A program made the position numbers and the translations under genes. This document shows positions 1-64,000 of a DNA stretch of 64,000 nt, one piece after another (the first letter of the stretch is position 1; the number at the start of each line of letters is the position of its first letter). The stretch is from NCBI GenBank assembly GCA_035291905.1, contig DATDRF010000103.1:2805-66804 (forward strand), read 5' to 3'. This stretch comes from Bacteroidota bacterium (GTDB taxonomy: Bacteria; Bacteroidota; Ignavibacteria; UBA10030). The notes under the pieces are model-generated. The model worked only from the letters and a program-made list of their open reading frames with translations. It did no database searches and was not told the origin of the DNA.

Positions 1-2457
1 TCCTATACTCTCTGGCGGGACGTTGGCGCAGATTCGACAAGCACCGCTGATACGATCCAACGCGGCAGAATCTATTACTACCGCGTTCGGGGCTATTCCG
101 CAGCCGATACATCGTCGTACGCTGCAGAGGACTCGGCGTTGGCTCCGCTGTATGCTCCTTCGAATCTTGTCGCTTCCACCGTTTCGTCGTCCAGCATCGG
201 ATTGTCATGGCAGAATTCGTCGGATGCCAGAACCGGCTACAAGGTTGAACGAAAGGCCGGCTCCGGCGGATCTTACACGGAGATTACCACGCTCGGCGAC
301 GTGAGTTCCTATTCTGATAATACACCTGCATCCGGGACGCAGTACTACTACCGATTGCGATCATACACATCGGAACTGAATTCTGAGTATTCGAACGTGG
401 ATAGTGCCTTGACGGCATTAGGCAAACCACAGAGTATTGCCGCCAATCCCTCCAGCGTGACAAACGGATCCGTCACGATCAGTTGGTCAGGTCCAAGCGG
501 TGCAACAAACGCGTGGTACAGCATCGACGCACCTCCCTCGAGCGGCCTGTCAACTCAGATGCCGCTGGTCGCGAATTCGTTTGTTCTCTCGAGTCCCCCC
601 ACGGGCGCGCGATGGGTGTTCGTCGCCCTTGAGAATACCGAAGGTTTCACCGATTATACCGCATATGATTCCGTGCTGACACAGTTTGACAACGTCGACC
701 CGGTGATCACCGATCAGTCGGTTCTTCCGACCATTGAGATTACGGGGACGAATGTCAGCACTCCGACTTCAGTCACTCTTCAGGCCCAGATCGTAAAGCC
801 TTCGGGAATCGCCAGCTTGCTGCTTCCACAACTGGAATATAAAAAGACGAATTCGGCGACCATAATAATCGTGCCGTTCCAGAACCTGGAAGGCGGAAGC
901 CTCAATCTTGGGAATCTCAACTCCCTCTTCCTGACGATTGGAAAACCGAACGGGCTCGAATACCGGATCACTGCCTCGGACGCAGCAGGCAACACGGCGG
1001 CCACCGTCTGGAAATCGTTCACCGTATTTGTGAACACTCCTCCCGTCAGCGATTTCGTGCCTCCTGCCGCAGGGACTACCGATGACATCACCGCACTGGT
1101 CACCAACTACCGGCTCTTCTCCGTACCGTATGACCTCTCGGATAAGAAACCCGGAGCATACATGGAAAAAACGATCGACGGACTCGGACCTCATGCAGAG
1201 GAGGGTGTGAACTACTACCATTGGAGAATGCAGCGCTATTTCAATGCCAACTATCAGGATTATGAGGATTTCAAGAGTCTGGATGTTCTGACTCCCGGGA
1301 CCGCATTCTTCCTCCTCTCTCGTGTGCAAAAAACTATCACCTTTGGAAGCGGGAATCTGGTCAAAGCGTCGGATATGTACAACAACGGAATCCAGGTAAT
1401 TGCAGGCTGGAATCTGATTGGCAATCCGTTCCCGGATGATTTTCCGGCCGATAGCCTCTTCGTCCTGGCAGGTTCCATAGCGAACAAAGCGTACTACGAC
1501 GGGACGGGACCGGATGGCGGTTGGTATAAGACCGCCCCGCAGATTAACACGCTCAAGAAGTGGGAAGGGCTTGCGATCAACGTCACCCAGAATACAACCC
1601 TGAGGTTCAAGGCAGTTCCGCAAACGAGTGAAGAGGAATTGCCCCCGATTCCGATGGCGATGTCTGCTGAGAAGGTCATTGGAGAGAAGAAAGAGGGCGG
1701 GTGGCTCATGAAAATCGATGCTCATCGTTCGGGCACCCCTGTGGTCGACGTAGGGAACATGATTGGAGAAGCACCGAACGCTGAAGAGGGCTATGATCCG
1801 TTCGACAGCTTCCAGCCGCCGCTTATTCCCGGGAAATCTCTCGCTTTGTACTTCAAGAACCAGGACGGGGCCATGTCGAGCGACATAAGGCCGATTCAGA
1901 CAAACGGATCCTCCTGGGAAATGAAGGTGATGACAGGTGACCGGGGTGCGAGAGTGAAGATCGGGGTGAGCGATGTCGTTGCCCTTCCGGATCTGGCTCT
2001 TGAGGCTTATATGCTCGATATCGATGACCATATGGCCTATGACTTGAGAGAGCGGCGGAACGTCGAGTTCGGTTCGAAGGAAGGAACCCGCAATTTCAGA
2101 ATTGTTGTAGGGTCGAAGGGATATGTCGACAGCGTGAGTGCAAGCCTCGGCATCGATCTCGTTCCGCAGGTCTTCATGCTGTATCAGAACTATCCCAATC
2201 CGTTCAATCCCGAAACCGCATTGAGGTTCTGGTTGCCGAGTGTCGCTTCTGTCTACAAAGTCACGCTCAAGGTGTACAACATCATTGGGCAGGAAGTGTC
2301 GACGCTCATCGACCGTGACATGAAGGCGGGATACTATGAGACGACCTTCAGCGGACGGAACATGGCATCCGGAACGTACATCTACCGCCTGACGGTGGAC
2401 GGCGGAACAAAGGAAACGTCGTTTAGCTCCGTAAAGAAAATGGTGATGGTGAAGTAA
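1..2457 (+). CDS. Fibronectin type III repeat protein with T9SS (Por) C-terminal sorting domain; 5' partial, reading frame open to window start
   Basis: Track ORF 139..2457 has no upstream stop in the same frame; translation from nt 1 reads ...GRIYYYRVRGYSAAD..., an FN3-like strand repeated later (QYYYRLRSY). The C-terminal ~85 aa (NYPNPFNPET...YKVTLKVYN...GTYIYRL) matches the Por secretion tail pattern. No N-terminal signal peptide inside the window. Confidence 0.75.
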   Translation, partial: SYTLWRDVGADSTSTADTIQRGRIYYYRVRGYSAADTSSYAAEDSALAPLYAPSNLVASTVSSSSIGLSWQNSSDARTGYKVERKAGSGGSYTEITTLGDVSSYSDNTPASGTQYYYRLRSYTSELNSEYSNVDSALTALGKPQSIAANPSSVTNGSVTISWSGPSGATNAWYSIDAPPSSGLSTQMPLVANSFVLSSPPTGARWVFVALENTEGFTDYTAYDSVLTQFDNVDPVITDQSVLPTIEITGTNVSTPTSVTLQAQIVKPSGIASLLLPQLEYKKTNSATIIIVPFQNLEGGSLNLGNLNSLFLTIGKPNGLEYRITASDAAGNTAATVWKSFTVFVNTPPVSDFVPPAAGTTDDITALVTNYRLFSVPYDLSDKKPGAYMEKTIDGLGPHAEEGVNYYHWRMQRYFNANYQDYEDFKSLDVLTPGTAFFLLSRVQKTITFGSGNLVKASDMYNNGIQVIAGWNLIGNPFPDDFPADSLFVLAGSIANKAYYDGTGPDGGWYKTAPQINTLKKWEGLAINVTQNTTLRFKAVPQTSEEELPPIPMAMSAEKVIGEKKEGGWLMKIDAHRSGTPVVDVGNMIGEAPNAEEGYDPFDSFQPPLIPGKSLALYFKNQDGAMSSDIRPIQTNGSSWEMKVMTGDRGARVKIGVSDVVALPDLALEAYMLDIDDHMAYDLRERRNVEFGSKEGTRNFRIVVGSKGYVDSVSASLGIDLVPQVFMLYQNYPNPFNPETALRFWLPSVASVYKVTLKVYNIIGQEVSTLIDRDMKAGYYETTFSGRNMASGTYIYRLTVDGGTKETSFSSVKKMVMVK

Positions 2458-2485
2458 ATCGAATTACTATTTGCAGGAGTCGTTC

Positions 2486-4990
2486 ATGAGAAGGTACCAG
2501 ATTGTATTCCTCCTGATTCTAATGGTCTGCCTGACCGCATTGGCTCAGGATTTCCGGCAGGACTGGCCGCGCATCATGGTTCTTTTTGACGAGAAGGTTG
2601 ACGGACAGCCTGTCGACGCGAGAATCGTCGCAACCCGATTGGAAGAGATCTTCCTCGAAAAAGGATTCCGTCTGGTGGATAAGGCGCAATTTGAGGCTGT
2701 GACCACCCGTGACATTGCGTTGGCCGAATCAAACCCGATGCGCGCCAAGGAGATCGGACTTCGTTATGGCGCTGAATGGGTGATCGTTGGGAAGGTTGAG
2801 GCGAGCTTTGACGCGGAAAAAGTGTTCTATGGCATAACGAACTATGAGTACGCGTCGAAAGGGAGCGGCAAGATCATTATCACCGATACCGGCGAGATGA
2901 TCGCAGTAACCTCCAAGAACACAAAGAAGAGCGCGACGGGAAAGAGTTCGGCGTCCACCGGGAGCCTGAATGCGCTCGGGGATCTCATTGCGAACGACCT
3001 TTACGTGAAATCCAGGGTCCGGATGAAGCAGGAGGAATCAGGCCCGCGGTTCATTCAGATAGCAATGGTCGGATTGGATGCCAAGATGATAGCACAACTG
3101 GAGAAATCGCTTCCGCAGGATCTGCCGATCATTAACTATTTGAAGCTTCGTTATTTTGAGAAAGACGGCGCTGTGTTTGACGCGAACGTTAATGGAACGA
3201 TTGATGACCTTAGACGTGAACTCGGAAAACGGTCGGACCTTGCGATTATCGGCTTCACCGGATCACGGGTGGATATCAGCACCAAGGAGAACGAGGAAAA
3301 AGCACGGGGCTCGGTTGTGGCAAGCCCGTTGGAGATAACGCAGTTTGCAGTCGAAAATATCTTCCCGTCCCAGGTGAATTACTACGCCTACAATTCCCTG
3401 GCGACCATTGAGGTCGAGAATTCGTCGAAGTCTGAGATTCGCAATGTGAAGGTCTCCGTCTTTGTGCCGGGATACATGAATCTGCCTTCCGAACAGATCG
3501 TTCCGAAAGTGGACCCGGGTTCGAAGCAGACCTTCAAACTTTCAGCCACGTTTGACGCGAAGCAGCTCTATACGCTCAGTGCAAACGCAACGGCTCAGGC
3601 AAAGGTTGAGCTGAGCTACGTCTTCAATGGTCAACCTCAGACACGGAGTCTGGTGCGCCCGGTGACGTTGTATAACAAGAACACAATCAGCTGGCGACGA
3701 GGCGAGTCGATCGGTGCGTTCATAACGGACACCGATGATGCCGTCGTGGGATTCTCCCGTTACGTCGTGGGAAGCGTGGGCGGAAGCGATATTCTGAAAT
3801 CATCAAAACTCCCGCGGCAGGTCATCAATGCGATGGCTGTCTGGAATGGCGTCAGAGCGTACGGTATCAATTATGTTTCCGACCCATGGAAAACTGCCGA
3901 AGGAGAAATCCTCGACCAGATCCAATATCCGCGTGAGACCCTCTCCTCGAAAACGGGTGACTGCGACGATTCTTCGGTTCTTTTGGCTGCGTGCCTTGAG
4001 AATATCGGGATTAGAACAAAGCTGATCGGTACGAGCGATCATATCTTCATCATGTTCGACACGGAACTTTCTCCCAAGAACGCATATCTCTTGTCTCTTG
4101 ATGAGAAAGAGGTGATTCCGTATGAAGGGACCGTCTGGGTTCCGCTTGAAACCACAATGATCAATGAACCATTCCCGAAAGCCTGGCGAATGGGCGCCCA
4201 GGAGTACTACAAGAACGTCGAATCGGGCGGGAAGATTGAGATCATCGACACGCGCAAGGCGAAAGAGGCTTTTCCTCCGGCCAACCTGCCTGCATCGGCA
4301 AGGCCTTCCTCACCTTCTGCTGAAAAAATCATTCAGCTGGCATCAGCCGATCTTACGGATTACGAATACCACCAAAGTCAGCTGCTCGGTTTGGCCGACA
4401 GGATGAAGACAAGCGAGAATCCGGCCGACAAAAACAAGGCCGCGATGACGTGCGCGAAGGCAGGGGATTACGAGTCTGCTGTGGCAGCATTGGCAGGTGT
4501 CAACACCCCTGGTGCGTACAACACGCTCGGAAACGTGTACCTGATGAAGAACGAGCTCCCGACCGCACAGGAGTTCTACCAGAAAGCTCTTGCGATGACG
4601 ACGGATGACGGGGGAGTCTACATGAACTTTGGTTTGGCCCGATATCTTTCGGGTTCGGAAGAAGACGCGATGGAGTCGTTCCAGGTTGCGATATCGAAGT
4701 ACGAGTCCCGGGAAAAAGCTCTTGAGGTTCTTGGACTCGAGCGCATCAATGAGGTGCTGGGAACAAGGGCTGCGGGAAAATCGGAAGTCCAGGTCTCCAA
4801 GGCGGACATCTTCGCCCTGATCGGGAGATCACTCCAGAATGTCCCCGACAAGGGGAAATCGCTCGCTCAGGCATCACGTGTTCGCGAGAAATACAAGGAT
4901 CAGCAAAACAAGTACGTGTTTGGAGGCCGCCGCGGTGCGGATCCGACACAGATTGCGAGCATTAAGGAGTTCCTGTACTGGAAAGAGTAA
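2486..4990 (+). CDS. Lipoprotein with transglutaminase-like Cys-His-Asp core and C-terminal TPR repeats
   Basis: ATG at 2486 gives signal peptide MRRYQIVFLLILMVCLTALAQD (the track ORF begins at TTG 2471). The motif TGDCDDSSVLLAACLENIGIRTKLIGTSDHIFIMFD resembles the transglutaminase-like cysteine protease catalytic core. C-terminal 200 aa are TPR-like (AYNTLGNVYLMKNELPTAQEFYQKAL...). Confidence 0.5.
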   Translation: MRRYQIVFLLILMVCLTALAQDFRQDWPRIMVLFDEKVDGQPVDARIVATRLEEIFLEKGFRLVDKAQFEAVTTRDIALAESNPMRAKEIGLRYGAEWVIVGKVEASFDAEKVFYGITNYEYASKGSGKIIITDTGEMIAVTSKNTKKSATGKSSASTGSLNALGDLIANDLYVKSRVRMKQEESGPRFIQIAMVGLDAKMIAQLEKSLPQDLPIINYLKLRYFEKDGAVFDANVNGTIDDLRRELGKRSDLAIIGFTGSRVDISTKENEEKARGSVVASPLEITQFAVENIFPSQVNYYAYNSLATIEVENSSKSEIRNVKVSVFVPGYMNLPSEQIVPKVDPGSKQTFKLSATFDAKQLYTLSANATAQAKVELSYVFNGQPQTRSLVRPVTLYNKNTISWRRGESIGAFITDTDDAVVGFSRYVVGSVGGSDILKSSKLPRQVINAMAVWNGVRAYGINYVSDPWKTAEGEILDQIQYPRETLSSKTGDCDDSSVLLAACLENIGIRTKLIGTSDHIFIMFDTELSPKNAYLLSLDEKEVIPYEGTVWVPLETTMINEPFPKAWRMGAQEYYKNVESGGKIEIIDTRKAKEAFPPANLPASARPSSPSAEKIIQLASADLTDYEYHQSQLLGLADRMKTSENPADKNKAAMTCAKAGDYESAVAALAGVNTPGAYNTLGNVYLMKNELPTAQEFYQKALAMTTDDGGVYMNFGLARYLSGSEEDAMESFQVAISKYESREKALEVLGLERINEVLGTRAAGKSEVQVSKADIFALIGRSLQNVPDKGKSLAQASRVREKYKDQQNKYVFGGRRGADPTQIASIKEFLYWKE

Positions 4991-5016
4991 AACAAGCGAC
5001 GTTTGCCGTCGGTATA

Positions 5017-5051
5017 TCCCCCGTCCTTTCCACAGGGCGGGGGATTTTTTT
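5017..5051 (+). terminator. Rho-independent terminator-like hairpin after the 2486..4990 gene
   Basis: TCCCCCG (5017-5023) pairs with CGGGGGA (5038-5044); loop tcctttccacaggg; followed by a T7 run at 5045-5051. Confidence 0.5.
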
Positions 5052-5119
5052 GTTGGGAAAGGCCATGCATAAGGACCTTCATTGCAGGTCTGCCCATTTT
5101 TGGCTATTTTCCCCCTGTA

Positions 5120-6430
5120 ATGCCCTCCAATATCATCGCAATCGTCGGACGTCCCAACGTCGGTAAATCAACACTCTTCAATCGTATTCTCGGTTTTCGG
5201 GAAGCCATTGTCCATGATGCCCCCGGTGTAACCCGCGATCGTAAATACGGCGATGCAGAGTGGGCAGGGACACAATTCACCGTCATCGATACCGGCGGCT
5301 ATGTCCCGCGCTCTGAAGATGTCTTCGAACTGGCGATTCGCGAACAGGCACAGATTGCGGTCGAAGAGGCCGACCTTGTCCTCTTTATGGTCGATGCAAA
5401 AGATGGGATCCTTCCCCTCGACAAAGAGATCGCTGGAATACTGAGGAAGTCCGAAAAACCCATTCTCCTTGTCGTAAACAAGATCGACTCCGCAAAACAG
5501 GAGATGAACTCGGCCGAATTCTTTGCGCTTGGGCTCGGGGATCCGATCAGCATCTCGGCCCTTGGCGGCCGTCAGATCGGCGATTTCCTGGATGAGGTTA
5601 CCTCGCACTTCAAGGCCGAGTCGCCGGAACCACCCGGTGAGAAGCCTCTCCGAATCGCCGTCGTGGGGAAGCCCAACGTTGGCAAGTCCTCTCTCGTCAA
5701 TGCGCTTCTGGGGAAGAAGCGCCAGGTTGTCACGGATATCCCGGGGACGACCAGAGATCCCATCGATTCAATCCTCACTTACCAAGGGGAAGAAATCGTT
5801 TTGGTTGACACGGCCGGACTCAAGAAAAAAAGTAAAGTGGCCGAAAGTGTGGAATTCTACAGTGCGTTACGCACGCTGAGAAGCATTGAGCGCAGTGACG
5901 TGGTTGTTATCCTGCTTGACGCGTCACGCCCCATCGATCATCAGGATCTTCATATTGTCGAAAGCACGGTACAGCGCAAGAGGTCAGCCCTCATTGCCGT
6001 CAACAAATGGGATCTGATCGAAAAAGACTCCAATACGGTCAAGGCGTTTGAACAGGCAATATCGATGGACCTCGGCATGTACGACTATTTTCCTGTCGTG
6101 TTTGTCTCTGCGCTGACAAAGCAGCGGGTTTCCAAAATTATCGACATGGCAAAAGAGATCGAACAGGAGCAGTCAAAGAGAATAAAGACGGGGGAGCTTA
6201 ATGATACCCTTCTTGCGGAAATAGAAAACTATCCCCCAAAGACCTCATCTCCAAAAGAGATCAAGATAAAGTATGTGACGCAACTGAAGACGAAACCTCC
6301 GTTGTTTGGGTTCTTCTGCAATGAGCCGAAACTCGTTCAGGAATCGTACAAACGATTCCTATCCAACAAGATCAGGGAACACTTTGGATTCAAAGGTGTT
6401 CCCATCACCATCATGCTGAAAAAGAAATGA
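5120..6430 (+). CDS. der: Ribosome-associated GTPase Der (EngA), tandem GTP-binding domains plus KH-like C-terminus
   Basis: IIAIVGRPNVGKSTLFNRI and second G-domain IAVVGKPNVGKSSLVNALLG; DTGG/DTAG and NKxD motifs. Internal ATG at 5120 (MPSNIIAIVG) chosen over the track start at 5003. Confidence 0.9.
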   Translation: MPSNIIAIVGRPNVGKSTLFNRILGFREAIVHDAPGVTRDRKYGDAEWAGTQFTVIDTGGYVPRSEDVFELAIREQAQIAVEEADLVLFMVDAKDGILPLDKEIAGILRKSEKPILLVVNKIDSAKQEMNSAEFFALGLGDPISISALGGRQIGDFLDEVTSHFKAESPEPPGEKPLRIAVVGKPNVGKSSLVNALLGKKRQVVTDIPGTTRDPIDSILTYQGEEIVLVDTAGLKKKSKVAESVEFYSALRTLRSIERSDVVVILLDASRPIDHQDLHIVESTVQRKRSALIAVNKWDLIEKDSNTVKAFEQAISMDLGMYDYFPVVFVSALTKQRVSKIIDMAKEIEQEQSKRIKTGELNDTLLAEIENYPPKTSSPKEIKIKYVTQLKTKPPLFGFFCNEPKLVQESYKRFLSNKIREHFGFKGVPITIMLKKK

Positions 6431-7806
6431 AGCGAAGGATCCTCGTCATCGGAGGAACGGCAGCGGGGCCGAGTGCCGCAAGTAAGGCGAAACGGACGGA
6501 TCCGGACGCCGAAGTCATCATGTTCGAGCAGGGGGATGATATTTCGTCCGGAATTTGCGAGATGCCGTACTATGTCGGCAATGTTGTCGATGATGTGAAG
6601 AAGCTGACTTCCTTTACGCCTGAGAGGCTTGAGAAGGAAAAAGGAGTGATAGTTCGCGTCAGGCACCACGTCGACGAGATTTCTCCTTCAAGCAGGAAGA
6701 TCGCCGTTCGGAACCTTGATTCTGGCAAGGTGCGGGAAGAACGTTATGACAGCCTGGTGATTGCCACAGGTTCCCGCCCCCGTTCAATAGGATTAGCCGG
6801 TGAGAACGCAAGGAACGTCTTTCACGTCAAATCTCTCGAGGGAACAATTGGCTTGAAGAGGGTCCTGGCGGATGAGAAGCCCGGATGCGCGGTCATTATA
6901 GGGGGTGGGTATATTGGGATGGAGATGGCTGAAGCGTTGGCGGCCAACGGCCTCCGGACAACCCTGCTTCACCGTCACAATCTGCCGATGATGGGTCTGG
7001 AAGAGGAGTCGCAGAAGGCGGTTGCCGTTGAACTCGCCGCTCATGGGGTGGAGTTCGTTCCGAACGTGTCTGTGCAAGCTCTGGCTCACAACCCCGGCGG
7101 AAGCGTCTACGCAGTGAAAACGGCAGAGCGTACGTACGATTGCGATCTGGTTGTGATCGCGGCGGGGGTTGAGCCGAATACCTCGCTTGCCGCCGAATCG
7201 GGAATTCGCCTCGGGCAACATCGCGGGATCCTTACGGATCAGCGACAGACTACGTCTGATGATTCGATCTATGCAGCAGGAGATTGCTGCGAGGTGCGGA
7301 ATCTCGTAAGCAACAGATTCTCCTATATTCCGCTTGCGACAACAGCAAGCAAGCAGGGTTGGACGGCAGGAGAAAATGCGGCAGGAGGGAGCGCAGTGTT
7401 TAAGGGGGTGATTCGTGCTATCGGCGTGAAGATATTCGACCTCCAGGTAGCCCATGTCGGTCTTAGCTCAAAGGAGGCTCGGGAATCGTCTTTTGATCCC
7501 GTGGTTGAACATATTGAAGCTCCTTCGAAAATCTCGTTCTACCCGGGGAGTGAACGAGTGCATATTATCGCTGTCGCCGATAAATCATCCGGCAGGGTTC
7601 TCGGAGCCAACGTATACGGCAGAGAGGGGGCCATCATGCGGGCAAATGTCCTCGCGGTTGCCATTCAGCACGGGCTCACCGCGGACGAAGTTTCCAGGTT
7701 GGATCTGATCTACACACCGCCGTATGCTCCTTTGTGGGACCCCGTCTTGGTACTCGGAAATCAACTTCGAAAGAGAATCGAGAATGAAAAACCTGGTCAT
7801 CATTGA
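6427..7806 (+). CDS. FAD-dependent pyridine nucleotide-disulfide oxidoreductase, CoA-disulfide reductase/NADH oxidase family
   Basis: N-terminal Rossmann motif RILVIGGTAAGPSAASKA, single redox Cys in SSGICEMPYYV (compare SFANCGLPYY of CoADR/Nox), second NAD(P) Rossmann VIIGGGYIGMEMAEA. ATGA overlap with the der stop. Confidence 0.8.
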   Translation: MKRRILVIGGTAAGPSAASKAKRTDPDAEVIMFEQGDDISSGICEMPYYVGNVVDDVKKLTSFTPERLEKEKGVIVRVRHHVDEISPSSRKIAVRNLDSGKVREERYDSLVIATGSRPRSIGLAGENARNVFHVKSLEGTIGLKRVLADEKPGCAVIIGGGYIGMEMAEALAANGLRTTLLHRHNLPMMGLEEESQKAVAVELAAHGVEFVPNVSVQALAHNPGGSVYAVKTAERTYDCDLVVIAAGVEPNTSLAAESGIRLGQHRGILTDQRQTTSDDSIYAAGDCCEVRNLVSNRFSYIPLATTASKQGWTAGENAAGGSAVFKGVIRAIGVKIFDLQVAHVGLSSKEARESSFDPVVEHIEAPSKISFYPGSERVHIIAVADKSSGRVLGANVYGREGAIMRANVLAVAIQHGLTADEVSRLDLIYTPPYAPLWDPVLVLGNQLRKRIENEKPGHH

Positions 7807-8410
7807 ACATCCTCTTGTCAGACGCGACCTGTCGATCTTGCGCAACAAGAAGACGCCGAGCAATATCTTCAGAGCCGTTCTCCGCCGCACGGCGAGCCTG
7901 ATGGCTTATGAAGTGACGATGGACCTGGAGCTGAAGAAGACCGTTATCCGGACCCCGCTGGAGAAGACACCCGGATACCAGGTAAAACGGTCGATAGTTC
8001 TTGTCCCGATCCTCCGCGCCGGCCTGGGCATGGTCGGTGGATTTGTCGAAGTGCTTCCCGACGCAAGGGTGGGCCATATTGGCCTGTATCGGAATGAGGA
8101 GACGCTGCAGCCTGTTGACTACTATTTCAAGGTTCCGAAAAGACTTCAGGACGCGATGGTTCTTGTGCTGGACCCCATGCTTGCCACGGGGGGAAGCGGT
8201 GTAGCAGCGTTAGACTACCTCAAGAAAAGGGGAGCGCGTCATCTGCGCTTCGTGAGCCTCGTCGCCGCTCCTGAGGGGGTCCGTGCAATTCAACGGGGCC
8301 ATCCCGATGTGAGAATCTATACCTGTGCATTGGACCGAAAGCTGAATGAGCACGGGTACATTCTCCCGGGACTTGGCGATGCCGGCGACAGAATTTTTGG
8401 GACCGAATAG
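7784..8410 (+). CDS. upp: Uracil phosphoribosyltransferase
   Basis: MKNLVIIEHPLVRRDLSILRNKKT... and LVPILRAGLGM, DPMLATGGS PRPP-binding motif; 208 aa from the ATG at 7784. Confidence 0.85.
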   Translation: MKNLVIIEHPLVRRDLSILRNKKTPSNIFRAVLRRTASLMAYEVTMDLELKKTVIRTPLEKTPGYQVKRSIVLVPILRAGLGMVGGFVEVLPDARVGHIGLYRNEETLQPVDYYFKVPKRLQDAMVLVLDPMLATGGSGVAALDYLKKRGARHLRFVSLVAAPEGVRAIQRGHPDVRIYTCALDRKLNEHGYILPGLGDAGDRIFGTE

Positions 8411-8415
8411 CCGAA

Positions 8416-9456
8416 GTGAAGACTCTCGCCGTCATAGTGTGTTTGTGTTCTATGGTGTACGCCAACGGGCCGTTTCAAAAGGTTCCCTCGCGCGTCATGG
8501 ACTCATTGTTGACAAGTGGGATCGACCAGACGCTCCGTCAGGAGTATGAAGCAGCCGGGAAGACGTTTCAGCTTGTCGTGCGGGAATTTCCGGACCATCC
8601 CGCCGGATTTCTCTATCAGGCTGCATTGATGCAAACCATGGCAATGGATTATGACCTTCAGATCGAACGTACCCCGTTCGACTCTCTGCTCGCTCTGGCC
8701 CTGGAAAGGTCGTCAGCGATGATAGACCGCGAGCCTGATTCGCCATGGGGCTACTACTATCGGGGTACCATGCTGGGCTATGACTCGTATGCCCGCGCTT
8801 TGCGCGGTGACTGGTTCGGTGCAGCGAGCAAGGGAATGTCGTCTGTCTCGGACTTTCATCATGCGGTGGAATCTGATTCCTCGTTCTTTGATGCCTACGC
8901 GGGGATTGGAACATACTACTATTGGAAAACCAGAAAGATCGAATTCCTTACATGGCTTCCCTTCGTCGGCGACAAACGAGAGGAGGGGATCGAGCACCTT
9001 TTCCTTTGCATCGAAAAGGGGGAATACAACAGATACGCTGCAATGAGCTCTCTTCTGTCGATCTATCTGGACAAGCAATCGTATGAGGAGGCGGTATACC
9101 TGGCGAGGGAGGCACTTCGAGCCTATCCGGCGAACCGCCTGTTTCTCTGGAGCCTTGCCGCCTCTCTTGAAGGCCTGGCAGATACGACCGGAGCGTTGGT
9201 GGCGTACAATCTGCTTCTCGAGGCGATGGTCAATGATCGGCGGGAAAATTCGTACAATGAGCTTGTGTGCCGTCTCAATATGCTCAAACTGGAATCAGGT
9301 CGGAAACTTCCTCAAACTCTGAAACCGGACATTGACAAGATTTTTGCACTCAAGTCCAGGATGTTCCCCGGACATTTAGAGATGCGGGCAGAGGCAAAAT
9401 TCGAGGAGACCATTCGGATTCGCGACATGCTCTTGAAACAGGCAGAACCGAGATGA
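8416..9456 (+). CDS. Secreted hypothetical protein with TPR-like helical repeats
   Basis: GTG start, signal peptide MKTLAVIVCLCSMVYA; helical repeat composition, no catalytic motif recognised. Confidence 0.45.
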   Translation: MKTLAVIVCLCSMVYANGPFQKVPSRVMDSLLTSGIDQTLRQEYEAAGKTFQLVVREFPDHPAGFLYQAALMQTMAMDYDLQIERTPFDSLLALALERSSAMIDREPDSPWGYYYRGTMLGYDSYARALRGDWFGAASKGMSSVSDFHHAVESDSSFFDAYAGIGTYYYWKTRKIEFLTWLPFVGDKREEGIEHLFLCIEKGEYNRYAAMSSLLSIYLDKQSYEEAVYLAREALRAYPANRLFLWSLAASLEGLADTTGALVAYNLLLEAMVNDRRENSYNELVCRLNMLKLESGRKLPQTLKPDIDKIFALKSRMFPGHLEMRAEAKFEETIRIRDMLLKQAEPR

Positions 9457-9513
9457 AAGTGTTGTGAAGAACAAAGCCGTAGCGAAAGACGTTGTAGGAA
9501 TGAACGTCAAAAG

Positions 9514-11703
9514 ATGATCAACGGACAATACAAGAAGAAGCTCGACGACCTGATCGCCGTCTGCCAGAGGAATCTGAGAGTGGTGGATGTCGACCTCATT
9601 ACGCGGGCTTTTTCCATGAGTCTCGAAGCGCACAAGCACGACCTGCGCGCATCCGGAGAGCCGTATTTTCACCACCCCTATGAAGTTGCGATGGTGGTTG
9701 CCAAGGAGGTCGCGTTGGACGATGTGTCGGTCGCCGCTGCATTGCTCCACGACGTCGTTGAAGACACGCGGTTCAGTCTCAAGGACATCAAGGAGGAGTT
9801 TGGCCCGACGATCGCGGAAATTGTCGACGGTGCCACGAAAATCAGCGACATCTTCAGAAGCCACGAAGTGACCCAGGCTGAGAACTATCGCAAGCTGCTT
9901 CTCTCCATGGTCAACGATATCAGGGTGATGCTCATCAAGTTTGCCGATCGTCTCCACAATATGCGGACCCTGGAATATCTCTCTCCTGAGAAGCAGGAAC
10001 GTCTCGCGCGGGAAACGCTTGAAATATATGCCCCGTTTGCACATCGATTCGGATTGGCAAAAGTGAAATGGGAATTGGAAGACCTGTCGTTCAAGTATCT
10101 CAATCCCAAAGAGTACGACGAAATCGCCAGGCAGCTGAAGTCACACAGGCGGGAACGGGAAAACTATATCAAGAAATTCAGCGCGCCGATCAACAAGCGC
10201 CTCGGTGACGAGAATTTCGAATATGAGATGGAGGGGCGACCGAAACACCTGTACAGTATCTATCAGAAAATGCTTCGCCGCAAGAAACCCCTCGATGAGA
10301 TCTACGATCTTTTTGCCGTTCGCTTCATCCTCGATACCAAGGATAACAACGACTGCTTCATCGCATACGGGATTATCACAGAGCTCTACAAGCCGATTCC
10401 GGAACGGTTCAAGGACTATATCTCGTTGCCGAAGAAGAACGGATATCAGTCGATCCACACGACGGTGGTAGGTCCGCACGGTAAACTGGTGGAAGTACAG
10501 ATTCGCACAAAAGGAATGCACGAGATCGCCGAAAAAGGAGTCGCCGCCCACTGGATGTACAAGGAGAGCAAGTCATCGCTGGACAAGGAACTGGAGGGAT
10601 GGATCAACTGGGTAAGGGAGATTTTCGAGCAAAAGAGCGATGATGCCCCGAAAGAGCTCATGGAGAGTTTCAAACTCAACCTTTACCAGGATGAGATCTA
10701 CGTCTTCACGCCGAAGGGCGATCTGAAGATTCTGCCGCGCAATGCCACTCCGCTCGACTTTGCCTTTGAGATTCATTCGAACGTCGGTTTCCACTGCATC
10801 GGGGCAAAGGTGAACGGAAGAATCGTACCGCTCAACTCCCTGTTACGCAGCGGAGATCAGGTCGAGATCATAACATCCAAAACTCAGGCCCCTAATCCGG
10901 ACTGGGAAAAATATGTCGTTACGCACAAAGCGAAAAGTCACATCAGAAGATGGATTCGGGAAGAGGTGCGAAAGCGCGTGGAGCAGGGCCGTGCGTTATG
11001 GGAGAAGAAAATCAAGAAACAGAAGGTCCATGTCAATGAGGACGATTTGCTGAAACTCGTGCGGTCTGTTCATATTGACAATCTGCAGCAGTTCTATCTC
11101 TCGCTTCTGGATGAAGGAGTCGATTCCGACACTTTGATAGAACAGCTCGTAATGAGATTGAAACATCCTGAATCGGTGGAATCGGGAAGAAGCAAAGACA
11201 TGCCCCGCTCTCTCTTTACAAAGTTTGTGGATACGGCACGGGATATCGCAAGCGGGATCTCGATTCTCGGAACCAGCGACTCGTTCATGCATCAATACGC
11301 AAAATGCTGCAATCCCATTCCCGGTGACGAGATCGTCGGCTTTGTCACGGTCGGGGAGGGAATCAAGATCCATAAGAAAGACTGCAAGAATATCGTCATG
11401 CTCCGGCTGGCGGAGAGTGAACGCATTGTCGATGTCGAATGGCCGAAAGCACAAGGGGCCGATTTTCTGGTGGCGATTCGTATCTCCGGAAAAGACCGGA
11501 CGGGACTCCTCAGCGATGTGACGCACGCAATTTCCAACGTGCAGAATACCAACATCAGAAGCGTGAATATGGATTCGAAGGGCTCACTGTTCGACGGTCA
11601 GATCATTCTCTATGTCAAGAACACTGATCATCTGACAAAGATCGTCGACAAAATAAAGAAGGTCGCTGGGATTGAAGAGGTGGAGCGCTTTCAGGGACAT
11701 TAG
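9514..11703 (+). CDS. rel: Bifunctional (p)ppGpp synthetase/hydrolase Rel/SpoT (HD, synthetase, TGS, ACT domains)
   Basis: HD hydrolase motif HHPYEVAMVV...LLHDVVEDT, synthetase region YQSIHTTVVGPHGKLVEVQIRT, TGS (YVFTPKGDLKILP) and C-terminal ACT; 729 aa. Confidence 0.9.
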   Translation: MINGQYKKKLDDLIAVCQRNLRVVDVDLITRAFSMSLEAHKHDLRASGEPYFHHPYEVAMVVAKEVALDDVSVAAALLHDVVEDTRFSLKDIKEEFGPTIAEIVDGATKISDIFRSHEVTQAENYRKLLLSMVNDIRVMLIKFADRLHNMRTLEYLSPEKQERLARETLEIYAPFAHRFGLAKVKWELEDLSFKYLNPKEYDEIARQLKSHRRERENYIKKFSAPINKRLGDENFEYEMEGRPKHLYSIYQKMLRRKKPLDEIYDLFAVRFILDTKDNNDCFIAYGIITELYKPIPERFKDYISLPKKNGYQSIHTTVVGPHGKLVEVQIRTKGMHEIAEKGVAAHWMYKESKSSLDKELEGWINWVREIFEQKSDDAPKELMESFKLNLYQDEIYVFTPKGDLKILPRNATPLDFAFEIHSNVGFHCIGAKVNGRIVPLNSLLRSGDQVEIITSKTQAPNPDWEKYVVTHKAKSHIRRWIREEVRKRVEQGRALWEKKIKKQKVHVNEDDLLKLVRSVHIDNLQQFYLSLLDEGVDSDTLIEQLVMRLKHPESVESGRSKDMPRSLFTKFVDTARDIASGISILGTSDSFMHQYAKCCNPIPGDEIVGFVTVGEGIKIHKKDCKNIVMLRLAESERIVDVEWPKAQGADFLVAIRISGKDRTGLLSDVTHAISNVQNTNIRSVNMDSKGSLFDGQIILYVKNTDHLTKIVDKIKKVAGIEEVERFQGH

Positions 11704-11706
11704 CGG

Positions 11707-12150
11707 ATGAACAACGATCAGGGACGAATTCTGGGGATAGACTATGGGACGCGGCGGATCGGTTTGGCGATCAGCGATCCGCTGCGTATTCTAGCCACCT
11801 CGTACGGAGTGCTGCTGAACGGACCTGAGGTTGTCAAAGAAATAGACGCCATATTGGAACGAGAAAAGATTGCCGTGATCGTTGTGGGAATGCCTTTGAG
11901 CCTCAGCGGGAAGAAGACGGCAAAAGCTCATGAGGTCGAGGCCTTCGTTGAGACGGTGCGGAAAGGATGCCGGGCTGAAGTGGTGTTTTGGGATGAACGG
12001 TTCACGACTTCGATGGCGCGCCGGTCACTGTTGACAATGGGGACGAAGAAGAAAGAGAGACAGGACAAAAGCGGAAGAATCGACTCGATGGCTGCCGCCA
12101 TCATGCTTCAGGGGTTTCTCGACAGTACAAAGAAATCAATGAGCTGCTGA
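11707..12150 (+). CDS. ruvX: Holliday-junction resolvase-like YqgF/RuvX
   Basis: ILGIDYGTRRIGLAISD N-terminal RNase H-like motif; 147 aa. Confidence 0.85.
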   Translation: MNNDQGRILGIDYGTRRIGLAISDPLRILATSYGVLLNGPEVVKEIDAILEREKIAVIVVGMPLSLSGKKTAKAHEVEAFVETVRKGCRAEVVFWDERFTTSMARRSLLTMGTKKKERQDKSGRIDSMAAAIMLQGFLDSTKKSMSC

Positions 12151-12152
12151 TC

Positions 12153-13085
12153 ATGGACATCGGAGAGCCTGAACAACAGTCCGATTTGCAGATCGAGGAG
12201 CCTCCTCGCCGCACGTGGCAGGGATCTGTCAAACGTAAGTGGCTGCTCTTGTTGGGCATTGCGCTGGGAATGTGGTTTTTGGTGGAACTTGTGACGCTTC
12301 CCTTCGGCCCGATCGTGCAGTTGGAGAAAGAGAATCCGCGTGAAACCGCCTTCATGATTGAACAGGCTGAAGAGGCGCATAAATCTGGGAGAAGGTTCCG
12401 TGTCGTCCAGAAATGGGTTCCGTTGTCACAAGTGCCGAAGGATGTCGTCAATGCCGTGATTGTTGCGGAGGACGGTCTGTTCTGGAGTCACAGCGGGTTT
12501 GACTGGTTTGAATTCAAAGAGTCGATGGAACGAAATCTTACAGAAGGCCGCGCTGTGCGGGGTGCAAGCACGATCACGCAGCAACTCGTGAAGAATCTCT
12601 ACCTTTCTCCTTCCAAGAATCCACTGCGCAAAATGCGCGAATGGGTCCTCACCTGGTGGATGGAGCAGAATCTCACGAAAAGCAGGATTCTTGAGATCTA
12701 CCTGAATGTCATCGAGTGGGGAAGGGGTATCTACGGAATCGGAGCGGCCGCCCAATGGTACTTTGGAAAACCGGTCAACGAACTTACGAGGGAAGAAGGT
12801 ATACGGCTGGCGGCGGTGATTCCAAATCCGACGCAACGTGGAGCGAATGATGAATCGAACTACATGCAGCGACGAATGGCGATTATTCTCAAACGGATGG
12901 CCGCGCGGGGAATGGTGAAGGATAGCATCGACGCAATGATGAAAGACAGCGTCGAGCAAATGATGGAAGACAGTGTTGAGCAAATGATGGAAGACAGTAT
13001 CAATGTAATACCGATAGACAGCCTTGATGGAATGGCGAAAGACAGCCTTGATGGAATGGCGAAAGACAGCCTCGATGGACTATAA
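12153..13085 (+). CDS. mtgA: Monofunctional biosynthetic peptidoglycan transglycosylase (GT51) with N-terminal membrane anchor and unusual repetitive C-terminal tail
   Basis: GT51 motifs AVIVAEDGLFWSHSGFDW, RGASTITQQLVKNLYLS, RKMREWVLTWWMEQ; TM helix WLLLLGIALGMWFLVELV; last ~60 aa are 9-aa tandem repeats (KDSVEQMME x2, DSLDGMAK x2.5). Confidence 0.8.
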   Translation: MDIGEPEQQSDLQIEEPPRRTWQGSVKRKWLLLLGIALGMWFLVELVTLPFGPIVQLEKENPRETAFMIEQAEEAHKSGRRFRVVQKWVPLSQVPKDVVNAVIVAEDGLFWSHSGFDWFEFKESMERNLTEGRAVRGASTITQQLVKNLYLSPSKNPLRKMREWVLTWWMEQNLTKSRILEIYLNVIEWGRGIYGIGAAAQWYFGKPVNELTREEGIRLAAVIPNPTQRGANDESNYMQRRMAIILKRMAARGMVKDSIDAMMKDSVEQMMEDSVEQMMEDSINVIPIDSLDGMAKDSLDGMAKDSLDGL

Positions 13086-13087
13086 AG
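12931..13087 (+). repeat. Tandem array of about six 27-bp units (each beginning GACAG), two sub-families
   Basis: GACAG recurs at 12940, 12964, 12991, 13018, 13045, 13072. Units gacagtgttgagcaaatgatggaa (x2) and gacagccttgatggaatggcgaaa (x2, plus a truncated third unit gacagcctcgatgga) are near-identical at DNA level. Confidence 0.8.
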
Positions 13088-13734
13088 ACATTGATACACT
13101 CCTCGATGAGGGAGAGGGATTTCAGGTCGAATTCAAGCGGAAGGTCTCTACTGCCGAAAAGATTGCCCGGACCCTCATTGCCTTTGCCAACACGAAAGGC
13201 GGTACCATCGTTTTCGGCGTGGACGATGATAAATCCATTGTCGGTGTCGACAGCGAGAAGGCCGAGATAGAAATGATTCAGACCGCGGGTGGTTTTCTGT
13301 GCGATCCGCCGATCGAAATGCAGGTCGACATCATCCCGTATAGGGGAAAAGATGTTGTTGCGGTGACGGTCGAGGAAAGCAAGGTCAAGCCTCATTATCT
13401 CGTCGGTAAAGCAAACGGGTCCGATGATGCCGATTCAAAAGTACTCATTCGGGTGAAGGACAAGACGGTGGTTGCCAGCAAAGAGGTGATAAGAATTCTT
13501 GAAGCGGAAAATCCGGAAGCCCCTCCGCTGAGAATTGCCATAGGCGAGGTTGAACGTCGGCTTTTGGATCACCTGGATAAGAGCGACAGGATTACCGTGA
13601 AGGAATTCAGCAAGCTTGTCAACATTTCGCATCGACGGGCATCACGGACGCTTATTCAACTTGTGAGGGCGGGAGTGCTGAGGATTCACACACATGAAAA
13701 AGAAGACTTCTACACCCTGGCGTTTGATCAATGA
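13075..13734 (+). CDS. AlbA_2 (Schlafen-like, divergent AAA) domain protein with C-terminal winged-helix; putative transcriptional regulator
   Basis: DTLLDEGEGFQVEFKRK...KIARTLIAFANTKGGTIVFGVDD is the AlbA_2 signature; C-terminal ITVKEFSKLVNISHRRASRTLIQLV looks HTH-like. ATG 13075 chosen (track start 13024 lies inside the tandem repeat). Confidence 0.6.
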   Translation: MDYKDIDTLLDEGEGFQVEFKRKVSTAEKIARTLIAFANTKGGTIVFGVDDDKSIVGVDSEKAEIEMIQTAGGFLCDPPIEMQVDIIPYRGKDVVAVTVEESKVKPHYLVGKANGSDDADSKVLIRVKDKTVVASKEVIRILEAENPEAPPLRIAIGEVERRLLDHLDKSDRITVKEFSKLVNISHRRASRTLIQLVRAGVLRIHTHEKEDFYTLAFDQ

Positions 13735-14309
13735 TTGCCTGCCTCCCTCCAGACCCGGGAGAAGTGAAAGACCGCAATACCGTAGGCGACCGAGACATTG
13801 AGTGAATGTTTCTTTCCGTGCATCGGAATGTCGATCGCAAAATCACAAAGCCTGATCAGGGATGGGGAAACCCCCGTGACTTCGTTCCCCAGGACGAGAC
13901 AAAGGGGGAAGTCCTTCTTTGTGACGTCGAAATACGGAATGCTTTGATCGGTTTGTTCCAGGCAGCAGATCTTCAAACCTTCCGACTTGAGCGTCTTCAG
14001 CGATTCAACGGGATCGTTCGTGTGGGACCAGGGGACGTTCGACGTTGCACCCAGGGCCGTCTTTTCAATTTCCTTTCGCGGCGGGGTGGGTGTATAGCCG
14101 CCGAGGAGGAGATGCTGAACCAAAACGCCGTCGGAAGTGCGAAAGATTGAGCCGATGTTGTAGAGACTCCGGACATTGTCGACGAGAACCGTGAGGGGAA
14201 GTCGATCCGGCCGTTGAACAGGTTCGTTTTCTTGTCTTTTTTGGGAAATTTCATCTGTGCTGAGCTTCCTCATGCTGCAAAGGTATCTGTATTTCCCCGA
14301 AAATGGCAA
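13728..14309 (-). CDS. SpoU/TrmH-family RNA 2'-O-methyltransferase
   Basis: SPOUT motifs LVLGNEVTGVS and HSLNVSVAYGIAVFH; alternative ATG at 14273 (MRKLS...) possible. Only minus-strand CDS in the window. Confidence 0.7.
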   Translation of the reverse strand: MPFSGKYRYLCSMRKLSTDEISQKRQENEPVQRPDRLPLTVLVDNVRSLYNIGSIFRTSDGVLVQHLLLGGYTPTPPRKEIEKTALGATSNVPWSHTNDPVESLKTLKSEGLKICCLEQTDQSIPYFDVTKKDFPLCLVLGNEVTGVSPSLIRLCDFAIDIPMHGKKHSLNVSVAYGIAVFHFSRVWREAGNH

Positions 14310-14401
14310 GGTTGCCTTAGGGTTAAATTGGGAGAATGTGAATGAAAGTTGCCTGCCACGCAGGATTTTGCTATATTTCTAGACAATAGAGTTTTGGGTA
14401 C

Positions 14402-15076
14402 TTGAAGAATATCGTCATTGCCATCGACGGGCCCGCGGCAGCGGGAAAGAGCACAACCGCCCGACGGGTCGCCAAGATCCTGGGATATCTTCATATTGAC
14501 ACTGGAGCGATGTACAGGGCTCTTACGCTGAAGGTGTTGCAGGCGAAGGTTCCGCTGGGATCAGCCGCTGAGATCCAGAAGCTTAGCGAGGCAACGACCG
14601 TCCGCCTCGAACGCCGCGACGGAGAAAACAGAGTTCTTGTTGACGGGCACGATGTCACTGCCGATATCAGGACCCCGGCGGTGACGAAAGCCGTCAGCAA
14701 GATCAGCAGCTATGCCTTTGTCCGACAAGTCATGGTGCGGGAACAAAGGAAGCTGGCTCAGGCCGGCGGGGTTGTCCTCGAAGGGAGAGACATTGGGACG
14801 GTTGTTCTCCCGGACGCCGATTTGAAAATTTTCATGGTTGCGAACGTTGCCGAGCGGGCAAAACGCCGGAAAAAAGAACTTGCGGAAGCCGGAGTAGAAG
14901 TCGACGAAGAGACGCTGGTTGATGAGATCAACAAAAGAGACCGGCAGGACACCACAAGGGAAGTAAGCCCGCTCCGTAAGGCACCTGATGCCATTGAACT
15001 CGATACTTCCTCGATGACAATCGAGGCCCAGGTTCAATTCATTGTCAACAAAGCGCAAGAGAGGCTGAACACGTGA
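14402..15076 (+). CDS. cmk: Cytidylate kinase
   Basis: IVIAIDGPAAAGKSTTARRVAKILGYLHIDTGAMYRA; start is TTG per the track frame. Confidence 0.8.
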   Translation: MKNIVIAIDGPAAAGKSTTARRVAKILGYLHIDTGAMYRALTLKVLQAKVPLGSAAEIQKLSEATTVRLERRDGENRVLVDGHDVTADIRTPAVTKAVSKISSYAFVRQVMVREQRKLAQAGGVVLEGRDIGTVVLPDADLKIFMVANVAERAKRRKKELAEAGVEVDEETLVDEINKRDRQDTTREVSPLRKAPDAIELDTSSMTIEAQVQFIVNKAQERLNT

Positions 15077-15966
15077 AGGTCACTGTCGATAAGTTCTCGG
15101 GCTTCTGCTGGGGAGTGGTCCGAACGATTGAGATCGCAGAGCAGGAGCTTGAGGAGGGAAAACCCCTCTATTCCCTCGGAGAGATCATTCATAATCCGAT
15201 GGAAATCGAACGACTCGGTGAAAAAGGGCTCACAACGATCGACAGGGGGGATTTCGAAAGATTGAAGGGCGCCAAGGTCCTTGTTCGGGCACATGGAGAG
15301 CCGCCCGAGACGTACAAGCACGCGAGGGATCTCGGCATAACGATTATTGACGCTACGTGCCCCGTCGTGACAAAGGTGCAGGAGCGGATAAGAAAGTTCC
15401 ACCTTGACGGCTACCAGGTCGTGGTTTTTGGAAAGAAAGACCACGCGGAAGTCGTCGGCCTCGTGGGTCAGACAAACGGCGAGGCGATCGTCGTGAGGTC
15501 TGAAAAGGAACTGGACGGCATCAGGCTCGACAGGAAGACAGTTCTCTTCTCTCAAACGACGATGGACAAGCCGGCGTTTCATCGATTGAAGGAAGAGCTT
15601 CAAAAACGGATTAAAGACCTCGTCGTCGGTTCGATTGAAGATGAAGCGATCGAGTTTCATGCAAAGGATACGATTTGCGGGCAGGTCTCGGGAAGAGACA
15701 AGAAATTACGGGAATTTGCGCGGAGCAACGATGTTGTGATCTTCGTGGCAGGAAAACACAGTTCCAACGGAAAGGTCCTCTTCGATATAGCAAAAGAGGA
15801 GAATCCGAAGACATTTTTTATCGAACGCGCGTCGGAGATCTGCCGTGAATGGTTCGACGGTGCGGAAACTGTCGGAATAAGCGGGGCGACTTCAACGCCG
15901 CAATGGCTTATGGAACAGGTCAAGGTTGCGATTGAGCATTTGGTACCTCAACCTGCAACGGTCTGA
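15073..15966 (+). CDS. ispH: 4-hydroxy-3-methylbut-2-enyl diphosphate reductase
   Basis: GFCWGV, DATCPVVTKV, conserved Cys ligands; GTGA overlap with cmk. Confidence 0.9.
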   Translation: MKVTVDKFSGFCWGVVRTIEIAEQELEEGKPLYSLGEIIHNPMEIERLGEKGLTTIDRGDFERLKGAKVLVRAHGEPPETYKHARDLGITIIDATCPVVTKVQERIRKFHLDGYQVVVFGKKDHAEVVGLVGQTNGEAIVVRSEKELDGIRLDRKTVLFSQTTMDKPAFHRLKEELQKRIKDLVVGSIEDEAIEFHAKDTICGQVSGRDKKLREFARSNDVVIFVAGKHSSNGKVLFDIAKEENPKTFFIERASEICREWFDGAETVGISGATSTPQWLMEQVKVAIEHLVPQPATV

Positions 15967-16106
15967 GAATTTTAGTCATCAATAATCCACTAACATATAA
16001 CACTTGCATTCTCATGCTGAATTGCCGGATGGCGCATTCCCGATGACTGACTGCGTTCCGCAACAAGGCATGATCCGTTAACGCGGGTAATGTTGTAGGA
16101 GGTTGA

Positions 16107-17855
16107 ATGGTAGAGGCACAAAGCGGCACGAAAGACATGGACGAGCGGGAATATTCCGAATCTGAATACAAGGAACTTACCAAGCTCTACGAAAGCACCC
16201 TGAATTCCATCAGCGAGGGTGAGATTGTCAAAGGGAAGGTCGTTCACATAGCGGATAATCAGGTTACCGTTGATATCGGCTTCAAATCGGAAGGTACAAT
16301 TCCGGCGAGCGAGTTCCCACATATCAAGGAAATGAAGATCGGGGATGTGATTGAGGTTTTTCTTGAATCCGTCGAAAATAAAGACGGCCAGCTGATTTTG
16401 TCTCGCAAACGTGCTGACTTCATGCGAGTATGGGAGAGAGTCGTCAAATCGTTTGAAACCGGAGAAGTCCTCAAGGGCCGGTGCATGCGGAGAACGAAAG
16501 GCGGAATCGTCGTGGACCTTCTCGGTATTGATGCGTTCCTGCCGGGGTCTCAGATCGACGTGCGTCCTGTCAGGGATTTCGATGCATTTATCGGTCGAGA
16601 AATGGAGTTTAGAGTTGTGAAGGTGAACCATCCGTCCGAAAACGTGGTGGTGAGCCATAAGGTGCTGGTGGAAGAAGAGCTGGCCGGGCAGCGTAAGGCT
16701 ATCCTTGACAGCCTCGAGAAGGGCCAGATCCTGGAAGGTCACGTCAAAGCAATAACGGACTTCGGCGTTTTTGTGGACCTCGGCGGAGTGGACGGTCTCG
16801 TTCACATTACAGACCTCTCCTGGGGCCGGGTGAATCACCCGTCGGAAGTCGTCAAACTTGACCAGACCATCAACGTTGTCGTCCTGGATTTTGATCAGGA
16901 GAAGAAGAGAATTTCCCTTGGATTGAAGCAGCTCCTGCCTCATCCGTGGGAGAATATAGAGACCAAGTACCCCGTTGGCACCAAGGTGAAGGGTAAAGTG
17001 GTTTCTCTCACCGACTATGGAGCATTCGTCGAAATTGAAAAAGGAATCGAGGGGCTCATCCACATTTCCGAAATGAGCTGGACCCAGCATGTGAAGCATC
17101 CTTCCCAGATGGTTTCCATGGGACAGTTTATCGATGCCGTGATTCTTTCTCTCGACAAGGATGGGAAGAAGATTTCGCTCGGCATGAAACAGCTTGAGCC
17201 GGATCCGTGGAATACGCTGCTGCAGAAATACCCGGTGGGATCCCGCCACGTGGGTGCGGTCCGCAACCTCACGAATTTCGGCGTGTTTGTCGAGCTGGAA
17301 GAGGGTGTCGACGGATTGGTCCATATCTCCGATCTCTCGTGGACCAAGAAAATACGTCACCCGGGCGAAGTGGTGAAGAAAGGGGACAAAATCGACGTTG
17401 TGATTCTCAATATCGACGTCGATCAGCGTCGCATCTCCCTTGGGCACAAGCAAATCCAGGGGAATCCGTGGGATGCATTCGAAGCGGCCTACAAGGTCGG
17501 CACGGAGATCGAAGAGAGCAAGATCGTTCGGATCATTGAAAAGGGCGTGATCGTCGAGCTCCCGATGGGCGTCGACGGATTCGTCCCGCTTTCTCAGATT
17601 TCCCAGACTCCGGTCAAGAGCATCAACGAGTCCTTCAAGCTCGGTGATTCTCTGCCACTCAAGGTCATTGAGTTCGACAAGGACAGCAAGAAGATCGTCC
17701 TCTCAGTCCTCGAGTTCCTTCGGGGTAAGGAACAGAAACTGGTCGACGATTACGTGAACAATCACAAGCTCTCCCCGATGACTCTCAAGGACATGATGGC
17801 GGCGTCTGTGGGCGGTACGGAAACAACGTTTTCCGAAGATCTCAATTCTCACTAA
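16107..17855 (+). CDS. rpsA: 30S ribosomal protein S1 (six S1 domains)
   Basis: Repeated S1 motifs (GxV..I.dfGaFV.l..g..GLvHiSe); AGGAGG 7 nt upstream; 582 aa. Confidence 0.9.
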   Translation: MVEAQSGTKDMDEREYSESEYKELTKLYESTLNSISEGEIVKGKVVHIADNQVTVDIGFKSEGTIPASEFPHIKEMKIGDVIEVFLESVENKDGQLILSRKRADFMRVWERVVKSFETGEVLKGRCMRRTKGGIVVDLLGIDAFLPGSQIDVRPVRDFDAFIGREMEFRVVKVNHPSENVVVSHKVLVEEELAGQRKAILDSLEKGQILEGHVKAITDFGVFVDLGGVDGLVHITDLSWGRVNHPSEVVKLDQTINVVVLDFDQEKKRISLGLKQLLPHPWENIETKYPVGTKVKGKVVSLTDYGAFVEIEKGIEGLIHISEMSWTQHVKHPSQMVSMGQFIDAVILSLDKDGKKISLGMKQLEPDPWNTLLQKYPVGSRHVGAVRNLTNFGVFVELEEGVDGLVHISDLSWTKKIRHPGEVVKKGDKIDVVILNIDVDQRRISLGHKQIQGNPWDAFEAAYKVGTEIEESKIVRIIEKGVIVELPMGVDGFVPLSQISQTPVKSINESFKLGDSLPLKVIEFDKDSKKIVLSVLEFLRGKEQKLVDDYVNNHKLSPMTLKDMMAASVGGTETTFSEDLNSH

Positions 17856-17915
17856 GATTCATGGAAAACAGGGAAAGAGTTGTTCGAGTACTTCGGACAA
17901 CTCTTTTTCATATTC

Positions 17916-19241
17916 ATGGGTAGAGTCGCTCTCCATACACTGGGCTGCAAGCTGAATTTTGCTGAAACCGCCACGATTGCCCGGCAGTTCACTCAGCGCG
18001 GCTTTGAAGTTGTCGATTTCGGCAAACCGGCCGATGTCGTGGTCCTCAATACCTGCACTGTTACGGAAAAGGCTGATCGCGAATGCCGCCAGCTCGTCCG
18101 GCGGGCATTGAGGCGCTCGCCCGATGCCTTCGTGATCGTCACGGGATGCTATGCCCAACTCCAGCCGGAGCAGATCGCCTCTATCAAGGGGGTCGATCTT
18201 GTCCTTGGTTCAAAGGAAAAATTCAGCGTTTTCGATCACGGAGTGTTTGTCAAGAGAACGATTCCCGACATTCGCGTGTCGTCTCTCGCTGCGGCTGATT
18301 CCGTGGCGATGGCCGATTCTTCCGGATATGACGACCGCACGCGCGCATTTCTGAAGATACAGGACGGCTGTGACTACCATTGTTCGTTTTGCACAATCCC
18401 TCTCGCACGAGGCTCAAGCCGCAGCGCGCCGGTTTTCGAAGTGATCGCTCGCGCCCGAGAAATCGCAGAAAAGGGATACAAGGAGGTTGTGCTCACGGGC
18501 GTGAACGTCGGTGACTACCAGTCGGGCAACAGCGAGAAGCTCATCGATGTTCTTCGGGCACTGGAGTTCGTTGACGGAATCGAAAGAATCAGGATCAGCT
18601 CCGTTGAACCGAATCTTCTGAACGATGACCTGCTTCGATACTGGCTTGATTCGCGCAAGGTGTGCAATCATTTTCACATCCCCCTCCAGTCGGGATCGGA
18701 TCCGGTTCTGAAGAGTATGCGAAGGAGATACAACCGGGATTGGTATGCCGGAAGGATGGCCGCCATCAAGGCAGCAGACCCCGATGCAGGGATTGGTGCC
18801 GACGTCATCGTGGGTTTCCCGGGCGAAACTGACGCCTTGTTCGATGAGACATATCAATTTCTTGTGGATCAACCCCTTTCGTATCTTCATGTTTTTAGTT
18901 ATTCTGAGCGTAGTAATACCACGGCAGTCCGTCTCGATGACAAAGTTGATCCGAAGGTCAGGAATGAACGAAGTGAACGGTTGCGGATCCTGAGCGAGAA
19001 GAAGAGACGGGCCTTCTACGAAGGTCTGAAAGGGAGAAGGGTCAGGGTTTTGTTCGAGTCTCCTTTGCACGACGGAATTCAGACGGGGCTGACCGAAGAA
19101 TACGCCAGGATTCACGCACGCTGGGACGAATCGCTCGAGAATCGGATGAGAAACGTTCTGGTGAATGAGATCCGTGGCGGGGATTGTATCGGAGATATTA
19201 TGAGTCAGGCGGATGTACGCAAAGAAAGTCTGGTTGCATGA
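17916..19241 (+). CDS. mtaB: tRNA t6A37 methylthiotransferase MtaB-like radical SAM enzyme (MTTase N-domain, radical SAM, TRAM)
   Basis: VALHTLGCKLNFAET (MtaB-type N-terminus), radical SAM CDYHCSFCTIPLARG, C-terminal TRAM-like region; ATG at 17916. Confidence 0.8.
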   Translation: MGRVALHTLGCKLNFAETATIARQFTQRGFEVVDFGKPADVVVLNTCTVTEKADRECRQLVRRALRRSPDAFVIVTGCYAQLQPEQIASIKGVDLVLGSKEKFSVFDHGVFVKRTIPDIRVSSLAAADSVAMADSSGYDDRTRAFLKIQDGCDYHCSFCTIPLARGSSRSAPVFEVIARAREIAEKGYKEVVLTGVNVGDYQSGNSEKLIDVLRALEFVDGIERIRISSVEPNLLNDDLLRYWLDSRKVCNHFHIPLQSGSDPVLKSMRRRYNRDWYAGRMAAIKAADPDAGIGADVIVGFPGETDALFDETYQFLVDQPLSYLHVFSYSERSNTTAVRLDDKVDPKVRNERSERLRILSEKKRRAFYEGLKGRRVRVLFESPLHDGIQTGLTEEYARIHARWDESLENRMRNVLVNEIRGGDCIGDIMSQADVRKESLVA

Positions 19242-19951
19242 GCACGGCCCGGGCGATTGTGGCGTTAACGATTGTTGCCGCCAGCACAGGGCTGTGCCAA
19301 TTCAGGCAGCGGCCGCAGCTCACTGAAATGAATCTTGATTCTTATCAGGATCCGGTCGGAGCGGACTCGAAAAAGTCGGTACTTCTGGGTGTTACCCTTT
19401 CCCTGATTCTCCCGGGAGCCGGCGAATGGTACGCAGGGAATCTCTCTACCGGAAAGTATTTCATGGGGGCAGACGGCATTTTGTGGCTTTCGTATGCCGG
19501 AATCTCGCTGCGCGGGAGCTGGATAAGGGACGATGCCCGGTTGTTTGCCGGCCGGCATGCAGGTGCGTCCGTGGAGGGGAAAGAGGAACAGTTCGAGGTT
19601 GACATCGGAAATTTCCAGTCGACAGACGAGTATAATCAGGCAAAACTGCGCAACAGGGAATTCGACCTCATCTACGATAAGCCGGGATATTCGTGGAATT
19701 GGAACACCGAGAAGAATCGTCTTGAATATCGGGCCGAGAGGATCAGGAGCGACGAATACTTTCAGAATGCTAAGTTCATTGTTGGCGCCCTCGTGATTAA
19801 CCGTGTGATTTCTGCATTCTCTGCCTGGCGGTCGGTGAATAGGCATAACAAAGCACTCGACAGCAGCGGTGGTTGGGATATCAAGGCAGAGGTTCAGGGT
19901 GGGCTCCCCGCCAATCAAGGCCTGACGATCAGCCTCAGTAGATCGTTCTGA
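19238..19951 (+). CDS. Hypothetical secreted/membrane protein (DUF5683-like)
   Basis: Signal peptide MSTARAIVALTIVAASTGLC; LILPGAGEWYAGN motif; ATGA overlap with mtaB. Confidence 0.45.
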   Translation: MSTARAIVALTIVAASTGLCQFRQRPQLTEMNLDSYQDPVGADSKKSVLLGVTLSLILPGAGEWYAGNLSTGKYFMGADGILWLSYAGISLRGSWIRDDARLFAGRHAGASVEGKEEQFEVDIGNFQSTDEYNQAKLRNREFDLIYDKPGYSWNWNTEKNRLEYRAERIRSDEYFQNAKFIVGALVINRVISAFSAWRSVNRHNKALDSSGGWDIKAEVQGGLPANQGLTISLSRSF

Positions 19952-19975
19952 CGACAAAAGGTCCAGACAATGGGA

Positions 19976-20000
19976 GTCCCGCTCTGAGGCGGGATTTTTT
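19976..20000 (+). terminator. Rho-independent terminator-like hairpin
   Basis: TCCCGC / GCGGGA stem with loop tctgag, followed by a T6 run; sits between 19238..19951 and truA. Confidence 0.45.
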
Positions 20001-20004
20001 GTTT

Positions 20005-20736
20005 ATGAGAACGGTGAAATTGACACTGGAATACGACGGTACGGATTTCTCCGGCTGGCAATTTCAGTTGAACGCCCGCACAGTCCAGGGCGTGCTTGAA
20101 TCAGCACTTCGGGAGCTCTTGCAGCAGGAACTGACTGTTTTTGGGGCGGGCAGAACGGATGCGGGCGTCCATGCACGCGGTCAGGTCGCTCACTTTCTCA
20201 CCACGAATGCGATGGGACTTCGTGATCTTCAAAAGAGCTTGAACGCACTGTTGCCGGCCGATGTCGTTGTCCGGTGCGTTGAGGAAGTTGACGAAAAGTT
20301 TCACGCCCGATATAGCGCGTTGTGGCGGAGTTATCGATACACCATCTCCCAGGAACCGATTGCCCTGGGGCGGATGTACGCCTGGTTCTGGTCGCAACGA
20401 CTTGACGAGGAGCTGATGGGACAATGTGCCCGCATGATTCTTGGAGAACATGATTTTCAGGCGTTTTCGAAGGTTGAGACTGAGGTCAAACATTTCCGCT
20501 GCACCGTCAGGCTTGCGGAGTGGAAAAGAACCGATAGCTCTCTCACATTCGATATCGAAGCCAATCGATTCCTCTACGGAATGGTGAGAGCCCTCGTTGG
20601 TACGATGGTGGAAATCGGCAGGAGGTACCGTCCGTTGGATGATTTTCAACGAATCATGGATTCCCGTGATCGGAGGCAGGCAGGAATGGCGGCCCCTCCC
20701 GGCGGATTAGTACTGGAAAAGGTATCATATAGATGA
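20005..20736 (+). CDS. truA: tRNA pseudouridine(38-40) synthase
   Basis: LTLEYDGTDFSGWQ and GAGRTDAGVHARGQVAHF catalytic Asp motif. Confidence 0.85.
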   Translation: MRTVKLTLEYDGTDFSGWQFQLNARTVQGVLESALRELLQQELTVFGAGRTDAGVHARGQVAHFLTTNAMGLRDLQKSLNALLPADVVVRCVEEVDEKFHARYSALWRSYRYTISQEPIALGRMYAWFWSQRLDEELMGQCARMILGEHDFQAFSKVETEVKHFRCTVRLAEWKRTDSSLTFDIEANRFLYGMVRALVGTMVEIGRRYRPLDDFQRIMDSRDRRQAGMAAPPGGLVLEKVSYR

Positions 20737-20746
20737 GGACAAGAAC

Positions 20747-21562
20747 ATGAATCGTAAGATAGCAGCCGCTCTGCTTGTGGCCGGTCTTTCGATTTCACTC
20801 GGTTGTATTGGAGCACTTGGCCTGAATCTCTTTCCCGATTCGAAGGACATTGAATTGGGAAAACAGATCGATCGGGAGATCCGGCAGAATCCAAAGGAAT
20901 ACCCGATATTGACAGGACATCCGGAAGTGAACCAATACGTTGAGTCAATAGGGCAAAGGATCCTGGCCTCTCCCGGGATCAAGAAGAGAGCACTTTACGC
21001 ATATACATTTGAAATAATCCACGATGACAGCACGATTAACGCCTTTTGTACTCCCGGCGGATATATCTACGTCTATACGGGTCTGCTCAAGTTTTTGGAC
21101 AATGAGGCCGCCTTGGCCGGAGTACTGGGCCATGAGATTGCCCATGCCGAACGACGGCATGCAACCCTGAGGATGAGCAGTGCATATGGAATCGAAGTGC
21201 TCCTTGCCATTGCCCTGGGGGAGAACCCGGGTGAGCTTGTCCAACTTTCGGGAAATCTCTTTGCCGGGCTGGGTCTTTTGGTGAACAGCAGATCCGACGA
21301 GACAGAGTCGGATACGTATTCGATGAGCTATCTCGAAGCGACCCCCTATTATCCGGGAGGAATACGATTCTTCTTCGAGAAGATCTCGTCAGGAGGACGA
21401 GGCGGCGGAGGCGCTTTTGAAAGGCTTCTGTCGACGCATCCGTTGCCTCAGGATCGTATAGAGCATGTGACGAATCTCCTGAACCAGAAAGGTAATCCTG
21501 TGGCCAACGAAGGAAACCTCTTCACTTCGCGTTATCAGGACATGAAGAGGCACTTGCCCTGA
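20747..21562 (+). CDS. M48-family zinc metallopeptidase lipoprotein
   Basis: Lipobox LSISLGC; HEIAHAERRH (HExxH) plus downstream ETESD glutamate ligand region. Confidence 0.75.
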   Translation: MNRKIAAALLVAGLSISLGCIGALGLNLFPDSKDIELGKQIDREIRQNPKEYPILTGHPEVNQYVESIGQRILASPGIKKRALYAYTFEIIHDDSTINAFCTPGGYIYVYTGLLKFLDNEAALAGVLGHEIAHAERRHATLRMSSAYGIEVLLAIALGENPGELVQLSGNLFAGLGLLVNSRSDETESDTYSMSYLEATPYYPGGIRFFFEKISSGGRGGGGAFERLLSTHPLPQDRIEHVTNLLNQKGNPVANEGNLFTSRYQDMKRHLP

Positions 21563-21604
21563 AGAACTGTTGAAGCTTTTGGTATATGCGGACGGAGTAT
21601 TTTG

Positions 21605-22621
21605 ATGAGCACGCTTAATGATGCCGTTGCGAAAATCGCGGAAGGAAGGAATCTCACAGGGCAGGAGGCCGCCCTGGCGATGAACGAGATCATGTCCGGT
21701 GAGGCCCCGGAGGCCTTGATAGCGGGATTCCTGATCGGTTTGCGTGTCAAAGGAGAGACTGCCGAAGAGATCGCAGGATGTGCAGGAGTGCTGCGAAGCA
21801 GGGCTGTTACGATCAGGACAAAACATCGCAATGTGGTAGACACGTGCGGAACAGGAGGGGACGGACTTGGAACATTCAATATATCGACAACGGCCGCCAT
21901 CATAGCGTCGGGAGCCGGTGTTCCGGTGGCAAAGCACGGTAATCGGGCTGTCTCCAGCGCATGCGGAAGTGCGGATGTCCTTTCGGCGCTGGGGGTGAAG
22001 ATCGACGTGGGACCCGAGAAGGCAGCGGAGATTCTTGATGAAATCGGCATCACATTCCTTTTTGCGCCGCTGATGCACAGTGCAATGAGGCATGCAGCCA
22101 AGGTGAGGAAGGAATTGGGTGTCCGGACGATCTTCAATATACTTGGACCTCTCGCGAATCCGGCAGGTTCGAAACGCCAGGTTCTGGGAGTTTATGATAG
22201 CCGAATAGGTCAGAAGATGGCCGAAGCCCTTCTGGAAATAGGCTCGGAACATGCCCTGGTAGTTCATGGAGAAGGAGGAATGGACGAATTGTCGGTCTTG
22301 GGGAAAACATTGGTCTGGGAGCTCCGTAAGGGCGAAATAAGGCAATATAGCGTCGATGCGTCTGATTTTGGGTTTCCAAAGTCGTCGATTTCTGAGTTAA
22401 GAGGGGATAGCCCCGCCGGGAATGCTGAGATTACGCGGAGCATCCTTTCCGGGAGATCAGGTGCTCCCAAGGATGTTTCCCTTATTAATGCTGCCGGGGC
22501 GATTCTGGTTTCTGGGTTGGCGGAGACGCTCACCGAAGGGCTCGAGATGGCCCGCGAATCCGTCGGTTCGGGAAGGGCGGCTCGTAAACTCCAGGATTGG
22601 ATTTCGTCATCAAATAGCTAG
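21605..22621 (+). CDS. trpD: Anthranilate phosphoribosyltransferase
   Basis: GLRVKGETAEEIAG, DTCGTGGDGLGTFNISTTAAII, KHGNRAVSS. Confidence 0.9.
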   Translation: MSTLNDAVAKIAEGRNLTGQEAALAMNEIMSGEAPEALIAGFLIGLRVKGETAEEIAGCAGVLRSRAVTIRTKHRNVVDTCGTGGDGLGTFNISTTAAIIASGAGVPVAKHGNRAVSSACGSADVLSALGVKIDVGPEKAAEILDEIGITFLFAPLMHSAMRHAAKVRKELGVRTIFNILGPLANPAGSKRQVLGVYDSRIGQKMAEALLEIGSEHALVVHGEGGMDELSVLGKTLVWELRKGEIRQYSVDASDFGFPKSSISELRGDSPAGNAEITRSILSGRSGAPKDVSLINAAGAILVSGLAETLTEGLEMARESVGSGRAARKLQDWISSSNS

Positions 22622-22630
22622 AGGATTTTC

Positions 22631-23473
22631 TTGAAATCTTTGCGTCAAGTCGTTAAAGAATTACTAGTTAGAAGCCGTCTCCTCAAGTCCGAATTATCGG
22701 AAAAAGACCTGCGGGAGGTGCTCGAGGCAGGCACTTTGAGCGGTGCCTTGGATAAGACCGAGCATGAGCTGATAACAAGCATCTTCGAGTTTACGGATAC
22801 GACGGCCAAGGAGATAATGGTCCCCCGGCCTGATGTCGTGGCTCTCGATATCAATAGCCCCCGGGATTTCCTTGTGCGGAAGGTTGTCGAGGAGGGGTAT
22901 TCCCGGCTGCCCGTTTATGACGGGAGCATGGACCACATTGTCGGGATCATTTACAGCAAGGACCTCCTGAGCCTGCTTGAGCACCGCGACCTCATTATCC
23001 TTCAGGACATCATCCGTCAACCCTATTTTGTCCACGAATCCAAGAAGATAAGTCAGCTTCTGAGGGAATTTCAGCAAAAAAAGGTTCACCTGGCGATCGT
23101 GATCGACGAATTCGGCGGAACAGAGGGGATTATCACGATGGAGGATATCCTGGAGGAGATCGTCGGCGAGATTCATGACGAGTATGACGAGGTCAAGAAA
23201 GCAGTGGAGAAAGCAAGCGACGGGTCCGCCATTGTTGATGCAAACCTTGGCATCTCTGATTTCAACGAACAATTCCGTGCAAATGTACCGGAGGCGAGCG
23301 ACTATGGAACGCTGGCCGGCTATCTTCAAAAGACCACTGGCAGGCTTCCTGACCTCAACGAAGTGATCCGGCACGGGGGATTCTCTTTCACGATTCTCAG
23401 CAAAACAGCCCGGCGACTGAGGCAGGTAAAAGTGACTCCACTTTCGCGGAAGAAGGATCCTGAGGCAAAATGA
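22631..23473 (+). CDS. CBS-pair plus CorC_HlyC (transporter-associated) domain protein, CorC/YbeX-like, no DUF21 membrane domain
   Basis: Tandem CBS motifs (IMVPRPDVVALD..., VGIIYSKDLL) then C-terminal CorC_HlyC region (EDILEEIVGEIHDEYDE); TTG start per track; embedded between trpD and trpC. Confidence 0.7.
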   Translation: MKSLRQVVKELLVRSRLLKSELSEKDLREVLEAGTLSGALDKTEHELITSIFEFTDTTAKEIMVPRPDVVALDINSPRDFLVRKVVEEGYSRLPVYDGSMDHIVGIIYSKDLLSLLEHRDLIILQDIIRQPYFVHESKKISQLLREFQQKKVHLAIVIDEFGGTEGIITMEDILEEIVGEIHDEYDEVKKAVEKASDGSAIVDANLGISDFNEQFRANVPEASDYGTLAGYLQKTTGRLPDLNEVIRHGGFSFTILSKTARRLRQVKVTPLSRKKDPEAK

Positions 23474-24249
23474 CCGGGTTTTTGACACGCATCCTTGCAG
23501 CCAAGGAAGAAGAAGTCGCGACGAAATCACGCAAGAGGCCCCTGAAGGATCTGAAGAGATCGATTCGCTCGCTTCCGGCAGTGAGGAGTTTGGCATCCGC
23601 ACTGAGAACGCCGCGAATGTCGATCATCGCGGAAGTCAAGAAGGCTTCACCATCTGCGGGCGTTCTGACGTCAACATTTGACCATCGCTCGCTCGGACGG
23701 GAATACGAGGCAGGGGGTGCGGCAGCCCTTTCGGTTCTCACGGACAGAGAATTCTTCCAGGGCTCGCTGGAGTTCCTGAAGGACATTCGGTTGGTCGCGG
23801 CACTGCCCATCCTTCGCAAAGATTTCATCATCAAGGAATATCAGATTTACGAGACAAGAGATGCAGGAGGAGACGCGGTGCTCCTCATTGCCAGGATTCT
23901 CGAACAATCGACTCTCAGGGAGTTCTACGAGCTAGCCGGAGCGATAGGCCTTCAATCCCTTGTTGAAGTACATGATGAGAAGGATGTAGAGAAAGCCAAT
24001 GGAATAGGGGCGTCGATCATTGGAATCAACAACAGAGACCTTTCTGACTTCTCTATCTCGCTCGACCGATCGTTGAAACTCAGACCGCTCTTGCATTCGG
24101 GTGCGATCGCGGTCAGTGAAAGCGGTATCCGTACAAAAAGCGAAGTGAAAATTCTCAGGGAAGCCGGGTTTAATGCAGTGCTGGTCGGTGAGGGGCTTGT
24201 GAAAAGTTCAGATCGCCGTCAGGCAGTCCGTGAATTGATCTTGGAATGA
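23470..24249 (+). CDS. trpC: Indole-3-glycerol phosphate synthase
   Basis: SIIAEVKKASPSAG, LRKDFIIKEYQI, IGINNRDL. Confidence 0.9.
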   Translation: MTGFLTRILAAKEEEVATKSRKRPLKDLKRSIRSLPAVRSLASALRTPRMSIIAEVKKASPSAGVLTSTFDHRSLGREYEAGGAAALSVLTDREFFQGSLEFLKDIRLVAALPILRKDFIIKEYQIYETRDAGGDAVLLIARILEQSTLREFYELAGAIGLQSLVEVHDEKDVEKANGIGASIIGINNRDLSDFSISLDRSLKLRPLLHSGAIAVSESGIRTKSEVKILREAGFNAVLVGEGLVKSSDRRQAVRELILE

Positions 24250-24250
24250 C

Positions 24251-24913
24251 ATGCAGCAGGATCTCTTTGTAAAAATCTGCGGGATTACGAATCTGGAGGA
24301 TGCCCAGTTTGCGGTGCGTTGCAAGGCTGATGCGCTCGGGTTTATCTTCTACAAGCCGAGCGATCGCTACATCGCTCCGGCAAAGGCACGCGACATCGTC
24401 GACAACGTCCCCGATTTCGTTTCAAAGGTTGGAGTCTTTGTTGATGCTGAACCGGCTTACATCCATGAGGTGATGAAGACCGTGAACCTGAGCGCAGTGC
24501 AATTGTACGGGAACGAAGGGGCCGATGATCTTGTGGGCTATGAAACGAGCGTGATCAAAGTATTCAGGGTGAAACCTGATTTCGACGTTCAGGTGATGCG
24601 CAGTTACGTGGTCGATGCGTTTCTTCTCGATACACACTCGGAAGCGAAGATGGGAGGAACGGGGCGGACGTTCGATTGGAACATCGCGGTGAGGGCGAAG
24701 GAGTTTGGAAAGATTATTCTTTCGGGCGGATTGACGCCGGATAATATCGAAGCTGCGGTCCGGTTGGTGCAGCCTTATGGGGTTGATGTAAGCAGCGGTG
24801 TCGAACGGGAGACCGGGAAAAAAGATCCGTGGAAGGTTCGTGAATTTATTGCCAGGGCAAAGGGAGTTCCGTTGCAGTACAGCGAGTTCAATGAGGAGGA
24901 GGGTGGTGAATAG
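24251..24913 (+). CDS. trpF: Phosphoribosylanthranilate isomerase
   Basis: [22 protein letters not shown]. Confidence 0.85.
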
Positions 24914-26102
24914 TCCGGTGCTTCCAGATAGCAAAGGCCACTTTGGTGCTTACGGCGGTCGGTTTGTGCCCGAGACCCTCTTGCATGCCGCGGAGGAACT
25001 CACCCGGCTGTATGAAAAGCTGAGGGAGGAAGAAGAGTTCCAGAGTGAAGTCAAATACTATCTCAAAAACTACGTGGGCCGTCCTACGCCGTTGTATCTT
25101 GCGAAAAGACTTTCGGATCGGCTTGGCGGGGCACGGATCTACCTCAAGCGGGAGGATCTCTGCCATACGGGTGCGCATAAGATCAATAACACAATAGGCC
25201 AGATGTTGGTTGCCCGTCGAAGCGGGAAAAAAAGGATCATTGCAGAAACGGGGGCCGGTCAGCACGGAGTAGCCACCGCGACGGTCTGCGCCTTGTTCGA
25301 CCTCTCATGCGTGGTTTATATGGGCGTCGAGGATATGAGACGTCAATCGGTAAATGTCGATCGAATGAAGCTCCTGGGAGCCGAAGTTGTTCCCGTTTCC
25401 TCTGGGAACGGCACGCTGAAAGACGCGACCAGTGAAGCGATTCGCGACTGGGTGGCCAATGTTGAAACGACGTTCTATGTGATCGGGTCTGCCGTTGGAA
25501 TGCATCCCTATCCAATGATGGTGAGAGACTTTCAGAGCGTGATTGGAAACGAGACCAGGGAACAAATCCTCGAGGCAGAGGGGAGGCTTCCGGATGCTAT
25601 CATCGCTTGTGTGGGTGGGGGAAGCAATGCAATAGGGATGTTTCATCCGTTTCTTCGGGAACCCGGGGTTAAGCTGATAGGAGTGGAAGCGGCCGGGCTG
25701 GGGCTGGATTCGGGAAAGCATGCGGCCTCACTCGCAAAAGGTGTCCCCGGGGTTCTGCATGGCGCCATGCAGTATCTGCTTCAGAATGAAAACGGGCAAA
25801 TCCGGGTTCCGCATTCCATTTCAGCCGGGCTCGATTATCCCGGCGTAGGGCCTGAACATTCGTACCTCAAAGATCAAAAGCTTGCCGAGTACGTTTCGGT
25901 GACGGATGAGGAGGCCCTTGAGGCATTTGCCTTTCTCTCTCAAGCGGAAGGGATCATTCCCGCGCTCGAGTCTGCACATGCGCTTGCCTACGCAGCCAAG
26001 CTCGCGCCTGCGATGAGGAGCAACGACATCGTCATCATCAATCTTTCCGGAAGAGGGGATAAAGACTTGATGACATTCTTCAACGCGCGTGGAGCCACAT
26101 AG
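24891..26102 (+). CDS. trpB: Tryptophan synthase beta chain
   Basis: [30 protein letters not shown]-lysine region [17 protein letters not shown]; ATG 24891 chosen (track start 24798). No trpA follows. Confidence 0.9.
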
Positions 26103-26273
26103 TCCGCCACAATCGCAGCCTGCCGGCATAACCAACGACGATTTGTAGAGACGGAGAAAAGCAGGTATCTTTCTTCAGCGCAAAAGAAGCGGTGGCAGTG
26201 CAACTTTGTCTCTGTGACCGCGAAGAAATATTGTGTCCGGCGGGAAATTCACCGTGGTTAAGAACGGATAAGG

Positions 26274-27866
26274 ATGGAAGAATCCCTTACAAGGAAGGTT
26301 GCCCGAAATACCGGATTCAGCGCCGCCGGGTATTTCGTTTCTGTTGCAGCGCTCTTCTTTCTTACGCCGTATGTCATCGGAAAATTGGGCGCTGAGTCTT
26401 ACGGCATTTGGGTTCTCGTCACGATCCTCGCGGGCTATTGGGGACTGTCCGACTTTGGAATAGGCCTTTCATTTCAAAAGTTTGTTGCAGAATATCACAC
26501 TCTCCGGGATGTAGAGTCGATCAACAAGGTCGTCAACAGCGGATTGGCTTTTTATTGCCTCCTGGGGATCGCTGTTCTCCTCATCGCTCTTCCGCTTATC
26601 GATCCTCTCTTGCATCTTGTTCAGATTCCTGTCTTGTCATTAGACGAGGCCCGGATCGTTTCCTTTATTGCGGTGGTGAACCTCGCGATTGCCAACCCCT
26701 TATCGGTTTTCTCCGCAGCGCTTATGGGAATGCAGCATATCGATCTGACGCGAAAGATCGAAATGGGAGTCGTCGTCATTCGTGTTCTGCTCTACGTCTT
26801 TGTCCTCATTCAAGGATGGGGGATCATGGGGCTGATTCTCTCCGAAACTGCTCTGGTGTTACTGAACGCCGCGTTAAACTACTCGTTCCTGGGCCGTCGG
26901 TTCCCGGAATTACATCTGCAGCCATGGAAACTGGACATACCTGTTTTCCGGAAACTCTTCTCGTACGGAAGTAAACTGCAGGTATCACGCCTGGCGGAAA
27001 TGGTGGCGTTTCAATTCGACCGCATAATTGTTTCCAACTTCATTGGACTCCAGTTTGTTGTCCAGGCGGACGTTGGCGGAAAACTGTTGAGTCGAATGAG
27101 AGCACTACCGTTGAACATGTTATCCACACTCCTCCCGGCCGTATCACAACTTGACGCGCTGAACCAAACGCAGAGAATCCATCTCGCGTTTGAACGGTCG
27201 ACGAAGTACCTCGCGTGCTTCGCCGTGCCGATGTTCCTGTTTGTTGCTTCGTTTGCACATCTCATTATTTGGGTGTGGCTTGGCGATTCGTTCGTCATGG
27301 CAGCATACTCACTGCAAATCCTAACCCTCGGCTATTTGTTGAACGTTCTCACCGGAACGGTGTCATTCGTGTTGCAGGGGATGGGCGATGCTACTACACA
27401 AATGAAAGTGACCCTGGCTCAAACAATCATGAATATCGTGTTCAGCATCGGATTTGTCATGGCCTTTGGATATTATGGTGTAATGATTGGTACGTCTCTC
27501 TCGTTGACTATCAGCTCAATCTATTTTGGCATTGCATTTAATAAAAGGATCGAAGGCTCGTTTCGACGAATTCTTGCCATTCTGGTGCAACCACTCATCG
27601 CGTCGGGGGCAGGCATCCTCCTTGCCATGGTTCCATGGGCCGTCGGCGGATTCTACCCTCACGAACGAATCGCTGATGCGGGGCTCCTCGTCATGTGCGG
27701 GATCCTCTTCTTCCCCGTATATTTCGTGGTTCTTCGAATGGGTAAATACTTCGATGCGTGGGACTCAGAATTTCTCCTTCGCATATCGCCCCGGCTCGCC
27801 TTGGTGAGCAGACTCATTGTCTCGCAGCGCCCGGCGCCGTCTGGCCACCACATCACTCCGCCGTGA
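26274..27866 (+). CDS. Polysaccharide biosynthesis Wzx-like flippase (MOP superfamily), 12 to 14 TM segments
   Basis: Multi-pass hydrophobic profile; N-terminal KVARNTGFSAAGYFVSVAALFFLTPYVIGKLGAESYGIW typical of O-unit flippases. Confidence 0.7.
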   Translation: MEESLTRKVARNTGFSAAGYFVSVAALFFLTPYVIGKLGAESYGIWVLVTILAGYWGLSDFGIGLSFQKFVAEYHTLRDVESINKVVNSGLAFYCLLGIAVLLIALPLIDPLLHLVQIPVLSLDEARIVSFIAVVNLAIANPLSVFSAALMGMQHIDLTRKIEMGVVVIRVLLYVFVLIQGWGIMGLILSETALVLLNAALNYSFLGRRFPELHLQPWKLDIPVFRKLFSYGSKLQVSRLAEMVAFQFDRIIVSNFIGLQFVVQADVGGKLLSRMRALPLNMLSTLLPAVSQLDALNQTQRIHLAFERSTKYLACFAVPMFLFVASFAHLIIWVWLGDSFVMAAYSLQILTLGYLLNVLTGTVSFVLQGMGDATTQMKVTLAQTIMNIVFSIGFVMAFGYYGVMIGTSLSLTISSIYFGIAFNKRIEGSFRRILAILVQPLIASGAGILLAMVPWAVGGFYPHERIADAGLLVMCGILFFPVYFVVLRMGKYFDAWDSEFLLRISPRLALVSRLIVSQRPAPSGHHITPP

Positions 27867-27880
27867 ATTGAAGAAAGACT

Positions 27881-28852
27881 ATGGCTGAAACGTCTGTCAT
27901 TATCGTAAACCTCAATGGGAGAGAGCATCTGGAGGCTTGTCTTAATTCTCTTTTCAGACAGACGTATTCCGATTGTGACGTTGTTCTCGTGGACAACGGA
28001 TCGACTGATGGATCGATTGAATTCGTGAAAACCCGATTTCCGAAAGTGAATGTGCTTCAACTTGGGAGGAACACGGGCTTTGCTTATGCAACAAATAGGG
28101 GTATTGAACAAACCGCGTCCTCTTTCGTCGCATTACTGAACAATGACATCGAAGTTGACCAAAGGTGGCTTGAGAGGCTGGTCAGCACACTCAAAGGTTC
28201 CCCCGAGGCGGGCGCCGTTGCCTGCAAGATGTTGAACTTCTCCAACCGATCTGTCATCGATGCAGCGGGAGATGCCCTGACAAGGGCGGCGATGGCAGAA
28301 GCGAGGGGGCATGGCCATCCGGATCGGGGGCAGTATGATCAGGCAGACTACATTTTTGGACCGTGCGCGGGCGCCGCAGTGTACAAGAGAGAGGTGTTTG
28401 ACCAGATTGGCCTGTTTGATGAGAGCTTCTTTGCCTTTTATGAGGACATCGACCTGGATTTTCGCATGCAGTCTTCGGGGTGGAAGGTGCTCTACGAGCC
28501 CTCCGCCCTTTGTTATCACAAACGCGGAGCTACAGTTCGCAAGATGCAGAGAATGGCGGTGATGCTTCATGTTCGCAACAATATTTTCTATGTTGTCAAG
28601 AATATCCCCGGAAGGACGATTGTTCGCCGTTTTCCTGCAATTCTTGCTTCGAGGCTGAAGGTCTGGTTGGCCTACGTCCGCAACGGCAACGTAACAGGGG
28701 TTCTACGGGGAATAGCTGAAGCGGTTCTGAAGATGCCTGAAATGTTGTCGAAGCGAAAAGCTTTGAAGGCCCGGAGAAAAGTCTCTGTCGTGTACATAGA
28801 GTCCCTGATGAATTTTGTTCCGCATCGAACGCCGCCGACCGATGGGCTCTGA
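27881..28852 (+). CDS. Family 2 glycosyltransferase
   Basis: SVIIVNLNGREHLEACLNSL...VVLVDNGSTDGS; DxD region. Confidence 0.8.
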   Translation: MAETSVIIVNLNGREHLEACLNSLFRQTYSDCDVVLVDNGSTDGSIEFVKTRFPKVNVLQLGRNTGFAYATNRGIEQTASSFVALLNNDIEVDQRWLERLVSTLKGSPEAGAVACKMLNFSNRSVIDAAGDALTRAAMAEARGHGHPDRGQYDQADYIFGPCAGAAVYKREVFDQIGLFDESFFAFYEDIDLDFRMQSSGWKVLYEPSALCYHKRGATVRKMQRMAVMLHVRNNIFYVVKNIPGRTIVRRFPAILASRLKVWLAYVRNGNVTGVLRGIAEAVLKMPEMLSKRKALKARRKVSVVYIESLMNFVPHRTPPTDGL

Positions 28853-28873
28853 TTCCACCGAGGAGTGCTGTCT

Positions 28874-29695
28874 ATGGTTTCGATTCTGAAAAAGGCATTG
28901 AAGCGTCGTCTCAACGAGCGCCAATGGGAGGCTCTCCGGAATACCTTCGTCAGGGCCTGGTCGCGGCTCCGAAGCGGAGATCTCGCAACGCTGGCTACCA
29001 TGCACAGGACGGATAAGTGGAACTTACATTGGTACGCGCAGCATTATGAAAGACATTTCGGACACTTTCGGAAAAAGAGACTGAAGGTTCTCGAGATCGG
29101 CGTCGGGGGATATGCGGACCCGCATGCTGGAGGCAGCTCATTGCGAATGTGGAAGTACTACTTTCCGAAGAGTATGATCTATTCAATTGACATCTATGAC
29201 AAATCGGCTCTGCAGGAGAAAAGAATTGCGATCTTCCGGGGGAGTCAATCCGACGAAGCGTTCCTTCAGAATCTAGGCAGAGACATCGGGTCGCTGGATA
29301 TCATTATCGATGATGGCAGCCATGTCAATAGAGATGTAATTCGGACTTTTGAAATTCTCTTTCCGACTATGAAGCCCGGTGGCATCTATGTTGTGGAGGA
29401 CACGCAGACATCGTACTGGGAACCCTTCGGCGGTGACAGTGTCGACTTTGCCAATCCTCGCACGATAATGAACTATTTCAAGAGACTGACCGATAGTCTC
29501 AATTATCAGGAATTCGACAAGCCCGGGTATGAGCCGACATACTTTGACAAGAACATCGTGTCAATCCATTTTTATCACAATCTTGTGTTCGTCTACAAGG
29601 GTAAGAATAACGAGGGGAGCAATGCTGTTGTCAATAATGTCCTTCAGCGGTCAACACTTGACCTCTCAGGAGTAGAGCCTGCAAGTCCGAGATGA
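28874..29695 (+). CDS. Class I SAM-dependent methyltransferase (TylF/MycF / Methyltransf_24-like), probable sugar O-methyltransferase
   Basis: LEIGVGGYADPH...IIIDDGSHVNRDVIRTFEILFPTMKPGGIYVVEDT; GAGGAG RBS 9 nt before ATG 28874. Confidence 0.55.
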   Translation: MVSILKKALKRRLNERQWEALRNTFVRAWSRLRSGDLATLATMHRTDKWNLHWYAQHYERHFGHFRKKRLKVLEIGVGGYADPHAGGSSLRMWKYYFPKSMIYSIDIYDKSALQEKRIAIFRGSQSDEAFLQNLGRDIGSLDIIIDDGSHVNRDVIRTFEILFPTMKPGGIYVVEDTQTSYWEPFGGDSVDFANPRTIMNYFKRLTDSLNYQEFDKPGYEPTYFDKNIVSIHFYHNLVFVYKGKNNEGSNAVVNNVLQRSTLDLSGVEPASPR

Positions 29696-29699
29696 ACAA

Positions 29700-30668
29700 A
29701 TGACTGGGATAAACGCTCAATCGGGATACGCGACTGATCTTTCTATTATCATTGTCAACCATGATACGCGTGAACTGCTGAGCGATTGTCTGCATTCGCT
29801 GAAGATGGAACGCGAATCACGTCCCCTCCAGGTGATTGTTGTCGACAACGGCTCGCATGACGGCAGCCCGGAAATGGTGGAGCATGATTTTCCACATGTG
29901 CGCCTCATACGCAATGAAACCAACGAAGGATTTGCCAAACCGAATAACCAGGGCCTCGCCCTTGCCGAAGGCCGCTACTGCCTGCTCCTTAACAGCGACA
30001 CGATCGTCAGGCCCCATGCATTGAGAACTCTGGTGAACTTCATCGACAATCATCCGGATGTCGGCGCCTGCGGTCCCCGATTGGTGAATCCTGACGGGAC
30101 GCTGCAGCGCTCGTGCAGGAGTTTTCCGTCATTGTGGAGACACTTCTGCGACATGTCCGGGCTCGAGAATCTCTTTCCAAACAGTGTGTTCGGGAATTTT
30201 GAGAAGCGGTTTGATCATGACCGCGATGCCGAGGTCGATCAACCGATGGGTGCAGCCCTTCTTGTGAGATCGGATGTCATCCGGCAGGTTGGTTATCTCG
30301 ACGAGCAATTCAAGATCTACTACAACGAAGTGGACTGGTGCAAAAGGATCAAGGATTCAGGGTGGAAGATCTCTTTCGTTCGGGATGCTGAGATCGTTCA
30401 CTATGGCGGAAAGACGACTGAGATCACCAATCGGTCGATGGAACAATTCGATGAAATGACAAGAAATACTCTGCGATATTATGAAAAGCACTCGGGTTTC
30501 GCCGGAGCTGCGGGCTACAGGATGCTCCTCGTCGCGGGATTCAGCGTTCGGGTAGCGCTGTGGACAATAGTCTCGATGCTGAGACCGAGTCCATCCGTAA
30601 GCTCGCGGCTCATGTTCGCAAGGAAATTCCTTTCGATCGGATTCCGTGGATCGCCGGCGCCCCGATGA
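29700..30668 (+). CDS. Family 2 glycosyltransferase
   Basis: LSIIIVNHDTRELLSDCLHSL...VIVVDNGSHDGS. Confidence 0.8.
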   Translation: MTGINAQSGYATDLSIIIVNHDTRELLSDCLHSLKMERESRPLQVIVVDNGSHDGSPEMVEHDFPHVRLIRNETNEGFAKPNNQGLALAEGRYCLLLNSDTIVRPHALRTLVNFIDNHPDVGACGPRLVNPDGTLQRSCRSFPSLWRHFCDMSGLENLFPNSVFGNFEKRFDHDRDAEVDQPMGAALLVRSDVIRQVGYLDEQFKIYYNEVDWCKRIKDSGWKISFVRDAEIVHYGGKTTEITNRSMEQFDEMTRNTLRYYEKHSGFAGAAGYRMLLVAGFSVRVALWTIVSMLRPSPSVSSRLMFARKFLSIGFRGSPAPR

Positions 30669-31543
30669 CTACTGATATGAAAGTCTCCATCATCGTTGTG
30701 AACTTTAACGGTGCCAGACACACCCTCGCATGTGTCGCATCGATTCGCGCGTTTGCTCCGTCGTGCGAACACGAAATCATTGTCGTCGACAACAAATCAT
30801 CCGATGAGGAGAGGGATGAGCTTGTCCGACATTTGCCTGACTGCACGATCCTCTTCAGTGGAACGAATCTTGGTTTCGGGGGGGCAAATAATCTTGGGGC
30901 GAAGCATGCCCAGGGAGAGTTTCTCTTCTTTCTCAACAATGATACCCTCCTTACCACCGACACCCTCTCCCGGTTGGTCGATGAACTGGACCGGAATCAC
31001 ACCATAGGAATCCTGGGGCCGGCTTTGCAGAACGCTGATGGTACATTTCAGATGTCGTTCGGGCTTTTTCCTTCGCTGATCAGCGAGTGGCAAACGAAAA
31101 GACTGGGAAAGAGATTCAACCATCGAAACATCAATGTGAAAGAGGTTGTCGAGGATTGGATGCACGAATGGATCACCGGCGCGGCATTGATGATTCGCAA
31201 GGAGTGCTTCGATCGTCTTGGCGGATTCGACCCGTCATACTTCATGTACTTCGAAGATGTCGATCTCTGTTATCGGGCGTACCAGTTCGGATGCGGAATA
31301 GGATATGACGCCGATTGTTCCCTCGTTCACCTTGGGGGCATGAGTTATTCTTCGGGCGAATCCGTTGTTCAGTCAGAGTATCGCAGGAGTCAGTTGAGAT
31401 TCTATGATAAGTTTCGCTTTCGGCCAGAAAGACTACTCTTGCGGGTCTATCTTTTCTTAGAAGCTTTGCTCGGTCTTTTCAGGTCGGGAAAGCAGACGGC
31501 TGCGGCCGTCATAGGATTGGTTTTCAAATACCACGGGAAATGA
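30665..31543 (+). CDS. Family 2 glycosyltransferase
   Basis: VSIIVVNFNGARHTLACVASI...IIVVDNKSSDEE; ATGA overlap with the preceding GT2 gene. Confidence 0.8.
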   Translation: MTTDMKVSIIVVNFNGARHTLACVASIRAFAPSCEHEIIVVDNKSSDEERDELVRHLPDCTILFSGTNLGFGGANNLGAKHAQGEFLFFLNNDTLLTTDTLSRLVDELDRNHTIGILGPALQNADGTFQMSFGLFPSLISEWQTKRLGKRFNHRNINVKEVVEDWMHEWITGAALMIRKECFDRLGGFDPSYFMYFEDVDLCYRAYQFGCGIGYDADCSLVHLGGMSYSSGESVVQSEYRRSQLRFYDKFRFRPERLLLRVYLFLEALLGLFRSGKQTAAAVIGLVFKYHGK

Positions 31544-31552
31544 TCTCATCAC

Positions 31553-32659
31553 ATGGCGCAGATTACCATTGATGCCAGAAAATACTTCGACTTTGGCATC
31601 GGAACATATATATGCCGGTTGACAGAAGGCCTTGCCAGGCTGCGATCAAGTCATTCCTTTCGGCTGCTGGTCGCTCCTGGAGATGAAAAGAAAATCGTTC
31701 CTCCGGTGGGATGGGAGCTTGAAGTGGTCCCGTACGGCAAATATTCAGTGAGTGAATTCTTTCTTCTGGGCAAGAGGGTAAAGCCGAAGAAGGGGAAATG
31801 GATTTTCCATTCCCCTCACTATACACTCCCATTCGGACTGAAAGGCCGCTCAGTTGTGACAATCCACGATCTGATTCATGTGCGATTCCCTCAATTCTTC
31901 TCGGCTGCAAAGCGGGTGTACGCTTACGCAATGATCGGGAACGCCATCAGGGAAGCCCGATTTGTGATCACAGATTCGGAATTCACGAGGCGGGATATTT
32001 TGAGGCTGTTCCCTGCCCGCGCAGACAAGGTGATCGCCGTTCATCTTGGCGTCTCCAACAAATTTCGAATTCTCGCGAAGACTGAGAAAGCACACTTCAA
32101 AGCCCGGCATGGCCTCGAACGTCCGTATATCCTCTTCGTGGGAAACGCCAAGCCGCACAAGGGGATTCCAACACTTCTTCATGCATTTGCACAACTCTCA
32201 GCCTCATTCCGGGAGTTTGATTTGGTCTTTGTCGGTGGTCGACCTGATCAGGACGATTACATCCGCGCCATGTTGGAGGCAACTGGAATTGAAAACAGAA
32301 CAAAGATGTTGGGAAACATTTCCGGAGAAGATCTCGTGCGTGCATACAACTGCGCCGAAATGCTCGTCATGCCCTCGTTGTATGAAGGATTTGGACTTCC
32401 CGCGTTGGAGGCGATGGCATGCGGACTCCCTGTGGTGGTTTCGGACGCCGGGTCGCTTCCTGAAATCGTTGGCGATGCAGCTGCGATCTGTCATGCCGGG
32501 AATCCCGACTCTCTCGCGGACTCGATGGAGTCGATCCTGCGCGACCCGCGTCTTCGAGGCGATCTGATCGAGCGCGGAAAGCGTCAGGTCCAAAAATATT
32601 CATGGAAGGAAACTGCCGTGAAAACGCTTGATATCTACGAGAAAGTCTTGGCAGAGTGA
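31553..32659 (+). CDS. Family 4 (GT-B, group 1) glycosyltransferase
   Basis: C-terminal [33 protein letters not shown] signature. Confidence 0.8.
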
Positions 32660-32736
32660 GTCTTCCGGTGAGACGCTCTCCTCGAAAATGTGCAGGATTA
32701 TGATCATATTGGAACCGATAGAGTTCTTTGTGCGCA

Positions 32737-33327
32737 ATGAAAAAGAATATTGAACGCGTCGGCATATTCGGGGGAACATTCAATCCTCCTCACATGGGGC
32801 ATCTCCTGATTGCAGAGCGCGCAAGGGAGACAGCAGAGCTCAAGAAGGTTATTTTTATTCCTGCGTTTCAACCGCCTCACAAGGTAGGCCGTGAGATTAT
32901 CCCGCCGAAACATCGGCTTGAGATGACCAAACTTGCCGTGAAGGGGAATCGCTGGTTCGAGGTTTCCGACATTGAAATGCGCCAGGCCGGCATATCCTAC
33001 ACGGTTCAGACATTGCGCGTGCTCAGAACCATGCTGCCCGGGACAGAATTGTTTCTGATTCTCGGTTCGGACAGCCTGGCGGAGTACGACAGCTGGAAAG
33101 AACCGGGTGAAATACGGGCAATGGCCGACCTTCTTGTCTACGCTCGCGGAAACGAATCGACGAACCATCTGCCGCCCGGCGTCGAATTGGTTCGTGGACC
33201 GATGGTCGGAATCTCCTCGACCGACATCCGAAGCAGAGTCTCAAGGAGTATGTCCATCCGGTATCTTGTCCCGGCTTCCGTTGAAAGCTACATCAGGAAA
33301 CACCGCCTCTACCACCCACACCCATGA
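32737..33327 (+). CDS. nadD: Nicotinate-nucleotide adenylyltransferase
   Basis: RVGIFGGTFNPPHMGHL (HxGH nucleotidyltransferase motif). Confidence 0.85.
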   Translation: MKKNIERVGIFGGTFNPPHMGHLLIAERARETAELKKVIFIPAFQPPHKVGREIIPPKHRLEMTKLAVKGNRWFEVSDIEMRQAGISYTVQTLRVLRTMLPGTELFLILGSDSLAEYDSWKEPGEIRAMADLLVYARGNESTNHLPPGVELVRGPMVGISSTDIRSRVSRSMSIRYLVPASVESYIRKHRLYHPHP

Positions 33328-35522
33328 TTTCGAAAGACGAGATACGGCGAATCATCCGCACCGATCATCACGATCCGTTCTCAGTTCTTGGCATCCATCA
33401 AGATGACGGCGGAATTGCGGTTCGTGCTTTCCTTCCCGAGGCTGTATCGGCTTTTGTGGTCGAGAAAAAGGGGAATAAGAAAGCCGAAACCCGGATGGAG
33501 AAACTTGACGATGGGGGATTCTTTGAAGCGCGGTTCCCCGATCGGACATCGGTATTTTCTTATTCCCTCAAGCGCGTTGAACGTGACGGAAGTACAGCGA
33601 CGTTTGAGGATTCTTATCGTTTCCTGCCGACACTGACCGAATTCGATCTGCATCTCTTCGGCGCAGGGGATCATCATCATCTTTATGAGAAGCTCGGCGC
33701 GCATTATGCGGAAGTCGAGGGCCTCGGGGGAGTGCAGTTTGCGGTTTGGGCTCCTAATGCCCGGAGTGTGAGTCTTGTCGGCGACTTCAACGGATGGGAT
33801 CGGCGCAGGCATGCCATGCGGGTCCTGGGATCATCCGGAATATGGGAAATCTTTGTCCCGGGACTTGCAGAAGGCGAGCTGTACAAGTACCAGGTGAAAA
33901 CAAAAGACGGCCGTCTGCTGGATAAGACTGATCCGTTTGGATTTGCCATGGAAACAAGACCGAGGACAGCGTCCCGTGTCGATTTTCTGCATCATCATCG
34001 CTGGCAGGACAAGGCTTGGCTGGATAGAAGGGCTTCTGAGGATATCATGGCGAGACCTGTTGCCGCCTATGAGATCCACCTGGGATCGTGGATGCGCGTC
34101 ACCGAAGAAGGGAACAGGTGGCTGACGTACAGGGAACTTGCAGAGAAGTTGATTCCCTATGTTCGTGAACGCGGTTTTAACTACGTAGAGCTGCTTCCCA
34201 TCCTCGAACACCCTCTTGATGCATCGTGGGGGTATCAGGTGACCGGTTACTTTGCACCGACGAGCCGTTTTGGCCGCCCGGAAGATTTCATGTTCTTTGT
34301 AGACCAATGTCACCAGAACGGAATTGGAGTGATCCTCGACTGGGTGCCGGCGCATTTTCCCAAGGACTCCCATGCGCTGGGGCAATTTGACGGAACGGCG
34401 TTGTATGAACACGCCGACCCGCGCAAGGGAGAACATCAGGATTGGGGGACGCTGATTTTCAATTATGGAAGGAATGAAGTACGTAACTTTTTGTTGAGCA
34501 GCGCACTCTTCTGGCTTGATAAATATCACCTCGACGGCATTCGCATCGACGCGGTCGCATCGATGCTGTATCTTGACTATTCACGGAAGGAGGGGGAGTG
34601 GCTCCCGAACAAATACGGAGGCCGCGAGAATCTGGAGGCACTTGATTTCCTCCGCCATTTGAACGGTGTCGTTCATCAGTATTTCCCCGGCGTCCTGATG
34701 ATTGCTGAGGAATCGACCGCCTGGCCCGGCGTTACGAACGGTCTCGAATTCGGCGGCCTTGGGTTCGATCTGAAATGGAACATGGGATGGATGCATGACA
34801 CGCTGGAGTACTTTTTGAAAGATCCCATCTACCGCTCGCATCACCAGGGGAAACTGACATTTGCGTTGCTGTATGCGTTTACGGAACGGTTCATGCTTCC
34901 TCTCTCGCATGATGAGGTCGTCCACGGGAAGGGATCGCTGCTGAGGAAGATGCCGGGAGATGACTGGCAGAAGTTCGCCAACCTGAGGCTGCTGCTTTCG
35001 CTCATGTACACGTTCCCTGGGAAGAAACTCCTGTTCATGGGAGGCGAATTGGCGCAATGGGATGAGTGGTATCATGAACGTTCGCTCGATTGGCATTTAT
35101 TGAACTACGGCCCGCATAAGGGCGTTCAACGGCTGATCGACGATCTGAATCGGCTTTACTGCAAAGAGCAGGCGCTGCATCAGGTCGATTTTCATTATTC
35201 GGGATTCGAGTGGATCGATTTTCACGATGCATCGAACAGTGTGATATCGTTTGAGCGAAAAGCGGCCGATGCGAGAGAGCGCGTCATTGTCGTCCTGAAT
35301 TTCACTCCGATTCCGAGGGACAACTACCGGGTCGGCGTCCCTGAAAAATCGGCCTATGCGGAGCTTCTTAACAGCGATTCGCAGTTCTACGGTGGAGGAA
35401 ATATCGGTAACATCGGTATGATCGAATCAGTGGATGTTGCGATGCATGGCCGTCCTTATTCGCTTCCGTTGGTGTTGCCGCCGCTGGCTGCGCTTGTCCT
35501 TAAGGTTAAAACCCGGAAGTAA
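33324..35522 (+). CDS. glgB: 1,4-alpha-glucan branching enzyme
   Basis: CBM48 plus GH13 catalytic region (GVILDWVPAHF, GIRIDAVASMLY, FTPIPRDNYRVGVP); 732 aa; ATGA overlap with nadD. Confidence 0.9.
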   Translation: MISKDEIRRIIRTDHHDPFSVLGIHQDDGGIAVRAFLPEAVSAFVVEKKGNKKAETRMEKLDDGGFFEARFPDRTSVFSYSLKRVERDGSTATFEDSYRFLPTLTEFDLHLFGAGDHHHLYEKLGAHYAEVEGLGGVQFAVWAPNARSVSLVGDFNGWDRRRHAMRVLGSSGIWEIFVPGLAEGELYKYQVKTKDGRLLDKTDPFGFAMETRPRTASRVDFLHHHRWQDKAWLDRRASEDIMARPVAAYEIHLGSWMRVTEEGNRWLTYRELAEKLIPYVRERGFNYVELLPILEHPLDASWGYQVTGYFAPTSRFGRPEDFMFFVDQCHQNGIGVILDWVPAHFPKDSHALGQFDGTALYEHADPRKGEHQDWGTLIFNYGRNEVRNFLLSSALFWLDKYHLDGIRIDAVASMLYLDYSRKEGEWLPNKYGGRENLEALDFLRHLNGVVHQYFPGVLMIAEESTAWPGVTNGLEFGGLGFDLKWNMGWMHDTLEYFLKDPIYRSHHQGKLTFALLYAFTERFMLPLSHDEVVHGKGSLLRKMPGDDWQKFANLRLLLSLMYTFPGKKLLFMGGELAQWDEWYHERSLDWHLLNYGPHKGVQRLIDDLNRLYCKEQALHQVDFHYSGFEWIDFHDASNSVISFERKAADARERVIVVLNFTPIPRDNYRVGVPEKSAYAELLNSDSQFYGGGNIGNIGMIESVDVAMHGRPYSLPLVLPPLAALVLKVKTRK

Positions 35523-35630
35523 ATGGTTCTCTTTCCCGTTACCGGAGGAGCAAGTCTTCTTGTCTTTTGACGAAATTCTTTCTACCATGAATGAAATTGT
35601 CGCTTAAGTAATCTATCCGAGAATCACCGC

Positions 35631-36359
35631 ATGCCTGCAAAACCCCTCCGCCTACTTGTTGTTGATGACCAGGATTCATTCCGAATGAGCCTCGAAATCG
35701 CGCTGACAATGTCCGATAAGCACGAGGTGACAATGAGTGACTCCGGTGAAGATGCGATTGAGAAACTGAAGGCCGATCAGTTTGATGTCGTTCTTTTGGA
35801 TTACAAAATGCCGGGTCTCTCGGGCCTTGACGTCCTTGCGTGGATGCACGAGAACAGGGTCGATTCGCCGGTGATCATGCTTACCGCAGCCGGATCGGAA
35901 GAGGTGGCTGTCGAAGCGATGAAGTTGGGTGCCTACGACTACCTTTCAAAAGAGCACATTGAAATCGATCGCCTTCCTCTGGTTATCAACAGCGTCTTTG
36001 AACGGTACCTCTACAGAAGAGAGGTCTTGCGCCGCGAGCGGGAAGAACATCAAATGCGGCAGCAACAGCAGGATCTCGCCTCGCTGCAAATGTTCCAGAA
36101 TACAGTCAGCTCGATCGGACAGTTTGTCAACAACAGCCTCGCCGTACTGTCAAAAAGAATAGCTGAGACCGAAACGGACCTTCTTCAGTACGTGACAAAC
36201 GACGGGCGCAAGTCGTTTCGCGATTCCTTCTCAGCCCTGAAACAGGATTTCGATGTTGCATTTTCAGGCCTCAAGTCCATGTTGGACCTTACGACCCTCG
36301 TTACTCAAAAACTCGAAGGGATCCAGAACCCAAAGAGTACCGACCAGCCGAAGCAGTAA
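35631..36359 (+). CDS. Response regulator: CheY-like receiver plus about 120-aa helical C-terminal domain of unknown type
   Basis: LRLLVVDDQDSFRMSL...VVLLDYKMPGLSGLDVL...VIMLTAAGSEE...KLGAYDYLSKE; no recognisable DNA-binding output domain. Confidence 0.75.
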   Translation: MPAKPLRLLVVDDQDSFRMSLEIALTMSDKHEVTMSDSGEDAIEKLKADQFDVVLLDYKMPGLSGLDVLAWMHENRVDSPVIMLTAAGSEEVAVEAMKLGAYDYLSKEHIEIDRLPLVINSVFERYLYRREVLRREREEHQMRQQQQDLASLQMFQNTVSSIGQFVNNSLAVLSKRIAETETDLLQYVTNDGRKSFRDSFSALKQDFDVAFSGLKSMLDLTTLVTQKLEGIQNPKSTDQPKQ

Positions 36360-36368
36360 TCCGCCGCG

Positions 36369-38057
36369 ATGCCGAATCGGCTTTCCACCCGCCCCGCAAA
36401 GCTCCCTCGGGACGACAATCAACGGTCAAAAAAAGAACTTCTCAAAGAACTGAGAATGCTTCGCCGTCAGTACGTGAACTTGAAAATCCTCAAGTATGAG
36501 CACGACAAAGCTCTTGCAGCGCTGAAGGAAAGCCAGGAGAAGTATCGCAGAATTGTCGAAAGTGCGAGCGACATCATCTACCGAACAGATGAGCGCGGGT
36601 ATTTCACGTACGCCAATCATGCTGCAGTTCGGATCATCGGGTATCCGATCAAGGAGATTTTGGGCAGGAATTACATGGAGCTCCTCCGCCCGGATTATCG
36701 TAAGAAAGCGTATCGTCACTACACGATGCAAACAGAACAGCGGATCCCGAGCACCTACTTCGAATTCCCCGCCGTGTCAAATGAGGGTGAGACTGTTTGG
36801 CTTGGACAGAACGTTCAGCTGATCATGCAAGGGAAGAAGATCGTCGAACTGCAGGCGGTCGCAAGGGATATCACTGAGGTCAAACGCGCGGAGGAAGAAA
36901 GAGCTCGTTTGGAGGTTCAGCTTCGCCAGTCCCAGAAAATGGAATCGATCGGGAGGCTTGCCGGCGGCATAGCTCACGATTTCAACAACATCCTGGGAAT
37001 TATTCTCGCCCATGTCAGTCTCCTGGAGCGTTCCGATCTTCCTGCCGAACAAAAGTCTTCAAGTATCGAAGCCTTGAACAGGACAGTCGGATGAGCCAAG
37101 GGAATGGTCGGTGAACTCCTGACCCTGGCGCGAAAGAGCGAACCATCATTGGAGTATCTGGATGTCGAAAAGGCAATTCGGGAATTTGCCCCGGTCATCG
37201 AGGGGACATTCCCGCGGTCGATTTCATTGTCGATTCGATGTACGCGGGGATTGCCCGGCATCGACGCCGATCCGAACCAATTTCACCAGCTTCTCCTCAA
37301 TCTGTTTGTGAACGCGCGCGATGCCATGCCCAATGGGGGGAAGATCGAGGTGACAACCGAACAATATTTCGGCGAGTCTGTGCGGATGATATTTCGGGAA
37401 GCGGAAGAAACGCCGTACGTCGGGATCAGGGTGAAAGACACGGGCATCGGAATGGACGAGTCCACGAGGGTGCGTATCTTCGAGCCGTTCTTCTCTACAA
37501 AGCCGCAGGGAAGAGGAACGGGCCTTGGGTTGGCTGTGGCATACGGAATCATCAAGAGTCACCGTGGATTTGTCGATGTGGAAAGCAACCCGGGAAAAGG
37601 ATCGACGTTCTTCTTGTTTTTTCCGAAGGGGGTCCGCACTCCAAGGGCGGCTGCGCCCGTGCGGAAACAGGCAACTACCCCCGGTGGGAATGAGACGATT
37701 CTCTTTGTCGAGGATGAAGATCTCCTCCGTGAAGTCATATCGAAGATACTGAAAGAAAAGGGGTACACGGTCCTTGAGGCAGTGGACGGAATAGGGGCGG
37801 TCGATGTATTCATGAAGAATCATAAGCAGATTGACCTTGTGCTTTCCGACTTCGGATTACCGAAACTCGGCGGATGGGAAGCGTGCATTACGATGAAGGA
37901 AATCAAACCTGAGGTGCGGGTCATTCTGGCGAGCGGCTTTATTGAGCCGGCAGTCAGGAATGAAATGGCAATAGCGGGAATCACAACGTTCGTCCAGAAG
38001 CCTTACGTCCCTGACGAGGTTCTGCAAAACATCAGGGAATTGATGAAAAAGGGATGA
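36369..38057 (+). pseudogene. Hybrid sensor histidine kinase (PAS, HisKA, HATPase_c, REC) interrupted by an in-frame TGA at 37092-37094
   Basis: Track ORFs 36369..37094 and 37104..38057 are in the same frame. The stop falls inside the HisKA helix: ...IAHDFNNILGIILAHVSLLERSDLPAEQKSSSIEALNRTVG*AKGMVGELLTLARKS.... Downstream are N/G1/G2 boxes (NARDAMPNGG, DTGIGMDE, GTGLGLAV) and a receiver (ILFVEDEDLLREV...LVLSDFGLP). Confidence 0.6.
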
Positions 38058-38065
38058 CGTTTTCT

Positions 38066-38259
38066 GGTAGTGGGTCAGTTTGATGTAATCTTCAACGCGA
38101 AGGCGCAGAGGTCGCAGCCGACCATTCCGCCATATTGAAATGGTGAATTGATCACTTCGGCAGGCAGGTCTGCGTCCTCCCCGCCTGCCTCAAAGATCTT
38201 ATTGAGGCGGGCAGGCGCGACTCTGCGTTGTAGTCTAGTATTGAAACTGACCCACTACC
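38066..38259. mobile_element. MITE-like nonautonomous element copy A (194 bp): 16-bp perfect terminal inverted repeats, 8-bp target-site duplication CGTTTTCT
   Basis: Left TIR GGTAGTGGGTCAGTTT (38066-38081) is the exact reverse complement of AAACTGACCCACTACC (38244-38259). Direct repeats CGTTTTCT lie at 38058-38065 and 38260-38267. Internal core cacttcggcaggcaggtctgcgtcct and gcgactctgcgttgtagtcta is shared with copy B at 55594-55750. Confidence 0.7.
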
Positions 38260-38419
38260 CGTTTTCTTGAAGTCAGGGTGAAAGTTTTGTATTTTCCATT
38301 ATTGCACGCGCCCGTACCCGCCAACATCACCCACGAACGCTTTTTTTGTGAGTGGCAGTGATTTTTGAGCGTCCCGCCACAAGGCGGGATCTGGACAAGT
38401 GCTTCAAAGAATTTCATAG

Positions 38420-38493
38420 CCCCCGTAGCTCAGATGGATAGAGCAGCGGTTTCCTAAACCGCTTGTCGGACGTTCGAGTCGTCTCGGGGGCAC
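38420..38493 (+). tRNA. tRNA-Arg (anticodon CCT)
   Basis: Acceptor GCCCCCG/CGGGGGC plus discriminator A; D arm GCTCAGATGGATAGAGC; anticodon arm GCGGT-TTCCTAA-ACCGC (CCT); T arm GGACG-TTCGAGT-CGTCT; CCA not encoded. Confidence 0.9.
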
Positions 38494-38505
38494 AATCGGT
38501 TTCAC

Positions 38506-38568
38506 CGTTGTCGGACGTTCTCAGCCGTAGGCTGATCCGCCTTTGGCGGAGAGTCGTCTCGGGGGCAC
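38506..38568 (+). repeat. Direct duplicate of the 3' 34 nt of tRNA-Arg (33/34 identical), interrupted by a 30-bp insert forming two perfect 6-bp hairpins
   Basis: ccgttgtcggacgttc (38506-38521) and gagtcgtctcgggggca (38552-38568) match tRNA positions 38459-38493. The insert 38522-38551 is tcagccgtaggctga plus tccgcctttggcgga. No 5' acceptor strand upstream, so this is not a complete tRNA. Confidence 0.75.
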
Positions 38569-38723
38569 TATCTCCCGGGAATTTTGTGGGATTCGGAGTG
38601 ATTTGGATTTGCTTCCCTCATTGACTTTTTGGGGAAAAAGCGCAACTATGAAAAACATGTTTTCGGCCCCTCCCGCCGCAAGACTTCTCCACTGAGATCT
38701 CACTACTGGAACGGAGAGTTGTT

Positions 38724-40364
38724 GTGGATTCATCCCAAGCACTGAATGCCCTTCACTTCGGAAGAGTAGACGCAGAAACCGATTACCGGCTCAGCCAATG
38801 CTTCGTTGGGACAGAGATGCTTCGTCAGGCCCTGCTTCCCCAACATTCGCTCTTCATCGGCCCCAAGGGATCAGGGAAGAGCGCCCTCTTCAGACTTCTC
38901 TGCGATGACCTCGGTCCATGGAAATCGCTCCTGCCCAAGGGATATGAGATCATCTACAGAATCCCGGCCACCGGACTCCAGAGTGAGAAATACCTCTCGG
39001 GAGTCGACCTTGACGAGTTGAGCCCCCAGACGGCAAACGATTTTCGGTCTTTCTGGCTCCTGTATATCGGCCTCAAGACTGCGACGACCCTGGTGGAAGA
39101 CCAGCGGATGCAGCATCTTGCGTCACATGCAGAGAATAGTCGGATCAGGGAACAATACGCATCGTTGTCGCGTATTGTGAGAACGCTCGGTCTCGTCGAA
39201 GCGGCAAATTCCGTGGAAAAGATCAAACAGAAGATCGACAGTCTGATCGAATCCCCCGAGAATTCTCTGCCAATTTCGGGAGAAGTGGGGAAACGGCTGT
39301 CGGTGAGTTTCCGCAACCGCACCGGGATCGCCATTATCACGCTGCTCGATATCATCGACGGCCTCCTGCAGGAAACAAAATGCCTTTCCTGGATCCTTCT
39401 CGACAAGCTGGATCTCCTCTTCTTTGATGACATCACCAAACTGCGGACATCGATAGCCGGTTTGGTGCAGCTTCTTGTGGAATACAGCGACCGGTTCAAG
39501 AACATCCATTTCAAAGTCTTTCTCCGAAGGGATATTTATAAGCAGCTGCGGATTGTCAACAAATCTCATCTTGTCAGTTACACCCATGACATGAGATGGC
39601 GAGGGCCGTGGCTGATCAAGCTGTTGGTCGCGCGTGCGGTTTCCGACGAGCGTGTGCAAAAACACTGCGAGTCAATTGTGGGTGAACAAGTCGATGTCGG
39701 AAAGGTCATCAACGGCACCGACGAACTTGTCTTGAAGGTGTTTTATTCGATTTTCGAGGAGCGAATGGGGATCATCAAGCGGGAAGGATTCGGCCCGCAC
39801 ACGCACGAGTGGATTCTGAAGAGGCTGGTCGACGGACTTGGAATGAGCTTCCCGAGAGAGATTATCCATCTTGGGAACGTCGCTGTTCAGAGACAACGTG
39901 AGATTATCCGGAGAGAGGGCCTCTCGGAGCGGAGCAAGCTGGTTGGGGGGAGAGCTCTGCGCAAGGCATTCGATGCGGTGTCTGCGTACCGTTGTGACAC
40001 CTACCTCAACTCGGAGTTTCCTCACCTCGCCGGGCACATCGATGCCTTCCGCGGAAAAGAGGTATCGACGTTCGAGCGCGACGAATTGTATCGCGCCTTT
40101 GAAGAGTTACAGCCCAGCGGCGACGACGCAATCAGAGCTGTTCACGACGTAGGGCTCATTACTCCGATAGGAAAGAACGTCGATTCAGCGCTCAAGTTTG
40201 AGGTCCCTCTGCTGTACCGAAGTGGGCTCGGTATTGTTGAACGCAAGCTGAAGAAACGAAATCGGAAAGTTCGTTCGATGGAAGAGAAGAAGCCGCAGCA
40301 ATCGGAATACTCCAAGCCTGAGAAGAACGAACAGGAAGAAATGAACATCCCGCTTTCTCTCTGA
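38724..40364 (+). CDS. Orphan P-loop NTPase of unrecognised family (546 aa) with lysine/glutamate-rich C-terminal tail
   Basis: Walker A FIGPKGSGKSALFRLL (SMC/RecF/ABC-like GxxGSGKS), candidate Walker B WILLDKLDLLFFDD; GTG start with GGAG upstream; tail KKRNRKVRSMEEKKPQQSEYSKPEKNEQEE; no TM segments. Confidence 0.55.
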   Translation: MDSSQALNALHFGRVDAETDYRLSQCFVGTEMLRQALLPQHSLFIGPKGSGKSALFRLLCDDLGPWKSLLPKGYEIIYRIPATGLQSEKYLSGVDLDELSPQTANDFRSFWLLYIGLKTATTLVEDQRMQHLASHAENSRIREQYASLSRIVRTLGLVEAANSVEKIKQKIDSLIESPENSLPISGEVGKRLSVSFRNRTGIAIITLLDIIDGLLQETKCLSWILLDKLDLLFFDDITKLRTSIAGLVQLLVEYSDRFKNIHFKVFLRRDIYKQLRIVNKSHLVSYTHDMRWRGPWLIKLLVARAVSDERVQKHCESIVGEQVDVGKVINGTDELVLKVFYSIFEERMGIIKREGFGPHTHEWILKRLVDGLGMSFPREIIHLGNVAVQRQREIIRREGLSERSKLVGGRALRKAFDAVSAYRCDTYLNSEFPHLAGHIDAFRGKEVSTFERDELYRAFEELQPSGDDAIRAVHDVGLITPIGKNVDSALKFEVPLLYRSGLGIVERKLKKRNRKVRSMEEKKPQQSEYSKPEKNEQEEMNIPLSL

Positions 40365-40383
40365 CCCCCCCCCCTAAAAAATA

Positions 40384-40413
40384 AACCGACTGATTTTGTC
40401 AGTCGGTTTTTTT
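40384..40413 (+). terminator. Rho-independent terminator, first of two consecutive hairpins
   Basis: AACCGACTGA (40384-40393), loop ttttg, TCAGTCGGTT (40399-40408), then a T-run. A second hairpin ACTGGTT-gggagg-AACCAG plus T5 follows at 40414-40437. A C10 homopolymer precedes at 40365-40374. Confidence 0.65.
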
Positions 40414-40655
40414 ACTGGTTGGGAGGAACCAGTTTTTGAACCCGCCGAAGCGAGCTCAAACTCACTACCCAAGATAGAAGATTGCCTCGATCAAGCTGTG
40501 ACAAAAGTCACCAGAGACGGGTTGCCGGAAAAATCCTTTCGCTCACGTGTCCGCAGTAGATAGTCCTAGGGAGGAAACGGTTTCCTTGATTTCGAAGAGA
40601 AGTTTGGTACATTGGACTGCTGCCAAGAGAATTCCACATCAACGCTTTAGGGCCC

Positions 40656-42353
40656 ATGCGTCTATCAAAGAGCTTCGTTCCCACCCAAAAAGAGATACCT
40701 GCCGATGCCAGCATAGCCAGCCATCAACTGATGCTCAGGGCAGGGCTTATGCGTCAACTGACCGCCGGGGTCTACGCCTATCTTCCCCTTGGCTATCGTG
40801 CCATGATGAAGGCCATGAACATCCTGCGGGAGGAAATGAACCGGATAGGGGGGCAGGAATTCCATTTCCCGGCTCTCAATCCCGAAAGCCTCTGGATCCA
40901 AACAAAGCGAAGAAACATCCCCAATCTCATCCTGAGCATCAAAGAGAGAGACCTTGTGTTGGCCCCCACCCACGAGGAGGTGGTAGGCTGGCTCGCGGCA
41001 ATGCATATCCAGTCTTACAAGGATCTCCCTCAGATCTGGTACCAGATCCAAACCAAGTTTCGTAATGAGCCCAGACCGCGCTCCGGAGTCCTTCGCGGAA
41101 GGCAGTTCATCATGAAGGATTCCTACAGCCTCGATTCGTCTCCGGAGGGATTGGACCTTAGCTATGAAGCGCATGCAGAAGCATACAAGAAAACCTTCAC
41201 GCGCTGTGGCCTCAAATTTTTTGTCGTAGGCGCCTCGAGCGGTGCAATGGGAGGAACCGGCTCACAGGAATTCATGATCGAGTCTGAAGACGGAGAGGAC
41301 ACGGTGGTCCTCTGCGGCAGATGCGAATATGCGGCAAACCTCGAAGTCGCGCGATCGAATATCAAAGAAGTAGGTCGATCTTCAGGCTCCGAAGCCATCA
41401 AAGAAATACATACGCCCAATGTTCGCACGATCGATGACCTCGCATCGTTTCTCCACATGGATCATGAGCACCTTGCCAAATCGGTCGTCGTGAGGCACAA
41501 CGATACCCCCGTTCTTGCGCTCATGGCCGGAAATGATCAGCTGAATGAATCGAAGCTCCTGGCTGCCCTTGGGGGAGGCGAAGTGAAAGCGATTCAACCT
41601 GATGAACTGAAGGCCCTGACGGGTGCGGACGGCGGCTCCATTGGGCCAATTGGGCTGAAGGGATTCAGAATCATTGCTGACAAAAGACTGGAAGGAGCAA
41701 ACGGCCTTGTAAGCGGGGCCAATAGGAACGACTACCATCTGGCCAACATCGATTTTCAGCGCGATGCGAGGCCGGACGGGTATTTCGATCTGAGGACGGT
41801 CGAATCAGGAGAGCCGTGCCCGCAATGCGGTTCTGTGCTGAAGGTGACGCACGCGATTGAGATCGGACATATCTTCAAGCTGGGGACGAAGTACTCGGAA
41901 GCTCTGGGAGCGACATTCCTCAATGAAAACGGCGCTTCAAAACCGATAGTGATGGGAAGCTACGGGATCGGGGTCGAACGGATCATCGCCACGCACATTG
42001 AACAGAGCCACGACAAAGACGGAATTATTTGGAACAAGGCCCTCACGCCCTTCGATGTTCATATCATTGCAGCGAGCATGAACAACAAGGACGCCGTCCT
42101 CATTTCCAACAAACTCTACAAGTCTCTGACGGAGGAGGGGATCGAAGCGATCTTTGACGAGCGTCCCAATGTCACGGCGGGATTCAAATTCAAAGATGCG
42201 GATCTGTTGGGGATTCCCCTTCAACTCATCGTCGGAGAAAAAGGGCTGCGCAACAATAAGGTCGAAATAAAGAAACGACGTTCGGGAGAACGAATTCTCG
42301 TCGCGATCGATGAGGCGGCTGAAATCGTGAAGAAGCTTCTTGAATCGGAATGA
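40656..42353 (+). CDS. proS: Prolyl-tRNA synthetase
   Basis: Class II aaRS motifs, HQLMLRAGLMRQLTAGVYAYLPLG N-terminus, bacterial-type editing insertion; 565 aa. Confidence 0.9.
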   Translation: MRLSKSFVPTQKEIPADASIASHQLMLRAGLMRQLTAGVYAYLPLGYRAMMKAMNILREEMNRIGGQEFHFPALNPESLWIQTKRRNIPNLILSIKERDLVLAPTHEEVVGWLAAMHIQSYKDLPQIWYQIQTKFRNEPRPRSGVLRGRQFIMKDSYSLDSSPEGLDLSYEAHAEAYKKTFTRCGLKFFVVGASSGAMGGTGSQEFMIESEDGEDTVVLCGRCEYAANLEVARSNIKEVGRSSGSEAIKEIHTPNVRTIDDLASFLHMDHEHLAKSVVVRHNDTPVLALMAGNDQLNESKLLAALGGGEVKAIQPDELKALTGADGGSIGPIGLKGFRIIADKRLEGANGLVSGANRNDYHLANIDFQRDARPDGYFDLRTVESGEPCPQCGSVLKVTHAIEIGHIFKLGTKYSEALGATFLNENGASKPIVMGSYGIGVERIIATHIEQSHDKDGIIWNKALTPFDVHIIAASMNNKDAVLISNKLYKSLTEEGIEAIFDERPNVTAGFKFKDADLLGIPLQLIVGEKGLRNNKVEIKKRRSGERILVAIDEAAEIVKKLLESE

Positions 42354-42356
42354 ACC

Positions 42357-43802
42357 ATGTCTCAAACAGGAACCTTGGTAAACGAAGCTCACCCTTTATT
42401 CATCGGCGGTGAATGGAGGATCACGGGCATTCAATCTGCTGAGGCCCAGATGAAAGTCGGCGACAGGGGAACAACGTATTCTCTCGCCGGCCCCAAAGAG
42501 GCGGACGAAGCTGTCAGAAGGGCACTCGAAGGATGGGCCGATGTGCGGGAGCTTTCAAGTTTTGACAAGTCGGAGATTCTCTTGCGGATCTCCGAAGGGA
42601 TTCAGGCAAAAAGAGAGAGCCTGGCCGGGCTCGTCACGGAAGAGGTCGGGAAATCGATCCAGTTTTCCAGAGTTGAGGTCGACCGTGCCGTTACCACGTT
42701 CCGGCTTGCCTCCGAAGAGGCGAAGCGGATCGGTGGAGAGGTCCTTCCGCTTGACCTTCTCCCTGCTTCATCGGGACGGTTCGGCTTTGTGAGGAGGTTC
42801 CCCGTCGGCCTTGTTCTCGCAATCTGTCCTTTCAATTACCCCATCAATCTGGCGGCACACAAGATCGGTCCTGCAATTGCTGCAGGGAATGCCGTTCTGT
42901 TCAAGCCCGCCCCGCAGGCGCCTGGCAGCGCGATGGAACTCACGAAGATCATCGAAGCGTCGGGTTTCCCGATGAAGGCGTTCAGCACGTTGCCATGCTC
43001 AAACGAGGTTGCGGAGAAACTTGTCACCGATGACCGTATAGCTATGGTTTCCTTTACCGGCAGTGCTGCGGTGGGATGGAGAATCAAAGGCCTGGCCGGA
43101 AAGAAAAAAGTGCTCCTGGAACTGGGTGGGAATGCGGGCGCAATCATCGACGAATCGGCGGATCTTGAGGATGCGGTCCGAAAGAACGTCATGGGTGCAT
43201 TCATCTATGCAGGCCAGGTGTGCATCAAGGTCCAGCGGATATTCATCCACGAGAAGATCTTTGACTCGTATGCAGAGAAATTTGTTGAAGCGGCGAAAGG
43301 GATCAAGTGCGGAGACCCTAAGAGCGGTGAGACCGTCGTAGGCCCGTTGATCGATGATGCTGCGGCTGATCGTGTTGAGCGCTGGATTGCAGACGCCGTA
43401 AAAGGTGGCGCAAAGATTTTGACGGGCGGTTCAAGGAAGGGCAGGTTGATCGAGCCCACGGTACTTGTTCACACTGCCCGTACCTCTGACGTCTATTGGC
43501 ATGAAGTCTTTGGCCCTGTTGTGACCCTCCAGCCTTTCAAGAGTTTTGACGAAGCAATCGATCTGGTGAACGACTCGCGCTATGGATTGCAGGCGGGAGT
43601 GTTCTCAAACAATCATCAAAACATACTCCGGGCTTATCACCGCATCCAGACGGGGGCGGTTATTGTGAATGACAATCCCACGTATCGAATCGATCATATG
43701 CCTTATGGCGGAACCAAGGATTCCGGGTTCGGGAGAGAAGGGGTAAAATACGCCATCGAAGCGATGACGGAGCCCAAATTGCTGGTCCTTCGGACCTCGT
43801 AG
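42357..43802 (+). CDS. NAD(P)-dependent aldehyde dehydrogenase family protein
   Basis: ELGGNAGAII (catalytic Glu region) and FIYAGQVCIKVQRIF (catalytic Cys), FTGSAAVG. Confidence 0.8.
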   Translation: MSQTGTLVNEAHPLFIGGEWRITGIQSAEAQMKVGDRGTTYSLAGPKEADEAVRRALEGWADVRELSSFDKSEILLRISEGIQAKRESLAGLVTEEVGKSIQFSRVEVDRAVTTFRLASEEAKRIGGEVLPLDLLPASSGRFGFVRRFPVGLVLAICPFNYPINLAAHKIGPAIAAGNAVLFKPAPQAPGSAMELTKIIEASGFPMKAFSTLPCSNEVAEKLVTDDRIAMVSFTGSAAVGWRIKGLAGKKKVLLELGGNAGAIIDESADLEDAVRKNVMGAFIYAGQVCIKVQRIFIHEKIFDSYAEKFVEAAKGIKCGDPKSGETVVGPLIDDAAADRVERWIADAVKGGAKILTGGSRKGRLIEPTVLVHTARTSDVYWHEVFGPVVTLQPFKSFDEAIDLVNDSRYGLQAGVFSNNHQNILRAYHRIQTGAVIVNDNPTYRIDHMPYGGTKDSGFGREGVKYAIEAMTEPKLLVLRTS

Positions 43803-43819
43803 TCACATCCGGTTTTTTC

Positions 43820-46800
43820 ATGTCAGAATTCATCCACCTTCATAATCACTCTCATTACAGTCTGCTCGATGGGGCGTCCACGATCGAAGGGATCGTGCAT
43901 GCCGCAGTCGAACAGAACATGCCCTCCGTCGCGCTCACCGATCACGGTGTGATGTTTGGCGCGATCGAGTTCTACAAGAAGGCAAAGAAGGCCCATATCA
44001 AGCCGATCCTTGGCTGCGAGGCGTACATCGTCACAAAGGGAAGCCGGAAGGAGAGAACAGCGACCCCGGCGGGTGCGGGACAGGGAAAGGGAAGAGGGGC
44101 CTATCATCATATCCTTCTTCTCGCCAAGAATGAGGTGGGGTATCGCAACCTGATAAAACTCTGCACCCTGGGTCACACCGAGGGATTCTACTACAAGCCG
44201 CGGATCGACGCTGAATTACTTTCCCAGTACAAGGAAGGAATAGTGGCAACGTCAGCGTGTCCCGGAGGAGTCGTCAACGGGCAACTTGTCAACAATGACT
44301 ATGACGAGGCGCGCTCGTATGCCTCACTCTATAAGGACATCCTTGGAGAAGATTTCTATCTCGAGATTCAGAATCATGGAATGGATGTTGAGCGCCCGAT
44401 TCTGGCGAATGCCCCGCGCCTTGCCCGGGAGCTGGGGATCAAGCTGGTAGGAACGAACGACTGCCATTATATCAAACGGTCGCATGCGCTGCCGCACAAC
44501 ATCATGCTCTACATTCCCGAGGCGAGCAGCACCAACGTTCCCGACTACACAACGCTGAGATATGGTACGGATCAGCTCTATTTCAAATCGGCGCGTGAAA
44601 TGGTCGATGTCTTTAAAGACTTCCCGGAAGCCGTGTCATCGACACTGGAAATCGCGGAGAAGTGCAACCTCGAGCTCGATCTGAAGAAGAGCCACATGCC
44701 GATGTTCCCCATCCCGGCCGATGCCGGAGCCGACACGTTGGAGGGGTATCTCGACAAGCTTGCCACCAAAGGGCTCAAGAAGAAGTATTCCTACATTCCC
44801 CCCGAAACGGAGCAGCGGCTTCACCACGAGCTCGCCGTGATCAAGAAAATGGGGTATGCCGGATATTTTCTGATCGTCCAGGACTTCATCAACGAAGCGC
44901 GTCGCATGGGCGTGCGTGTCGGTCCCGGCCGCGGGAGCGCCGCAGGAAGTCTCGTCTCCTATGTCCTTGGCATCACGGATGTAGATCCGCTGCAGTATGG
45001 CCTCCTGTTCGAGCGATTCCTGAATCCCGATCGGGTCAGCATGCCGGATATTGACATCGATTTTTCCGACGACAAGCGCGACAAGGTGATCGAATACGTC
45101 CGGACGAAGTACGGAGGGGACTCAGTCTCCCAGATTATCACGTTCGGCACCCTCTCGACGAGGGCGGTCATCAAGGATGTCGGCCGTGTCCTGGGGATCC
45201 CTTTGAGCACGATCGATTCCATTACAAAACAGATTCCCGTTTTTCAGGGAAAAGTGACCCCCGTTGCGGAGGCGCTGGAGACGATTCCTGAATTGAAATG
45301 GATGAAGGAAAGCCCGGACGAAAAGATCAAGATGTTGATCGATACCGCGCTTGTGCTTGAAGGAATGAACAGGAATGTCTCAACGCACGCCGCCGGCGTC
45401 GTTATTGCCCCGGGAGACATCAGCGATTACGTTCCTATGTACAAAACCCCGCAGACCGATCTCATGACGCAGTACAACATGAAGGATCTCGAAGATGCGG
45501 GATTGTTGAAGATGGACTTCCTGGGTCTCAGGACGCTGACGGTCATCGACAATGCCCTTCGGCTTATCAAAGAGAATCACGGAACGGATCTTGACCTTGA
45601 TGCCCTTCCCGGAGACGACCCCAAGACCCTCGAGCTCTTCTCCAAGGGGCAGACCGTCGCCGTGTTTCAGTTTGAGAGTACGGGCATGCAGGATTATCTC
45701 CGAAAGCTGAAACCGTCCTCCGTGCATGATCTGGTGGCGATGAACGCTCTGTATCGTCCCGGGCCGATGGAGAACATTCCCGACTTCATTGACCGCAAAC
45801 ATGGAAAGAAGACGATAGAATATCTCCATCCGAAGATGGAGGAGACCCTGAAGGAGACGTATGGGATCATCGTCTACCAGGAACAGGTGATCAAGATCGC
45901 AAGCGACGTGGCGGGTTTCAGCCTCGCCAAGGCCGATCTTATGAGAAGGGCGATGGGGAAGAAAGACAAGTCCCTGATGGCCGAACAGAAGAAGGAATTC
46001 GTTGTCGGGGCTCTTTCAAACGGGATCGACAAGAAGACCGCTTCAGAAATCTTTGACCTCATCGAGAAGTTTGCCTCGTACGGTTTCAACAAATCGCACA
46101 GCGTTGCCTATTCCGTGCTGGCCTACCAGACGGCCTATCTGAAGGCACATTACCCTGCCGAATACATGGCTGCGACGTTGACGAGCGAGATCGGGGATAC
46201 CGACAAGATTGTTCTCTTTATCGACGATTGCCGCAAGATGGGCATCGACGTTCTTCCGCCTGATGTGAACGAAAGCAGGGTCGATTTTGTCGTCACGCCG
46301 AAGGGAATTCGTTTTGGATTGAGCGCGATCAAGAATGTCGGTGTGGGCGCCGTCGAACAGATCGTACTTGTGAGGGGAGAGGGGACAAGATTCAACGACC
46401 TGTTTGACTTCTGTGCGAGAGTGGACCTGCGGGCCGTGAATAAGAAAACCCTGGAAAGTCTCGTGCTGGCAGGTGCATTCGACTCTCTCCATGAAAACCG
46501 TGCCCAGCTGTTTGAGTCAATAGAACGAGCTTCCGCGTACGGGCAGAAGGTCCAGGAGGCCAGAGAGCGGGGCCAGTCGAGCCTTTTCGAGACCGGCGCA
46601 GCGAAAGTGCAAATGAGGCCCTCCCTGCCGTCCGTCGAGCCCTGGTCCGAGGCGGAGAAACTGTCAAAGGAGAAGTCTGTACTGGGATTTTACGTTTCAG
46701 GCCATCCGCTCAGGAAATATGAGGAAGAGATCATCGCATTCTCGAACGTGCGGCTGGGTGAGCCGGGCAGTGTGAATCCTCAGGCGTCGGCACGTGTCTG

Positions 46801-47284
46801 TGGCATCGTTTCGGCGGTAAAAAAGAAGATCGACAAGCGCGGAAATCTGATGGCATTCGTCTCTTTGGAAGACTTCACGGGAAAAGGGGAATGCATTGTT
46901 TTCTCGGACGCATTTCAGAAATACTCGTCTGTTCTCACTCCCGACGCCATGGTGATGGTGATCGGGAAAGGAGAGGTCAGCGGCGACACGGTGAAGATCC
47001 TCGTCAACGAAGTGATTCCCATGGAACAGGTGAGGGAAAAGTTTACGAGGAGCGTCAACCTTCTCGTCGATCTGGACAAGGTGAGCGAGAACACCGTCAT
47101 CGAGCTGAGGAAGGTTCTCGAGGAACACAGGGGCAAGTGTCTTTGTTATCTCACCGTGACAGGTGGCGGATTACAGAGGAATTCACTATATTTAACACGG
47201 AGACATGTCGTGAACCCGGACGGAGCCTTCCTGGCAGCTATCAGGCAACTTCTGGGCCCTACAGCAGTCAGACTACAAGGCTAA
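43820..47284 (+). CDS. dnaE: DNA polymerase III alpha subunit
   Basis: N-terminal PHP domain FIHLHNHSHYSLLDG, polymerase core, OB fold; 1154 aa. Confidence 0.9.
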   Translation: MSEFIHLHNHSHYSLLDGASTIEGIVHAAVEQNMPSVALTDHGVMFGAIEFYKKAKKAHIKPILGCEAYIVTKGSRKERTATPAGAGQGKGRGAYHHILLLAKNEVGYRNLIKLCTLGHTEGFYYKPRIDAELLSQYKEGIVATSACPGGVVNGQLVNNDYDEARSYASLYKDILGEDFYLEIQNHGMDVERPILANAPRLARELGIKLVGTNDCHYIKRSHALPHNIMLYIPEASSTNVPDYTTLRYGTDQLYFKSAREMVDVFKDFPEAVSSTLEIAEKCNLELDLKKSHMPMFPIPADAGADTLEGYLDKLATKGLKKKYSYIPPETEQRLHHELAVIKKMGYAGYFLIVQDFINEARRMGVRVGPGRGSAAGSLVSYVLGITDVDPLQYGLLFERFLNPDRVSMPDIDIDFSDDKRDKVIEYVRTKYGGDSVSQIITFGTLSTRAVIKDVGRVLGIPLSTIDSITKQIPVFQGKVTPVAEALETIPELKWMKESPDEKIKMLIDTALVLEGMNRNVSTHAAGVVIAPGDISDYVPMYKTPQTDLMTQYNMKDLEDAGLLKMDFLGLRTLTVIDNALRLIKENHGTDLDLDALPGDDPKTLELFSKGQTVAVFQFESTGMQDYLRKLKPSSVHDLVAMNALYRPGPMENIPDFIDRKHGKKTIEYLHPKMEETLKETYGIIVYQEQVIKIASDVAGFSLAKADLMRRAMGKKDKSLMAEQKKEFVVGALSNGIDKKTASEIFDLIEKFASYGFNKSHSVAYSVLAYQTAYLKAHYPAEYMAATLTSEIGDTDKIVLFIDDCRKMGIDVLPPDVNESRVDFVVTPKGIRFGLSAIKNVGVGAVEQIVLVRGEGTRFNDLFDFCARVDLRAVNKKTLESLVLAGAFDSLHENRAQLFESIERASAYGQKVQEARERGQSSLFETGAAKVQMRPSLPSVEPWSEAEKLSKEKSVLGFYVSGHPLRKYEEEIIAFSNVRLGEPGSVNPQASARVCGIVSAVKKKIDKRGNLMAFVSLEDFTGKGECIVFSDAFQKYSSVLTPDAMVMVIGKGEVSGDTVKILVNEVIPMEQVREKFTRSVNLLVDLDKVSENTVIELRKVLEEHRGKCLCYLTVTGGGLQRNSLYLTRRHVVNPDGAFLAAIRQLLGPTAVRLQG

Positions 47285-47296
47285 CAAGGAGAAGGA

Positions 47297-47620
47297 ATGA
47301 AACCAGTAACATTGACGGATGAAAATTTTCAAACGGAAGTATTGGGTTCCGACAAGCCGGTTCTCGTGGATTTTTGGGCTGAATGGTGCGGGCCATGTAA
47401 GATGATCGCCCCTGTGGTGGAAGAGCTGGCGAAGGAATATGACGGTACCCTCAAGGTCGGCAAAGTCGATGTGGACGCGAACCAAAAAGTCTCGATGCAA
47501 TTCGGCATTCGCAGCATTCCCACACTGCTTATCTTCAAAGGCGGCAGAGTGGTGGATCAGGTGATCGGCGCAGTTCCCAAGCGAGCACTTGCGGACAAGA
47601 TCTCAAGACATATCAACTGA
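47297..47620 (+). CDS. trxA: Thioredoxin
   Basis: [10 protein letters not shown] active site; 107 aa. Confidence 0.9.
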
Positions 47621-47634
47621 ATACGGAATACTCA

Positions 47635-47681
47635 AATGCGAGAGGGCCCGGCGGTCGTACGGCTTCTCGCATTTCTATTTT
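47635..47681 (+). terminator. Terminator-like hairpin downstream of trxA
   Basis: AATGCGAGA (47635-47643) pairs TCTCGCATT (47665-47673) with a GC-rich 21-nt loop, followed by T-rich tctatttta. Confidence 0.4.
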
Positions 47682-47779
47682 ATCGGGAACTCGCAGGAGG
47701 AAGCGTTCGGACTGGAAAGTGGAAATTGCATTCCTCCTTCCGCATTCCGCAATCCGAATTCACACTTTGAAAGTACCCC

Positions 47780-49558
47780 ATGGTAACCACATTCGATAAA
47801 CGAACTCATACGTGCGGAGAATTGAGGAAGGAGCATGTTGGTCAAACGGTGACCCTCACGGGATGGGTCGACGTGCGCCGTGATCTTGGGGGACTTGTAT
47901 TCATCGACGTGCGCGACCGTTACGGCAAGACACAGGTGGTATTCTCTCCTCAGGTCAGTTCGGAAACATACGCAGCTGCGCAGACGCTGCGGTCCGAATT
48001 TGTGATTTCAGTGACCGGCAAAGTTCAACTTCGGCCTGCGGGTGGCGAGAATCCGGAACTTCCGACCGGCCAAGTTGATGTCGCGGGGACAAAGCTTATC
48101 ATCATCAATAAGTCGGAGACGCCTCCTTTTGCAGTAGCGGATGAACTTCAGGTCGCAGAGGACCTTCGGCTGAAATATCGCTACATCGACCTACGGCGGC
48201 CTGTGATGCAGCAGAACCTCGCGATTCGGCATCGCGCGTGCCAAATTACCCGTTCATATTACGATCGGAACGGTTTTCTGGAGATTGAGACACCGGTTCT
48301 CATGAAAAGCACGCCGGAGGGTGCGCGTGATTTTCTTGTTCCCAGCAGAATTCAGACCGGGAAATTCTACGCTCTTCCACAATCGCCGCAAACCTATAAG
48401 CAGATATTGATGGTGGCAGGATTCGATCGTTACTTTCAGATCGTCAAGTGCTTCCGCGATGAAGACCTTCGCGCAGATCGGCAGCTCGAGTTCACGCAAA
48501 TCGATGTTGAAATGTCTTTTGTCGATGAGAGCGATGTCCTGACGATGACCGAGGGTTTGATGAAGGATTTGCTCAAGGGGATCGTCAATCACGACGTCTC
48601 CCTTCCTTTTCCGCGATTGACCTACAAGGAGGCCATGGAGCGGTTTGGAAGCGACAAACCCGATACTCGCTACGGATTGGAACTTCGCGATTGCTCGAAT
48701 CTTGTAGCGAAGAGCCAATTCCGCGTTTTTCGCGACGCCGTCGAAAAAGGTGGCTTCGTGGCCGGATTGGCAGTCCCCGGCCTTTCAAAGTCCACGCGAA
48801 GTCAGATTGACGGATTGACCGATCTTGCGAAGTCGCTCGGCGCAGGGGGACTCGTCACCATGAAAATAGAGGCGGGGAAATTCGAAAGCTCCATTGACAA
48901 ATTTGTATCCCAGGATGAGAAAAAGGGAATTGCCGAATGGCTGGGAGCAAACGACGGTGATCTGTGCCTCTTCGTCTCGGGGCCATGGCAGAAAACGTAT
49001 TCGGTACTCGGAGCCCTTCGGATTGAAATGGCCCGGCGCCTGAACCTCGTGGATGGAAAGAAATGGAACCTCCTCTGGGTCGTCGATTTTCCGCTTCTTG
49101 AGTACAGCCCGGACGAACAACGGAACGTCGCGGTTCACCATCCCTTCACTTCGCCAAAACCGGAAGATGTACGGCTTCTCGATACTGATCCTTTGAAAGT
49201 GAGGGCGCGGGCATATGACCTGGTCCTGAATGGGAACGAAATAGCGGGCGGAAGTATCAGGATCTTCGATTCCGCTCTGCAGAGCAAGATGTTTCATCTG
49301 CTTGGCATTGAAGCAGAAGAAGCGAAACAAAAGTTTGGCTTTATGCTGGACGCATTCAAGTACGGGGCGCCGCCGCACGGCGGGATAGCCTTCGGCCTGG
49401 ATCGCATCGTCATGCTGTTGACCGGTGAGGAGTCGATACGGGATGTCATTGCATTTCCCAAGACGACAAGCGGAATGTCGCTCATGGATGATTCTCCGTC
49501 GACGGTTGAACGGCCGCAATTGGACGAACTGCATATTCGCGTCATCGAGAAAAAATGA
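47780..49558 (+). CDS. aspS: Aspartyl-tRNA synthetase
   Basis: OB anticodon-binding N-terminus, class II motifs (FRDEDLRADRQLEFTQID, GGSIRIFD, GLDR); 592 aa. Confidence 0.9.
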   Translation: MVTTFDKRTHTCGELRKEHVGQTVTLTGWVDVRRDLGGLVFIDVRDRYGKTQVVFSPQVSSETYAAAQTLRSEFVISVTGKVQLRPAGGENPELPTGQVDVAGTKLIIINKSETPPFAVADELQVAEDLRLKYRYIDLRRPVMQQNLAIRHRACQITRSYYDRNGFLEIETPVLMKSTPEGARDFLVPSRIQTGKFYALPQSPQTYKQILMVAGFDRYFQIVKCFRDEDLRADRQLEFTQIDVEMSFVDESDVLTMTEGLMKDLLKGIVNHDVSLPFPRLTYKEAMERFGSDKPDTRYGLELRDCSNLVAKSQFRVFRDAVEKGGFVAGLAVPGLSKSTRSQIDGLTDLAKSLGAGGLVTMKIEAGKFESSIDKFVSQDEKKGIAEWLGANDGDLCLFVSGPWQKTYSVLGALRIEMARRLNLVDGKKWNLLWVVDFPLLEYSPDEQRNVAVHHPFTSPKPEDVRLLDTDPLKVRARAYDLVLNGNEIAGGSIRIFDSALQSKMFHLLGIEAEEAKQKFGFMLDAFKYGAPPHGGIAFGLDRIVMLLTGEESIRDVIAFPKTTSGMSLMDDSPSTVERPQLDELHIRVIEKK

Positions 49559-50925
49559 AATCGAAAAAAGGCATTATCAGAATAGCTTCGGGCCAGGGTT
49601 TCTGGGGTGATCTCCTGACTGCTCCGCGCGATCAGGTCACGAAGGGGCCGATCGACTATCTCGTGATGGACTATCTGGCCGAAGTGACGATGTCGATCAT
49701 GCAGAAGCAGAAGCGGAAGGACCCCAAGCTCGGTTACGCAAAGGATCTCGTGGAACTGTTCGGGGAGATTGGAAAAGACTGCATCGACAAAGGGATCAAG
49801 ATCATCACGAATGGCGGTGGAGTCAATCCGGTTGCATGCAGCGACGCAATCCTTTCGGTGGCACGATCCAAAGGCATCACCAAATTGAAGGTGGGCGTTG
49901 TCCTCGGCGACGATATCCTCGGAAGCATCGACGAACTTCAGTCAATCGGAATTGATCTGGAGAACATGGAGTCGGGGGAAAGCATGCTTTCCATCAAGGA
50001 CCGTCTTCAGAGTGCAAATGTGTATTTTGGGGCCGGCCCGATCGTTACGGCTCTTGCCGGAGGAGCCGATATCGTTATTACTGGAAGAACGACCGATACG
50101 GGATTGACCCTTGCTCCGATGATTCACGAGTTCGATTGGGATCATCAGGATTGGAACAAGATTGCAGCGGGGACGGTTGCAGGACACATTCTGGAATGTG
50201 GCGGTCAGGCATCCGGGGGAAATTTTTCGGCTGATTGGAAATCGGTGCCAGGACTAGCTCGCATCGGCTTTCCGATCGCAGAGGCACACCCCGACGGGAG
50301 TGTGGTGATTACAAAGCATGAAGGTACCGGGGGATTGGTGAGTGCCCAGACGGTGAAAGAACAGCTGGTATACGAAATCGGAGATCCGCGCTCCTACATC
50401 ACGCCGGACTGTATCGCAGACTTCACGTCGATTCAGCTGGAAGAGGAAGGCCCGAACAGGGTGAAGGTGCATGGTGTCAAGGGGAAAGCGGCAACCGATT
50501 TCTACAAGGTTTCCATGTCGTATCTCGACGGATATACCTCTGTTGCCACACTGACTTACACCTGGCCGGAGGCGCTGGAAAAAGCGAAGAAGGCGGATGC
50601 AATCCTCAGGATGCGCATTGCCGATCTCGGCCTCGAGTTCGAGGAGATGCGAACGGAGTATCTGGGATACAACTCGTCTCACGGGCCGCTCGCGCCGAAG
50701 GTTGGTGATCCGAATGAAATCGTTCTGCGCGTGGGCGTAAGAGGGCAGGACTACAAAGCCGTTGAGCGGTTTGGCAAGGAGATCGCTCCGCTCATCCTTA
50801 CAGGACCTCCCTCCGTCACGGGATTTGCCGGCGGTCGTCCGAAGCCGAGCGAGGTGATTTCGTATTGGCCCGCTTTGATCCCCAAGACCGCTGTTCATCC
50901 AAAGGTGATCGTGAAGGGACTATGA
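49555..50925 (+). CDS. AtuA-like protein (DUF1446, acyclic terpene utilisation family), function unknown
   Basis: N-terminal IRIASGQGFWGDLLTAPRDQVTKGPIDYLVMDYLAEVTMSI resembles the AtuA family N-terminus; ATGA overlap with aspS. Confidence 0.65.
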   Translation: MKSKKGIIRIASGQGFWGDLLTAPRDQVTKGPIDYLVMDYLAEVTMSIMQKQKRKDPKLGYAKDLVELFGEIGKDCIDKGIKIITNGGGVNPVACSDAILSVARSKGITKLKVGVVLGDDILGSIDELQSIGIDLENMESGESMLSIKDRLQSANVYFGAGPIVTALAGGADIVITGRTTDTGLTLAPMIHEFDWDHQDWNKIAAGTVAGHILECGGQASGGNFSADWKSVPGLARIGFPIAEAHPDGSVVITKHEGTGGLVSAQTVKEQLVYEIGDPRSYITPDCIADFTSIQLEEEGPNRVKVHGVKGKAATDFYKVSMSYLDGYTSVATLTYTWPEALEKAKKADAILRMRIADLGLEFEEMRTEYLGYNSSHGPLAPKVGDPNEIVLRVGVRGQDYKAVERFGKEIAPLILTGPPSVTGFAGGRPKPSEVISYWPALIPKTAVHPKVIVKGL

Positions 50926-51254
50926 AGGTACAATTGCTCAAAATTTGCCATGGAAGGTCCGGTGACAAGGGCGATACGGCAAATGTGGGACTGATAGCAA
51001 GGAAGAAGGAATACTATCCGCTGATTGAACAGCTTGTGACGGCGGAAAAAGTGAAACATCATTTCCAGGGGATTGTTGAAGGCGATGTGGAGCGGTTTGA
51101 GCTTCCGAATCTGTGGGCTTTAAACTTTCTCCTGCACCATGCCTTGGGCGGGGGCGGGACAAAATCGCTTAAGAATGATGCGCAGGGAAAAACACTGGCT
51201 GCGGCCCTCCTTCGGATGGAGATTGAGCTCCCCGAGGGGACTGTGATCGAATAA
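50922..51254 (+). CDS. Small conserved partner protein of AtuA-like genes (DUF4387-like), 110 aa
   Basis: ATGA overlap with the DUF1446 gene; [39 protein letters not shown]; identification by genomic association recalled from memory. Confidence 0.5.
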
Positions 51255-51271
51255 TCAGGAGCGAGTTACAG

Positions 51272-52372
51272 ATGTTCGAAGATCTGAGAGAAAAACTGAA
51301 AGAAGAGAGAGAGCGCCTGACAGCGCTTCGATCGTATCTGAACCTCGATGCGAAAGAGGCTGAGGCTGCGGCATTGCAGGAACAAACGACCACCCCTCAC
51401 TTCTGGAACGACAATACGAACGCTCAGAAGGTCATCCAGGAACTCAACAGTCGGAAGGAGTGGATTGAAGCCTGGAAGAAACTCCAGTCTCTTGCCGACG
51501 ACACAGGAGCCTTTATCGATCTGGCTGAAGAAGGCAACGAGTCTTCCGCGGCTGCGGATATTGAGAAGGACCTCGGCAGGCTCGAGGCAGAAATCAAGGC
51601 ATTGGAATTCAGAAACATGCTGAGCGGTGAGGATGACGAAAAGAATGCCCTGGTCACCATTCACTCGGGTGCAGGCGGAACGGAATCCCAGGACTGGGCG
51701 GAGATGCTCCTGAGAATGTATACCCGTTGGTGCGAAAAGAATCATTTCAAGGTAAGCCTTGTTGAACTGCTCGAAGGCGAGGGGGCGGGCATCAAGAATG
51801 CTACGTTTGAAGTAGTGGGAAAATTCGCCTACGGGTATTTGAAGGCCGAAAGCGGCGTTCATCGCCTCGTGAGAATCTCTCCCTTTGACGCTAACGCACG
51901 CCGGCACACTTCTTTTGCTTCGGTTTTTGTCTATCCCGAGGTAGAGGATGATGTGGAGGTCGAGATCAATCCTGTCGATCTCAAAATCGACACGTATCGG
52001 TCAGGGGGAAAGGGTGGACAGAATGTCAACAAAGTCGAGACTGCAGTTCGCATCACGCACGTCCCGACCGGAATTGTCGTGGCCTGCCAGCAGGAACGAT
52101 CGCAGTTTCAAAACCGCGAGCGAGCGATGAAAATGCTGAAGTCGCGCATCTATCAAGCCAGAAAAGAAGAGGAAAAAGCGCGGATGAGTGCGATTGAAAG
52201 CACGAAGAAGAAGATCGAATGGGGGAGTCAGATCCGTTCGTATACGTTTCAGCCGTACACGCTTGTCAAGGATCACCGGACGGGCGTTGAAACAAGCAAT
52301 GTGCAGGGAGTCATGGATGGCGATATCGACGAGTTTATTAAGAGCTACCTCCTTGAGTCTTCCAAAGCATAG
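51272..52372 (+). CDS. prfB: Peptide chain release factor 2 (single continuous frame, no +1 frameshift site)
   Basis: SPF motif ([18 protein letters not shown]), GGQ ([20 protein letters not shown]); N-terminus continuous ([19 protein letters not shown]). Confidence 0.9.
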
Positions 52373-52405
52373 CGATTCGCTGAACCCCCGGGAAATGCCC
52401 CGCCT

Positions 52406-53629
52406 ATGAGTGTCTCTTTCTTTATTGCCCGCCGCTATCTCCGCTCTCGCCGCAACAGTGGATTCATTTCATTTATCACGTTCTTTGCGATTGTGGGTGT
52501 CACGCTTGGCGTGGCGACCCTGATCATTACTCTCTCCATCCTGCGAGGATTTGAGCGGACGATCAAAGAGAACGTCGTCAGCTTTACGGCCCATATTCAG
52601 GTTTACGGATTTCAGAGCCAGGTGCTCAATAATCCCGAGGTCTCCATCAGAAAAGTGAAACAGCGTTATCCCGAGGTCATTGCCATGGCACCGTACGTCT
52701 CCCGTGAAGGGATGATCAGGTCAGAAGAAGGGATCGACGGCGTTCTGGTCAAGGGTATCGACCCTGCCAACGACATCTCGGCGGCAAAAGGACATCTTGT
52801 CTCGGGGCAGTACGACCTGGGCCGCCGCGAATCGGGCGTTCAACCGATTGTCATCGGTCAGCGTCTGGCCGATCGTCTGCATGCCTCCGTGGGGAGCAAG
52901 CTTCTTGTCTTCGCACTCGGCGGATATTCATTGACCCTCTCCCAGACGCGCGTGATGCAGTTCGAAGTCTCCGGGATCTACGAGACGGGAATGGAAGAAT
53001 ACGACGCAAGTTATGTGTACGTCAACCTTGGCAATGCGCAGCGGCTCTTCGAGTTTGGAAATGCAGTTTCGGGATTTGACATTCTCGTGAGCGATATTGA
53101 CAAGATATCGTTGCTGGCGCAGGACATTCCTGCCGATCTCGGTTACCCCCATTACGCCCGAACGATGTATCAAACATACCGCAACCTTTTTTCCTGGATC
53201 GACCTTCAAAAGAGCCAGATCCCCATCATTCTCGCCCTGATCATCCTCGTCGCCACAGTCAATGTCATCGGCACATTGTTGATGATGGTGATGGAGAAAA
53301 CGAATGACATTGGCGTACTGCAAACCGTCGGTGCGACGCCGTCGACGATCAGAAGAGTGTTCCTGTATCAGGGATTGTTGATCGGCATTGTCGGGACAGT
53401 TGCAGGAAATGCTCTTGCCTATGCCCTGTGCTGGATCGAGATGAACTATCGCCTGATTTCGCTGCCGTCCGGCGTTTACTACATGACCCATGTTCCCATT
53501 GACCTGAGCTGGTGGAACTTTGCCCTGGTGAGCGTTGCGGCTATTGCGCTCTGCTATATGTGTTCAGTGATACCTTCTCGCCTTGCCGGAAAGCGCGATC
53601 CCGTTGAGCTCCTTCGGTTTGCATCATGA
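52406..53629 (+). CDS. Lipoprotein-releasing system permease, LolC/LolE family (FtsX-like)
   Basis: FIARRYLRSRRNSGFISFITFFAIVGVTLGVATLI N-terminus, large periplasmic loop, C-terminal FtsX TM bundle. Confidence 0.8.
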   Translation: MSVSFFIARRYLRSRRNSGFISFITFFAIVGVTLGVATLIITLSILRGFERTIKENVVSFTAHIQVYGFQSQVLNNPEVSIRKVKQRYPEVIAMAPYVSREGMIRSEEGIDGVLVKGIDPANDISAAKGHLVSGQYDLGRRESGVQPIVIGQRLADRLHASVGSKLLVFALGGYSLTLSQTRVMQFEVSGIYETGMEEYDASYVYVNLGNAQRLFEFGNAVSGFDILVSDIDKISLLAQDIPADLGYPHYARTMYQTYRNLFSWIDLQKSQIPIILALIILVATVNVIGTLLMMVMEKTNDIGVLQTVGATPSTIRRVFLYQGLLIGIVGTVAGNALAYALCWIEMNYRLISLPSGVYYMTHVPIDLSWWNFALVSVAAIALCYMCSVIPSRLAGKRDPVELLRFAS

Positions 53630-54852
53630 AACTTGAACAAGCCATAGCGCTCCGTTATCTGAAGTCGAAACGCAAGGTAGGGTTTGTCACCGTCATCTCA
53701 TTTATTTCTATTGTCGGTGTTACCATCGGCGTGGCTGCTCTGGTCATCGTCCTTTCAGTGTTCAACGGTTTCAACGGCTTGGTCACATCCATTCTGACGG
53801 AATTCGATCCTCATTTGAGGGTCGAACGGCTTAGCCCCGGAGATCAGGCCGACTACGACCGCCTCTCATTCTTTCTCTCCTCGGATAGCGATGTCCAGGG
53901 ATTCGCCCCCTTCGTGTCCGGGAAAGCGCTCATCGTTTCACGAAACATGAATCGGGTCATCAACGTGAAGGGGCTTGATGAAACGCTTGTTGACAAGGTT
54001 TCCGGATTACGGGATAAACTCGTGCTCGGCGAACTCGATTTTCAGGCGAGGAACGGCTCGGGGATGGTCATAGGACTCACCTTGGCCGACAGGCTTGGAG
54101 TCGTCGTGGGGGATACACTTTCCGTGGTCAGTCCGGCAGGCTCGGAGTTTGCGCTGCTCCAGATTGGCCAACCCCTCATCCGCCGATTTGTGGTTTCGGG
54201 CATCTATGAGTCGAACAACAAGGAGTACGATGCGTACTATGCGTACGTCGGTTTGGATGCGGGCCGCGCGCTCTTTAGCCTGGGGAATCAGGTCCAGGGA
54301 GTGGAGATAAGGTTGAGCGACATCGACGTGACCAGTCAGTTTGAAGGGCGGATGAGGACGAACTTCGGCTCGGATTACCGAATCCTGACGTGGTACGACT
54401 TGCATCGGGAACTCTATTCTGTCATGCAGATCGAACGCTGGATGGCGTACGTGATCCTGTGCATGATTGTCGGTGTTGCGTCGTTCAACCTCCTCGGATC
54501 GCTCACAATGTCTGTGATCGAGAAGACGCGCGATATCGGGATTCTCAAAACAATGGGGGCCACACGGGAAATGATCCAGAAGATTTTCATGAACCAGGGC
54601 CTGTTCGTGGGAATCCTCGGATCTCTGTTCGGAGTCCTCTTGGGAGTTCTGGTTGTCTATCTGCAACAAGAGTTTCATTTGGTTCCGCTTGATCCTACAG
54701 TTTATATCATTCCTGCCATTCCGGTCGAATTGCACGTCATGGATCTCATCTTGGTTTCTCTCACCGGGATCGGACTTTGTTCGGTCGCTGCATACTATCC
54801 GGCACGCAGGGCCGCGGCCCTTGTCCCGGTGGAGGCTATTCGATGGGAGTAA
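53626..54852 (+). CDS. Lipoprotein-releasing system permease, second LolC/LolE paralogue
   Basis: IALRYLKSKRKVGFVTVISFISIVGVTIGVAALVI; same architecture; ATGA overlap. Confidence 0.8.
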   Translation: MKLEQAIALRYLKSKRKVGFVTVISFISIVGVTIGVAALVIVLSVFNGFNGLVTSILTEFDPHLRVERLSPGDQADYDRLSFFLSSDSDVQGFAPFVSGKALIVSRNMNRVINVKGLDETLVDKVSGLRDKLVLGELDFQARNGSGMVIGLTLADRLGVVVGDTLSVVSPAGSEFALLQIGQPLIRRFVVSGIYESNNKEYDAYYAYVGLDAGRALFSLGNQVQGVEIRLSDIDVTSQFEGRMRTNFGSDYRILTWYDLHRELYSVMQIERWMAYVILCMIVGVASFNLLGSLTMSVIEKTRDIGILKTMGATREMIQKIFMNQGLFVGILGSLFGVLLGVLVVYLQQEFHLVPLDPTVYIIPAIPVELHVMDLILVSLTGIGLCSVAAYYPARRAAALVPVEAIRWE

Positions 54853-55559
54853 CGAGACGGCACATCTTCGTGAAAGCCGAGAACCTCTGGAAGGAGTTTC
54901 CGACGGGTAAAGACGAAACACTTCAGGTCCTGAAGGGGGTCGATATTGAGATCAAACAGGGAGAAATCGTCGTTATTATCGGTCCTTCGGGATCGGGCAA
55001 AAGTACGCTTCTTCACATTCTTGGAGGCCTTGACCGTCCAACCTCCGGCCTGGTGTCTGTCGGGGGAAACAACATCTTCACGTTCAGTGAAGAGGAGAGG
55101 GCGACGTTTCGCAATACCAAGCTGGGATTCGTTTTTCAGTTTCATCACCTTCTTCCAGAGTTCACCGCTCTTGAGAATGTCGCCATGCCCGGGCTTGTCA
55201 AAGGTGAATCCCTCAAAAGTGCCCGTCCGCGTGCGGAACTCTTACTGACAGAGGTAGGCCTTGCCGAACGATTGGATCACAAGCCGAGTGAGCTTTCCGG
55301 CGGTGAACAGCAAAGGGTGGCTGTGGCGAGGGCGCTGATGAACGATCCGTTGTTGGTGCTGGCGGATGAACCGTCGGGAAATTTGGACGAAGAGAACGGC
55401 CTCAAGCTGCATCGACTGCTTGTCGATCTCGCCAAGAAGCGCGGGCTGACGTTCCTTATTGCCACGCATAATCCGGACCTGACACGAAGGGGGGATCGTG
55501 TTATGAAACTTGGCGACGGAAAACTCGGCCCTTCACGCGCCGGTGCCCATATTGTCTAG
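54843..55559 (+). CDS. lolD: Lipoprotein-releasing system ATP-binding protein
   Basis: Walker A GPSGSGKSTLL, signature LSGGEQQRVAVARAL, Walker B LVLADEPSGNLD; ATG 54843 chosen (track start 54777). Confidence 0.85.
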   Translation: MGVTRRHIFVKAENLWKEFPTGKDETLQVLKGVDIEIKQGEIVVIIGPSGSGKSTLLHILGGLDRPTSGLVSVGGNNIFTFSEEERATFRNTKLGFVFQFHHLLPEFTALENVAMPGLVKGESLKSARPRAELLLTEVGLAERLDHKPSELSGGEQQRVAVARALMNDPLLVLADEPSGNLDEENGLKLHRLLVDLAKKRGLTFLIATHNPDLTRRGDRVMKLGDGKLGPSRAGAHIV

Positions 55560-55593
55560 GCGGTTCGTCGCGGGTCGCGGCAATGCAGTCTTG

Positions 55594-55750
55594 GGTAGTG
55601 TCTCAATTTGGATGTAGTTCTTAACGCAGAGACCTGCCTGCGTGCCGACGATCCCAAGTCGAAATTCCCGATGAGTGTTCACTTCGGCAGGCAGGTCTGC
55701 GTCCTTTGCGACTCTGCGTTGTAGTCTATAATCGAAATTGAGACACTACC
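55594..55750. mobile_element. MITE-like nonautonomous element copy B (157 bp): 16-17 bp perfect TIRs, 8-bp target-site duplication CAGTCTTG
   Basis: GGTAGTGTCTCAATTT (55594-55609) is the reverse complement of AAATTGAGACACTACC (55735-55750). Direct repeats CAGTCTTG lie at 55586-55593 and 55751-55758. Shares TIR head GGTAGTG and the internal core with copy A; internal inverted repeat cgcagagacctgcctgcg / gcaggcaggtctgcg. Confidence 0.7.
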
Positions 55751-55887
55751 CAGTCTTGACTTTTGTTCAGAAAAAAGTAAATTATCATTGACCCCGCCGA
55801 CAGTTTCTCCCCTGACTGTCTGCATCATTGGGTCGGGCCCGGCGTTTCCCCAACGCTGGGCTTTTTGTTACGACAACAAGGAGTACC

Positions 55888-56169
55888 ATGGCTCGGGAAC
55901 AAAAGTCGCAAAAGAGAAAGACCGCAGTTCATACGCTCCCGCTTACGAAGCGGAACTATCAGATTCTGGGCGGTGCATTGGTTTGCATCGCCGCAGGGTA
56001 CTTTGCCCTCGGACAGGAACCCTGGGATGGGTTTCTCCCTCTCATTGTAGCCCCGGTGTTGTTGGTGCTCGGGTATTGCGTACTTGTCCCATTTGGGATC
56101 TTATACCGAAAAAAGGGTGAGCAGCCGGGGACAGCAGAACCGGCTGAAGAGATCAAGACTCCTGCTTGA
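55888..56169 (+). CDS. Small membrane protein (2 TM), hypothetical
   Basis: AAGGAG 6 nt before ATG 55888; hydrophobic stretches ILGGALVCIAAGYFALG and LPLIVAPVLLVLGYCVLV. Confidence 0.5.
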   Translation: MAREQKSQKRKTAVHTLPLTKRNYQILGGALVCIAAGYFALGQEPWDGFLPLIVAPVLLVLGYCVLVPFGILYRKKGEQPGTAEPAEEIKTPA

Positions 56170-56225
56170 AGATCGGCGCTTTTTTCTGTAATTTGCAAAA
56201 AGTTTCGGGCCATTGAGCCCGTCGC

Positions 56226-56297
56226 GGGCGTGTAGCTCAGGGGTAGAGCATCTGCCTTTTAAGCAGAGGGTCGGTGGTTCGAGCCCACCCACGCTCA
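56226..56297 (+). tRNA. tRNA-Lys (anticodon TTT)
   Basis: GGGCGTG-TA-GCTCAGGGGTAGAGC-A-TCTGC-CTTTTAA-GCAGA-GGGTC-GGTGG-TTCGAGC-CCACC-CACGCTC-A. Confidence 0.9.
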
Positions 56298-56370
56298 CAA
56301 CTGGAAAATTGGAAATTGTAAAAGGAACATTTCAATTTTCAATTACCAATTTTTCAATTCTCAATGTTAG

Positions 56371-56454
56371 GCCCGGATGGTGGAACTGGCAGACACACCG
56401 TCTTGAGGGGGCGGCGCCTGAAAAGGCATGCGAGTTCAAGTCTCGCTCCGGGCA
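56371..56454 (+). tRNA. tRNA-Leu (anticodon GAG), type II with long variable arm
   Basis: Acceptor GCCCGGA/TCCGGGC plus A; anticodon arm CCGTC-TTGAGGG-GGCGG; T arm GCGAG-TTCAAGT-CTCGC. Confidence 0.85.
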
Positions 56455-56487
56455 CAACGGTCAACCAATATAAAGGAGGTCGGACTA

Positions 56488-57255
56488 ATGAGAAGAGGTC
56501 TTTTTGTGCTGATGTTGCTCATGGTCTTTTCGGTTCTTCTGAACGCCCAATCGCCCAGCGATGATCAGAAGAATGAGGCAAAAAAGCTGTTCAACGAGGC
56601 CAATGGTCTGTTTCGTGCTGGCAACTACCTTGCAGCTCTTGAAAAGGGCAAGGCTGCGCTCACCATAGAAGAGGACCATCGATATCATTACCTGGTGGGG
56701 CTTTGCTATAAGAACAGCAAACAATATGACAATGCCATTGCGTCTTTTTTTGCGTCAATAAAGGTGACGCCAAACTTCCCAGGAAGCCACAACGCGCTCG
56801 GCGGGGTCTATCTTGTTCAGGGAAACTACGATCAGTCTATCGAATCATTCAAGACTGCTTTGAAATACGATTCGAAGCTGAAACCGTCCCTTGCGGGTAT
56901 CGTCGAAGCGTACGCCGGGAAAGTGCAGCAGCTGCTGGAAGCGGGAAAGTTTGAAGAGGCCGGGACCATGGCAGACGAGGCCCTTCAGCAGCATTCGGAT
57001 AACAGTAAACTCTATCTCGTTGCGGCCCGGGTATACAACAGGCTCGAAAACGCTGAAAAGGCCCTTGAAGCGGCAAATCAGGCCCTCAAGTTCAAGAAGG
57101 GAAAGTCAAAAGGGGCCGAGTATTTTGAGATAGGGGTCGCCTACAAGAAGATGAAGGAGTACGACAAAGCCCGAAGCGCATTTGGCGAAGCACGCAAGGA
57201 TGTTGCCTACAGCCGCAATGCGCAATACGAGCTTGACGGATTAAAGGGGAAGTAA
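56488..57255 (+). CDS. Secreted TPR-repeat protein
   Basis: AGGAGG RBS, signal peptide MRRGLFVLMLLMVFSVLLNAQS, several 34-aa TPR units (AKKLFNEANGLFRAGNYLAALEKGKAAL...). Confidence 0.6.
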   Translation: MRRGLFVLMLLMVFSVLLNAQSPSDDQKNEAKKLFNEANGLFRAGNYLAALEKGKAALTIEEDHRYHYLVGLCYKNSKQYDNAIASFFASIKVTPNFPGSHNALGGVYLVQGNYDQSIESFKTALKYDSKLKPSLAGIVEAYAGKVQQLLEAGKFEEAGTMADEALQQHSDNSKLYLVAARVYNRLENAEKALEAANQALKFKKGKSKGAEYFEIGVAYKKMKEYDKARSAFGEARKDVAYSRNAQYELDGLKGK

Positions 57256-57277
57256 GAGAGTCTTGCGAACCGACGAA

Positions 57278-57306
57278 GGGACGATGGAAGTCGTCCCTTT
57301 TTTTTT
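57278..57306 (+). terminator. Rho-independent terminator
   Basis: GGGACGA (57278-57284) pairs TCGTCCC (57291-57297), loop tggaag, followed by a T10 run. Confidence 0.7.
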
Positions 57307-57317
57307 GATGATAGCAA

Positions 57318-57932
57318 ATGGATTCCGCGAATAACGCTCTTACAGAGAGAGAACGGTGCTGCATTTCGATTGCAGCACTCTTTGCGCTTCAACGGCGCAC
57401 CGATGCATACCATTTGTTGCGGGTAATCCTCAGGAGGTATTCGTTCCCCACGGTGTTTCTCGAGGAACTCTTCGTCCACCTTTCTCTTGTGCTCGGTTTT
57501 CCCGCGATGCTTGAAGGCCTGGAGTTTGTGAGAACAATTCGACCGGCGGATACGAGGAGAGTAAGGAAAAGGCCGTCCGGAGGAGGGAAGAAGATACTCG
57601 GACGAATCTACGGTGCGCAAACCAAAAAGCTTCTTCAGAACATCAGTCGCATTCATCCCGATGCGCGATCGATGATTGTGAACGACGTCTATGGGAGGGT
57701 CTTCGCGCGGCCGGGGCTTTCGCTGAAAGAACGCGAACTGATCAATGTGACAGTACTTGCTCTCCAGGGACTCGATCGCCAACTCTATTCTCATCTGAGA
57801 GGTTCGCTTCGCCTCGGCTTTCATGTTGCGACGATGCGTGAAGCGCTGGTGCTCGTCCAGAGGGTGAGCAAACGAAAGATGCGAACAGCCCGTTCACTCC
57901 TTCGCGTGGTTGTGTCTCAAAGGAAGAAGTAG
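57318..57932 (+). CDS. Carboxymuconolactone decarboxylase (AhpD-like) family protein, two CMD-like halves
   Basis: Two regions resembling CMD helices (FLEELFVHLSLVLGFPAMLEGL; GLSLKERELINVTVLALQG); weak assignment. Confidence 0.5.
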   Translation: MDSANNALTERERCCISIAALFALQRRTDAYHLLRVILRRYSFPTVFLEELFVHLSLVLGFPAMLEGLEFVRTIRPADTRRVRKRPSGGGKKILGRIYGAQTKKLLQNISRIHPDARSMIVNDVYGRVFARPGLSLKERELINVTVLALQGLDRQLYSHLRGSLRLGFHVATMREALVLVQRVSKRKMRTARSLLRVVVSQRKK

Positions 57933-57946
57933 TAACTTCGGCTCTG

Positions 57947-58219
57947 ATGAGTACCGCCGCGCACATTGTTGTCAGAGGATTGGTGCAGGGGGTGGGATTT
58001 CGTTATTTTGTCGCACGGAACGCGGACCGGTTTAACATCCGGGGGTATGTCAAGAATCTCTACAATGGTGACGTTGAAATCGTTGCAGAGGGGGAGAGGG
58101 GCCCGATTGAAATGCTCATTAAAGAGGTCAAGGTTGGCCCACGATCAGCCCAGGTGGCCGATTGCATCATCGAGTGGGCAAATCCCGCCAATTCGTTCAA
58201 AGGATTTGAGATCAGGTGA
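57947..58219 (+). CDS. acyP: Acylphosphatase
   Basis: VRGLVQGVGFRYFV and GYVKNLYNGDVEIVAEG signature motifs; 90 aa. Confidence 0.8.
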   Translation: MSTAAHIVVRGLVQGVGFRYFVARNADRFNIRGYVKNLYNGDVEIVAEGERGPIEMLIKEVKVGPRSAQVADCIIEWANPANSFKGFEIR

Positions 58220-58737
58220 AACCCTTCCGTCACGTTCGAACCGGCATCGGCTACGATGTTCATGCATTTGGCCCGAAAAGGAAATTGATTCTGGGGGGCG
58301 TCCGAATCCCCTCGTTGTTGGGCCTTGAAGGGCACTCAGACGCCGACGCTCTCCTGCACGCCATCGGTGATGCCTTGCTTGGCTCCGCTGGTCTCGGGGA
58401 TATCGGCAGACACTTTCCGAACACCAACCGACGCTACAAAAATATCTCAAGCCTGCGGTTGGTTCGCGCAATTGGCGTTATGATCAGGCAACATGGCTAC
58501 CTCATCGGCAACATTGATACAACCGTCGTGCTCGAAAAACCGAGGCTGGCGCCGTATGTTCCGGCCATGCGGAAAGCGATCGCCCGGGCTTTGAAAATCA
58601 AGCCTGCACAGGTTTCTGTGAAAGCGACGACCAACGAGAACCTTGGATTTATCGGTCGCGGTCAGGGATGCGCCGCTCTTGCCGTTGCCACAATCTTCCC
58701 TTCAGACGAGAAGACCGGTGCAGGAATTCGTCGATAG
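58216..58737 (+). CDS. ispF: 2-C-methyl-D-erythritol 2,4-cyclodiphosphate synthase
   Basis: RTGIGYDVHAF, GHSDADALLHAIGDALLGS, IGNIDTTVVLEKP; GTGA overlap with acyP. Confidence 0.85.
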   Translation: MKPFRHVRTGIGYDVHAFGPKRKLILGGVRIPSLLGLEGHSDADALLHAIGDALLGSAGLGDIGRHFPNTNRRYKNISSLRLVRAIGVMIRQHGYLIGNIDTTVVLEKPRLAPYVPAMRKAIARALKIKPAQVSVKATTNENLGFIGRGQGCAALAVATIFPSDEKTGAGIRR

Positions 58738-59344
58738 CCTCGCCACGCTTCACCCCGTCTGGATCTACGCCGCTGTCGCGGGTATATGCTATATCGAAAA
58801 CATCCTTCCTCCCTTTCCCAGTGATGTGTTGGTCGTAGCCGCGGGGTCCTTGATCGGTTTCGGTCGGGTTGACTTTGTGGTTGTCCTGCTGGTCGCAACC
58901 GCGGGAAGCACTCTGGGATTCATGACGATGTACAAGATCGGTGACTGGTTCGGCGATCGTATTCTTGAAGTGGGAAAGATCCGATTCATCCCCATCGAGA
59001 ATGTCCACAAAGTCGAATCGTGGTTTAGGCGCTATGGATACTGGGTCATTATCGCCAATCGGTTCCTGGCCGGGACAAGAGCCGTTGTGTCGTTCTTTGC
59101 GGGAATGTCGGAACTTTCTCTCTGGCGGACAACGATCCTCTCATTTGCCAGCGCAATGGTGTGGAATTCCATTCTCATCCTGTCAGGAAAGACTCTGGGA
59201 GATAACTGGTCCGAGATTCTCGTCTATCTTGAGACATACAGCAAAGTCGTTACATCGGTCCTCGTCGTTGCAAGCCTCATTCTGGTCGCGCGGTATTTCT
59301 ACAAGAGACAGCGGCAGGCATCCAATGGAGGAGCAGGCAAGTGA
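58709..59344 (+). CDS. DedA/TVP38-family membrane protein
   Basis: ENILPPFPSDVLVVAAG and FIPIENVHKVESWFRRYGYWVIIANRFLAGTRAV DedA signatures; start inferred as GTG 58709 (no ATG until far downstream), overlapping the ispF 3' end by 29 nt. Confidence 0.65.
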   Translation, partial: RRPVQEFVDSLATLHPVWIYAAVAGICYIENILPPFPSDVLVVAAGSLIGFGRVDFVVVLLVATAGSTLGFMTMYKIGDWFGDRILEVGKIRFIPIENVHKVESWFRRYGYWVIIANRFLAGTRAVVSFFAGMSELSLWRTTILSFASAMVWNSILILSGKTLGDNWSEILVYLETYSKVVTSVLVVASLILVARYFYKRQRQASNGGAGK

Positions 59345-59368
59345 TCATGGCCTCGGGAGGACGGTCCG

Positions 59369-59962
59369 TTGAGTGAAGTATTGTACGGTATCGATGTCGC
59401 CCTCTTTCGCTTCCTGAACGGGACGATTGCCAATCCCGTGTTTGACTTCATCATGCCTTTCATCACGGATCTGAATAAACAGCCGATTGTTCTCATCCTG
59501 GTGGCGGCAGCGTTGTTCTGGATCTCGATGAAGGGGGGAACGACCGGAAGATGGGCGGCGATCCTGCTCGTTCTCACGATCGTCGTTAGTGACCAGTTGA
59601 ATAGCTCAGTCATCAAGCATCTTTTCATGAGAGCCCGCCCATGCCATGTGTTGGACGACGTCCATTTGCTGGTCAGTTGCGGAAGCGGCTACTCATTTCC
59701 CTCTTCCCACGCTGTCAATAACTATGCCGCAGCAACGGTCCTTGCCTACTTCTACCGCAAATGGCTCTGGGGGTTCGCAACGTTTGCGGGTGTCGTGGCT
59801 TTTTCCCGCGTGTCCGTCGGTGTTCACTACCCCTTCGATGTTGTCGCCGGATCGATTCTCGGCGTGTTGGTCGGAGCGGTCATAGTGTTCTTGTATCAGT
59901 ATGCCGTAAGGTACTGGAAGGAACGTCACAGTCCGGAGAATTCGAATGACACTCCTCGTTGA
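59369..59962 (+). CDS. PAP2-family phosphatase (undecaprenyl-diphosphatase/PgpB-like)
   Basis: PAP2 motifs KHLFMRARP, SFPSSHA, SRVSVGVHYPFDV. Confidence 0.75.
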   Translation: MSEVLYGIDVALFRFLNGTIANPVFDFIMPFITDLNKQPIVLILVAAALFWISMKGGTTGRWAAILLVLTIVVSDQLNSSVIKHLFMRARPCHVLDDVHLLVSCGSGYSFPSSHAVNNYAAATVLAYFYRKWLWGFATFAGVVAFSRVSVGVHYPFDVVAGSILGVLVGAVIVFLYQYAVRYWKERHSPENSNDTPR

Positions 59963-61601
59963 ACAGGTTGATGAACGCCGCCGTCGAAGACTGTATGCAT
60001 TTCTTTGCGTCGTGTCGGGCGCGCTTCTCGGGTTTGCGTTTCCGCCGTCTCCGCTGTATTCGCTGGCCTACGTCGGGCTTGTGCCGTTCCTCTTCCTTTT
60101 CGAACGGTTCGAGAAAATCGGCACTCTCCTTCGGTACTCGTACCTCATGCTCTTTGTATTCCACGCCGTTACGGTCTACTGGGTCAGCGGGTTCACGCAC
60201 CTTCGAGACCAGTACCTCATATTGTCGGGTGTCGGCCTGCTTGCCGTTAACCCGATGTTCTACTGGCTCCCGCTTCTTGCCGCTTATCTGGTCAGAAAGA
60301 GATTTGGAGAAACGGCGTGGTTTGTCGCGTTCCCGTTCTTCTGGGTAGGATTCGAATACTTCCATTCCCTTGGCGAGTTCTCATTCCCGTGGCTCACGCT
60401 CGGGAACAGCCAGGCATACGACATCAACAGGATTCAGGTCGCCGAGGCGGTTTCGGTGTACGGGATCTCGCTTCTTATCGTCGCTTTCAATGTCATTTCC
60501 TATGCTTTCATACGGAACGTTGCGCTTCAACAATGGAGATTCACCGAGGCAAGGAGTCTGACACTTTTATCTGCTCTCGTACTTCTTTATGTCGTTCCAT
60601 TTGTCATTGGAGCCACCTTGCTGAAGCACTACGACCTGCCGCCTGACGGACGTCCCGTGAGCGTGGGTATCGTTCAGCCGAACATCGATCCTTTCGAAAA
60701 ATGGGGAGAGGGAAGCGAATCACGATGGGAGTCGTACACCCGTCAGTTGAAGTTGTATTTCGGAGAGATGCGGAAGCTCTCGGCCGATTCGCTCGATCTC
60801 ATCGTGCTGCCCGAGACGGCAATTCCTTTCCATATCCTCCTTTCGCAAAACACCGGGTACTACAATCTGTTCAAACACGAAGTTGATTTTGCGAACACTC
60901 CCGTGTTCACGGGACTTGCCGATGGCTATTACACCGACTCGGCTCATGCATCTGTCACCGCAATGAAAGCCGGAGATGCGTACTTCGAATCGTTCAATTC
61001 TGCCACTCTCTTTCTTCCTTATGTAGGGAACGGTCCCGTGTATCATAAGGTTGTTTTGGTGCCGTATGCAGAACGGGTTCCTTATGCAGAAACATTTCGG
61101 TTTCTTATTGAACCCCTTAAATGGGGCGTTGGGATCAGCAGCTGGGGGAAAGGGACAGAGCAGTATCTCTACGATCTGAAGCTCCGTAACGGGGATTCCA
61201 CATCGTTTTCCGGAATGATCTGTTACGAATTGATCTACCCGGAGTATGTCCGGGAGTTTGTGCGAAAAGGAGCGAAGTTCCTTGTTGTCATCTCCAATGA
61301 CAGCTGGTGGGGGAATACCTCGGGGGCGTATCAGCTTGCCGCGTACACGGCGATCCGTGCGGTGGAAACGCGGCGCTGGATTGTGCGTTGTGCCAACGGT
61401 GGAATCTCAGGTGTCATTGATCCTGCAGGAAGATTGATTTCGGGAACGTCGATGTACGAGGCGGTAACGTTCTCCGAGAACATCAAAGCAATGGAAACGG
61501 AGACATTTTTTGTGAGGCATGGAGACATTGTCGGTAAAGGTTCGCTCTATTTGTCGTTGTTGATTGTTATCGTCTGTTTTGTCAGAAAGAAGAAACCATG
61601 A
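59946..61601 (+). CDS. lnt: Apolipoprotein N-acyltransferase
   Basis: N-terminal multi-TM domain plus C-terminal CN-hydrolase domain (catalytic Cys in [11 protein letters not shown]). Confidence 0.85.
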
Positions 61602-62635
61602 AACCGCAAATGATTGATCTTCGAAGTGATACGGTTACGAAACCTTCTCAGGAAATGCGAAAGGCGATGGCTGAAGCGGATGTTGGTGATGATGTATTCG
61701 GGGAAGACCCTACGGTGAACCGGCTGCAGCGTTCTGTGGCAACATTGCTGGGAAAAGAAGATGCTCTCTTTACGCCCACAGGCGTCATGGCAAACCAGGT
61801 CGCCATCAAGTGCCACACGCAGGCAGGCGATGAGGTCATTGTGGAGAGGGACGCTCATATCTTGAACTATGAAACAGGCGCTCCCGCAATGCTTTCCGGA
61901 GTGCAGCTCCTCACAATTCCCGGAACTCGGGGGATCCTCAGGTCCGAGCAGCTCGAAAGCGCGATTCGGCCGCCGGCGTATTACATGACTCGTACAGCAC
62001 TGCTCTGCCTTGAAAATACTCACAATCGAGCGGGGGGTACCGTCTATCCGCTTGATGAAATAAAACGGATCCGGTCGCTGATGATTCGTCACAACATTCC
62101 CATGCACTTGGACGGGGCCCGCATTTGGAATGCGTGGATGGCCTCGGGGATCCATGCGAAGGAGTACGCACGATACTTCGATTCTGTTTCAGTCTGTTTC
62201 TCCAAAGGATTGGGAGCTCCCGTTGGCTCGGCCCTCGTCGGAAGCAAAGAGTTCATCGCCCGGGCGAGAAAGACCCGAAAGATCTTCGGTGGCGGGATGA
62301 GACAGGCAGGTGTCCTTGCTGCGGCGGCCCAGTACGCGATAGACAAGAATATCAGGCGGTTGAAAGAAGATCATGAGAAAGCCCGGTTTCTTGCAGTCGA
62401 ATTGAGCCGTGTCAGGGACTTTGCCGTCGACCTGGAAAGCGTCCAGACGAATATCATTATCGTTGATGTTGCGGGAACAAAAAAGCCGTCTTCAAAGGTT
62501 CTAGCAATGCTGCGCTCCAAGGGCGTTTTCTTGACCGATGCCGGACCGACGACTATTCGCGCCGTGACCCATATGGATGTTTCGATGGAGCAGGTCCAGC
62601 AGGCAGCATCCATTATTCAGAGACTCTTTGCATGA
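61598..62635 (+). CDS. ltaE: Low-specificity L-threonine aldolase
   Basis: [38 protein letters not shown]-lysine region [14 protein letters not shown]. Confidence 0.8.
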
Positions 62636-63108
62636 CGGACAACCGATTCGATCTCTCGCTTTTCCAGCACACAATTCCCGTGCAGGTTCGTAACTACGAG
62701 GTGGACTGGCAGGGGGTCGTGCACAATGCGGTCTATCTTCTTTATTTTGAAATTGGCCGTGTGGACTATTTCAAACACATCGGGGCCTCCCTGGAACTGG
62801 GGAATGTGCGGGGAGAGAACAAGGTGGTTCTCGTTCGGAATGAAATCGACTACAAGCTGCCGGTGAGCTTCGACGCTGAGTTGAAAGTGCATACCAGGAT
62901 CTCCAGGATCAAGAATACAAGCTTCTGGATGGAAGGGGCCCTGCAGCTCTCCTCGAGCGGAGCAATTGTCGCGACGAACGTTGCATATCACGTGTGGTTG
63001 GATCAACATACAGATCGGCCGAAGGATGTAGGGGATGAGTTTCGAAAACTCGTCGAAAAGCATGAGGGGGACCGTTGCGCAATTCATTGGCCGGTCCGTA
63101 AGGCATGA
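62632..63108 (+). CDS. Acyl-CoA thioesterase, 4HBT/YbgC-like hotdog fold
   Basis: [22 protein letters not shown] hotdog active-site region; 158 aa. Confidence 0.65.
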
Positions 63109-64000
63109 CTTCCTTTGAAGAGTTTTCTGAATTGTGCAAGCAGGGGAATGTGATTCCCGTCCACGAAACTCTGCGATTGGACACGGAAACACCCGTCTCG
63201 GTTTACCTCAGGATCAAAGATCAGGACCGGTATTCCTTTCTTCTCGAGAGCGTAGAGGGCGGGGAGTCGGTTGCACGGTATTCCTTCCTTGGATTCAATC
63301 CCTTCATGAAATGTGAAATCCGCGGCGGAGATCTTTCCGTCGAGGCGCTTCATGACGATGTGACGGTTCTCCCAAAGCTCGCAGCGCCCGGCATGGATCC
63401 GGTCGAAGCCCTCAAGGCGATTTTTGCTCATTTGAAGACGGTCCGGATTCAGGGCCTTCCGAGGTTCTCCGGCGGGGCGGTCGGTTACTTCGGGTATGAA
63501 TGCATAAGGCTCGTCGAGAACATTCCGCAGGCTCCCGGGACGACGCTCGCCATTCCCGATGCAGTCATGCTTTTCTTCGACGTTGTTCTCGTCTTCGACA
63601 ATGTCACTCATTCGATCACGCTTGTTTCAAATGCCTACGTTCCGGAAGGGGAACACCGCGCCGATTTTCTCAGGCGGGAATATGACAAGGCCCGGGCCGA
63701 AATAGAGTCTCTCAAGTCTCTTCTCCGGACTCCTCCTCATGAAAGGAACATTGAGGCAATGAGAACGGGCGGTGCGGAGTTTGTTGCTTCCAAAGCAGAC
63801 TTTTGCAGGGGAGTCGACCGGGTAAAGCAATACATCTCAGAGGGAGACGTCTTCCAGGTTGTCCTTTCGCAGCAGGTTCGCATGAGCTCGGCGGCCGATC
63901 CTTTCACGGTCTACCGCAATTTGAGAACTATCAATCCCTCTCCTTACATGTACTTCCTTCGCATTGACGACCTTTCCGTTATCGGATCGTCTCCCGAAAT
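63105..64000 (+). CDS. trpE: Anthranilate synthase component I; 3' partial, continues past window end
   Basis: ATG 63105 (ATGA overlap). Translation [67 protein letters not shown]... ending ...DLSVIGSSPE matches the TrpE N-terminal half. Absent from the ORF track because there is no stop inside the window. Confidence 0.8.
   Translation, partial: MTSFEEFSELCKQGNVIPVHETLRLDTETPVSVYLRIKDQDRYSFLLESVEGGESVARYSFLGFNPFMKCEIRGGDLSVEALHDDVTVLPKLAAPGMDPVEALKAIFAHLKTVRIQGLPRFSGGAVGYFGYECIRLVENIPQAPGTTLAIPDAVMLFFDVVLVFDNVTHSITLVSNAYVPEGEHRADFLRREYDKARAEIESLKSLLRTPPHERNIEAMRTGGAEFVASKADFCRGVDRVKQYISEGDVFQVVLSQQVRMSSAADPFTVYRNLRTINPSPYMYFLRIDDLSVIGSSPE

Follow-up and report, generated by a model that had tools for sequence, protein, structure and literature searches.

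The 64-kb stretch of DNA analyzed in this study (hereafter, the window) carries, at the 3′ end of an mtgA gene, a tandem array of seven 24-nt units (positions 12912 to 13079, plus strand) that is read in the mtgA frame as a C-terminal tail, and contigs of the same species carry seven, six or five of these units between nearly identical flanks. The array is probably an in-frame coding minisatellite (i.e., a variable number tandem repeat, or VNTR) at the junction between mtgA and an AlbA_2 gene, which would have formed by loss of the mtgA stop codon and amplification of the sequence behind it, would continue to gain and lose whole units and would have a nearly neutral length.

The MtgA Core and Its Gene Neighborhood

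The mtgA coding sequence (12153–13085, plus strand) is an ORF of 310 aa for a monofunctional peptidoglycan glycosyltransferase of family GT51. Its core (12153–12914, plus strand) contains the GT51 domain, preceded by a short N-terminal segment and a single predicted membrane helix (aa 22–47), and ends with Met254, which is the final residue of the tail-less orthologues (i.e., those ending in ..RMAARGM*). The Pfam model Transgly (PF00912) matched aa 84–249 (E = 7.8e-56), and the equivalog model TIGR02070 gave 212.2 bits at a cut-off of 182.65, with aa 42–251 aligned to profile positions 10–220 of 224. Both GT51 catalytic motifs (i.e., the E in EDxxFxxHxG and the E in RKxxE) were found, as AEDGLFWSHSGFD and RKMREW, and E106 and E163 were invariant in an alignment of 32 sequences. 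The transpeptidase domain is absent, Transgly being the sole Pfam domain in the 310 aa, and the scores of PBP models were far under their cut-offs. By its membership in TIGR02070 and its monofunctional GT51 character, this protein is a genuine MtgA with a standard core (aa 1–254).

The topology of MtgA-type enzymes is known. In the window's MtgA, the predicted helix is a hydrophobic stretch that follows KRK, and the core is confident in the AlphaFold model, which was built with the 32-sequence alignment; the protein would thus have a single N-terminal membrane anchor. Given this N-terminal helix with KRK and the MtgA-type topology, the tail should be periplasmic.

The exact 310-aa protein is found on five public contigs and as NCBI entry HLE32097.1. 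The gene order relA/spoT, ruvX, mtgA, AlbA_2, a spoU-type methylase gene (minus strand), cmk and ispH was kept in every related contig that was fetched. For wider comparison, 34 species-representative loci were found with the AlbA_2 protein as query, in metagenome-assembled genomes labelled Ignavibacteria, Ignavibacteriales, Bacteroidota or similar. The initial annotation of the window had described the array as a repetitive tail at the C-terminus of a GT51 MtgA that is ordinary in other respects, and this is supported. It had also regarded such a tail as unusual for MtgA, and this proved correct: most of the 120 best homologues are 246–257 aa long, and most of the mtgA genes in the 34 species loci end in ..ARG[ML]*.

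Organization of the Array

TRF called the array with a period of 24 nt, 6.9 copies (12911–13075) and scores of 87–115, and all other TRF rows in the 64-kb window scored 47 or less. A repeat search found seven in-register copies at a spacing of exactly 24 nt. With the register taken from cross-species comparison, the units start at 12912, 12936, 12960, 12984, 13008, 13032 and 13056 (plus strand) and translate in the mtgA frame as MVKDSIDA, MMKDSVEQ, MMEDSVEQ, MMEDSINV, IPIDSLDG, MAKDSLDG and MAKDSLDG, followed by L and the stop codon (CTA TAA). The array corresponds to MtgA residues 255–310, i.e., a 56-aa tail past the usual MtgA end. Its 5′ end is the Met codon at 12912, where the tail-less orthologues stop, and its 3′ end is a GATGGA that includes the ATG of AlbA_2 at 13075. 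The last unit (13056–13079, plus strand) also serves AlbA_2 as its 5′ leader, with the start codon. Read in the GACAG register, the array extends from 12921 to 13085, and its first unit begins with GATAG.

That a tandem array exists here had been stated in the initial annotation, and the TRF scores place it far beyond chance; the period of 27 bp (9 aa) given there was mistaken, the true period being 24 bp (8 aa), and the two motifs that it named, DSVEQMME and DSLDGMAK, are themselves 8 residues long. Its estimate of about six units between 12931 and 13087 is replaced by seven units between 12912 and 13079.

Perfect periodicity is confined to 56 nt (units 5–7) of the 168-nt array. In the GACAGC register, units 5 and 6 (13017–13040 and 13041–13064), which are the two DSLDGMAK units, are identical (24/24), and units 2 and 3 agree at 22 of 24 positions; unit 6 and unit 7 of the Met register are 23/24 identical. 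Both DSVEQMME copies (GACAGC register) are identical in DNA in contigs L001 and L061. The seven units of 24 nt, a multiple of three, lie inside the open ORF 12153–13085, as is expected of a coding VNTR.

Searches for other functions of the same DNA were negative. Folding of the RNA from 12900 to 13130 gave an unremarkable energy (z = −0.47), Rfam had no match at E ≤ 1 within 12700–13300, and no promoter- or terminator-like site was found inside the array. A 20-nt inverted repeat (80%) was taken as a chance occurrence. Two minus-strand ORFs over the array (79 and 131 aa) were rejected as shadows of the repeat, given that the plus-strand frame has codon-position-specific polymorphism.

Repeat Number Varies within the Species

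Alleles were compared at the DNA level on 19 contigs plus four from a pattern scan, all of which are assembled short-read metagenome contigs. Seven units were found in the window and L001–L005 (six contigs), six units in at least 12 contigs (L006–L015, L061 and L062), and five units in at least four contigs (L016–L018 and L063). The 6-unit alleles lack one MAKDSLDG unit, i.e., unit 6 (13032–13055, plus strand), which is present in the 7-unit alleles only and is absent from all 5-unit contigs as well. The 5-unit alleles additionally lack one MMEDSVEQ unit, i.e., unit 3 (12960–12983, plus strand), which is also absent from L019, a contig of the sister species whose MtgA is 80% identical to that of the window. 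Flanks were compared across 1268 nt on the upstream side and 901 nt on the downstream side. Those of the 6-unit contigs and of the 5-unit contig L018 are 99.6–99.9% identical to those of the window, with zero indels; for L016 and L017, which also have five units, the identity is about 98%. Each allele was seen in separate assemblies (JGI, ENA k141 and Logan). The pattern scan of JGI metagenomes returned four contigs and no further allele classes (i.e., neither 4-unit nor 8-unit forms were found). At the protein level, the MtgA cluster at 90% identity has 17 members, and the 15 listed comprise 14 proteins of 310, 302 or 294 aa and one of 297 aa.

Unit number thus varies among close relatives by whole units on assembled contigs, which is the second property of a coding VNTR. 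The initial annotation had asked for a comparison of copy number across strains, and the outcome is positive. Its view that near-identical adjacent units mark recent expansion or contraction agrees with the occurrence of 7-, 6- and 5-unit alleles at 99.6–99.9% flank identity, and its expectation that unit changes would stay in frame holds, as all alleles differ by whole 24-nt units.

Each form of unit 3 (CGTC or TGTT) occurs both with and without unit 6, so that all four possible combinations are represented (window, L001, L006 and L061), and therefore either the array has changed recurrently or recombination has occurred. Because the sister species carries five units, five is the likely ancestral number. 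Given an ancestral number of five, units 3 and 6 of the window would likely be recent duplications and the newest copies in the array.

The Start of the AlbA_2 Gene

The gene downstream of mtgA encodes an AlbA_2 (Schlafen-type) protein with a winged helix, which in its most likely form (13075–13734, plus strand) has 219 aa. Pfam model PF04326 matched aa 14–132 of this form (E = 2e-24), and weak HTH matches were found at aa 160–206. The mtgA stop codon (TAA, 13083–13085) lies within the first codons of AlbA_2, and the two genes overlap by 11 nt in the window (13075–13085, plus strand) and by 11–20 nt in the tail-bearing loci.

The initial annotation had noted that the +1 frame of the array runs into AlbA_2 and had proposed that the peptide encoded there, MMEWRKTALMEWRKTAS, is the AlbA_2 N-terminus. 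The frame is indeed open from the TTG at 13024, with ATGs at 13027, 13051 and 13075, one in each unit, but it is unlikely to supply the real N-terminus. The ATG at 13075 is most likely the real start, because the orthologues are 219 aa long (L019, L020 and L022) and begin with M[DN]YKDID, which follows right after the spacer in at least 20 species, because L019 has an in-frame stop five codons 5′ of this ATG, and because the Pfam domain begins at residue 14. The variable sites of the array fall at second codon positions in the AlbA_2 frame, which therefore appears unprotected 5′ of 13075, and units 1–4 carry stops in this frame.

The two other ATGs (13027–13029 and 13051–13053, plus strand) are in the AlbA_2 frame and would be repeat-born copies of the real start codon and its leader. 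The 30 nt preceding the ATG at 13051 are the same as those preceding the ATG at 13075 except at position −3 (T vs. C). The MMEWRK… extension is most likely a product of start codons copied by the repeat. The alternative N-terminal peptides of AlbA_2 read MDYKDIDTLLDEGEGFQVEFK and MEWR…. Public gene calls, which use the upstream ATGs, give AlbA_2 235 aa on the 7-unit contigs and 227 aa on the 6- and 5-unit contigs; with a start at 13075, these calls would be 8–16 codons too long, and their length follows the repeat number.

The last unit is conserved at the nucleotide level across species. In the 19 nt before the AlbA_2 ATG, 15–17 positions are identical among four species, compared to a third-position identity of 0.46–0.66 in the core. 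Because of this identity and of the low dS of the tail (0.31 vs. 0.80), the last unit is probably constrained as the AlbA_2 leader, of which the array units would be copies. Translation of AlbA_2 is most likely tightly coupled to that of mtgA.

Translation and Constraint of the Tail

All six variable array sites among the 19 contigs, and a seventh in L061, are synonymous and lie at third codon positions of mtgA; the chance of finding six of six is about 0.001. Third positions account for 10 of the 20 sites that vary in the mtgA core. Because the polymorphisms of the array are all synonymous in this frame, the comparison indicates that mtgA translation extends through the array and that purifying selection acts weakly on it. 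When the 5-unit allele was compared with L019, dN/dS was 0.09 for the GT51 core, 0.19 for the N-terminal segment and 0.38 for the tail, the last value resting on 16 substitutions in all (11 non-synonymous and five synonymous). The motif [KE]-D-S-[VLI]-[DE] is kept in almost all units of four species.

The tail is composed of acidic, Met-rich 8-aa repeats. AlphaFold modeled a helix at aa 258–283 with pLDDT values of 59–71, followed by aa 284–310 with values below 50, and the tail would therefore probably consist of a helix and then a disordered stretch. No Pfam or NCBIfam model matched past aa 251. An exhaustive phmmer search with the tail (1.8 billion representatives) gave 27 matches, all of them to unrelated proteins with octapeptide arrays of their own, such as DSVKPLTH and EDSLDVIA arrays; membership in a known repeat family was rejected, as the likeness is periodic or compositional and does not reflect homology. 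When the tail alone was used as the query of a word-index search, no candidates came back, probably because its repetitive words are not indexed. Binding of copper through a Met-rich motif, or of calcium through an EF-hand-like motif, was considered and dropped as unsupported, given that the tail has neither a His or MxxM pattern nor DxDxDG spacing. A literature search for MtgA with tandem repeats, or with such a tail, found nothing relevant.

Origin of the Array

Measured from the core Met codon, the AlbA_2 ATG lies at a distance of 19 + 24n nt in all genomes with a tail (four species, and three alleles), with n ranging from 2 to 6. The values are n = 2 (three units) in L059, whose MtgA is 73% identical to that of the window, n = 3 (four units) in L020 (68% identical), and n = 4 (five units) in L019; within the window's species they are n = 4 (five units) in L018, n = 5 (six units) in L006 and n = 6 (seven units) in the window. 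In L022, a tail-less orthologue with 71% identity, mtgA ends in ..GGA ATG TAG and is followed by a 15-nt spacer and then by the AlbA_2 start ATG GAC TAC AAA. In the tail-bearing species, the mtgA end reads ..DSLDGL(QRY)* and falls within the AlbA_2 start. The array runs from the final Met codon to the AlbA_2 start, and it therefore takes the place of the former intergenic spacer.

The mtgA gene lies directly upstream of AlbA_2 in most of the 34 loci, its usual end being ..RM.ARG[ML]* with a spacer of 5–21 nt. The two genes overlap by ATGA in L027, L031, L042 and L044, and they are fused in frame in one lineage (L021 and P0013).

We propose that, in the ancestor of one small Ignavibacteria-like clade, mtgA lost its stop codon after ..ARG-Met and then ran through the short AlbA_2 leader to a stop in the first codons of AlbA_2. 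A stretch of 24 nt, from the Met codon to the GATGGA with the AlbA_2 start codon, would then have been duplicated head to tail, and slippage or unequal recombination between units would shift the unit number in steps of 24 nt. Because 24 is a multiple of three, mtgA always stays intact through such changes, and the position of its stop with respect to the AlbA_2 start is kept. The changes would alter the length of the tail and the number of copied in-frame upstream ATGs, and nothing else, and the length polymorphism of the tail is most likely nearly neutral.

Two observations bear on the history of the tail. The tail-less P0005 nests among the tail-bearing clade in a rough NJ tree, and a single origin of the tail therefore needs a later loss. 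In addition, a second MtgA clade (P0088, P0094 and L027) has DS-headed repetitive tails, a hint that selection may favor the tail for some role; this counts against near-neutrality. The periodicity of the tails in the second clade is weak, and we do not claim an array there: TRF called none in the L027 tail, and a repeat search found two 21-nt copies only.

Alternative Explanations

The array could be an adaptive length switch, i.e., a contingency-type array in which frequent gain and loss of units tunes a functional periplasmic tail of MtgA in its reach, partners or stability and which would provide the population with standing variation in cell-wall synthesis. We consider this unlikely. In favor of the adaptive reading are a copy number that varies in near-identical strains with no other indels in 2.2 kb, the four combinations of array variants, which are consistent with recurrent change, some purifying selection on the tail with its motif kept in almost all units of four species, and the DS-headed repetitive tails of the second MtgA clade. 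It has to contend, however, with the finding that no allele alters expression or frame. The array offers just two to three identical units for slippage, for which the expected rate is far under that of classic contingency loci with simple sequences, and most of the related species thrive without a tail. The tail itself is of low confidence or disordered in the AlphaFold model and has no relative in described families, and a link between allele and condition has no support.

It is also improbable, in our estimation, that the array serves mainly AlbA_2, with copy number setting the number of in-frame start sites and the MtgA tail being a by-product. The consequences would be N-terminal isoforms that are 8 or 16 aa longer, or decoy starts, and an altered coupling to mtgA. 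The polymorphisms of the array argue against such a role, as all of them fall at second codon positions of the AlbA_2 frame and leave it unprotected 5′ of 13075, and so do the stop five codons upstream in L019, the uniform 219 aa of the orthologues, the stops in units 1–4 and the absence of an RNA structure signal (z = −0.47). The AlbA_2 reading draws on the three in-frame ATGs at 13027, 13051 and 13075 with near-identical 30-nt leaders at the latter two, on the choice of upstream ATGs by gene callers, and on the adjacency of mtgA and AlbA_2 in most of the 34 species loci, where the two genes may overlap or even be fused in frame. Conservation of the last unit above core synonymous sites and the dS of the tail, which suggest nucleotide-level constraint, favor it as well.

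A further possibility, which we offer as a speculation with little probability, combines elements of both: the DS-headed tail of 7–8-aa repeats would be a functional periplasmic module of MtgA in Ignavibacteria-like bacteria (e.g., a spacer that lends flexibility, or an arm that binds partners or cations) that evolved at least twice from the mtgA/AlbA_2 junction, with a length tuned within populations by slippage and units that also set the number of start sites of the conserved, translationally coupled AlbA_2 gene. If this were true, a single hypermutable tract would make a cell-wall enzyme and a DNA-binding protein vary together.

Finally, an assembly artefact, in which collapse or expansion of identical units makes several alleles out of one true copy number, is extremely improbable: the data are all contigs, not reads, from short-read metagenome assemblies, and the k of 31 used in Logan is shorter than the 56 nt of perfect periodicity in units 5–7, but these 56 nt are far shorter than k = 141, the alleles recur independently across JGI, ENA and Logan (seven units on six contigs, six on at least 12 and five on at least four), units 2 and 3 differ at two sites in most alleles, which precludes a simple collapse, five units are also the orthologous state in another species (L019), and L016 and L017 join five units with a flank divergence of 2%.

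Implications and Comparison with Known Systems

For an uncultured environmental bacterium of groundwater, the coding minisatellite at the mtgA/AlbA_2 junction provides a clean example at the population level, although its direct value is modest. With five, six or seven units among strains that are 99.6–99.9% identical, the array is a possible strain marker in aquifer data sets. It also suggests a route to repeat tails, i.e., loss of a stop codon at a tight gene junction followed by amplification of the leader of the next gene. If the tail or the copied start codons were functional, the conserved pairing of mtgA with AlbA_2/winged-helix genes, including the in-frame fusions, would be worth study; nothing found here requires that they are.

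Contingency loci are described as loci of phase variation by simple sequence repeats (Moxon, Bayliss and Hood, 2006, as cited in PMC12817950). The mtgA array resembles them in that the tract is polymorphic within a species and would gain and lose units far more often than the surrounding DNA changes. Unlike such loci, it has an in-frame unit of 24 nt that brings no frameshift, no change of promoter spacing and no on/off states, it has few identical units, and its host is a housekeeping cell-wall enzyme and not a surface antigen or a restriction-modification gene. Switching or grading of expression by repeat number, which defines contingency loci, was not seen: mtgA and AlbA_2 are open and their overlap is unchanged in all alleles. 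The label of a contingency-type repeat in the initial annotation was thus overstated, as no allele switches off either gene and an adaptive role is without support.

Compared with other members of the MtgA family (TIGR02070/GT51), the core is alike and the 56-aa repetitive tail past the usual end differs. The junction also resembles C-terminal extensions that arise by stop loss where coupled genes overlap, in that the mtgA stop has moved into AlbA_2 within the tightly packed row of relA, ruvX, mtgA and AlbA_2; it differs from a plain extension of this kind in that the read-through segment has been amplified to a tandem array.

In the X region of Staphylococcus aureus spa, repeats of 21–27 bp, 24 bp being the commonest length, vary by duplication and deletion of units and by point mutations (PMC3605283). 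The mtgA array shares with this region a head-to-tail arrangement of units near 24 bp in length, each coding for an octapeptide, a place toward the C-terminus of a protein of the cell envelope and a frame that is always kept; in both, unit number varies between close strains by whole units, and point mutations occur as well. The spa product, however, belongs to a Gram-positive pathogen, is displayed on the surface with an anchor in the wall, and has its array upstream of the sorting signal. In MtgA, the array sits at the very C-terminal end of a biosynthetic enzyme that is anchored in the membrane of an environmental diderm; it comprises three to seven units, and it derives from the start region of the next gene, which it still overlaps. 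In how it works, the mtgA array has its closest known analogue in the spa X region and comparable in-frame VNTRs of envelope proteins. The coding VNTR itself is a known kind of element, and what is unusual in the present case is its housekeeping host, MtgA, together with its origin from the start region of the next gene.

Conserved Pairing of mtgA and the AlbA_2/wHTH Gene

The AlbA_2/wHTH gene was directly preceded by mtgA in most of the 34 species-level loci, in which the two genes either were separated by spacers of 5–21 nt or overlapped. In most of the related-species loci L022–L053, the AlbA_2 start was located near position 2501, and the mtgA adjacency extended to L051–L053, whose AlbA_2 proteins were only 44–47% identical. 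The pairing of a gene for a cell-wall enzyme with one for a putative nucleic-acid-binding protein is conserved.

A single ORF of 484–485 aa combined mtgA with the AlbA_2/wHTH gene in one of the related lineages. This fused ORF was found at L021:2501–3955 (protein P0027), with protein P0013 as a second instance, and its junction reads ..ARGMIEGES-MNYKDID... Because the open frame was kept in two assemblies with diverged sequences, it is unlikely that a sequencing error created the fusion. The glycosyltransferase would thereby carry a DNA-binding-type domain at its periplasmic end, unless translation in fact begins at the internal ATG.

Further MtgA lineages likewise had C-terminal tails that reach or enter the AlbA_2 start. 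The tails of L027, P0094 and P0088 were 49–55 aa long, with degenerate DS-headed repeats of ~7 aa in L027 (L027:2330–2504) and P0094 and only scattered DSL/DSA motifs in P0088. Acidic tails of ~30 aa that end in an ATGA overlap were found in L031, L042 and L044, and the mtgA/AlbA_2 overlap of L043 was 20 nt; in these four loci the features lie just upstream of position 2501.

Array Variants and the AlbA_2 Start

Within the window's species, the two DSVEQMME units (window 12945–12992) were identical at the DNA level in contigs L001 and L061 and differed at two synonymous sites in 15 other contigs. Each of these forms was seen both with and without unit 6 of the array, a pattern that requires recurrent duplication, gene conversion or recombination. 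TRF also identified two tandem repeats with 7-nt units elsewhere in the window, TTTCAAT x5 (56330–56365) and GCATTCC x4.9 (47728–47761), with scores of 40–47.

Comparison of the AlbA_2 annotation at window 13027–13734 with the matching genes in L001–L018 revealed that the publicly predicted protein is 235 aa long where the contig has 7 units and 227 aa long where it has 6 or 5. In orthologues that lack the repeat-born, copied ATGs, the length is 219 aa. The length differences look like a start-site annotation artefact that follows repeat number. At its 3′ end (stop, 13732–13734), the AlbA_2 gene overlaps by 7 nt (13728–13734) a convergent SpoU-type methyltransferase gene on the minus strand, which ends at 13728; this overlap was called in all related contigs.

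Compared with L019 of a related species (window 12912–13079 vs. L019:3260–3374), dS was considerably lower in the tail than in the mtgA core (0.31 vs. 0.80), and the last array unit was near-invariant across four species. A possible reason for both is constraint acting on the leader of the AlbA_2 gene, although the numbers are small.

Follow-up and report, generated by a model that had tools for sequence, protein, structure and literature searches.

The 64,000-nt stretch of DNA that was analysed (the window) carries on its forward strand a gene for a hybrid histidine kinase that is interrupted by a stop codon. Two ORFs, 36369..37094 (241 aa) and 37104..38057 (317 aa), lie in the same frame and are separated solely by the TGA at 37092-37094; positions 37086-37109 read GTC GGA TGA GCC AAG GGA ATG GTC. 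Translation of 36369-38057 yields a single internal stop, at codon 242, followed by the terminal stop. In the fused reading Pfam identifies a PAS domain (residues 57-168), a HisKA domain (195-257), a HATPase_c domain (301-420; 79.9 bits) and a receiver domain (REC, Response_reg; 444-555; 67.2 bits). The initial annotation had described one in-frame TGA that splits a PAS/HisKA/HATPase_c/REC kinase, and both the translation and the Pfam matches confirm this description. The whole ancestral gene, 36369..38057, comprises 562 codons, in agreement with the uninterrupted 562-aa alleles found elsewhere.

The HisKA domain spans the two ORFs. It reaches the Pfam threshold in the fused reading only (28.7 bits versus a cut-off of 26.9; profile positions 3-64 of 66). 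The N-terminal half alone scores 20.1 bits, below this cut-off, and covers no more than profile positions 3-38 of 66, and the C-terminal half alone gave no HisKA match in Pfam. A protein search retrieved an uninterrupted protein of 562 aa that is 99% identical (P0001). Since 562-aa proteins with up to 99% identity run across the junction uninterrupted, a chance juxtaposition of ORFs is excluded and the proposal that the two represent one gene was correct. According to Pfam and the structural model described below, the N-terminal fragment contains a coiled coil and the PAS domain, followed by the DHp helix alpha1, on which the phospho-acceptor His203 is located, and by the first half of helix alpha2. 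In the C-terminal fragment, which starts at the internal Met246, the last third of alpha2 precedes the HATPase_c and receiver domains.

The kinase gene is preceded, at a distance of 9 nt from its start, by a response-regulator (REC) gene on the same strand (35631..36359, 242 aa; Response_reg, 93.5 bits). This gene adjoins the kinase in every contig (gene order L004-L017) and is likely its operon partner. The spacing is not unique to this pair, as several co-directional pairs in the window (35631-36369, 30560-31553) show exactly a stop, 9 nt and an ATG, without a Shine-Dalgarno motif. A Shine-Dalgarno core of at least 4 nt was found at only 12 of the 46 long-ORF starts, and initiation in the window is consistent with the motif-poor, coupling-based type described for the Bacteroidota. 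In the NCBI annotation of the metagenome-assembled genome (MAG) the two halves of the kinase are listed as separate proteins, HLE32121.1 (241 aa, 'PAS domain S-box protein') and HLE32122.1 (317 aa, 'ATP-binding protein'), with no flag for a disrupted gene.

The position of the stop within the fold was derived from an AlphaFold model (mean pLDDT 77) that was built on an alignment of 20 orthologues (A1). The model places DHp helix alpha1, which carries His203, at residues 169-219 and alpha2 at 226-256, so that codon 242 falls in the middle of alpha2; the stop indeed interrupts one HisKA/DHp helix, as had been suggested. The ancestral gene shows the DHp feature of a hybrid histidine kinase, a HisKA domain with a phospho-acceptor His in the H-box. 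His203 is encoded by the CAC codon at 36975..36977 (forward strand), in the motif AGGIAHDFNN, is invariant in A1 and aligns with the H-box of 5idj, a CckA-type kinase core and the best match in the PDB (E = 2.3e-42, residues 185-419). Arg242, the residue found at the position of the stop in the uninterrupted proteins, is likewise invariant in A1 and aligns with an Arg in 5idj. The HATPase_c and receiver domains, which in the uninterrupted alleles are part of the same polypeptide as the DHp, both lie beyond codon 242 in the window. The lesion hits a 98%-conserved Arg in mid-alpha2 and cuts His203 off from the CA and REC domains, and is in this respect a disabling lesion of the kind by which pseudogenes are recognised.

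The order of a PAS domain, a DHp with an AHDFNN H-box, HATPase_c and a C-terminal receiver is shared with the CckA-type kinases (5idj/5idm; NCBIfam NF046020, NF046026), and these two models were also the best NCBIfam matches. Their scores, 312.9 and 253.8 bits, stay far from the equivalog cut-off of 1000 bits. The kinase studied here differs in that it lacks a transmembrane region, has one PAS domain only and is truncated in the window; furthermore, its host is affiliated with the Bacteroidota and is not an alphaproteobacterium. We regard the protein as a generic CckA-like cytoplasmic PAS hybrid kinase and not as an orthologue of CckA.

About 20 orthologues of 557-566 aa were identified that share 55-72% identity with the kinase, several of them from MAGs that were named Bacteroidota or Ignavibacteria by their source. 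A profile scan of the GTDB representative genomes yielded relatives at no more than 57% identity, and an exact-pattern scan of the same genomes gave no match; the affiliation of the host with the Bacteroidota is accordingly based on source names. The uninterrupted orthologues read TVGRAKGMV or similar at the junction, with the Arg at the position of the stop. Among the 120 homologues listed, the residue at codon 242 is R in 118, S in one and N in one; in 80 loci from named genomes it is R in 72, H in three, Q in two, S in two and K in one. The initial annotation had proposed orthologues as a comparison, and in none of these 120 proteins or 80 genome loci does the gene end or split at this position; naturally split orthologues, which had been considered, were not encountered in either set.

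The ancestral codon is evident from the closest relatives. All 10 uninterrupted 562-aa alleles (L001, L003 and L011-L018), which are 96.7-99.6% identical to the window at the DNA level, carry AGA at codon 242, and 12 sequences carry TGA (the window, L004-L010 and L099-L102). A more distant relative, L002, has CGC. With AGA in the close alleles, one A>T transversion at 37092 accounts for the stop, and the CGA to TGA transition that the Arg of the homologues might have suggested is ruled out. All copies can be aligned along the entire 1,689 nt with no indel, a second premature stop is absent from every copy compared, and in each of the 12 TGA copies the two half-ORFs are intact. The site lacks a homopolymer or repeat, which also rules out slipped-strand phase variation.

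The initial annotation had offered three causes for the interruption: a nonsense mutation, a sequencing or assembly error, and programmed readthrough. The first of these is the one that the AGA (Arg) in the orthologues supports. An error, with A as the true base at 37092 and an intact gene, would at first sight be attractive, as a single-base difference in a MAG is a classic signature of a consensus error and an otherwise identical AGA haplotype exists (L011 compared with L005). The same TGA was however recovered from at least 10 other assemblies, from different samples and made by three pipelines: seven from ENA (MEGAHIT contigs; ERZ27254869, -809, -818, -793, -792, -845 and -867), one from Logan (SRR3990168) and two from JGI (3300025319 and 3300025164). 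Some of the ENA, Logan and JGI assemblies may share runs, and for this reason we take seven samples as the safe minimum for TGA. The protein clusters show the same picture: the 90%-identity cluster of P0001 contains both 562-aa and 317-aa members, the latter being five different sequences, and five different N-terminal fragments of 241 aa are found in a second cluster. As the same TGA recurs across samples, and in addition is found on at least five haplotypes and at a site without homopolymer or repeat, we reject an error as the cause and consider it extremely improbable. The AGA allele was found in ERZ27254844, -745 and -862, in ERZ909595, in JGI 3300025289, Ga0209641 and Ga0209211, and in Logan SRR3989430, SRR3500544, SRR3989297 and SRR3990172, the last of which is the source of P0001. 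ERZ909595 derives from PRJNA268031, the project on the aquifer at Rifle, Colorado.

The TGA and AGA alleles segregate within one population. All TGA copies belong to a main clade with more than 99% identity, and a second clade at about 97% (L003, L016 and L018) has AGA only. Between L005 (TGA) and L011 (AGA), base 37092 is the sole difference in the entire gene. Over 3.95 kb, TGA and AGA contigs differ at 5-18 positions (22-29 for the more divergent L017), a range that overlaps with the 11-18 differences among TGA contigs, and the TGA haplotypes are interspersed among the AGA haplotypes. In a four-gamete test all four combinations were found between the stop site and 8 polymorphic sites, located on both sides of it. 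The TGA allele may have existed for long enough to spread by recombination to several backgrounds; alternatively, strains that live together may have been merged into mosaic consensus contigs. Since metagenome consensus contigs can be such mosaics, the conclusions on haplotypes and recombination are soft, and we regard a dating of the allele by these means as unreliable. What the initial annotation could not show is that the same TGA is polymorphic at intermediate frequency in a natural population and not private to one genome. When changes were polarised with the 97% clade, the derived private mutations amounted to three non-synonymous and one synonymous on the TGA haplotypes, and to none and six, respectively, on the AGA haplotypes (Fisher p = 0.033), a contrast that is based on only 10 mutations, with four of the six AGA-private ones coming from the single contig L017. 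This hints that the constraint on the TGA haplotypes may be relaxed, the direction expected after inactivation.

The region downstream of the kinase is also variable between these contigs. The kinase stop codon is followed immediately by a MITE-like insertion of 194 bp (38066-38259, within 38058-38267). Its terminal inverted repeats, GGTAGTGGGTCAGTTT at 38066-38081 and the reverse complement of this sequence at 38244-38259, are 16 bp long and perfect, and the element is flanked by an 8-bp direct repeat, CGTTTTCT, at 38058-38065 and 38260-38267. The element is present in the window, L005 and L011 and absent from L004, L016 and L018, where a single CGTTTTCT is left; L004 lacks it and yet has a kinase gene that is 100% identical to that of the window. 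The window holds one copy only. Contigs L006, L012 and L017 diverge or end inside the element, which suggests that it occurs in multiple copies elsewhere in the genome. Further downstream lies a tRNA-Arg(CCT) gene (38419-38493), after which the main clade has about 76 bp of additional sequence (region 38419-38570) that is absent from L016 and L018 of the 97% clade. This additional segment repeats the 3' part of the tRNA (TTGTCGGACGTTC ... GAGTCGTCTCGGGGGCAC), much as an att-site duplication does where an integrative element has been. For the product of a 546-aa gene (38724-40364) that follows shortly after the tRNA and is found in all contigs examined, NCBIfam indicates a P-loop ATPase of the Sll1717 family (NF047389, 160 bits versus a cut-off of 75). 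A further match is with PDC-M28C, a candidate defence protein in PADLOC (E = 8.8e-14), and the sole Pfam match is a weak ORC-CDC6-like one.

A stop codon in an otherwise continuous frame might still be decoded. Leaky or programmed decoding of the UGA, by near-cognate Trp, selenocysteine or another form of recoding, would yield some full-length kinase, and the allele would then be a hypomorph or a regulated form and not a null. Bacterial translation generally shows some low-level readthrough of UGA, and in every TGA copy the frame stays open for 320 codons past the stop, an arrangement that resembles the in-frame UGA of selenoprotein genes. The resemblance does not extend further. The 76 nt of 37085-37160 fold at -21.2 kcal/mol, which is no better than shuffled sequences (z = -0.23), and neither this fold nor an Rfam scan of the window, which returned tRNAs only, revealed a SECIS-like hairpin 3' of the UGA, in line with the initial annotation, where none had been obvious by eye. 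A tRNA scan of the window found Arg-CCT, Lys-TTT and Leu-GAG, and no tRNA-Sec or suppressor tRNA. Unlike in selenoprotein families, the homologues have Arg at the position of the stop, and Cys or selenocysteine occurs in none of the 120 homologues or 80 genome loci. The sister allele has a plain AGA codon, one mutation away, and a Trp in the place of an Arg that is 98% conserved would in any case probably be harmful to the protein. On these grounds selenocysteine and programmed readthrough, the third of the proposed causes, are rejected as unsupported, and decoding of the UGA in any form, leaky readthrough included, is considered unlikely. A reassignment of TGA or an alternative code is rejected as well. 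In the window TGA serves as a genuine stop more often than any other codon, ending 30 of the 46 long ORFs, and three other TGA-separated same-frame ORF pairs are distinct complete genes according to Pfam (GT2 and methyltransferase, GT2 and GT4, VTT and PAP2). Global recoding is therefore unlikely, as had been argued before.

The two halves might also be translated separately. Reinitiation at the ATG 9 nt past the TGA would produce a PAS-His and a CA-REC fragment that reassemble or act on their own, with signalling kept or altered, and the locus would then represent a nascent gene fission. The geometry of stop, 9 nt and ATG equals that of the natural operon junctions in the window (36359 to 36369 and 31543 to 31553). 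As Shine-Dalgarno motifs are rare at the starts, coupling without such a motif seems normal here, and reinitiation at 37104 is mechanistically plausible. The intactness of both halves in all TGA copies and the commonness of the allele also agree with this scenario, as does the behaviour of EnvZ, for which isolated DHp and CA domains (domain A and domain B) can reportedly complement each other in trans. As in the EnvZ-type trans kinases, one polypeptide would carry the phospho-acceptor His and another the ATP-binding domain. Those kinases are, however, split at the DHp/CA boundary, and the break considered here lies not at a domain boundary but in the middle of alpha2 of the four-helix DHp bundle, where it deletes the nearly invariant Arg and leaves residues 243-245 untranslated. 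Moreover, the ATG at 37104 is not a newly evolved start, but the ancestral codon of an internal Met, Met246, at which 83 of the 120 homologues have Leu. A split at this site is seen neither among the 120 homologous proteins nor among the 80 genome loci, and the excess of private non-synonymous changes on the TGA haplotypes points to a relaxed and not to a maintained constraint. Taken together, a nascent fission appears quite unlikely, and the more specific idea that the TGA allele has been kept because it is not null, with a reinitiated two-piece kinase caught while still polymorphic, is very unlikely. If it were true, it would mean that the DHp four-helix bundle tolerates a break inside alpha2.

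The explanation that we prefer, and consider likely, is that the TGA is a real nonsense allele at intermediate frequency that causes loss of function (null or strongly hypomorphic), i.e. a young segregating pseudogene of an ordinary hybrid kinase. The A>T change has turned the codon of the nearly invariant Arg242 of DHp alpha2 from AGA into a stop; this mutation, its ancestral state, its place in the fold and its recurrence over samples and haplotypes are shown by the data, and the loss of function and the tolerance of the allele are inferred from them. Translation would end after residue 241, leaving the PAS domain, the His-bearing alpha1 and half of alpha2. Because such a fragment lacks the ATP-binding and receiver domains, autophosphorylation and phosphorelay through the kinase would be lost, and the upstream response regulator (35631-36359) would be left without its kinase partner. 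The mutant allele coexists with the intact one in a wild, uncultivated Bacteroidota-affiliated population, in samples that are related to at least one sample from the Rifle, Colorado aquifer. One might object to a loss of function that no TGA copy carries a second disabling mutation; as the copies diverge by less than 0.5%, this absence has almost no power either way. A common allele on multiple backgrounds is not expected of a strongly deleterious null, and thus either the gene would be dispensable or the allele partly active. The allele frequency suggests that the kinase may be dispensable or redundant in its habitat; the related genomes hold many paralogous PAS hybrid kinases.

The event involves no new mechanism. 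As in other young bacterial pseudogenes and segregating nonsense polymorphisms, an otherwise intact gene has been cut short by one substitution that makes a stop codon, alleles with and without the disruption occur side by side in closely related genomes less than 0.5% apart, and there is a hint of relaxed constraint. We see no essential difference from such cases; what stands out here is the intermediate frequency and the occurrence on several backgrounds, both of which may partly reflect mosaic consensus sequences. For annotation, HLE32121.1 and HLE32122.1 should be handled as two parts of a single hybrid kinase gene that has been disrupted, and not as two genes. For the biology of this subsurface population, the allele is a clean and well-polarised nonsense polymorphism at intermediate frequency over many samples, which could serve for strain tracking or for the study of the loss of signalling genes.

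Follow-up and report, generated by a model that had tools for sequence, protein, structure and literature searches.

Two short elements in the 64-kb window (the whole stretch of DNA analysed here, 64,000 nucleotides) are very probably copies of one MITE, that is, of a non-coding and non-autonomous DDE transposon derivative which is moved in trans by an IS1-family transposase. The original prediction, which concerned the first copy (copy A), had described it as a MITE-like element with a true 8-bp target-site duplication. Empty sites holding the target only once, at copy A in locus L153 and at the second copy (copy B) in locus L152, bear this out. The same prediction had looked for the parent among ISL3, IS66, IS256 or IS1595-like elements; this part has to be replaced, as the transposases found between the same ends are of the IS1 family (PF03400 above cut-off).

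Structure and setting of the two copies

The features of both copies are collected in Table 1. Sequence reading and repeat finder agree on the terminal inverted repeats (TIRs) of copy A and on the 8-bp direct repeats around it, exactly where they had been predicted. The preceding hybrid kinase ORF (37104-38057) has its TGA ending at 38057, and the duplicated target starts 0 bp later; tRNA-Arg (38419-38493) starts 159 bp past the element, close to the 150 bp or so first estimated. No ORF of 80 aa or more was found within 38058-38267, nor was any promoter-like site above threshold found beside copy A, and tblastn detected no IS1-type transposase in the 64-kb window, in agreement with the earlier statement that the element encodes no transposase. 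Both copies are shorter than about 500 bp and thus within the size range of MITEs.

Table 1. Positions of the two copies and their parts in the window
Feature	Position	Strand	Basis or remark
MITE copy A	38066..38259	+	194 bp, non-coding
Left 8-bp target-site duplication, copy A (CGTTTTCT)	38058..38065	.	Sequence reading, repeat finder
Right 8-bp target-site duplication, copy A (CGTTTTCT)	38260..38267	.	Sequence reading, repeat finder
Left TIR, copy A, A-type GGTAGTGGGTCAGTTT	38066..38081	+	Pattern search, repeat finder
Right TIR, copy A	38244..38259	-	100% complementary to 38066-38081 (repeat finder)
Internal core 1 CACTTCGGCAGGCAGGTCTGCGTCCT	38153..38178	+	Identical in copy B, near-identical in L001 and L136
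Internal core 2 GCGACTCTGCGTTGTAGTCTA	38217..38237	+	Identical in copy B, L001 and L002
Variable palindrome, specific to copy A	38179..38216	+	Repeat finder, alignment with copy B
MITE copy B	55594..55750	+	157 bp; TIR GGTAGTGTCTCAATTT (B-type) at 55594-55609 and 55735-55750
Left 8-bp target-site duplication, copy B (CAGTCTTG)	55586..55593	.	Repeat finder
Right 8-bp target-site duplication, copy B (CAGTCTTG)	55751..55758	.	Repeat finder
Sigma-70-like promoter match TTGACT-16-TAAATT	55756..55783	+	Consensus match alone; context, outside copy B

Copy B has the same layout as copy A, with perfect TIRs of 16 nt; its flanking repeat CAGTCTTG had been absent from the original prediction. The two internal cores said to be common to both copies are exact in each (0 expected by chance), and a degenerate TIR pattern gave 4 matches in the 64-kb window against 0.09 expected. 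The extra palindromic segment of copy A is also real: the repeat finder resolved it as an imperfect palindrome with 14-nt arms that are 86% complementary, the arms resembling the neighbouring core motif, first inverted and then direct. In the alignment of the two copies a gap of 36 columns lies opposite this segment, its boundaries being ambiguous by 1-2 nt.

Each insertion has a gene end on one side and, downstream, a promoter or tRNA on the other. Copy B borders the upstream edge of the promoter-like site, whose TTG falls in the duplicated target; since the duplication regenerates this TTG, the promoter-like hexamer was left intact by the insertion.

Several features of the neighbourhood were recorded along the way. 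The apparent hybrid histidine kinase is split by an in-frame TGA at 37092-37094 (GTC GGA TGA GCC AAG GGA ATG) into a PAS/HisKA half (36369-37094) and a HATPase/receiver half (37104-38057), and in L153, an independent assembly, the gene is called in the same two parts; the TGA could be a nonsense mutation, the mark of a pseudogene or a case of recoding. Thirteen bases past tRNA-Arg, at 38494-38575, the 3' part of the tRNA (gttgtcggacgttc…agtcgtctcgggggcac) is repeated with a 31-nt hairpin (tcagccgtaggctgatccgcctttggcggag) in place of the T-loop, possibly an att-like trace left by integration at tRNA-Arg. This partial repeat is followed by a large P-loop-like ORF (38724-40364) with no Pfam matches. 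Beyond copy B, a terminator-like hairpin of 12 pairs with a T-run (55835-55872) lies between the promoter-like site and the ATG at 55889, the start of a small membrane-protein ORF; it may act as a leader or attenuator upstream of this ORF and the tRNA-Lys/tRNA-Leu cluster.

Further copies of the element

Further copies, for which the original prediction had proposed a search, are present and carry 8-bp duplications of their own. A full copy with B-type TIRs is found in a Bacteroidota MAG (L001), and a 92-bp internal-deletion derivative, about 94% identical across both arms, in L092; L011 holds a diverged partial copy. The duplications are fixed in length and differ in sequence, being CGTTTTCT, CAGTCTTG, TCTTTTTC and CAATTCAG for copies A and B, L001 and L092, respectively.

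When the 21-nt core was compared with the reference-genome collection, from which the window's own genome is absent, one MAG only was matched, at L001 and L002. In L002 the right-hand core tctgcgtcctttgcgactctgcgttgtagtcta lies without any TIR at 3255-3303, directly after the stop of a glmS-like gene; the MAG is the one that holds the full copy of L001. This fragment is a copy that has decayed or else the genomic sequence from which the interior of the MITE came. A long hairpin just upstream of the L001 copy (1080-1170), composed of three CACGAAG followed by at least three CTTCGTG units, is built in a motif-stack style like that of the MITE interior (ACGCAG and CTGCGT units).

In viral contigs the core was not found, and the B-type TIR matched 8 times, each time singly and unpaired; these TIR matches look like chance, except the one in L009, which is followed by a TnpB gene. 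By its LolD homologues the source organism is a Bacteroidota MAG with Ignavibacteriales as its nearest named relatives, and many of its contigs come from groundwater metagenomes.

The ends belong to a widespread class

A metagenome scan with the B-type TIR returned at least 120 loci. Since metagenomes of soil and groundwater abound in this TIR class, the word 'novel' in the original prediction is only modestly deserved. Within the matches listed plus the window, 48 inverted TIR pairs were identified by script. Perfect 8-bp duplications flank 13 of these 48 pairs, L001 and copy B included, where about 0.0007 would be expected by chance, and another 12 have an 8-bp duplication that is one mismatch off. 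Most of the listed pairs are 92-495 bp apart and enclose unrelated interiors, some being 0.9-3.4 kb apart; the unrelated interiors between shared ends indicate other MITE families with the same ends. Two 110-bp MITEs of the class were also observed in L119 (345-454 and 2495-2604), each with a perfect 8-bp duplication, on either side of a 2-kb segment encoding a phosphofructokinase-like ORF, an arrangement that could function as a composite transposon.

Between copies A and B three TIR positions differ, and both arms have changed together. We considered whether these matched differences reflect a selected RNA helix or two enzymes. Neither idea is supported, since the class mixes end variants: the ends CAATTT and CAGTTT are routinely mixed within elements, and in L039 as well as in a decayed IS (L029) the left end is A-like and the right end B-type. 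An exact A-type end occurs in L107.

Transposases between the same ends are of the IS1 family

Elements of the IS1 family have ends of the form GGnnnTG within TIRs of 15-25 bp and produce target duplications of 8-9 bp (ISfinder classification). The ends of copies A and B read GGTAGTG and fit this signature. A published ISAba3-like IS1-family element of Tn6645 has the TIR GGTGGTGTTTCAAAAAG and 8-bp TSDs (PMC6382973), and its TIR is identical to GGTAGTGTCTCAATTTG of the present element at 12 of 17 positions. It differs in being an autonomous IS of Moraxellaceae, while the element here, from an uncultivated lineage of Bacteroidota, is a non-coding derivative of 157-194 bp.

A full-length IS with matching TIRs, which the original prediction had also suggested looking for, was found three times, on other metagenome contigs. 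L091 (302-3734) is an intact 3433-bp element with the same ends and the perfect TSD GAAGCATC, encoding a DNA methyltransferase and a 275-aa transposase. The contexts of three close relatives of this transposase led to two more: an intact 5215-bp element in L164 (755-5969), with the TSD CTCCAACC and a methylase plus GmrSD/HNH cargo, and an intact 3099-bp element in L168/L169 with the perfect TSD AATAATCT. Each of the three encodes one single-ORF transposase of 272-276 aa. The L091 protein scored 33.2 bits against Pfam DDE_Tnp_IS1 (PF03400; gathering cut-off 24.1), and PF03400 matches are precomputed for proteins P0123, P0127 and P0139. The best match among NCBIfam models was IS1 (70.9 bits, E 1e-19), far above IS6, IS481, IS1595 and ISL3. 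As the transposases miss the 100-bit equivalog cut-off of this model (70.9 and 70.6), they represent a divergent single-ORF subgroup. A profile search gave at least 8000 candidates at E <= 1e-20, throughout which the NCBI/JGI name is 'IS1 family transposase'.

The InsA/InsB' pair with its programmed -1 frameshift, typical of classical IS1, is absent from the intact transposases, all of which are single ORFs of 270-276 aa. These single ORFs and the passenger genes of the elements correspond to the single-ORF/ISMhu11-type subgroup rather than to the classical IS1 with its frameshift. A single-ORF IS1 subgroup with passenger genes (ISMhu11-like) is reportedly part of the ISfinder classification of Siguier et al. 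(2009 and 2015). The elements described here have the same GGnnnTG start, the 8-bp duplication (8-9 bp in IS1) and the PF03400 DDE transposase of such elements; L091, L164 and L168 are likewise 3-5 kb long with methyltransferase or restriction-type cargo. In contrast, copies A and B encode nothing and have only about 18-20 bp at each end in common with these three elements. As the MITE and the autonomous elements share no sequence beyond about 20 bp, descent of the MITE by internal deletion from those autonomous elements is not supported.

Could the MITE be mobilised by a transposase of the ISL3, IS66, IS256, IS1595 or IS6 family instead? All of these families make 8-bp duplications, and the ends of IS6/IS26 (GGCACTGTTGCAAA) are loosely like the present TIRs. 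The transposases also gave weak secondary matches to IS6 (26 bits), IS1595 (22 bits against a cut-off of 75) and ISL3 (18 bits against 180), as well as a Pfam DDE_Tnp_IS240 match under its cut-off; IS66 and IS256 gave no matches. However, the IS1 models are matched far better, the public names are those of the IS1 family, and both the GGnnnTG ends and the published IS1-family TIR point the same way. A parent in one of these other families is therefore improbable, and the IS1 family is retained as the source of the transposase.

In the mechanism proposed for copies A and B, an IS1-family transposase made elsewhere would bind both 16-20-bp TIRs (GGTAGTG..TCA.TTTG) and join the ends of the element to a target whose strands are cut 8 bp apart; repair of the gaps would then create the 8-bp direct repeats. 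We infer that the genome encodes such an IS1-type transposase, of the clade described above, and that copy A was moved by it recently.

Among the matches listed, transposase homologues or remnants occur in 9 of the at least 120 TIR-selected loci, and two candidates for the parent were rejected. L027 (P0121), one of the nine, has a different end, GGTGCTGGGCTACTTTGG, when three contexts are compared, and the adjoining B-type TIR belongs to a neighbouring MITE. L029 and L078 gave the appearance of a compact intact IS of 798 bp with the TGA stop of the transposase gene inside the right TIR; they are one decayed insertion sampled twice, in which nothing but the C-terminal third of the transposase is left and a target duplication is missing.

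Cargo genes were noted in other elements as well. L091, L164 and L160 (right end at 5230-5245) carry DNA methyltransferases (N6_N4_Mtase, EcoRI-like, MT-A70) and a GmrSD/HNH nuclease, a cargo that looks like restriction-modification or defence genes. In L045 (230-3097) the cargo consists of IS3-type orfAB and a short-chain dehydrogenase, and in L033 (7145-9705) of a GNAT acetyltransferase.

Occupied and empty alleles

L153, from another assembly of the same species (ERZ27254869), encodes the exact 317-aa kinase protein. Its interval from the kinase to the next gene is 465 bp compared with 667 bp in the window, i.e. 202 bp shorter. This difference equals 194+8, as it should for an insertion accompanied by duplication of 8 bp at the target. 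In the alignment the flanks are identical, CGTTTTCT occurs once and the 194 bp are wholly absent; L153 is the precise unoccupied allele of the copy A site. The contig of L153 does carry copy B (L135), and hence strains with B only and strains with A and B coexist. At the copy B site, the empty allele is L152 (GCA_040960995.1; LolD 93% identical), which lacks the element and reads CTGTCTTGacttttgt, with a single CTGTCTTG.

The copy B site is also variable among strains with 99-100% identical LolD, where forms of 157, 161, 327 and about 46 bp were found. The 161-bp form has one additional GGCA unit. The 327-bp form (L136, L141) contains an added module that resembles the interior of copy A, with a different palindrome at the place of the copy A palindrome, and the stub of about 46 bp (L143-L146) consists of a TIR, a short spacer and a TIR. 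In L141 the right flank of the element is an unrelated peptidase M20 gene, joined to it by either recombination or an assembly switch with another genomic copy, and two assemblies (L131 and L132) break within the element. The copies known for the lineage are thus two in the 64-kb window, a third flank in L141 and the breaks in L131 and L132. Such site variants and assembly breaks are typical of a multi-copy repeat, and some of the internal variants could be assembly chimeras between copies. Hairpin modules are stacked in the interior of the element, and from copy to copy parts of this stack are gained, lost or exchanged, most likely through slippage and recombination between the copies.

These alleles also bear on the view that the sequence is a host regulatory palindrome or structured RNA (a terminator, or REP/BIME-like) which is not mobile and whose flanking repeats are incidental. 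Both copies do lie directly after convergent or upstream gene ends, their predicted hairpins are very stable (z -7.7 and -9.3), and the right-hand core stands alone without TIRs after the glmS-like gene of L002. As a primary explanation this view is nevertheless refuted by the exact presence/absence alleles with the target once; perfect 8-bp duplications of differing sequence surround every full copy, there is no Rfam match, and the same ends flank transposase genes. We thus consider it very improbable. It should be pointed out that a mobile origin, which we prefer, is compatible with a secondary role of the hairpin as a terminator.

TnpB genes between the same ends

In L048 (530-1914) and L103 (69-1437), complete TnpB genes with OrfB_IS605 and Cas12f-like TNB domains fill the interval between two TIRs of the class; the two proteins are 49% identical. 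A third TnpB gene, on the viral contig L009 (11783-12700), has a B-type TIR about 190 bp upstream. Neither of the units in L048 and L103 has an 8-bp duplication, and a search of both against Rfam revealed no known RNA family.

The TnpB genes in L048 and L103 and beside the TIR in L009, the missing target duplication of the first two units and the long hairpin of the MITE might together suggest an IS200/IS605-type palindromic element (PATE-like) that a Y1 transposase moves in single-stranded form, but to our knowledge IS200/IS605 elements have neither terminal inverted repeats nor target duplications, while TIRs and a fixed 8-bp duplication are present in every full copy (A, B, L001 and L092), perfect 8-bp duplications recur across the wider class in the fraction of listed pairs given above, and three elements with these ends encode DDE transposases of IS1 type and not Y1, so that this origin is hardly credible.

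For the IS1-type MITE preferred here, the TnpB units have another bearing, namely that TnpB may ride in an IS1-type DDE transposon. More broadly, the GGTAGTGTCTCA(A/G)TTTG end could mark one very abundant system of IS1 type whose single clade of transposases mobilises several kinds of element, namely bare MITEs, restriction-modification and defence cargo and complete genes for TnpB, an RNA-guided nuclease, a suggestion we regard as tentative and rather doubtful. If true, it would be a prokaryotic counterpart of the Fanzor/TnpB genes riding in eukaryotic DDE transposons, and the MITE of the window would be a minimal, currently active member of the IS1-type system.

Predicted RNA structure

Copy A folds into a long hairpin of -95.3 kcal/mol and copy B into a hairpin of -75.9 kcal/mol. 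Transcripts reading through from the kinase gene and from lolD would, according to these folds, end in a very stable hairpin derived from the element, which could terminate or stabilise them. An Rfam search over the whole window matched only three tRNAs and covered neither MITE copy.

Relation to known elements and significance

Correia elements of Neisseria, RUP of Streptococcus pneumoniae and ERIC/IRU of enterobacteria are hairpin-forming MITEs. Like the present element, they are short intergenic sequences without coding capacity, frequently located just past genes, with TIRs, a hairpin formed by the whole element and length variants due to internal modules. The difference is that Correia and RUP duplicate TA and are linked to other IS families, whereas the element here duplicates 8 bp and has IS1-type ends. 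MITEAba12 is non-autonomous, with the ends of the IS5-family ISAba12 and a 9-bp TSD (PMC6382973); it was likewise recognised by TIR identity with a full-length IS, the likeness being confined to the TIRs, and likewise points to recent transposition. In the literature searched, no paper dedicated to ISMhu11 or to IS1-family MITEs was found, the useful sources being PMC6382973 and PMC3196728.

The element belongs to a well-known kind, and as a find it is solid yet ordinary; the current understanding of MITEs is not changed by it. In an uncultivated lineage of groundwater Bacteroidota it documents cleanly that transposition is still going on. Because occupied and empty alleles coexist in the populations sampled, it is useful as a strain marker, and it accounts for the breaks at these points in assemblies of the organism. 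A TIR class that is very common in metagenomes is hereby assigned to the IS1 family, and GGTAGTG..TCA.TTTG together with an 8-bp duplication provides a signature for annotation. For the organism itself, hairpins of -76 to -95 kcal/mol in read-through transcripts make the insertions plausible modifiers of termination or mRNA stability.

Follow-up and report, generated by a model that had tools for sequence, protein, structure and literature searches.

A partial tandem copy of tRNA-Arg(CCT) and the half-gene fragments and hairpin modules that surround this gene in Ignavibacteria

Integrated elements are known to be bordered by displaced fragments of tRNA genes (Reiter et al., 1989; Williams, 2002; both cited through PMC9897764), and elements integrated in tRNA genes have a resource of their own, Islander (PMC4383910, in excerpt). 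Among the known categories these displaced fragments (PMC9897764) come nearest to the locus analysed here, a tRNA-Arg(CCT) gene followed by a partial copy of itself in a stretch of 64,000 nucleotides that we refer to, as a whole, as the window. Like them, the copy directly repeats the 3' part of the gene, from the anticodon stem/loop to the 3' end, and encodes no tRNA, and its boundaries are the same as those of seven integrase-linked fragments from phages. The differences are that the copy lies 4 nt from the intact gene with island and integrase absent, that its anticodon loop is partly deleted and its T-loop broken by hairpins, and that relatives add upstream 5'-half fragments and conserved, covarying hairpin modules. 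To our knowledge, such modules are not known for the scars left by integrases. The copy is an atypical member of the displaced tRNA fragments, and what appears to be new is the combination of arrays of 5' and 3' half genes, loop-specific inserts and conserved covarying modules, all confined to one tRNA locus. We found no description of such tRNA-Arg arrays in Ignavibacteria in the literature.

Other described systems resemble parts of this arrangement. In tRNA-dependent lysogeny, as the excerpted text of PMC10865867 presents it, a phage breaks up a tRNA gene of its host, does not restore it and brings a tRNA of its own. At two of our loci (L082 and L083) an intact tRNA-Arg of one type is likewise enclosed by 5' and 3' fragments that belong to another type, as would result if an incoming gene had split the resident one; however, compared with that excerpt, there is no phage or integrase here, the inserted segment would measure only ~300 nt, and in the window all parts are of one type. 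Small hairpin-forming insertions include the bacterial rRNA intervening sequences and the Rickettsia palindromic elements. Mitochondrial GC clusters, double-hairpin elements and repetitive hairpin-forming elements are treated in PMC4478555 and PMC2800124 (excerpts). As far as these excerpts characterise them, they share with our inserts the form of short, GC-rich (double) hairpins in loops of RNA genes or at helix tips, non-coding and sometimes nested; but they are dispersed, with many copies per genome, whereas here a single locus is concerned and the interrupted copies are non-functional. Archaeal tRNA genes can carry multiple or non-canonical introns, and some are split. The resemblance to these interrupted and split genes (PMC3241643, in excerpt) is that D, anticodon and T loops are interrupted and that 5' and 3' halves are separately encoded. 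In our case, however, a 1x2 internal loop beside a 4-bp helix, and no bulge-helix-bulge motif, is found at the site between tRNA positions 34 and 35 (34|35), the halves overlap instead of complementing each other, the intact gene is always present and the host is a bacterium.

The gene, its copy and a conspecific locus without it

The elements of the gene and its copy are the following, in window coordinates.

38419-38492, + strand: functional tRNA-Arg(CCT) gene, CCA not encoded (ARAGORN; Rfam RF00005, 62.2 bits)
38493-38496, + strand: 4-nt spacer CAAT from gene to partial copy (sequence; L008 likewise has 4 nt and then GGTTTC)
38497-38507, + strand: anticodon-arm remnant of the copy, CGGT-TTC-ACCG (compared with L008 and L011, the R module and CTAA are deleted)
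38508-38520, + strand: copy of the variable loop, T-stem 5' strand and T-loop bases 1-3, TTGTC GGACG TTC (13/13 against 38463-38475, repeat search)
38521-38550, + strand: 30-nt insert with two perfect 6-bp hairpins in the T-loop of the copy (no second copy in the window or the fetched loci except L001)
38551-38572, + strand: copy of the remaining T-loop, T-stem 3' strand, 3' acceptor strand, discriminator base and 5 nt of trailer (21/22 against 38476-38497, repeat search)
38557-38585, + strand: terminator-like hairpin (TCTCGGGGG...CTCCCGGGA) and then ATTTTGT (suggestive only; scan count not above shuffles)

The 3' end of the gene was placed at 38492/3 by ARAGORN and Rfam together. The partial copy (38497-38568) corresponds to tRNA positions ~28-76, within a tandem block of 75 nt (38494-38568). 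Its tRNA-like part is identical to the gene at 35 of 36 positions, and the repeat continues for 4-5 nt past the end of the tRNA (CACAATC vs CACTATC). The 17-mer GAGTCGTCTCGGGGGCA occurs twice in the window at up to 3 mismatches, against a mean of 0.17 in shuffled sequences. ARAGORN, Rfam, the repeat search and these shuffles bear out what a sequence-only reading of the window had proposed, namely a tRNA-Arg(CCT) gene with an adjacent duplicate of its own 3' half. The gap of 13 bp that it had set between the two was overestimated: the copy reaches further 5', to the anticodon arm at 38497-38507, so that the spacer is 4 nt. In this arm (cGGTTTC----ACCG) four loop bases and one further base are missing, and of the remainder of a tRNA the 5' acceptor strand and the D arm are absent. 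No tRNA or tmRNA was matched 3' of the gene by cmscan (38494-38640) or by ARAGORN (38494-38700). The copy is neither tRNA nor tmRNA. The earlier statement that it lacks the 5' acceptor strand and could not be a functional tRNA was right, and the covariance models recommended as a check for a cryptic tRNA or tmRNA called none, even at E-values of up to 10.

It is close to impossible, in our judgement, that the resemblance arose by chance or that the copy is an assembly artefact. Tandem repeats are generally fragile in metagenome assemblies, which is the one argument for an artefact; but homologous structures are present in many independent assemblies, and an independent metagenome contig (L001) has an arrangement identical to that of the window while a nearby MITE is absent from it. 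The same structure stands there on a different haplotype, so the copy is not a product of assembly. As to chance, two matches of the 17-mer or more were reached in 0/100 shuffles.

A third haplotype, besides those of the window and of L001 (copy present, MITE absent), is provided by L162. With 98.4% nucleotide identity over 9.7 kb it belongs to the same species as the window, the gene order is the same and the 160-nt upstream region is identical. In L162 the tRNA is followed directly by the sequence that in the window comes after the second copy, so that the occupied and the empty state differ by exactly the 75-nt block. A loss or a gain of just these 75 nt is what would result from recombination or slippage between the 22-nt repeat arms. 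The comparison of occupied and empty loci that had been recommended did reveal both states in relatives, but the difference between L162 and the window is the 75-nt copy alone and not an island. The tandem arrangement varies within one species, then, and also among relatives.

The insert divides the T-loop in its middle (TTC|insert|GAGT) and separates the two repeat arms. Its hairpins, TCAGCC-GTA-GGCTGA and TCCGCC-TTT-GGCGGA, are of a sort that occurs at 0.47 per kb in the window. The two perfect 6-bp stem-loops pointed out earlier are both present in the sequence, but the minimum-free-energy RNA fold favours one long irregular helix that extends the T-stem (-33.7 kcal/mol, z = -2.45). Taken as a whole, the 157-nt stretch folds far better as RNA than its shuffles (z = -4.28). 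Apart from the same-strain contig L001, no fetched locus gave a match to either hairpin, and neither was detected a second time in the window. L008 and L168 have a T-loop insert of 58 nt at the identical site (TTC|..|GAGT), with which the 30 nt of the window cannot be aligned. The junctions of the insert carry no duplicated overlap, so it is not itself an att junction.

At the 3' end, the 5' arm of the terminator-like hairpin is formed in the window by the 3' acceptor strand of the copy, and in L162, where the hairpin is conserved, by the 3' strand of the real tRNA. The terminator scan gave 1 site in 1 kb against a shuffle mean of 1.8. Today's block is most likely inert. Beyond being transcribed within the 3' trailer, which RNase Z would remove since the gene encodes no CCA, it would only provide one arm for the terminator-like hairpin.

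Integrases and the neighbouring ATPase

The duplication had been taken for an att-site-like scar, with the remainder of an island possibly lying to its right, where an orphan NTPase is encoded. The genes in this part of the window are glgB, a response regulator, a PAS histidine kinase, the tRNA, a 546-aa protein, proS, an aldehyde dehydrogenase and dnaE; the flanking genes are of housekeeping or signalling type. The 546-aa protein is the NTPase.

38724-40364, + strand: Sll1717-family P-loop ATPase (546 aa), context, outside the element (NCBIfam NF047389, E = 7.7e-47)

This ATPase weakly matches a candidate defence protein (PADLOC PDC-M28C, 8.8e-14), and its orthologue in L008 is 67% identical to the protein of the window. 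In most relatives, among the loci that we fetched via ProRS, tRNA-Arg(CCT) is directly upstream of proS. The ATPase is found between the two only in one subclade (the window, L162, L163, L164, L165, L166, L168, L008 and L241; L167 probably also has it, its contig ending inside a gene upstream of proS), and it was inserted there in the ancestor of that subclade. In at least 8 relatives its position is unchanged, both with and without the partial tRNA copy, and it is outside the repeat pair, only 4 nt separating the intact gene from the fragment. In the spacer between the ATPase gene and proS no displaced tRNA fragment was found, local alignment scores being within the shuffled range, and the one match that recurs there (CAGTCGGTTTC) is the ATPase gene's own terminator.

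Searches by tblastn with 7 integrases that target tRNA-Arg(CCT) gave a best E of 0.35 in the window and nothing at the related tRNA-Arg loci, although very divergent recombinases could escape a homology search with these queries. Pfam identified no recombinase among 8 neighbouring genes. In L019 and L026, where ~4 kb lie from tRNA-Arg to proS, the genes in this interval are ordinary ones (Mla transporter, peptidase M61), and neither an integrase nor a repeat is present. On the viral side, two scans of viral contigs with the tRNA 3' half recovered full phage tRNA genes together with partial fragments, which start ..(c)GGTTTC|CTAAACC.. or ..TTC|CTAAACC.. and end at the tRNA 3' end. We inspected the surroundings of ten phage fragments; a long ORF was adjacent in seven, and all seven ORFs are tyrosine integrases (Pfam). 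The window copy has the boundaries of these phage tRNA-Arg(CCT) fragments, cGGTTTC on the left and the tRNA 3' end on the right, which makes an ancient duplication generated by an integrase a reasonable origin. An att-type beginning of the fragment would therefore be plausible.

It is a different matter, and in our opinion very unlikely, that gene and copy are the attL/attR pair of an excised or decayed tyrosine-integrase element of which the ATPase is the island remainder. The copy begins in the anticodon stem, on its 5' strand, and stops at the 3' end of the tRNA, as the phage fragments do (7/10 of them beside a tyrosine integrase), which speaks for it, and the absence of the ATPase outside one subclade, with its weak likeness to a defence protein, would fit an old insertion beside a tRNA. 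However, the ATPase lies outside the repeat pair with no tRNA fragment distal to it, and it is present in the copy-less L162, L164, L165, L166 and L241; the difference between occupied and empty loci is only 75 nt, and no integrase was found. Excision by an integrase leaves one repeat, not two that are 4 nt apart. Moreover, the upstream 5'-half fragments described below belong to the same phenomenon, and the classical 3'-end att model does not predict them. Of the features of an att pair the locus has the direct repeat of the 3' portion, and lacks the island, a detectable integrase and an island-sized difference between empty and occupied states. For the present-day locus the interpretation as an att pair with its island is largely refuted. 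What stands of the sequence-only reading is the att-like shape of the copy, with the boundaries of the phage fragments; the ATPase turned out to be independent of it, and an integrase acting at the site had no detectable homologue in the window or at related tRNA-Arg loci. A duplicated tRNA 3' end is not proof of an island border, and the window copy alone is an ordinary dead tRNA fragment.

Half-gene fragments and hairpin modules at the tRNA-Arg(CCT) locus

The host of the window is Ignavibacteria-like, its ProRS being 75% identical to that of the best GTDB species representative and up to 98% to metagenome proteins. In three clades of Ignavibacteria, tRNA-Arg(CCT) is flanked by 5' and/or 3' half-gene fragments, whose D, anticodon (34|35) and T loops bear hairpin modules, "L" in the upstream and "R" in the downstream fragments. 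The 3' units (L008, L168, L011, L083 and, as a tandem of two, L082) consist of a spacer (4-16 nt in L008, L011 and L083, longer in L082), then GGTTTC | R module | CTAAACC, the variable loop, the T-arm and the 3' acceptor strand, often with a further insert in the T-loop; the unit of L168 is without GGTTTC and the first R hairpin. In the window the 4-nt spacer and GGTTTC are as in L008 and R is absent, GGTTTC|ACCG being what a deletion of R and CTAA would leave. The 5' units (L006, L169, L241, L164, L165, L083, L011 and L086) run from tRNA positions 1-34 (or 1-15) through the L module and CTAAAC to a flank of ~30 nt and the real gene. There are at least 3 tandem units of 196 nt in L006, and those of L241 measure 115 nt; in L006 and L083 an extra hairpin is inserted in the D-loop. 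The window and L162 keep the L module, with a trace at most of the 5' fragment.

38308-38318, + strand: what may be left, in very degenerate form, of a 5' tRNA fragment, gCGCCCGTAcC; relatives have GCCCCCGTAGCTCAG directly before the L module (weak, by eye against L164, L241 and L165)
38316-38407, + strand: L module upstream of the tRNA, with hairpin 1 (ATCAC 38326-38330 / GTGAT 38358-38362) and hairpin 2 (TCCCGCC-ACAA-GGCGGGA, 38372-38389) (nhmmer profile, E = 6.7e-19)

The window copy is, by this comparison, an eroded member of the fragment set, with R deleted and the 5' unit degenerate. Units are usually incomplete (5' alone or 3' alone), truncated or degenerate, and modules and units are wholly absent from L004, L007, L009, L166, L012 and L013.

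The profile used for L was built with nhmmer from the L modules of 8 loci. The first hairpin of L has a conserved loop, CCACGAACGC...GTGAGTGG (ACGAACG...GTGAGTGG), and 9 consensus pairs of which 6 show compensatory changes, and the second is TCCCGCC-N3-4-GGCGGGA across loci. R also has two hairpins, the second being a bulged helix of 18-21 bp with an invariant GTTAGC...GCTAAC tip; of 21 consensus pairs in the R hairpin, 6 have compensatory double changes, and read on the tRNA strand it contains two G-U pairs and no A-C pairs. The clades that bear units are 63-65% identical in ProRS and their modules are ~85-88% alike. Neutral intergenic DNA would not be alignable at such depth, so the modules have been under some constraint, and their similarity of ~85%, together with the position of all inserts in loops, argues that selection acted at least on the ancestral units, which would then not be simply junk. 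In a comparison by eye, made with no module tree, the module variants broadly follow the ProRS tree and the host clades. Outside this locus the modules have not been seen: in 1.95 Mb of related DNA, every match to the L and R profiles was next to tRNA-Arg(CCT), the window insert has no copy at an unrelated site in the window or the fetched loci, the R motif had 0 matches in the viral contigs, and 10 of the 12 CCCGCC..GGCGGG hairpins in 1.9 Mb are at this locus. Rfam recognised only true tRNAs (in the window at the gathering threshold, in the copy and in the richest relative, L083, at an E-value threshold).

One way to account for such constraint is that fragments and modules function, or once functioned, as a structured RNA or as a cis-element of the tRNA-Arg(CCU) transcription unit, which the window would retain in reduced form but still in use. 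Possible roles would be signals for leader/trailer processing or for termination, a mimic of a tRNA half, or an outer, split tRNA-like clamp, in which the acceptor strands GCCCCCG (upstream) and CGGGGGC (downstream) would embrace the real tRNA. Covariation in both L and R hairpins argues for this, as do the G-U pairs and the lack of A-C pairs in R on the tRNA strand, the conservation across clades at 63% ProRS identity with apparent vertical tracking by eye, and the fold of the 157-nt stretch. All inserts are in loops, so the tRNA-like stems are preserved, and in L083 the type-1 5' and 3' fragments still match each other though the central gene is of type 2. Nevertheless, the copy is present or absent inside one species, whole loci do without any unit (L004, L007, L009, L166 and others), most units are incomplete, truncated or degenerate, and no Rfam family corresponds to them; we find a functional RNA of this kind rather unlikely.

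The junctions of the modules are the same across loci, GGTTTC|T(C/T)CC and GGGA|CTAAAC, between tRNA positions 34 and 35, and each insert sits in a loop (D, anticodon or T). In L011, L083 and L165 extra hairpins are nested in the loops of existing ones. Insert ends are T(C/T)CC...GG(G)A, and none of the junctions shows a duplication; a TTC precedes most inserts, though not those in the D-loop. Interrupted copies have inserts of 30-165 nt that follow C34 and end in A, and not one of them is complete at any locus. A tRNA intron was rejected, there being no complete interrupted copy and no Rfam intron family; and by inspection no bulge-helix-bulge or group I features can be drawn at 34|35. A junction of a tyrosine or serine recombinase was also discarded for the loop inserts, whose attL-like and attR-like junctions, on inspection, have no common overlap. 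Unequal crossing-over mediated by microhomology (CTAAAC or TTCC) was considered as the origin of the 5' units, and the junctions that it predicts differ, again by inspection, from those observed.

Such uniform junctions would also fit small non-autonomous mobile inserts that target the loops of tRNA-Arg(CCU) copies, entering after TTC, beginning with T(C/T)CC, ending in GGGA and duplicating no target. Alternatively, a self-homing tRNA cassette (L-flank-tRNA-spacer-R) would enter the resident gene at 34|35 and split off one 5' and one 3' fragment per event. Under this second version one expects 5' and 3' fragments on the two sides of a central gene, and a type-2 gene set among type-1 fragments, and both L082 and L083 have 'type 1' fragments (GCCCCCG...) around a 'type 2' central gene (GGCCCCG...), type 2 being polyphyletic on the ProRS tree. 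The T-loop insertion site common to three lineages, the nested hairpins, the patchy distribution and the tandem 5' units of L006, L169 and L241, which repeated nested insertion could produce, point in the same direction. Against mobility in either form, the modules were never found away from this locus in 1.95 Mb, no linked transposase, integrase or endonuclease was found, and variants appear by eye to track host clades, nothing in them pointing to a recent horizontal spread. The mobile insert would require a TTC, which does not precede the D-loop inserts, L012 has a type-2 tRNA with modules absent, and the array of L082 is a plain 306-nt tandem duplication. We would give mobile inserts or a cassette a low probability.

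Origin of the fragment set

We favour, with a probability of about 0.55, the view that the 75-nt block is a non-functional partial tandem copy of tRNA-Arg(CCU), an eroded member of an old, largely vertically inherited set of fragments, that is lost by recombination between repeats. It would be a fragment of the kind that integrases displace, which bounds nothing any more. The set of half-gene fragments may have flanked this gene in a clade of Ignavibacteria for a long time, by largely vertical inheritance, with loops that came to host modules, L in the upstream 5' fragments, R in the downstream 3' fragments and more of them in D-loops and T-loops. In the lineage of the window R would have been deleted, leaving GGTTTC|ACCG, the 5' fragment would have almost gone and the T-loop carries the double hairpin of 30 nt. 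The direct repeats that copies have in common with the gene would allow recombination or slippage, by which copies would be removed and probably also regenerated or homogenised, and this would explain the conspecific strain with a single repeat copy and without the 75 nt. The tRNA-like parts are mostly exact matches to the adjacent gene (40/40 in L008 and L011, 36/36 in the units of L006), which suggests gene conversion or frequent re-duplication.

There are points that fit less well with an eroded, vertically inherited copy. The identity of 35/36 in an old inert copy requires gene conversion or a recent re-duplication, both of them hypothetical here. Vertical inheritance needs ~4 losses in clade A (L162; L164/L165/L241; L166; L169), and the window lineage may instead have gained the copy recently. 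The insert of the window cannot be aligned with its 58-nt counterpart in L008 and L168, the persistence of L and R between clades and the restriction of inserts to loops argue for past selection, and the classical att model leaves the 5' fragments and the loop inserts unaccounted for.

For the family as a whole, one of three readings, next to the structured RNA and the mobile insert or cassette, is that it consists of relics of ancient att-type and tandem duplications, with hairpins kept as leader or terminator structures. It is a tentative possibility that L and R modules and half-gene fragments together form a new lineage-specific system, either a structured RNA or cis-element, or a protein-less element or cassette that homes to loops (34|35, 56|57), and the window copy would then represent its decayed or minimal form.

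The context of the copy is less ordinary than the copy itself: a gene for a rare-codon tRNA is encircled by arrays of its own halves across a bacterial clade, and the structure of the modules has been kept through compensatory changes over deep divergence while being absent elsewhere in the DNA examined. Should the modules be a functional RNA or an element that targets loops, they would represent a new kind of tRNA-linked system and, in bacteria, a parallel to the interrupted and split tRNA genes known from archaea. Should they be merely debris, they would still record a tRNA locus at which tandem copies are gained, lost and homogenised unusually fast, even within a species. Among 18 other tRNAs that we examined for adjacent partial copies, there were hits at two, one of them a pair of full-length tandem tRNA-Met genes in L073. 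The other is the tRNA-Val of L081, which has two 12-nt matches nearby.

Tandem and nested units beside tRNA-Arg(CCT) in relatives

In the relative L006, the stretch upstream of the intact tRNA-Arg gene (7084-7780) holds at least three near-identical tandem units of 196 nt and one older, degenerate unit, each made of tRNA positions 1-40, a D-loop hairpin of ca. 48 nt and, at the anticodon-loop junction 34|35, the L module (ca. 75 nt), i.e., the conserved hairpin module of the upstream 5' half-gene fragments. Another relative, L082, contains a tandem duplication of 306 nt (1072-1700) that bears a 3' unit of type 1 (GCCCCCG...). Its junction is filled by CGTTC and two hairpins, followed by a 17-nt repeat of the end of the host's own type-2 tRNA (GGCCCCG...), the same layout as found in the window's insert, the 30-nt double hairpin in the T-loop of the partial tRNA-Arg copy. 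In L083 (1210-1352), an extra insert of ca. 50 nt is nested in the loop of the R hairpin, which belongs to the module of the downstream 3' fragments. In the more distant relative L026, the intact gene is followed, after ca. 60 nt, by a degenerate, near full-length second tRNA-Arg-like sequence (3860-3960).

Sequence types and phage-borne fragments

The type-2 tRNA-Arg(CCT) genes (GGCCCCG...CCTTTGGTTGGAGG...) were found in L008, L012, L082, and L083. They are nearly identical between species whose ProRS identity is only 64-65%, and they are polyphyletic on the ProRS tree, a distribution that suggests either gene-sized horizontal replacement or old paralogy.

Partial 3' fragments of tRNA-Arg(CCT) also adjoin a tyrosine integrase in phage or prophage contigs (L204, L235, L226, L182, L171, L240, and L194). 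For L204 the region is:

IMGVR_UViG_3300032093_013413, 189-1566: tRNA-Arg fragment and tyrosine integrase

The end of this fragment, CGGGGGTAC, is like that of the tRNAs of the relatives L007, L009, and L086, and L204 may therefore be an element of related hosts.

The genes and repeats flanking the tRNA in the window

Upstream of tRNA-Arg lies a MITE-like insertion of 192 nt (38066-38257; 38058-38265 including the target duplication), with perfect terminal inverted repeats of 16 bp (GGTAGTGGGTCAGTTT / AAACTGACCCACTACC) and a flanking target duplication of 8 bp (CGTTTTCT). Both conspecific contigs, L162 and L001, are free of it, and searches of the window and of all fetched loci gave no further copy of the repeat.

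The hybrid histidine kinase (PAS-HisKA-HATPase-REC) at 36369-38057 is split into two ORFs of 241 and 317 aa in the same frame, the first closed by a stop codon at 37092-37094. The split is common to the window and L001, and a single ORF of 561-566 aa is present in L162, L164, L166, L168, and L008. The window and L162 align without a gap across the gene, so a nonsense substitution is likely, rather than a frameshift.

At 38724-40364 there is a P-loop ATPase of the Sll1717 family, weakly similar to the PADLOC candidate PDC-M28C. It is inserted between tRNA-Arg and proS in one subclade only, and no recognisable island borders surround it. Directly after its stop codon, and upstream of the gene's terminator, is a run of ten C (40365-40374), a position at which relatives have mixed sequence.
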